In this document: piece by piece, positions 1-64,000 of the stretch
Layout of the letters: every line of letters begins with the position of its first letter
Numbering within the stretch: position 1 is the first letter of the stretch
Assembly (NCBI RefSeq): GCF_033153115.1
Contig: NW_026889803.1
Location: 37,634,001 to 37,698,000, forward strand
Source of the DNA: Saccostrea echinata
Taxonomy: Eukaryota
DNA length: 64,000 bases
Direction: 5' to 3'
The notes under the pieces: model-generated
The model's input: only the letters and a program-made list of their open reading frames with translations
Told to the model about the DNA's origin: nothing
The model's database searches: none
Program-made: the position numbers and the translations under genes

Positions 1-24296: not shown

Positions 24297-26984
24297 ACCT
24301 TAATGATTGTGTCCATTTATTATTTCTAAAATAACAATCGGGTATTTTTTTTTTTTGTATGAGACCGTTATTACTTTCAAAATAAACCAACTTGGGAACA
24401 ACCTAAGAAAATAATGACTAAATATAACAAAAATAGTATGTAATGAACTTTGAGAGGGGAATTAATATCCGTCTGAATCCTTTTCATTAAGACGAAATAA
24501 AATCACACTTCAGCACATTTCAATACGGGCAGGTTGGGAATGTATATCGATTCAATCAGAAAAAACAGGCAAATAATTAGCAAGCACTTTGTCACATATC
24601 ATCTAATTTTTACGAGATGTCCGAATGCGATAAAACTCCGAAGTCTTGCACGATAGAATCATCAATATAACGGTCACTTATTGGGGATTCCAAATTGTCG
24701 TTTTCAGCTGCTTCACTGATCAGGCATAAATACACTCAAGACACCAATTCTAAAATTGCGAACCTTGCTGATTCCGGATGTCTATCAATCTTTTCTGAGA
24801 TACATTATCAAATTAAGGATGGCAATGGACAAGAAGTAATAAATGCTGTAATATGCTGTAATATTCTATTGGCGATCTTGTGATACTTGCTGACAAATCT
24901 TCTAATTTGTTGGTTAAGGATGATGCTGCATTCACCACAAAAAACTGACTGAAATAAAACCCGTGAATAAGCGGAAAAAGTCATTGTTAATGTACATATA
25001 CTGCAAATATAGTACTCATCCGCTTTATTGGAATGAAATTTTAGACCCTTATATAAAAAAAAATCTCGTTTCATTTCATTCCCATCGAATTTGGATAATT
25101 TCCTTAAGAAATAAAAATAGAAGTTTTTAATCCAATCGATAATTTTTAGCTAGTTTTTCCAACATTTTTGTTGGAATTTATCAAAAGCTCAAATTGCGAA
25201 AGTAATTGAAAAGTAAAATTAAAAAGGTGATTTTTAAGGAATGAGTGTTTATTTTCTACCGATGTGACAGGACGTTACGATTCGTATTAGTTGCGAAGTT
25301 CAATGCATGAATTGTAACTTTCCCCAGGTCGGTTCACTTTCTCATGAAAACAGAAATAAGAATTTAACTATCCTTATGTTCATATTGCACTTCACAGTTA
25401 GCAAGTTACTCTTTCTGGATCTTATATAAAAATATTTTTAATTGTTTCAATTTTTACTTACAGGGCGATTTAATTTAAATATTAGCCGTGCTTTTTTTGT
25501 AATGTAACAAAAACCAAACAAGGGCACTGCAAAGCGAACATTCCCTCGGAATTTAAGAGCACATTGATCCCGATATAAATTATTACTTGCATAACTTCCG
25601 TTACGCACGCACCCACCTTTCGTTGCTAGGGAATACATATACTAAGGGATGAGAAATATGGGATGCCATCTCGTTGCAAAGACAGAACCCGGATTGTACT
25701 GGTATGGTTTTGATAGAAAATAACATTGGCAAATGTAAATAATTATTTCTAATAGATTGACTAATTCATGAACTGTACGTACAATGAAATGTCTGTGATT
25801 GGTCTGTCACAGCTGACTAATGAATGTACATGTATATCTTGTTCCTTTCTAGTACATGTATTTACTTAAGTCAGTACTGTCAGTAGATCAGAATAATTTG
25901 ACATTTGGTATGTTCATGAAGCCTGAATGCCATGCTGTTGATTTTCAAATTTACTTGTCCAGACATCATGGATAGTACCACAATCTGGCATGTTTCAAAT
26001 TTAACCCTGATATTTTGTGGATTTTCAGATTCCTAGAATCAGAGCTAGGTTCATGCTCAATCTGAAGATCAAAGATTGTCCTTCAACTGTTGTCCCTCTT
26101 CATCTCTTGTCAGTTGATTACGTTATAATTTACAACAACTAGATTATTTAAAACATCAGTCACCTAAAAATATTTGTCTGATGTTCAGAATTAGAGTTCA
26201 ACCTAGAAAGTTTAAGATCGACTTCTCCAGATCTACATGGCTAGAAATAGCGAAATATCATATAAACGTCATAATTTTAAAAGTTTTTAACAAATGCGTT
26301 CAGCGTAAGGCAAAGCAGGATTACATCGTCTTCGTAGAAATTAATTGAGAAAATTTTTTAGAAAACTTTATTTTTAGGAATATGAACTGTACAATATCTC
26401 AAATGCGTATGCAAGTATAATACTAGCAAAACGCTGTGGACATTTTTTTTTAAATAAAAGGTAAGACTGAAAGTCGAAAAGAAAGGAAGAGCAAGATATC
26501 GGTGCACGATTTTATATAGAGTATTGATAATGTGGAACCCCCCCTCCCCCCCCCCCCCAATATTCCTTTTAATAACAACATATCTAAAAGTTGTCAACTT
26601 CATATGCATCCTTTTATATTTCAGATTTGAAATTGTAAAATGGATTCTTGAAATTAGTCCCCTTCCTGATTTTTTTTGCTTCTGTGTGATTATCCGTATG
26701 CAGTCTGCAAGTATTTAGTTGTACATAAAGATACAATGAAGATAATGTGAATCTGCAAACTTTTCATCTATTTGCTCAGGACTACGTTCATCTTGTTTCA
26801 TGGTACGTACATTTTGTCTTCTACATATGTAGGTAGAAATATATAGCTTCAAGGCATTACATTTTTTTCTACGACTAAGATCAACCATTTTTTTTAATTT
26901 AAGCATGGCATAATTAGCAACCACTTTACTCATGTTTTTTAAACATAATTTTATTTGTTATCCTTTATATGCAGAAAATAAATG

Positions 26985-27718
26985 AGATGGGTGAACAAGG
27001 CGTGCAGAATGCCTTTAGCTTCAGATATTAAAAAAATCATAAATTGTGAATTAAGTATTTAAAGTAAAGTTCTCATTATTGAAATTTATGAAATTATGAT
27101 CAACAAAACTTTTCTGAGAAAAAAAAGATCTCGGAAAAAAATTATTCTTTTATTAGAAAAATAAAATGGTATTCATGGGATTCGAATCTATAACAATAAA
27201 ATTCCAGAGTATCATATTGCTTTGAGACTAACATGTAACCACTACGCTACACAGCTCCTGATGAATAGAGGCATTTAAATCATGTTTGTGATATGACCTT
27301 GACTTAATGGACTTCAAATATATCTCGGAAAGATGCGAATGCTTTGTCATAAAAGTGTACTTTTAAGGTATAGTGGGTCTTTGCTCCATGTTTTTGTAAA
27401 CCAAAAAATACATATTTTTATGCAAACTTTAATTTCAACTTAACTTTCAAAAAAATGGAGCGAAGCCCACTCATATCGAAAAATTTTGTTCAAGTGTGAG
27501 AAAATGATCCCTTTTTTGTCCTCTTTAGTGTGTGTATGCTATTTCGTAGGCAAATAATTTCAGTCTTTATTAGATTTTTGTAAATTGTAGAGATTCTACA
27601 TAAAGTATATTTTAATGTTAGATGAAATATCAAAGAACATTTTGATATAATTGAGATTTTATTTTTCACTTCATGTTTGTCGTACTTTTGGCACTTCGCC
27701 CGCCTTGTTCACCCATCT
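26985..27718. mobile_element. Non-autonomous TIR element (superfamily unclear)
   Basis: ~30-bp TIR AGATGGGTGAACAAGGCG...TGCC at both ends, TSD not clear. A decayed A/B-box-like segment lies inside at ~27165-27257 (minus strand). Confidence 0.7.
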
Positions 27719-28167
27719 TCTTTGTTTCAAATTATTTAACAGTGCTTGTTACAATACTTAGCCACAATTACACTGCTTTCACTAGTAACAGGTAGATAGT
27801 GAGAAAAATATCAGAGATGTTTGGCTGTGTAAATTAATAAATGGAATAAGAGATCCTAAGAATAAGGAAATCCGGAATTTCAACACATTTCATTGTAAAG
27901 TTATTAGATTTTTTTTGTCCTGCACGAATCTAAGTATTGTATATTTAGGCGATATTTGATCGCATTTATGATATCTTCCTTTTCTATATACGTGCCACCG
28001 AATTCTGTTATTGATACATGTACGAGTAATTTACACTGTGCCTTGATGGTACTTGCTATAGAAGGGATCTTTATGAAATAATTTATATGTATGAAATGCT
28101 ATTTCGCCAAGGTTATTTAATATATATCAATGACATTTTTTTTAATATGTATTCTTTCTCTCATTAG

Positions 28168-29286
28168 TAGGGCTGGGACGATTCAGGGTTCAATCGATTC
28201 GGTTCGGTTTCGGTTCAGAATGATACGGTTCGGGTTTTTTCGATTCGGTTCGATTTAACCTAAAACAGTCTAAATATTTCTCATCATAAATGAAAAATGA
28301 TAACCTTTGCTTTAAAAATTGATTAAAATCCTTTACTCCAGTCTTCACAAAAACTTTTCTGAGACACTAACAAGTGAGGCTAGTGGATTTGACATTTTTA
28401 CTAGCTAAAGTAAAATTTCTACTAGCCCAGAAAAATAATAAAATTTGAAACCTTTTGTTGTATTGTTTTATTCCATGTCATAATGAATTACTCTTCTTTT
28501 CATATTTCTTCTGCTTATTTTCTCATTTTGTATTTTTCTTCTGAGTCAATGATACATAAATAATCAGAGAAATTATTAAAGGCTGAATTTAACAGAATGA
28601 ACAATCATGCTATAGATACCTTTTAACATGGTAGTATACATTCATCTTTTTTCTGATCATTGGACTTCCTCTTCCAATATAAAGTGAAAGCTAGGTGATT
28701 CATTTTTTTTTAATTCAAATTTTCAGAAACAATGTTAATATATTTTTGATAACCCTTGTAAATCTTCAGTTAATTAGTTGAGTAGCTGGAAATAGTTGAA
28801 TCAATTAATGTGATATCTACATGTATTTTCCATAAAATCGGTATGAAGGAAATTCGGGTTAGTAGAAAAAAGACGATCGTTTTCATGGTTTTTAGAAATA
28901 AATAAATAATGTAGAAGTGCTAAAAGAATTAGATAGAAGTGATATGAACAAGAGAACCACACTTCTTTGATTTTTTTCATTGGTTGGGGATTTAAAAGCA
29001 AAACTTGGAAACTACCTGCTACTTTTTCACTAGCCCGTCGGGCTATTTACTAGCCCATAGCAATTTAAACTAACCTGTATTGTAAAAGTAAAGGGTGTTT
29101 ATGGAATTAAAAAACTAATCACTGACTTCAAACTGGCACAATCATTATAAAAAGTATTAAAATCATGAAAACAAACACTTCTGATCTCCAATTGGCAGCC
29201 ATTTTTGTTTATACGTGTTATGTAAATGATGAACCGAACCGAACCGAATTCCGGAATTCTGGATCGGTGCACCGAATCGAACAGTA

Positions 29287-29326
<40 letters not shown>

Positions 29327-29330
29327 CCTA
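28168..29330. mobile_element. hAT-family non-autonomous element
   Basis: TAGGGCTG...CAGCCCTA termini with subterminal TTCGG/CCGAA arrays. Perfect 8-bp TSD CTCATTAG (28160-28167, 29331-29338). Confidence 0.92.
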
Positions 29331-29439
29331 CTCATTAGCTCATTGGTTTTACACTAATTTTGACTACTGATTACGATCAAAGATAGTATAAAAACAATGG
29401 CCTCAATTTAGCTATGAAACATGTAACTGAAAATTTGAT

Positions 29440-29590
29440 CAGTACAGAGTGTGCCCTGTTGACAGAGATGTATACTTCTTCAAGGCAACTGATCCCACCT
29501 CTGGTGTTTACAGGGGTCCGTGCTTTTGCCCTGTTTCGTTGTTTATAAGATTTATGAAATTGATTATTGATCGTTTTCTTCAACTTTATT
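29440..29590 (+). mobile_element. Naiad/Penelope-like 3'-end fragment
   Basis: CTGATCCCACCTCTGG...GGGGTCCGTG matches the reverse complement of ~11540-11690. Confidence 0.6.
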
Positions 29591-30943
29591 GTTGAATAAT
29601 ACATGTATATACATTTGTGGGCCTTGATAATTGATGAAATTAAATATGAAAATAAAATGAAAATTCAGATGTGTGTAAATGAAAGGAAATATACTTGACA
29701 GTGCAAATGGTGTATTGTTCGAACGAGGGAGTCTGTTCGCAATTATAAATGTGTAAAAGAGATATGTTTTGATGATCGATGTCAGTTACTCACAATTCTT
29801 GGACAGATCTCCACTGTTACTATCGTCTTAGAAAATGTTTAAATTTATTTTAATCAAAATATTAACTTAAAATCAGACACTTTTCTTTATATATACTGAA
29901 AATCAAGTGCTGTACAGTATCAAAATGTATTCTTGTATTCATTGTGATCGCGTGCTTCCACGGCTCATTTTGCATTTTCTGTACGTAAATGTAAACAAAA
30001 TACATGTATTTTGAAATTAGCAATTACGTGTAAGCTGATTTCGAAATAATTTTAAGCACTGCATTTTTAATATGACCCAAATTTTAAAATTTTTTAAGAA
30101 TGATGGAGATCGAACAATTTCCTTTGATTATGCACCAAAATACATTTATCATTGATAAAAAAAATATTTTCATTCAATTAATGACTCAGCTGTAAAGGTA
30201 ACGATGAGGGACACATTTCGCTAGTTTAAATATTAAACTTTCTACATGTATGTTAATCGGTTCTCAGGAAACGATGGGGGTAATTAGCATGCAGACTGTT
30301 ACTTTGAATTAATATGTACAGTGTAATATATGCAGCAGAATACATGATCCTAGCTCTGGGCATTAAGTGCATGTAAGCGTTTGTTTGAAAAAACATATAA
30401 ATAATTTTTTAAAGTACATTCATGCACATATTCATATTTAGAATTTCCAATTTCAATGGTTCTTGTGAGAATTCACTTGTTTACTTTGCACACAGACGCC
30501 TTCGTTTAAAGATCCAGACAAACGTCTTTGTCTTTTGTTTGATATCAGTAATTACATCCAATGCAATTTCAAGAAGTATTGACAAAGGGTATTTCTTGTA
30601 ATTATTCTAGACTTGTGGTGGAATAAACAAAACGTCCGCTAATACTTAGCCAAAGGTTTTATTCACGAATGGTTTACCTTTTGAGACTCTAAACTTTGTT
30701 TACTCTTTCTCTCAATAAGCTAGTATCAATCAATGAAAGCCATGTATTGAAATACTATTCATTAGCCGTGGATATATTCTACCTCCAACAAAAACAAAAC
30801 ATTTTTTTTGTTTTATTCAGTCTACAAAATCAAGGCACATACAAGAACAAATGTTACATTATTGAAATTTCGGCCATTTTTGTAAAGTCAATCTACAAAG
30901 TCACGCACTCTGATACAACAGATGTAAAGTTAGTTCAATCTTC

Positions 30944-32101
30944 TTATCCGTTATGTTTTCGATTTCCCTTACACATTTTTCCATACAGGTTTTTCAGCTC
31001 CGTTCTAAATGATTTGTTCATGAAAGAATATATGACTGGATTTGTTGTATTGTATACAAAATAGGTATAGAAAATAACAATGTTGAATGGAATAAGTTCC
31101 TGTGTCATCAGTAAGGCTGGTAGAAAAGCAATTAAGAAAACAATGGTGACAATAAACAACATGGCTGCCGTTCTAATGTTGGCATAAAATTGCTTTTCCT
31201 TAAGAGTTGCACCAATCTTTCGAGTTCTTGCATTTTTAACTGTATTATTGGCATTTCCGTCTGATTGTTGAACATGCATCAATGTCATTTCCGTTTCTGC
31301 TAGAGAAGCTTCAGGTTGACAACTTTGACTCGGATAAAGACTTGACCGTTTTCTTTTAGCCTTTCTTGCTCGTCTCACATGTATCTCTCGATATATTAAA
31401 GAGTATAGTACTACAACAAATAAAAACATAAGAAGATATAAAACAGCATGGATCTTAGAAAAAAGTAACACAAAATCCTCATTAAAGATGTCATATTTTG
31501 GTATACACATTCCATACGACGGGTCATAGAAACTTTCTGCTACATCTAAAGAGTCGTTCACTTCATATTTTGTTGAGTTGCACTCAGCTGATCCGTATAA
31601 AATGGATGTATTAAAGGAACACGAATTATTTTTCGGGGAGCCGGGTACCAATCCATTCATATCGTTTATTCCATACATTAATGCTACCAGGACACCTAGA
31701 GTACCAGCAAAAATTAGTAGAATGAAAATGATCAGTTTCGCTCGGAAAATTGTTATTACATGCAGAAATGGGTGGCAGATGCAAAAGTATCTATCAAATG
31801 CAATGGCCACCATAATGAGAGTTGCAAATGGTACACCGCCGGTTATCAGAAACATATACAACTGGCACATAGCATCATATCCATGTTTGTAGTCGAGATA
31901 CACAGTTACGATATTAAATGGGATTATCACTAAACATGTGAAGAAATCGGCTCCAGCCAAGCCTAAAATAAATATACTGGACGTCGACTTGTCTTTTTTC
32001 CTCAGGTAAATGTATAATACAAGAGAGTTTCCGATGGTGCCCACCAAGCTGAAGATACTTTGCATGACAATCACAATGATCTTCTGATCTTTTTCATCCA
32101 T
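30944..32101 (-). CDS. Class A (rhodopsin-like) GPCR, probable orphan/peptide receptor, 385 aa, single coding exon
   Basis: Seven hydrophobic segments with GNSLV (TM1), LAGAD (TM2), C...FDRY (TM3), AFLP (TM6) and NPVIY (TM7), plus FR helix 8. Start taken at AAAATG 32101, 18 nt after acceptor TTTTTTGCAG (32119-32120). The upstream 60 codons of the track ORF look intronic. Confidence 0.92.
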   Translation of the reverse strand: MDEKDQKIIVIVMQSIFSLVGTIGNSLVLYIYLRKKDKSTSSIFILGLAGADFFTCLVIIPFNIVTVYLDYKHGYDAMCQLYMFLITGGVPFATLIMVAIAFDRYFCICHPFLHVITIFRAKLIIFILLIFAGTLGVLVALMYGINDMNGLVPGSPKNNSCSFNTSILYGSAECNSTKYEVNDSLDVAESFYDPSYGMCIPKYDIFNEDFVLLFSKIHAVLYLLMFLFVVVLYSLIYREIHVRRARKAKRKRSSLYPSQSCQPEASLAETEMTLMHVQQSDGNANNTVKNARTRKIGATLKEKQFYANIRTAAMLFIVTIVFLIAFLPALLMTQELIPFNIVIFYTYFVYNTTNPVIYSFMNKSFRTELKNLYGKMCKGNRKHNG

Positions 32102-34804
32102 TTTGATTTTAATCAAAACTGCAAAAAATAAAAGATATTTTTCAAACACACTATAAATATAAGCAAATATGACACATTTTGCAAATAAGTTCAAGAATGT
32201 TATTATGTTTTTATATGCTGACTTCTTACGTGTATCAACTGTATATGTATCTCTAGCTTTGCACCAATAGCTAACCAACATCTAAAAGGCCACTAGAAAA
32301 CACTTTTCATATTTATGTAGGTGTACATGTAGGTGGTAAAATAATGAAACTTTATTAAAATACATGGAATTATAAATTCTGAGAATATCAATGAGAAAAA
32401 ACATTAATTTCAAAAAACTTGCAAAGAGCTTTGCTATGCAAGTTAATAGTTTGTTTTTCTTTGTCTTTATGCAATCCATATAAAATCAAATAGAATTGTC
32501 AATTTTTATGTGTGAACCTCAGAGGAGGGGGGGGGGGGGGGGCAAAAACGAGAAAAGACTCTAACCAAAGCTCTTGTATGCCTCAAATATAATGATAATA
32601 TCTGGTACATGTGTACTTCGAACAGCAATTTAAGAAAATAAAAGTCTAAAATAAATACACATAAGAATATTTCTCCATACTTATCTTTTTATCCTTAAAA
32701 AAACTATTACTTTTTGCTAGCGTCTTAAGACCTAAATTATAGTGGAGTTATTTAATAGATACTTGTACTTCGAACTTAAAAGTTCACCAGGGAAAGGTTC
32801 AGTGTAATGTCTTCTACCATTTTAAGCTGTTAATCTAGATCTATTAGTTTAAGCAAAGAATCAACGTAAATTTCTACATGGAAAATTGGAGTAAAACAAG
32901 AATAAAAAAGAATTATTGTATCTGAAATGGTAATATGGAATGATATTTATCTGTCCCTCTAAACATACATTAAGATATATTACTACTAGTGTGTGATACA
33001 CATCCATTAAGCACTTCGCAATTTTTTGAGGATTTTGACAGTGGAAAGACTAGATAAAAGATATGCTTCTATGGTTGTATGCAATGAAATGACAATTAAA
33101 CCCAAAAATTGGAACATAATGGATAACAATCGACTGAACTATTCTAGTCTAGCAATTTTCGATAATGGGAAATTTGTCACCTGCTGTAACGTACAATATT
33201 AGCACATCCAATTACTTTGCTTCGATAAAATTAATGAGCTGAAAATTATGAGAAATTTATTTTCATGTTAGATAAGGATGAATGAATGCATTGACAGTTT
33301 AATTAATTGTTTTGTTTTCCCTTTTAATTTTGGAAATAAATATAAAATTACTTTGAATAATGTTTGTCGGAAGTACCTTGAACATCTATAAAGGTAATAA
33401 ACTTCATTCGTCAATAGATAAATATCTATGTTTTGTTCAAAGATTGTTTCTTTTATTTTAAAATCAGCTATCAAAGATCGCTTTTGATTAAATGATCATG
33501 CTTTAACACCAAGTTTGAAGATGACGCATAGTAAAGTGCACTCGAATCATGAAGAAGAATGTACGTGATGGGGCCAGCTCATTGACATTAAATGAAAATA
33601 CTCACCTTTTTCATAATGGACATGCTTTCCATTGATTTGCAAAATCCAGTTTTTGGTTCATTTTATGCTTTTTTATTAGTGGATCAATATTTCTGGGGAC
33701 GTAAGACAAATTTTAATTACACAAATACATGTATGTTGAATAATGAACGCCTGGATATCATTTAGAGGAACAGCAATAATCAATACCTAATTCTAAAATT
33801 TCGATTTACGCAATTAAAAAAACAGTCGAATTTAACATACCCACCTTTATTTAATTTAATTACAATCAGCATGCGTTGTCGATCATGTGTTTGTCATTCA
33901 GGGTTAAGTTACAATTGTGAATTATTCAAGTAATTATTTCTCTTTTTGTTAATTAAAATCATTATACACATGTAAGGGTGTTAGAATTCTCTTTCGCACG
34001 CTCAACAAGATAACACTAGTTGATTGATTGTCACTGTACATTGAAAAAAGTAATTTTACACTTACAGAGCTATATAATATTAATGTAATCGCTCTTGGAG
34101 AGCGATGTACTGTTGATGAAATATTTTGATTTTATTCTGGACCGAAAACAATCCATGAAAGAGCAAGAAAAATCTACCTAGCTTATCTAAATACCTAAAG
34201 ATTTACGAATGCAATTGCTTTCACATCACTTTGGTAAGAATTCTATCCATTAGTCTTTTACAGTTTGAAGTGAGATAAAACATATAAGCCATGCAATACT
34301 ACGAAGTCAATCAGAATAGAATAAGGAAGCTTGCAAGCATAACTTTCTCATTTTTCAGAGTACAACAAACAGAAAAAAAGGATAATAAAAGATATTTATT
34401 GCTTACAGTTGATTTGATAAACGCGTGGCTAGCAATGTAACAATTTTGGTAGAGGACTAAGTGTTACATGCATAATCATATAAATAATCAAGTCTTAGGC
34501 CTAAACTTTGGATAATTAATTTCACAGTTTTTTATAGTATAAGGCTCAATTTACTAGTATGTTATAATCATGCCAACAATTTGACAGCTTGACATCCATG
34601 AATGATAAAAAAAATCTACGGTATAAACTATAAAGCATATTTAATATACATGTACATGTATTACTACCTTAGCCAAACTTCACAGTTTTTGCTAAAAGAT
34701 CATAGCTGTTTATCAATTGACTGCTTGGTGTTCAGGAGTAAAAAAGATTTTTGGAGATCATTATTTTTTTGGTTTTGGTCACACTCGTTAGGTTCCAGGG
34801 AGGC

Positions 34805-35270
34805 AGAGAATTTGATTTTTGTGTGGCCTGCAGAGCAGAGTGACACTTAAGGATCACTTTATCCGGCTTCTGTCTGTCTGCCCGTCCATCTTTCGCACTG
34901 TATATCTTGAGAACAGTAAGAGCTAGGAATCTGATATTTTGCTCTGGTAGTGCTTGGCACCAATGACTTTTGCAAAGTACCAAAGTTACCGACCTTGTGA
35001 CCTTTTAACTTGAGCTTAGGACTATTTTTCAAAATAGTTCATAGTGCCGATATACAGCATATTTTTTTTTTTTTTAGACATTTGAAAGGTGCTGTTTAGC
35101 ATTTGTTTGTCAGGCATTTTGAAAAATAACAGCGTAACAGATCCTTTGATCTTGATCATGACCTTTGACTCACTTTTCGAGAAAAAATTAACATGTCTGT
35201 ACATATATTGAATTTTGTTTTGTAGGGATTTGATATCTAGAACACATATTACATGCATATGATTTTAGGA
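34805..35270 (+). mobile_element. Degenerate HINE-like fragment
   Basis: (GTCT/GTCC)n microsatellite followed by GACCTTGTGACC / TGACCTTTGAC motifs. Confidence 0.45.
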
Positions 35271-35482
35271 TACTGTTCTTTCAAACTGTATGATATCGAA
35301 CATACAAACTAAAAGGGTTCGATTAGTTGTATGAAACTTATCTGGGAGTGGTAAACGGATCAGGATCGTACTTCAAGTTGAGTTGTTGGCTGACATTGAA
35401 GAAAAGACAGCCAGTCGGAAATTTCTTTAAAATAGGAAAACTAAGAAACTGTTGCAATGTATTAAGCACGACGTATGTATGA

Positions 35483-35943
35483 ATTAGTAGGTGAAACCGG
35501 AGGGGACTATAGGTTTCCTCTGAGTCTGTCCGTCCGTCTGTCTGTCTGTCTGTCCCTCTGTCTGTCTGTCAGTCTGTCCCACTTGGTTTTCCGCACTTTT
35601 CTTCTAAACGCTTGCAGATATTGAGCTGATTTTTGGTATGTAAGTGTATCATGATGAGTTACAGATCAAATTTGCATTTTGTTCCGCTTCATTGATTTTT
35701 GACGGAATTACGGCCTTTTCAATTTTTAAGGGTTTTCCGCAATTTTCTTCTAAACGCTTTCAGATATTGAGCTGATTTTTGGTATGTGACTTTACCTTTA
35801 TTAGTTATAGATCAAGTTTGCATTTCGTCCCGCTTCATTGATTTTTGACGGAATTATGGCATTTTCAATTTTTAACGGGAACCAGATTACACTTGCCGGT
35901 AGGGGACTAGTATTGCTAATGCAATACTCTCAGAATGCTTGTT
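35483..35943 (+). mobile_element. HINE with 2 internal ~120-bp repeats; same family as 58037-58432
   Basis: ACCGGAGGGGACTATAGG, (GTCT)n, duplicated CAGATATTGAGCTGATTTTTGGTATG units, and 3' CCGGTAGGGGACT plus hairpin AGTATTGC..GCAATACT. Confidence 0.8.
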
Positions 35944-36426
35944 AATCGTGGATTTTTTTTTCTGTTTTGTGTGTGTGTGTTTTGTTTTTTGAAAATACAT
36001 GAATTTAATACTAAATGTAGTATGCAAATAAATAGTATTATATCTTTAATGATACTTAAGTATGCAATACATGCATTCCTTTGAAAACTTGTTTTTCTTC
36101 GCATTTACCCATATACATGCTATGTACCAAATATCATGGAAATTGGTTCAGCCGTAAATACTGAAAAATGCTCACAGACATACTCTGCACGACGATGTAC
36201 AAAAAGGGATAGTAATAGGTCACCTGGGTAGCTCAGGTGGCAAAAAAATCTAGGGTGTAAGGCTTTCATATCAAAATGACACTAATAACTTGACTTTAAG
36301 TGAGAAGTTAATTAACACGATGAATGGGTTATTATATCATACCAACTAATAACGATACAGGCACATGCTACCTATAATAAGACATATAATAAAACAAATT
36401 TATGTCAAGGACACGATTCTTTCAGA

Positions 36427-36932
36427 TAGCTGCACATCTATAGCTCACTGGTATGAAAAACAAAATAGGATGGTCGACCAGAAAGCGTAAGTGCCACCCA
36501 TTGAAAAAAGTGTATATTTATTGAGCACAAAAAGATTTATTTCAGAATATTGCTAACCTTGTGATTCTAAAATTTTCTTTTACTACGTCCACAACAAAAC
36601 TGCATGCAGAAGTCATGCACGAAGCGCTTTGGGCCGCATTGTCTTGCCAACCAAAAATGGCAGCATAAATAGGCGACTTTTTCGATATGATCTCCATTTC
36701 AAGTCCATGCAGGATGGATATAGACAACGGTTTGGGGGAAATGTTTTGTTGTAGAAGTAGTAAAAGAGTATGTTAGGAACAAACAATAAGTTAAATTTTG
36801 AGATGGCAGCTTAAAAATCAAGATAACAGCGTACTTTTTGTGCGCAATCAATGGACACTTTTTTCAATGAGCTTTCTGGTCATTTATCCCATTTTTTTCC
36901 AGACCAGCGAGCTACGTACAGATCTGCAGCTA
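36427..36932. mobile_element. MITE with ~110-bp imperfect TIRs
   Basis: TAGCTGCACATCT..TAGCTCACTGGT..GACCAGAAAGC..CATTGAAAAAAGTGT is mirrored at 36835-36932. Confidence 0.75.
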
Positions 36933-37020
36933 CATGTACTTTGAGAAGAATTATTAAAACTAGAATAGAGTTCTGAGCAAAACATTTACTTTCATCAAAA
37001 TGGAGATGTATATATTTTGA

Positions 37021-37351
37021 GTGATTGATTGTATGTTGTTTTACGTCCCATTCCAGAATTTTTCACTCATATAGATACATCACCATTAAGCGGTAAAGGG
37101 CTTCAAATTTAGACCTTTACTCGGCACTCCGCGCCATTGAGCAGTAATGGTTCTTGATCGTGCTAACGTTTACCGTGACAAGGAGCCTAGTTTTTAAGGT
37201 CTCATTCGGAAGACCCACAACTTTCACTTCGAAGTTCTGAGCGCTTGGCTAAGGAACAGTTGCTACCTATTTTTTATCTACTTAAGTCTGTCGCGGACGA
37301 GGTTTGAACCCAGGACCTTTCGAACACGGAGCAAGCCCTCTAACAATTGAC
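37021..37351 (-). mobile_element. SINE family B
   Basis: Homologous to 8488-8780 and 52399-52730, with a (GATT)n tail. TSD ATATTTTGA. Confidence 0.88.
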
Positions 37352-40300
37352 ATATTTTGAAGTTGGTTCATACGATGTAGTATGTTTCTATATTTTTAAA
37401 ATCATTCTATATATTTGAATAATAATTATGCTGCACAATCAGCTGGGCCAAGTCAGGACAGATTGATTCGCTTATAGGGTCCATTCTCTACAGGAAAGCG
37501 AGATTGGGATGACAGAGATGCGGACGTGATGGAAATACATAGTCCGTAAGGCGTGCATTGGGCCATAGGATGATGGTTTGTGTGTAGCGAAATCAGTACG
37601 AACTCGAATTAAGAACAACATTCAGAAGCTTTGACGGAATGTTAGATAAAAATAATGTTACTCCCCACACTCGATATTGTCTGGAGTATGCAAATACGAT
37701 TTAGGTATAAATGAAATTGGGCCTTGTATGATCATTTCGAGAGATACATGTACCCGATCCTTGGCAAAATAAACTCAGTTCAGTTGATATTTACAATGAT
37801 ATTTTTTCTTATATATTACTATGATCAACTTGGTGTACATGCATAAAAGGCAACATGTATAATTTATATCTGTCCCTTATCTAAAATTTATCATCAGAAT
37901 TATCATCAATTATGCATATAGTATTTGCCGATTGTTTCCTTCTTTTGTGTAATTTGTTAATCTCCAATGAACTGTATAATATGTAATACACATATAATGT
38001 ATGTAGATATTAAGAGATTTGAAAAATTTTCGAACGATTTTGGAGAAATATCACCGGAGTCTTTCATACATACAAAGATTTAAAATTAAAATGTATATGT
38101 CTCCAAACAACAATGTATATCTGAATCTTATCTTTACAGCACTGGGTTCTTAATAAAAACAGACATATAAGCACTCATCCAAACACGAAAAGAGGTTAAA
38201 GTGAATAGAGCAAGGCTCTTATAAATCTTCTAAATGAATATATACACATACATGTATGTAAGTAAATTAAACGTCTGCTTGACGAATACACTGACAGACG
38301 GATGTGTACGGATTACAAGGTCTATTGAAACATATGTTATTAACGTTTACAAATATTATACCTTTGTCAATATCCTAAACATCACTTGTAAAGGTTAGCC
38401 ATGAATAATAAACTTGTGGTTGCTTTCAAGTATTCTCTTCCCGAAGGAAAGCGACAAATCCAAACAACAATTGATGCAATATTCTGCAGTGTTGACCCGA
38501 GGGTAGTAATAGATATGATAAAGCACGGAAATACCGATCGCTCAAGTCTAAGGTGTTACGGAGGATCCTTCCTCATCTTTATAGTCACCTCTATCGCAAG
38601 GTAAACAAGTCGTTGTTGGGAAAAGCCTTAACTTGATATACTATGACGAAGGGAAAGATGTTAATACGCTGTTATTCTCAGCTGGGTACGGCAGTTACAG
38701 TTCATGCAGTTCAAATGGTCAAACATTATTTTTGTAATCTGATTTCTACATATACATTTACATACTATAACGTGTATGAGCAAGTTAACACAAAATAACA
38801 AGTTTCCTCAGACGTCAAATTTACAGGGTAGATAAACTCTGGAGGGCTGTATACTGCTTATCAGATGGTGTTAAAAAAGTCTAGACAGAACTTCATAAGT
38901 ATATGTTTTGTTTAGAATAAATGAAATTCACATATTAAATAAATCAATTCTTTAAGACCTTGAAACTGTGTTTTCTTTTAGTTGTTTATTCTTTAACATT
39001 TTCATTTTACTTCCCAAAATATTATTTAAATTTTACCATTCATTTTTTGAAACTATTAAAAAAGAATCTAAATATAAATCAAAATTTTAATATTCCAAGA
39101 AATTATTTTATCATAATAAGGTTAGATATCAAATAAATAAAATTAAAAAAAATAAGAGAGAGAGAGTTTTTGTTGTCATGTTTAATCTTTTAATGAAAGA
39201 AGTTTTTTACCAAATTAAAATCCCTTGAAAAGGCATAGAAATCACTGATATTAGCACTTACCGTACTATTTCACTTCCTCTTCTCAAACTGAATAAAAAA
39301 TTGAAATTATACTACCTCGAAATGAAAGCATTTTGTATTGGAGAATCATCGCGGAGTGACACAGTATTCATCCGCTACTGAATAAAAGGATTAATAAAAT
39401 GATTGACAGTTACTACGACACGTGACACTTGATATTCCGGTTTGCATCTCTTTCCCATTTATCGGGTTTATCTTCGGGAGAGAATACACACATCTGTCGG
39501 TGTACGATTAACTTTCATAAATATGTAAATTAGTTTTTTGTCGACAGGCTACTTCTATTGACCTTTGTCTTTTCATTGACATTGAGGGTAGCTTGTGTCT
39601 CGATATGACTTAAGTATTTTGACGTTTAATCAAGTTAATGGACATATTCTGATGCCCCTGTCTATAAATGGATCTAATATTGTTGATATGTATGCATTTG
39701 GGCAAGAAATTTATTAATAGAAAATGGTTAAATGTTCTCCTTCCCTCCAACTACTAGAGACAATGTTTTCTCAGGGTATTGATTTTACTATCTGTCATCC
39801 ACATGTTACAAACAGGTAACTAAAATAAACTAAGGAAGACCAAACCTTTGACAGTTTACATGTGATGCTAAATATATTACTTTTAACAGTTCTGATAGAT
39901 ATACCAGAATATGTGGGTGTCTATAAGGAAATATATATCACCGTCGAAACCGTTTTGTCATTTTGAGACCAGTTTTTTTTATCATACAAAGAATTGTTTG
40001 CAATCGTTTCCCTGTTTTTAGTTTGTTAAACGTTATGTTCTTGAGTCCTGAATTGATCCATTATGGATATGATTAATTCCGTCTTTTTACTGAAATGGAT
40101 ACAAAGGTAAACTTTAAAAAATGTTCTTTTGAAAAATGAATGCTACCGATTCTAATTTAATTTGACGGAATTATCAAAATATCAAACCAAGACAAGAGAG
40201 TTTTAAGCGAATGTAAACCACATTTAAAGGAAAATTAAACATTCTTCCATAAATTTTTTCCACAGAACTATAATGTACAACTTCCTGGCAAACGATTATG

Positions 40301-41811
40301 TAGAATAAGTTAATAAAAATACATGCAAGTTCAACAAAGTCATTATCTTGGAAAATGCTTTGATCTCTCGCAAAATCCTTTCATTAATTAGCTTTATTCA
40401 CGTCATTTTTTTTTAAAAACTCATTTTCATTTAGGTTTTAGTTCTCTCCTTTTGAGAGAGAGAGAGAGAGAGCTCTTTTAATCTTGTTTTTTTTTTTTTT
40501 TTTTTTTTTGAAACACAACTTCATAGATATTGGTTTTCTTCCGGACAGTTTTTACTTTTCTTATCGATCTTATCATGAGCAGGGGGTGGGTGAGTGGGTC
40601 CGAATCCCCCTTGGATTTTCTGAGTTATAAATTTGTATGTAAAGTAACGAAAAAGTTACCTTGGACCCTCGTTAGGAAACAAGGTTCCCGTGTAAAATAG
40701 TAAGGAAAGTCAAGTATTCAAAGAAAATAAACTTTAAAAAGTGACCCCCCCCCCCCCAATAGGTTTTTTCAGATTTTATTCTTTTTGGAAAAAAGTCCTG
40801 GATACGCGCATTGGGTGCACGTGTGGGTCTGTCGTTCACTAGAAGAGGGCTCTACGATTATACGGACTGAGCAATGACACCGCGATAGTTTTTTATGTAA
40901 TTTAAAATACTAGTATATGAGATTTTGAGGAAGGCTTAGGGTCATCACATATTCTAAAACATAACTCCTTGGTCAATATTACTTGGAATGGTGCTTAAAT
41001 AAGCAATCAAAGTACATGCTTACTGCTTAAACACTCGGATCTGTACTTTGAAGTTTTCTAGCCTAGAATCAACCAATAATCCATTTTAAATAAGCTCGAT
41101 TTGTATTACTGAATCTGCCTCGGTGGTAGATATTGATGCCTTACATTGCATATTATATTTTGAGACTGCATTGAAATAAAATGACTGTCATAACGTAGAT
41201 TCATTTGGTGCTTAAAATTCACAACGGAAATACCCTTTCCATGGAAAAATGACAGTTATTCGAATTTAAGTTAATTGCAACAGTAGCAATTGGTTATCTT
41301 CTACAAAAATAGGGTTAATAAAGTGTGACCCTCTGTTATTTATTTATCTGCAAGAGAATCTATCGATTGTAAAAGGACCAGTTGCATGCACGATTAAATA
41401 ATAATCAGTTTCCCTTTTTATTATTCGGAAATAAAGGATAATAAAAAAAACTGAATATTTGTTTGATATCTGAAAAGATGTATTTGATAAAGAACGGGCC
41501 TCCAAGTGAGAGATCAATTATTAAGAGAAAAGTTTGTCTAATTTTTCATTCTCGCATTTTTCGTGAAAACCTATCCGTCTCTGTCATTGGTTCAACCAAG
41601 ACTTGCTCCGCTAGCTCTTGTTGATATAGTAGAGCGTAAGTATCAGACTGTAGTCTCAAACTGAAAAAAAATTTGATCCTTCTATATTAGGTGTTTTAGA
41701 GACATGGTGCACTCTATTTGATTAATTATCAATCCCCTCCAAGATCAAAATGGTGGTGTTACTGTTTTACTTATATGATGGCATCTGGTAGAGTCGAACA
41801 AATAAGGAATA

Positions 41812-42438
41812 TTATTATATAGTCTATAAATACTTTCTATATAATCTATACAAACGCAAACAGTTCATAATACTACATATTCACTGGATTTGAAGAAGTA
41901 TTCACCGGAGAGTCAGTGCGCGTGCAGCGGCATTGTGACGTCACAATCAATACCTCAAACGTTGAAAACAATGGTTGCAACGGCCTGAGCCAGTTGTGTA
42001 TCAGAGCAGGAATAATGTTAAGCAAGTCTATCGCAGGATTATTTCCAAAAAGTTCGATGCCTTACCCACAGCGAAAGGGAATCACAGAAGTTATAACTCG
42101 TAATCTGGGCATTTTTTTTAGTTTCAGCGACAGAAGTTCGTTAATGAAAATGATATCGTCATGCAGCCTTTAATGTCTTATTAATTCAAATCCTGACTAT
42201 ATAATAAATAATGGACACTTACGTTGGTGAATATGGTTTGTTATTCACTAGAAAATATAAATATTGACTTCGGCTTCGCCTCGGTCAATATTGATATTTT
42301 TCTGGTGAATAACGAACCATATTCACCACCGAAAGATTCCATAATTGCATATTATTATTATATAGTCTATAAATACTCCCTATATAATCTATACAAACGC
42401 AAACAGTTCATTATACTACATATTCACTGGATTTGAAG
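41812..42438. mobile_element. Terminal-hairpin element followed by a head-to-tail partial second copy
   Basis: IR TTATTATATAGTC (41812) / GACTATATAATAA (42195-42207). Palindrome at 42208-42345 with GGCTTCGCC loop. 41812-41895 is repeated at 42355-42438. Confidence 0.75.
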
Positions 42439-42439
42439 C

Positions 42440-42900
42440 CGTATTATATAAGATGATTATATTCGTAATTTTCATTGGTTGAAAGGACACCTCGTGATAT
42501 TTGTCTTTTTGTGATATTGACGCGAAAGCGCGTCCACGGAATATGATATCGCACGACTCGTCGTTCGTCTGCACCAACGAACGTACGTGACGTCATAATA
42601 TACATATAAGAAGCATGTTTTTACCATTGTGACGTAATGACAGCCAAGACTGTTCAGTTAGGACTGTGTCAGATTATTCATTTTGAGTGTTTCTATAAAT
42701 TAACTATTATGAACTTCGATCAGTGAACGGTCACTATGTGGTTCCAAGGACCCTTATCAAGTGATATTGACCTCAGACACAGAAAATGATAGCGACATCG
42801 CAAGCTCGGTGGCTATCACTTTTGTGTCTTCGGTCAGTATCACTTGACATCCGTCTTTAGAACTACATATCGACCTACACTGAAGTCCATAATTGTATAA
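42440..42900. mobile_element. Terminal-hairpin element (another family)
   Basis: ~190-bp imperfect palindrome at 42703-42897 (TCAAGTGATATTGACC...CGCAAGCTCG...GGTCAGTATCACTTGA), ending ATTGTATAA. Confidence 0.65.
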
Positions 42901-42955
42901 CATTCCCTCAGTCTATGCAATATTTTGTGGCAGTCAGACGGGTTCGATCGCCGGT

Positions 42956-43028
42956 GGCCAGATAGCTCAGTTGGTAGAGCACCTGACTGGAGATTTAGGG
43001 GGCCCGGGTTCGAATCCCGGTCTGGTCC
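42956..43028 (+). ncRNA. tRNA-like sequence within the TRIM 5' LTR (probably not a functional tRNA)
   Basis: Acceptor stem GGCCAGA/TCTGGTC, D arm GCTC-AGTTGGTA-GAGC, T arm CCGGG-TTCGAAT-CCCGG. The anticodon loop has 8 nt. TTTTT follows downstream. Confidence 0.75.
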
Positions 43029-43186
43029 GCTGCATTTTTCTCCTCTCCCGTTACATTTGGTGCCGTGCCATGCCCTGGAAGTGACAGGTGAAAGACCTGC
43101 CAGGGAAAAGCCTGGGTTGGTGTCTTCGGGGCCGAAGACCTTTAAGGAGGGAGGAATGTGGCGGTCAGATAGGTTCGATCGCCGGT

Positions 43187-43259
43187 GGCCAGATAGTTCA
43201 GTTGGTAGAGCACCTGACTGGAGATTCAGGGGGCCCGGGTTCGAATCCCGGTCTGGTCC
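43187..43259 (+). ncRNA. tRNA-like sequence within the TRIM 3' LTR
   Basis: Second copy. Anticodon stem CCTGA/TCAGG with the 8-nt loop CTGGAGAT. Confidence 0.75.
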
Positions 43260-44095
43260 GCTGCATTTTTCTACTCTTCCGTTACAATTTGAAGCCTCAA
43301 CCATTTTACTTTCTCATGTAAGTGTATGTTTAAAGAGGAGTTAGGAAAAGAAAGAAATATACAACTCCAAACAAAAATTGTCCATTCAATCAATGAATAC
43401 TTTAAGTTAGTCTTTAAGAAGATTATGAACAATTTCTTAAATAGACACTCATTCTAAAGAATATGTTCAAGGGTGCGTTCTCTAAGCAAATTGGATGACA
43501 TGTATAATTCTTTATTTAAAAAAAAACTGTCTGAAAAAGTGATTCAGTAGGTGCTAATCTTCTATGTCGGAATGTACACACCTTTGCCTGATGTATTTGC
43601 TACATGTACTATACGATGTAACTGTGTAAATGACCTGGATATTAACATCTATAAGCATGGGCACTTTATTTTTTTATAAGCTGTTATCAACTCTTTTTGA
43701 CCTCATATCGGGTTTAGAAAGCATCATTGTAAGCAAACTCAAGAATTAATGTATGCATTTACTTTCCTATTTACTTGCAAACCTGAAGTTATTCCTCTTT
43801 TTTTCTTGTCATATGATTAATCTGTCTTCATGAAGAGATATAGTAACATAAAACCGGAAATTAAATAACAAACAAACATTTAAAAAAATATAATCATACA
43901 AATGTAGTTTCATCAATTCTTGAAAGTTTCGACAACTTAATTAACTGCTCTCTAAAACAAAGAGTGCGAATATAAGCATGATAAGTGCCGGAAAAACGAA
44001 GGTTGTTTCAACTGTAACTTTGATTGGAAGCATGTTGTTCTTTGATTTTTTTTTTCGAAGATTCGGTCAAAATTCTCGGTCAACCAACATTCAAT

Positions 44096-44263
44096 GATTG
44101 ATTGATTGTATATTTTTTTACGTCCCATTCGAGAATTTCCACTTATATAGAGACGTCACCATATACCGGTAAAGGGCTTCAAATTTCGAGGGATATTTAT
44201 CTTTATCGTGCCAATGCCTGCCGTGAAACGGGGCCTCGGTTTTTAAGGTCTCGGCCGAAGGAC
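44096..44263 (-). mobile_element. 5'-truncated SINE family B
   Basis: (GATT)n tail. 12-bp TSD CCAACATTCAAT (44084-44095, 44264-44275). Confidence 0.85.
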
Positions 44264-46234
44264 CCAACATTCAATTCTTGAGATATGAGGTCATGATAAC
44301 TTCTTAATGTTTTTCTGCACACGCGTATAATCTGGAGGAAAGAAAGGTTTTCATGGTGGACTAAACAGACATAATTATTTTCCGCCATAAACGTCGATGT
44401 TGTAGGTTCTAAAACCTGCACGTTTGTGAAATCAAATACATGTACTTTGAATTCACGAAATTGAACAAAATTTGTACGAACCATACAAAAAATCTAATTC
44501 TTTTTTCCCCTCATTTTTTTCCTTATGCATCACTGTTTCTTTCATGGAACAGTTGGAATGTTGGTTGAATGTTGCGGTTAATATAACCTTTATTTTTACG
44601 GCACTTACGTCTATATACTGCACTTTTTGCTTGCTTTTCAGTTCGGCTGACTTTGTCAATACTTCCCTATGCTATATTTTTATAAGTCTTTTGCTTTATG
44701 GTACAAATGTCAATGTTATACTTTCATGTAAATTAATTGAATCTGATTCGTTGAGAAACATTTGTTAAAAAACACTAATACCCACTGAATGCTGAAGCCA
44801 CGCCCTCCAGCGTAGCAACAGTCAACATTGCTTGACGACGGGTGTTATTCCAAAAAATAGTGACTGCGCAGAATTTATGCGCGCAAGGTTCACTGTTGTA
44901 TGTAATTGTATAAAACATTCAGCAAAATGTTTACTCAACTACATGCAATATTTATATATTAACAAATTCATGTCATTGTGCTTTCTGTATCTCATTTATC
45001 ACTAGTATCGTCAAGAGGGAAATAAGTACAGAATTTGTCTAATTTCCAAGTACATGTATTAAGATCAAGGTTTTATAATCAAGGCTTCGGTGGAAATTGG
45101 ACTTGAGCCGGATAGTTAAGCTAAACCTGTAGGCCATATTTTAAAAAAAAAACTCTACACTAAGAATCTGACACAAATAAATTTACAAGTATTTATAACT
45201 GAGGACCAAGACACATTAAGGAAAATCATTAAATTATTTTAAATTAAAAAGTAGGAGTAGTGTTTACGAGTTTATAGTTGATTCATAGAATTCTTAGTCT
45301 ATAAATTCGACAGTTGAAAATTTGCCAAAAATAAGGATAAACTGTCAAATTTTGTGAGTTATCTGAAACAGAGTCGCAGATAGAAAATTGTCATTAAATA
45401 TTCATCTTGCATAACAACTGTATGCTGTTCTGAGAATCATATCATCTGCAACGATGTACTATGAAATTTGAGAATATAAAATATCTACCGATATATATAC
45501 AGTGTAGAAAAACATTTAGGATTATGTTTATCACAACACTTTATCAGCTATTGCTTCTTTATCACTGGAAGAGCTCAGTTTTTTTCCACGAGACTGGATC
45601 ACACATTTTCCCGGAAAAAGTCTAGAAACTCTGCAGTGAGTGATGACACAAGTCGTGTCAGCCGTCGTCTCGGTTTAGGAATAATCTTTTAGAGAGTGCT
45701 TAAGGAAAACAGAGAAAATTAGTAGTTAGCAGGGAGGGATATTGGAGCAGCATAAAGGATTCATTGAAGTGATAATGACATCCAAGGTGACCTAAATTCT
45801 TACTGTATTTGTCCCTTAGAAAACGCTAAGTAAATATTGCAAATTTTATTGATGTTATAATATGTATTATGATAATTGTAATAGAATTAAAGAAAAGTAA
45901 GATAGTGCACCTTGTGGGCGTTTCAGGTTCGAATTAATGAATGCACAAAACCTATAATACTTAGTATTGCAATTTTCTCGAGTACATGCATATCACATTA
46001 TACATGTATAATGCATCACATAATGTGTATTAGTTCTTTCCACTTCAGCAGAGTTCATTTAGCACAAGCTACTCTACGTATTTAGAAACATACAAAATTG
46101 CATGTAAATGCAATTAGAAGAAAGTTAAAGAAGCAGATGAGAAGAAAAATTTACTGAAGCTTCGATGTCTAAAACCATTTCAGTGTCAACCATTGGATAC
46201 AACTAATACATGTTTGATTTCTCCTGTTGTCTTT

Positions 46235-46547
46235 TGACTGATTGAATGTTGTTTTACGTTCCATTCGAGAATTTTACACTCATGCAGAGACGTCGCCATA
46301 TACCGGTGAAGGGCTTCAAATTTAGATCTTTACTCGGCACTCACGGCCATTGAACAGTGATGGTTCTTTATCGTGCCAACGCCTACCGTGACACGGGGCC
46401 TCGGTTTTTAAGGTCTCATCCGAAAGGCAACTTTCTTTTCAAAGTGCCGAGCGCTTCGCGAAGGAACAGTTGCTACCTATATTTTATCGACTTAGGTCAG
46501 TCGTGGCTGTGATTCGAACACCCGACCTTCCGATCATGGAGCGAGCG
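46235..46547 (-). mobile_element. SINE family B
   Basis: Homologous to the other copies. 14-bp TSD CTCCTGTTGTCTTT (46221-46234, 46548-46561). Confidence 0.9.
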
Positions 46548-47824
46548 CTCCTGTTGTCTTTAAAAATAAAAAAGGAAATGCATGTTTGTGTTCAGATGGT
46601 CAGAATTTCGATCGGAGTAAGAACGTATTTAATAAGAATGATACTTGAATAAATATTTCAAAGTAAGCGACTCCATGATTCCAGTCTCAAATCAATAGAT
46701 ATGACATCTTTTAAGAGGCTTCAGTAAATTTGTCATCATTTATTATCTGTAAGTTCAACAGTTAAAAATTTGCACAAAATAAGGGCAGACAGTCCAGTTT
46801 TATCAGTTACCTGAAACAGAGTTCCAGATGGAGGATTTTCATTAAATATGAATCCGATTCATAATTAATTAGACTGATTCAACTCTAAAGGTAAAGTGAT
46901 GCATTTCAGATAAAAACAATTTTGGTATGAAAGGACCTTCCAATAGCCAAATAAACCTTATCAATATTTTGACAAATGTATGTTTGTTGGGGACATGTTG
47001 CTATTCATTTTGTGGTGATTTGTACTTTTTTGTCAATAACTCAAGGACAGCAGCTCAATAATATCCTATTTTGATTTTATATTATGAACCTTGAATTTTT
47101 TTCCCTGAATATCTAATAGAAACTTAAGGAAAATGAATCCATATTTGCATTAATGCACAGAATCATATTCTGAAAATGATTTATTTGACAGTTATTCTGT
47201 ATTTCATAAAACTTTTTCAGAATAAAAGCCATATTAAATGTCATTTTGGTGGCATTAAGTAATAAAACAAATGTTTATATTTTTCGCTGAATTTCAAAGA
47301 CTAGCTATAGGGGAAGCAAAATATGATTTCTCATTTTTCCATCATTTTCTTTTAAAATAAAGCAATTTACATAATTAACTTGTTTTCATTTGCTTCTGTA
47401 CTTTGTGAAAGTTTTTGCATAAAGTGAAAGAAATTATGCAAGCCATCTGAGTGTTCTGAAACAATTTGATGAGCATTATTTTTATTACATTAAGATTTAT
47501 ACGTACTGTAATTATTACTATAGAGAATAAAAAGATTTAGACTTGATCATTGTTATTGCATTCAGTTTGTATGCAGTCATATATTTTATTATGCATATCT
47601 AACTGATGCCTAAACTTAATAGTTTTAGAAGTTGGTTTGGGTCGGAAGTACAATAGAAGTATTTAATTTCAATTTAAGGTTACTCTGATCTTATATTTCA
47701 AATTTTATTTATTTATCTTAAATTAATAATTGTTACCCTATCAAACTATTTGCCTAGTAAATGCCCAAGGATACAAGAAAGGTTATTTGTAAACAAGGTT
47801 GATGTAGAATATTTGATCCAATAT

Positions 47825-47991
47825 ACTTCGGTATCTGGAACACTGATATCTTGAATACAATGGATATGTCGAAGTGATTGGAAAGTCCCAAGCCCTTTTC
47901 TTTAAGTAATTTACCTTCAATATCTCGAACCAGCGGATATCTCGATGTTTTTTTTTCGGTTCCATCGAGTTCAAGATAACGAAGTTGAACT
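47825..47991. mobile_element. Short Tc1/mariner-pogo-like MITE relic
   Basis: Imperfect inverted ends ACTTCGGTATCTGGAAC / GTTCAAGATAACGAAGT with internal GATATCTCGA motifs. TA run at the right end. Confidence 0.5.
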
Positions 47992-50900
47992 ATATATATA
48001 TATATATGATGAAATTATCCTTAATTTTGCATATATTTAACAATGTGGTCGTAGTTAAGAATACGATGCGATGCTCCACTGGTGATGAGCAGGCGTGATG
48101 TTGGTGTTACCAAAATGCATCTTATTTATTTTATCATATTGTATTTTTTTTTAATTTACTAAGTGGTTGTGAATTAAATATATATATATATATATAATTC
48201 ATTTTTGCAATTTTATAATTTTACTACCACCAGGTAAATTAAAAAATTACAATATGATAATTAACTTAAATTTCCCCTTTCACATTAGATATGAAGTTTC
48301 CATTAAAATACCATAAAGCAGCAAAAATTATACCTCCATATGAAAATAGGTCATTTCACAGTATGTAAACTAATATTCTAGCATATACGTTCTGTGTACT
48401 ACATATAACTTTCAGCTTGACATCAAGATGAGAGAGAAATTTTTAAAATACTGACTTTCAACTGATTATATTGTAGCCAATTCTTCAGACATGGAATTCC
48501 CTGACCTTTTAAATGGTTCGGCTTGAATTTTCAGTGGAACCCCCCCCCCCCCTAAAATTTAATAAAACTTGAAGTTACACTGAATAAGGACACGTTCATA
48601 TCAATTGACGTTCAATGTGGTTCTGCATGCAGATAAGATTATTTATAAAGAATAAATTCGACATATTTTAAGACAAAACTCTGAATCCAAATTGTGGTCT
48701 CAACAGTTCAGTGGGGCCGTATTCAAAAGGTGTACGGACAACGTAGAAATTGTCACCAACGGGCAAACACATTTAGCCAGAAATTTGCCTCAGTCCTGTT
48801 ATCGAAGTCAATTGACATTATCTTTATAAATCTTGTCGAGGGCGTACTGTTTAATTTTATCATAGTGTTAATCAGCCAATTTTATGGGGAAGCAAAGAAA
48901 ATAGATAACTTGTATTTTAAATACATCTCCATCTTGATTCGAGCCCGTGGCCTGACCTGGTTCACATGTACAATCCTTTGAAATAAATTTCAAATACATT
49001 TCAAAAGGTTATATTGTTCTTCATTAATTAAACACAATAAAATAAGACTTTTCTTTTGAAATCTTATTTTTGAAAAAAACTTTAAGGCAGCACAGGATAG
49101 AGTGCCCTTAAAAAATTGTTCTTTATCACACTAATGGCGTAAACCTTCAAATTCATTTTAAGTGTGATTAAATTTGTACATCCATGAATTCATTGGCTTA
49201 AAATGTATGCAAAGAAATATCAATTAAAGGCAGTCGAAATATGAAGTTCTTCTATTAAGCAAGATTGAACAAAAATAATTTAAGATTGCTGAGGTCAAAT
49301 TATTTTTTCATGTCAAATTATCTTTTCATTGCATTGAATATCGTCATCTGATTGAATGGCAATTACAAAAATATAAGCCTTGCCAATTAAATTTGCGTCA
49401 AAAGAAATCAAAACGTAGTATGGATTAATGAAACATGACTTTGAATAAATTGTCGCTGATGTAGTCGTGGCATTAAAGAACATCTAGGTCCTCATTGCAA
49501 TTTATACTGTTCAGTCCAGCTTCACTGCGCAAAAGTTCCTAGGAAGAGGGAGCGGATAAAGACCATTGGATAGCAGAGATAGGTCTTCATACATAGGTAA
49601 CATTAGAGGTATAAAAGGCACTTATGTCAGCAAAGAGAAACTACAAGATTAACATAAGGTTTTAGAATTAAAACATCGACCGAGAACATACATTGTGTGG
49701 TAATTAAAGAGTGATGAGTGTTTTAAGCTAAAATGTCTTTCTATATTTATGGTGATAGTGCGCCTCTATTATAACGGTAGTATTGTCTCATTTTCGTTTC
49801 AAACGATGCAAATATGAATTTACTGATTGAGATTTATAACTTTTAAATGGCATTTGCAGAATAGCAACCGAATTTTTTCTAAAACAGCAGAGGATGACGA
49901 AGATTTAAAGGTTAGCTTTGATTTATCTCTTAATATTTTTTATTGTCATTTCAATTGCAGCAATTGAAAAGACCAGGGAAAAAAAGAAATTAAACTGCAA
50001 GTAACATATTATAAAAAATCTTTCTACCGTTGCCTCCCACATATTTTTCAGAGCAGCTTACGATATAAAAGCTAGGATATTTAATAGTCTTCTTATCCTT
50101 TTTTTCATAAAAATGCCTTACATTTTTCTTTTTTCCAAGGAAACCCAACACTGCTGCTTGACAGTTGTTACGATAACTTTAAAGGTGTTCGTCACTTTAT
50201 CATAATAGTCAAAGTAATTTCTTAATATCACTTGATCTATTTATAGATAACATATCTTCAAGTTAAGAGTTGTCTGTTATCACCTTACAGAACATCTGGT
50301 GACTTAATTCACTTTTTCTAATTATAACTTTTCACTTGGTTATAAAGGCTATAGCTACGTATTAAGCATGCAAAGTGGTACAGGTTGATATAGGGACTTT
50401 TGAAACCTATCGGATTGTAAACATGTAGCTAATTAATTAATTTAGTTAATTAAATTAAACATACAAAATAATCTTGAAGTTTATAAAAATGTTTACTTAC
50501 CTGAAATAATTTGATTTAAAAATGCAACAGTTCCTTCCTAAATTCTGCAATACATATTGACCATTGCACAAAATACTGTTTTACAAGTCATCGAGGAATT
50601 ACAGTGCAGACTTCCACCGACTGAGGTACAAGAAGCGCCCTGCTTGAGAGCAAAGCACAGATGTGCTTCGCGATATTTTCTACATATACCTTTAAATCAA
50701 TGTACTTAGCCAATAAAATTGAATTGATGAAATCGATATATCGTCGATAAATTTGTTTACGCTACGAGGGAGTACCAATTAGCTAGTTGCTGATCGAGAA
50801 AAGATTTCACTCTGACTAGAGTTTGCTTAGACCTCGACAAATAGGTTTTGCCAGGAGGTGATAACGCATTTCTTAATCTTCCAATCGGAAGATGTGTGGA

Positions 50901-63129: not shown

Positions 63130-64000
63130 GGCAGTACACAGATCATATTTCGGCGAATTTAGACTTTTTTCGTAAAATTTAACATTGATAAATCGGAAAA
63201 GCCATAGATAAAACATTTACTATTATTATCCATTGTATAGACGTCATTGAGTCTTAGGCTAAAAGAAGCACCCCACTACGACGTCATCACGTGACGTCTA
63301 TAAATAGAAAAATTGCCTTAATGAAAAAGTGAAAAGTTCAACACTACCCCGTGGATAATTCATTTCTTTTTGTGAAAATGATTATGTAAAAACATCACTG
63401 GACCATGAAAAGTGCTGCTAGAATCCTACTCTCCAAACACAGAAAAAAATATTCCAAAGTTTCGCATGAAACCTTACCAGAATTTTTACATTTTATACAT
63501 ACGATCAAGGAATTGTCATGAATTTATGTTAACCACACGATTCTAGCAGCACTTTCCAAGTACTATAGAATATAAGCTTTCGATACATACGAAAATTATG
63601 TTTCACAGTATGCGGCGTAGTGTTGAACTTTTGCAACTTTGTTGTTATAGAGCGACAGAGGAAAGGCTGATCAGGATTTCAAAGCACTGCCTGTGTTCAT
63701 TACAAGAAAACATGATAAGAATATATAAGCGTACCTGATTCATAATCTTTAATTCCTTATGAATCACACATAACATCCACGGTATATGCTTTAAAACTCC
63801 CATTTCATATATTTGTTTACATGAATTCTCGTCACGTTTCATTTTTCACTCGGCAAATATTTGATCAATAGTTATGACGTCATGGGTTTGGTATTTAACC
63901 CCCGTGATAAATACTTAGCTATTTATACCACCCAAAAACGACAAGATTTAGTTTATATTATGTTTTTGAATGATTCCATTCATTTCTTGGACCTAAAATT
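63130..64000. mobile_element. Probable left end of a third TTAA-inserting element
   Basis: TTAA|GGCAGTACAC coincides with the abrupt end of ORF homology. The right end is not in the window. Confidence 0.4.
63400..63565. mobile_element. Small MITE
   Basis: Inverted repeat AAAGTGCTGCTAGAATC / GATTCTAGCAGCACTTT. Confidence 0.6.

Follow-up and report, generated by a model that had tools for sequence, protein, structure and literature searches.

The window, a stretch of 64 kb of Saccostrea echinata DNA analysed here as a whole, carries a 361-bp element at 42926-43286. This element is very probably a full-length, moderately old copy of Helenus-1_SaGl, or of a closely related oyster subfamily, and would be transcribed by RNA polymerase III (Pol III) and mobilised by a Gypsy-type helper. 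Judged by its sequence, it belongs to a published and catalogued family of oyster TRIMs and is in that sense already known. What is new is confined to a predicted fold-back of its RNA, in which the tail of the first LTR would pair with the polypurine tract (PPT) and the beginning of the second LTR.

The layout ATTT-LTR 130-internal 101-LTR 130-ATTT agrees with the sequence base for base. The initial annotation had described a complete TRIM of 361 bp with 4-bp ATTT TSDs, PBS and PPT, and all of these boundaries were reproduced (Table 1). The two LTRs are identical at 123 of 130 sites, and their seven differences comprise six transitions and one transversion. Two bases separate the end of LTR1 from the PBS, while the PPT abuts LTR2 directly. 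TSD lengths of 3, 5, 6 and 7 bp were also checked at the element ends and gave no match, so that 4 bp alone fits. With less than 1000 bp, two LTRs, a PBS after the first, a PPT before the second and no mobilisation protein seen, the element has the features expected of a TRIM. Two stop-to-stop frames cross it, and no Pfam match was obtained in the one that was scanned. Repeat comparison detected no second copy within the window. A scan for bacterial promoters and terminators found nothing in the element, bacterial models being unsuited to an element of this kind.

Table 1 Features of the 361-bp element and of its predicted RNA stem (positions in the window)
Feature	Position	Strand	Basis
TSD, left, ATTT	42922..42925	+	Direct reading of sequence
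5' LTR (LTR1), 130 bp, TG...CA	42926..43055	+	Repeat comparison; public-run contigs end at 42926 and 43055
Upstream B-box-like motif GGTTCGATC	42941-42949 (LTR1), 43172-43180 (LTR2)	+	Sequence reading
tRNA-like cloverleaf 1, 73 nt	42956..43028	+	ARAGORN, Rfam, stem-pair check
A box, cloverleaf 1	42963-42974	+	Sequence reading
Anticodon loop, 8 nt, cloverleaf 1	42987-42994	+	Sequence reading
B box, cloverleaf 1	43007-43017	+	Sequence reading
5' arm of predicted long-range stem (LTR1, from the 3' strand of the acceptor through tail and T5 to the pyrimidine tract)	43020..43046	+	Folding
T5, putative Pol III terminator, LTR1	43035-43039	+	Sequence reading
Internal region, 101 bp, non-coding	43056..43156	+	Repeat comparison, reading frames, Pfam
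PBS, His-type	43058..43067	+	Comparison with tRNA-His printed in PMC10886601 Fig. S2C
7-bp hairpin directly before PPT, candidate packaging signal	43122..43139	+	Folding, p ~0.55
PPT, 13 nt	43144..43156	+	Sequence reading
3' arm of predicted long-range stem (PPT and first 14 nt of LTR2)	43146..43170	+	Folding
3' LTR (LTR2), 130 bp, TG...CA	43157..43286	+	Repeat comparison
tRNA-like cloverleaf 2, 73 nt	43187..43259	+	ARAGORN, Rfam
T5, putative Pol III terminator, LTR2	43266-43270	+	Sequence reading
TSD, right, ATTT	43287..43290	+	Direct reading of sequence

The closest published relative is Helenus-1_SaGl from Saccostrea glomerata, which has an LTR of 129 bp, an internal part of 103 bp, a total length of 361 bp and a 4-bp TSD (Kojima 2024, PMC10886601 Table S1), and whose consensus is printed in Data S1 of the same paper. 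Compared by eye with this consensus, with no aligner involved, the element is identical in 340 of 363 columns (93.7%), with 124/130 in LTR1, 121/130 in LTR2 and 95/103 in the internal region. Full-length Helenus copies were counted at >90% identity and length (PMC10886601), and the by-eye identity of 93.7% to Helenus-1_SaGl lies above this identity threshold. The two share the length of 361 bp, the 4-bp TSD, a His-type PBS, the same PPT and a tRNA-like LTR with an 8-nt loop. They differ in the LTR, which has 129 bp and T4 in the consensus versus 130 bp and T5 here, and in the internal part (103 versus 101 bp). The name Helenus given in the initial annotation is the correct one, and the class is known.

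Helenus-2C_CGi of Crassostrea gigas, for which 1124 LTRs and 402 internal parts were counted (PMC10886601 Table S3), has an LTR of the same layout (128 bp) as the element, an internal part of 101 bp, a His PBS and an 8-nt loop, but is more diverged, and its printed consensus lacks four consecutive T downstream of the tRNA-like unit. Cassandra, a plant TRIM, likewise carries a Pol III-type promoter in each LTR, and a super-hairpin pairing both of its LTRs has been predicted; it is, however, 5S-derived, and the accessible part of the article describes LTR-LTR pairing, not pairing of an LTR tail with the PPT (PMC7215508). The biv-TRIMs are also short non-autonomous LTR elements of bivalves, but they constitute another family, reported with 202-218 bp repeats, a 77-80 bp internal part and no canonical PBS (PMC6934838).

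The element had been noticed for its resemblance to two tandem tRNA genes, and ARAGORN and Rfam do recover a cloverleaf with A and B boxes in each LTR. The Rfam tRNA model gave 59.4 bits for the first unit and 57.9 bits for the second (cut-off 29), and 21/21 stem pairs are Watson-Crick or G-U in each cloverleaf. ARAGORN reported both units as tRNA-???, assigning no amino acid. The anticodon loop of 8 nt, described as abnormal at the outset, was confirmed, and because of it neither unit has an assignable anticodon. The same loop is common to the printed consensuses of Helenus-1_SaGl and Helenus-2C_CGi, and a term search of the supplement gave no Helenus-1_SaGl entry in Fig. S1, whose rows show tRNAs that may be functional (PMC10886601). 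A tRNA-derived sequence with A and B boxes in each LTR, the feature by which Helenus is recognised, is present with motifs as in section 3.5 of PMC10886601, where these boxes are the part conserved across Helenus. Molluscan Helenus was aligned with tRNA-Lys-TTT in the Fig. 2d legend of that paper.

Two tandem host tRNA genes or pseudogenes that arose by local duplication, with PBS, PPT and ATTT present by coincidence, would also be expected to score as tRNA with all stems kept. The ATTT match, taken alone, has a 0.7% chance, as 443 of the 63,630 pairs of positions that lie equally far apart in the window share a 4-mer. This explanation is nevertheless already contradicted and can be regarded as extremely improbable: there is no assignable anticodon in the 8-nt loops, the repeats run TG...CA with PBS and PPT exactly at the junctions, the entire 361 bp matches a published TRIM, and the flanks of other copies are unrelated. 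Such LTR pairs are a warning of inflated tRNA gene counts in oyster genomes.

The evidence on other copies comes from a comparison of the stretch 42600-43600 with contigs of four of the 24 listed public runs (X1, X3, X4 and X14; best share 0.18). Contigs of this kind carry no information on expression or on where transcripts end, and that X4 is RNA is a guess. Contigs ended before 42926 in 58 (X1), 38 (X3) and 122 (X14) cases and behind 43055 in 45 (X1) and 37 (X3), and the flanks beyond the LTR ends agreed with each other only at 0.39-0.42. Since the contigs break off at the LTR ends into unlike flanks, the Helenus family of this element is dispersed and multi-copy, as seen in three public DNA runs (X1, X3 and X14). 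In three of the listed X1 contigs, a single LTR lies by itself in longer sequence, as a solo LTR would. One X4 contig matches 42967-43106 with a single differing letter, so that several differences from the Helenus-1_SaGl consensus mark a subfamily and not decay of the copy. None of the listed contigs reaches across a complete element into both flanks, as reading the TSDs of other copies would require. The right flank at 43314-43483 had no cover in any of the four runs; no empty site was seen, and no run can be regarded as material of the window itself. Dispersed copies with distinct 4-bp TSDs had been anticipated: the dispersal was borne out by the unlike flanks, and the 4-bp TSD was read at the window copy.

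Loose ends at 42962 and 43252 (X1) carry letters like those of Helenus-2_SaGl, a sister family that departs from the element's own family in its LTR start and its post-tRNA tail, on both sides of the predicted stem. Pattern searches yielded 0 matches for the T-arm motif in metagenome contigs and 0 for the D-arm motif in viral contigs. Five matches to the PPT motif in metagenome contigs were rejected as chance, their similarity being limited to the 19-20 bases of the pattern itself.

The DNA of the window is AT-rich and of animal type, and it contains a GPCR frame, repeats resembling SINEs and a Gypsy-type element that is broken. The GPCR frame is a long open frame at 30944-32281 (-) with a rhodopsin-family match (Pfam 7tm_1), and the Helenus copy lies ~10.6 kb upstream of it. 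A dispersed repeat of ~330 bp at 52403-52742 (+) has a tRNA-like head (Rfam 30.5 bits at 52403-52475) and is probably a tRNA-derived SINE; its copies lie near 4507-4803, 8484-8776, 15745-15926, 37022-37342, 44095-44273, 46228-46550 and 56122-56287, and a 'tRNA-Ser' reported by ARAGORN at 4712-4803 falls within one of them. The repeat at 41810-42905, which adjoins the element on its left and is covered by many X1 and X3 contigs, contains long hairpins (42207-42346 and 42729-42875) and a 93-bp direct repeat, and is possibly a non-autonomous DNA transposon. Tandem arrays occupy 14753-15315 (period 140 bp), 23061-23764 (165 bp) and 35585-35875 (146 bp), the last of which lies behind a GTCT microsatellite and has an inverted counterpart near 58060-58416.

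Regarding mobilisation, the initial annotation had proposed priming by tRNA-His and a Gypsy-type integrase. The PBS was compared with the tRNA-His of Fig. S2C in PMC10886601, which upholds the proposed primer: the PBS of Helenus-1_SaGl is filed there under tRNA-His, beside Gypsy-39_CGi, a His-primed autonomous example. A Gypsy-type helper mobilising the element is inferred both in Kojima 2024, with Gypsy-39_CGi listed under tRNA-His, and here. Host tRNA-His would prime reverse transcription at the PBS and the plus strand would be primed from the PPT, while an autonomous Gypsy-type element would supply reverse transcriptase and integrase in trans, leaving the 4-bp duplication. For the priming and the enzymes in trans, as well as the Pol III start and the read-through discussed below, this proposal follows PMC10886601 and established LTR biology.

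No His-primed helper was found within the window, where the His-type motif occurs once, in this element. The broken Gypsy-type LTR element at 1-8081 (+) has LTRs at 1-509 (cut by the window start) and ~7563-8081, which are 94.8% alike, protease and integrase Pfam matches in separate frames, and a PBS at 515-533. It was rejected as the helper because this PBS is Leu-type, not His. Self-priming by the tRNA-like end of the LTR itself was also discarded, as its 3' end mismatches the PBS, and the same is reported in PMC10886601.

Pol III transcription of the element is inferred in PMC10886601 as well as here, the promoter being described by Kojima 2024 as not experimentally validated. Through the A and B boxes of the 5' LTR, Pol III would be recruited to a point immediately upstream of the tRNA-like unit. 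The majority of transcripts would end at the first T-run, yielding a short tRNA look-alike unable to decode, and a minority would pass the weak T4 or T5 and then stop at, or run past, the second T-run. The resulting read-through RNA would measure ~320 nt and carry the tRNA-like part as a terminal repeat.

How transcription could pass a T5 terminator had been raised as a question. The T5 run is present in both LTRs, as claimed, but published oyster consensuses carry T4 or weaker in 16 of 16 cases: as counted by eye, the longest run of T downstream of the B box is T4 in 10/16, T3 or less in 6/16 and T5 or longer in 0/16. Several non-oyster consensuses have T5 or T6 (e.g., 1_PiNo, 1_BaPl, 4_PeMa, 1_TeGr and 2_TeGr). 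One T is absent at 43035 in 60% of the X1 depth, 52% of the X3 depth and 0/57 of the X4 depth. Not every lineage has the weaker T4, given that T5 stands in both LTRs here and throughout the X4 depth. The share of Pol III transcripts that terminate in human cells is 75% at T4 and 95% at T5 (PMC5725217), and in yeast T4 becomes stronger when a hairpin lies no more than 7 nt upstream of it (bioRxiv 10.1101/2021.08.27.457903). By arithmetic from the human rates, which may not transfer to oysters, ~19% of starts would pass the first run and stop at the second with T4, and ~5% with T5. Leaky read-through is plausible because T5 is untypical of the oyster consensuses, and by this analogy it would plausibly suffice, in principle, for full-length RNA.

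The genomic RNA of this Helenus element might instead arise by RNA polymerase II read-through from host DNA, with the tRNA-like part serving as RNA structure or giving short Pol III products only. This would dispense with the passage of Pol III through the T-run in the 5' LTR, it is compatible with a promoter described as unvalidated, and it has a parallel in the multi-element read-through transcripts of Cassandra arrays (PMC7215508). We consider it unlikely, since both LTRs retain intact A and B boxes, which are conserved across Helenus, T4 is leaky, and in 6/16 of the oyster consensuses the B box is not followed by four consecutive T at all.

Folding of either the whole element or a Pol III-type transcript (42946-43270) predicts a stem of 25 bp between the tail of LTR1 and the PPT with the start of LTR2 (mean pair probability 0.78-0.81), whose core, pairing 43027-43035 with 43156-43164, reaches 0.87-0.98 at 37 C. 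The duplex energy is -28.4 kcal/mol, a value attained by shuffles of one arm in 39 and 1 per 5000 trials. In the read-through RNA, this pairing would bring the two ends together, whereas a transcript stopping at the first T-run is predicted to form the cloverleaf. If both cloverleaves are imposed on the long transcript, the penalty is 16 kcal/mol, and the stem between tail and PPT still forms. Tertiary contacts of tRNA are not taken into account by the folding program. In folds of nascent RNA ending at 43067, 43100 and 43140, the cloverleaf gives way to other pairings before the PPT exists, which makes opening of the first acceptor stem by the second LTR a fragile claim.

LTR positions 1-30 resemble an inverted T-arm, acceptor strand and tail (17/5000 shuffles reach the alignment score), and the PPT together with these positions aligns with the reverse complement of the stretch from the T-arm to the LTR end (2/5000 shuffles are as good). 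This alignment explains the upstream motif that had been taken for an extra B box: the motif is there, and it is better read as an inverted T-arm that belongs to one half of an inverted repeat.

Across bivalve families, the pairing seems by eye to covary, in a comparison that was not blind, had no null model and scored part of the 51 bivalve families. The first eight LTR bases and the bases directly before the T-run change together. In Helenus-1_SaGl and the window, TGTGGCGG pairs with CCGCTGCA at 8/8 positions, two of them G-U, while in the scallop families 1_ArIr and 2_PeMa TGTAGCGG pairs with CCGCTACA (8/8) and in 2C_CGi TGTGACGG pairs with CCGTCATT (7/8). The octamers also pair at 7/8 positions each in 1_TeGr and 5_PiIm, and with one bulge in 2_SaGl and 2_TeGr. 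In 4_PiIm, the PPT GGCGGGGTGGAG pairs 12/12 with TTCCATTCCGCC in the LTR tail, including one A-T and one G-C pair that composition leaves unexplained, and 2_PiIm shows a similar pairing of PPT and tail. Among the printed consensuses, no matching pairing was seen by eye in four Thr-type oyster families (3_CGi, 3_CVi, 4_SaGl and 4B_SaGl) or in the fish Helenus families. Hairpins directly before the PPT, similar to that of the element with changed letters, were seen by eye in other bivalve Helenus families.

Complementarity between the tail and the PPT with the LTR start could also be a by-product of an old inverted duplication or of pyrimidine/purine composition with no role as RNA structure. 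This is a real possibility, if a somewhat doubtful one. The whole element is not unusually stable, folding modestly better than its shuffles (z -1.80; 7/100 as stable), purines and pyrimidines match easily once G-U pairs are allowed, and the family comparison has the unblinded character noted above and fails to extend to fish and to the Thr-type oyster families. Shuffles keeping composition in blocks nevertheless reach the duplex energy in 15/5000 trials only; among window tiles, 1/4922 did so. Moreover, both sides of the LTR-start octamer and of the PPT interior change jointly across four bivalve orders, and many of the differences are G-U, which suits pairing of RNA.

Based on these observations, we tentatively postulate, with confidence just short of even, that bivalve Helenus RNAs carry a conserved and hitherto undescribed switch. 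The short transcript would be a tRNA look-alike, while the read-through transcript would pair the tail and T-run of LTR1 with the PPT and the start of LTR2, looping out the internal region, with possible roles in strand transfer, PPT shielding and escape from processing; together with a weak terminator, this would give a full-length template.

The words 'inverted' and 'hairpin' do not occur in the Helenus paper, which mentions a terminator for Cassandra only (PMC10886601), and the accessible text of two further articles merely cites Helenus (PMC12859917, PMC13570524). Pairing of LTR tail and PPT in such elements was not found in the literature searched, which covered few subscription journals or Repbase reports. 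A functional analogy is provided by CYC5/CYC3 of Ty1, where 5' and 3' regions of an LTR-element RNA also pair over a long range; Ty1 is, however, an autonomous yeast element with other sequences and positions, and its pairing rests on genetics and probing, against prediction alone here (PMC7969010).

Should the fold-back prove real, Helenus would possess a cis-acting RNA element of which we found no description in the literature searched. The stem would hold the terminal repeats side by side for minus-strand transfer and shield the PPT until priming has begun. It may also open the first acceptor stem, sparing genomic RNA from tRNA-processing nucleases. The fold-back would also offer a testable account of how full-length RNA is made and protected when both LTRs of an element carry a tRNA promoter and a terminator.
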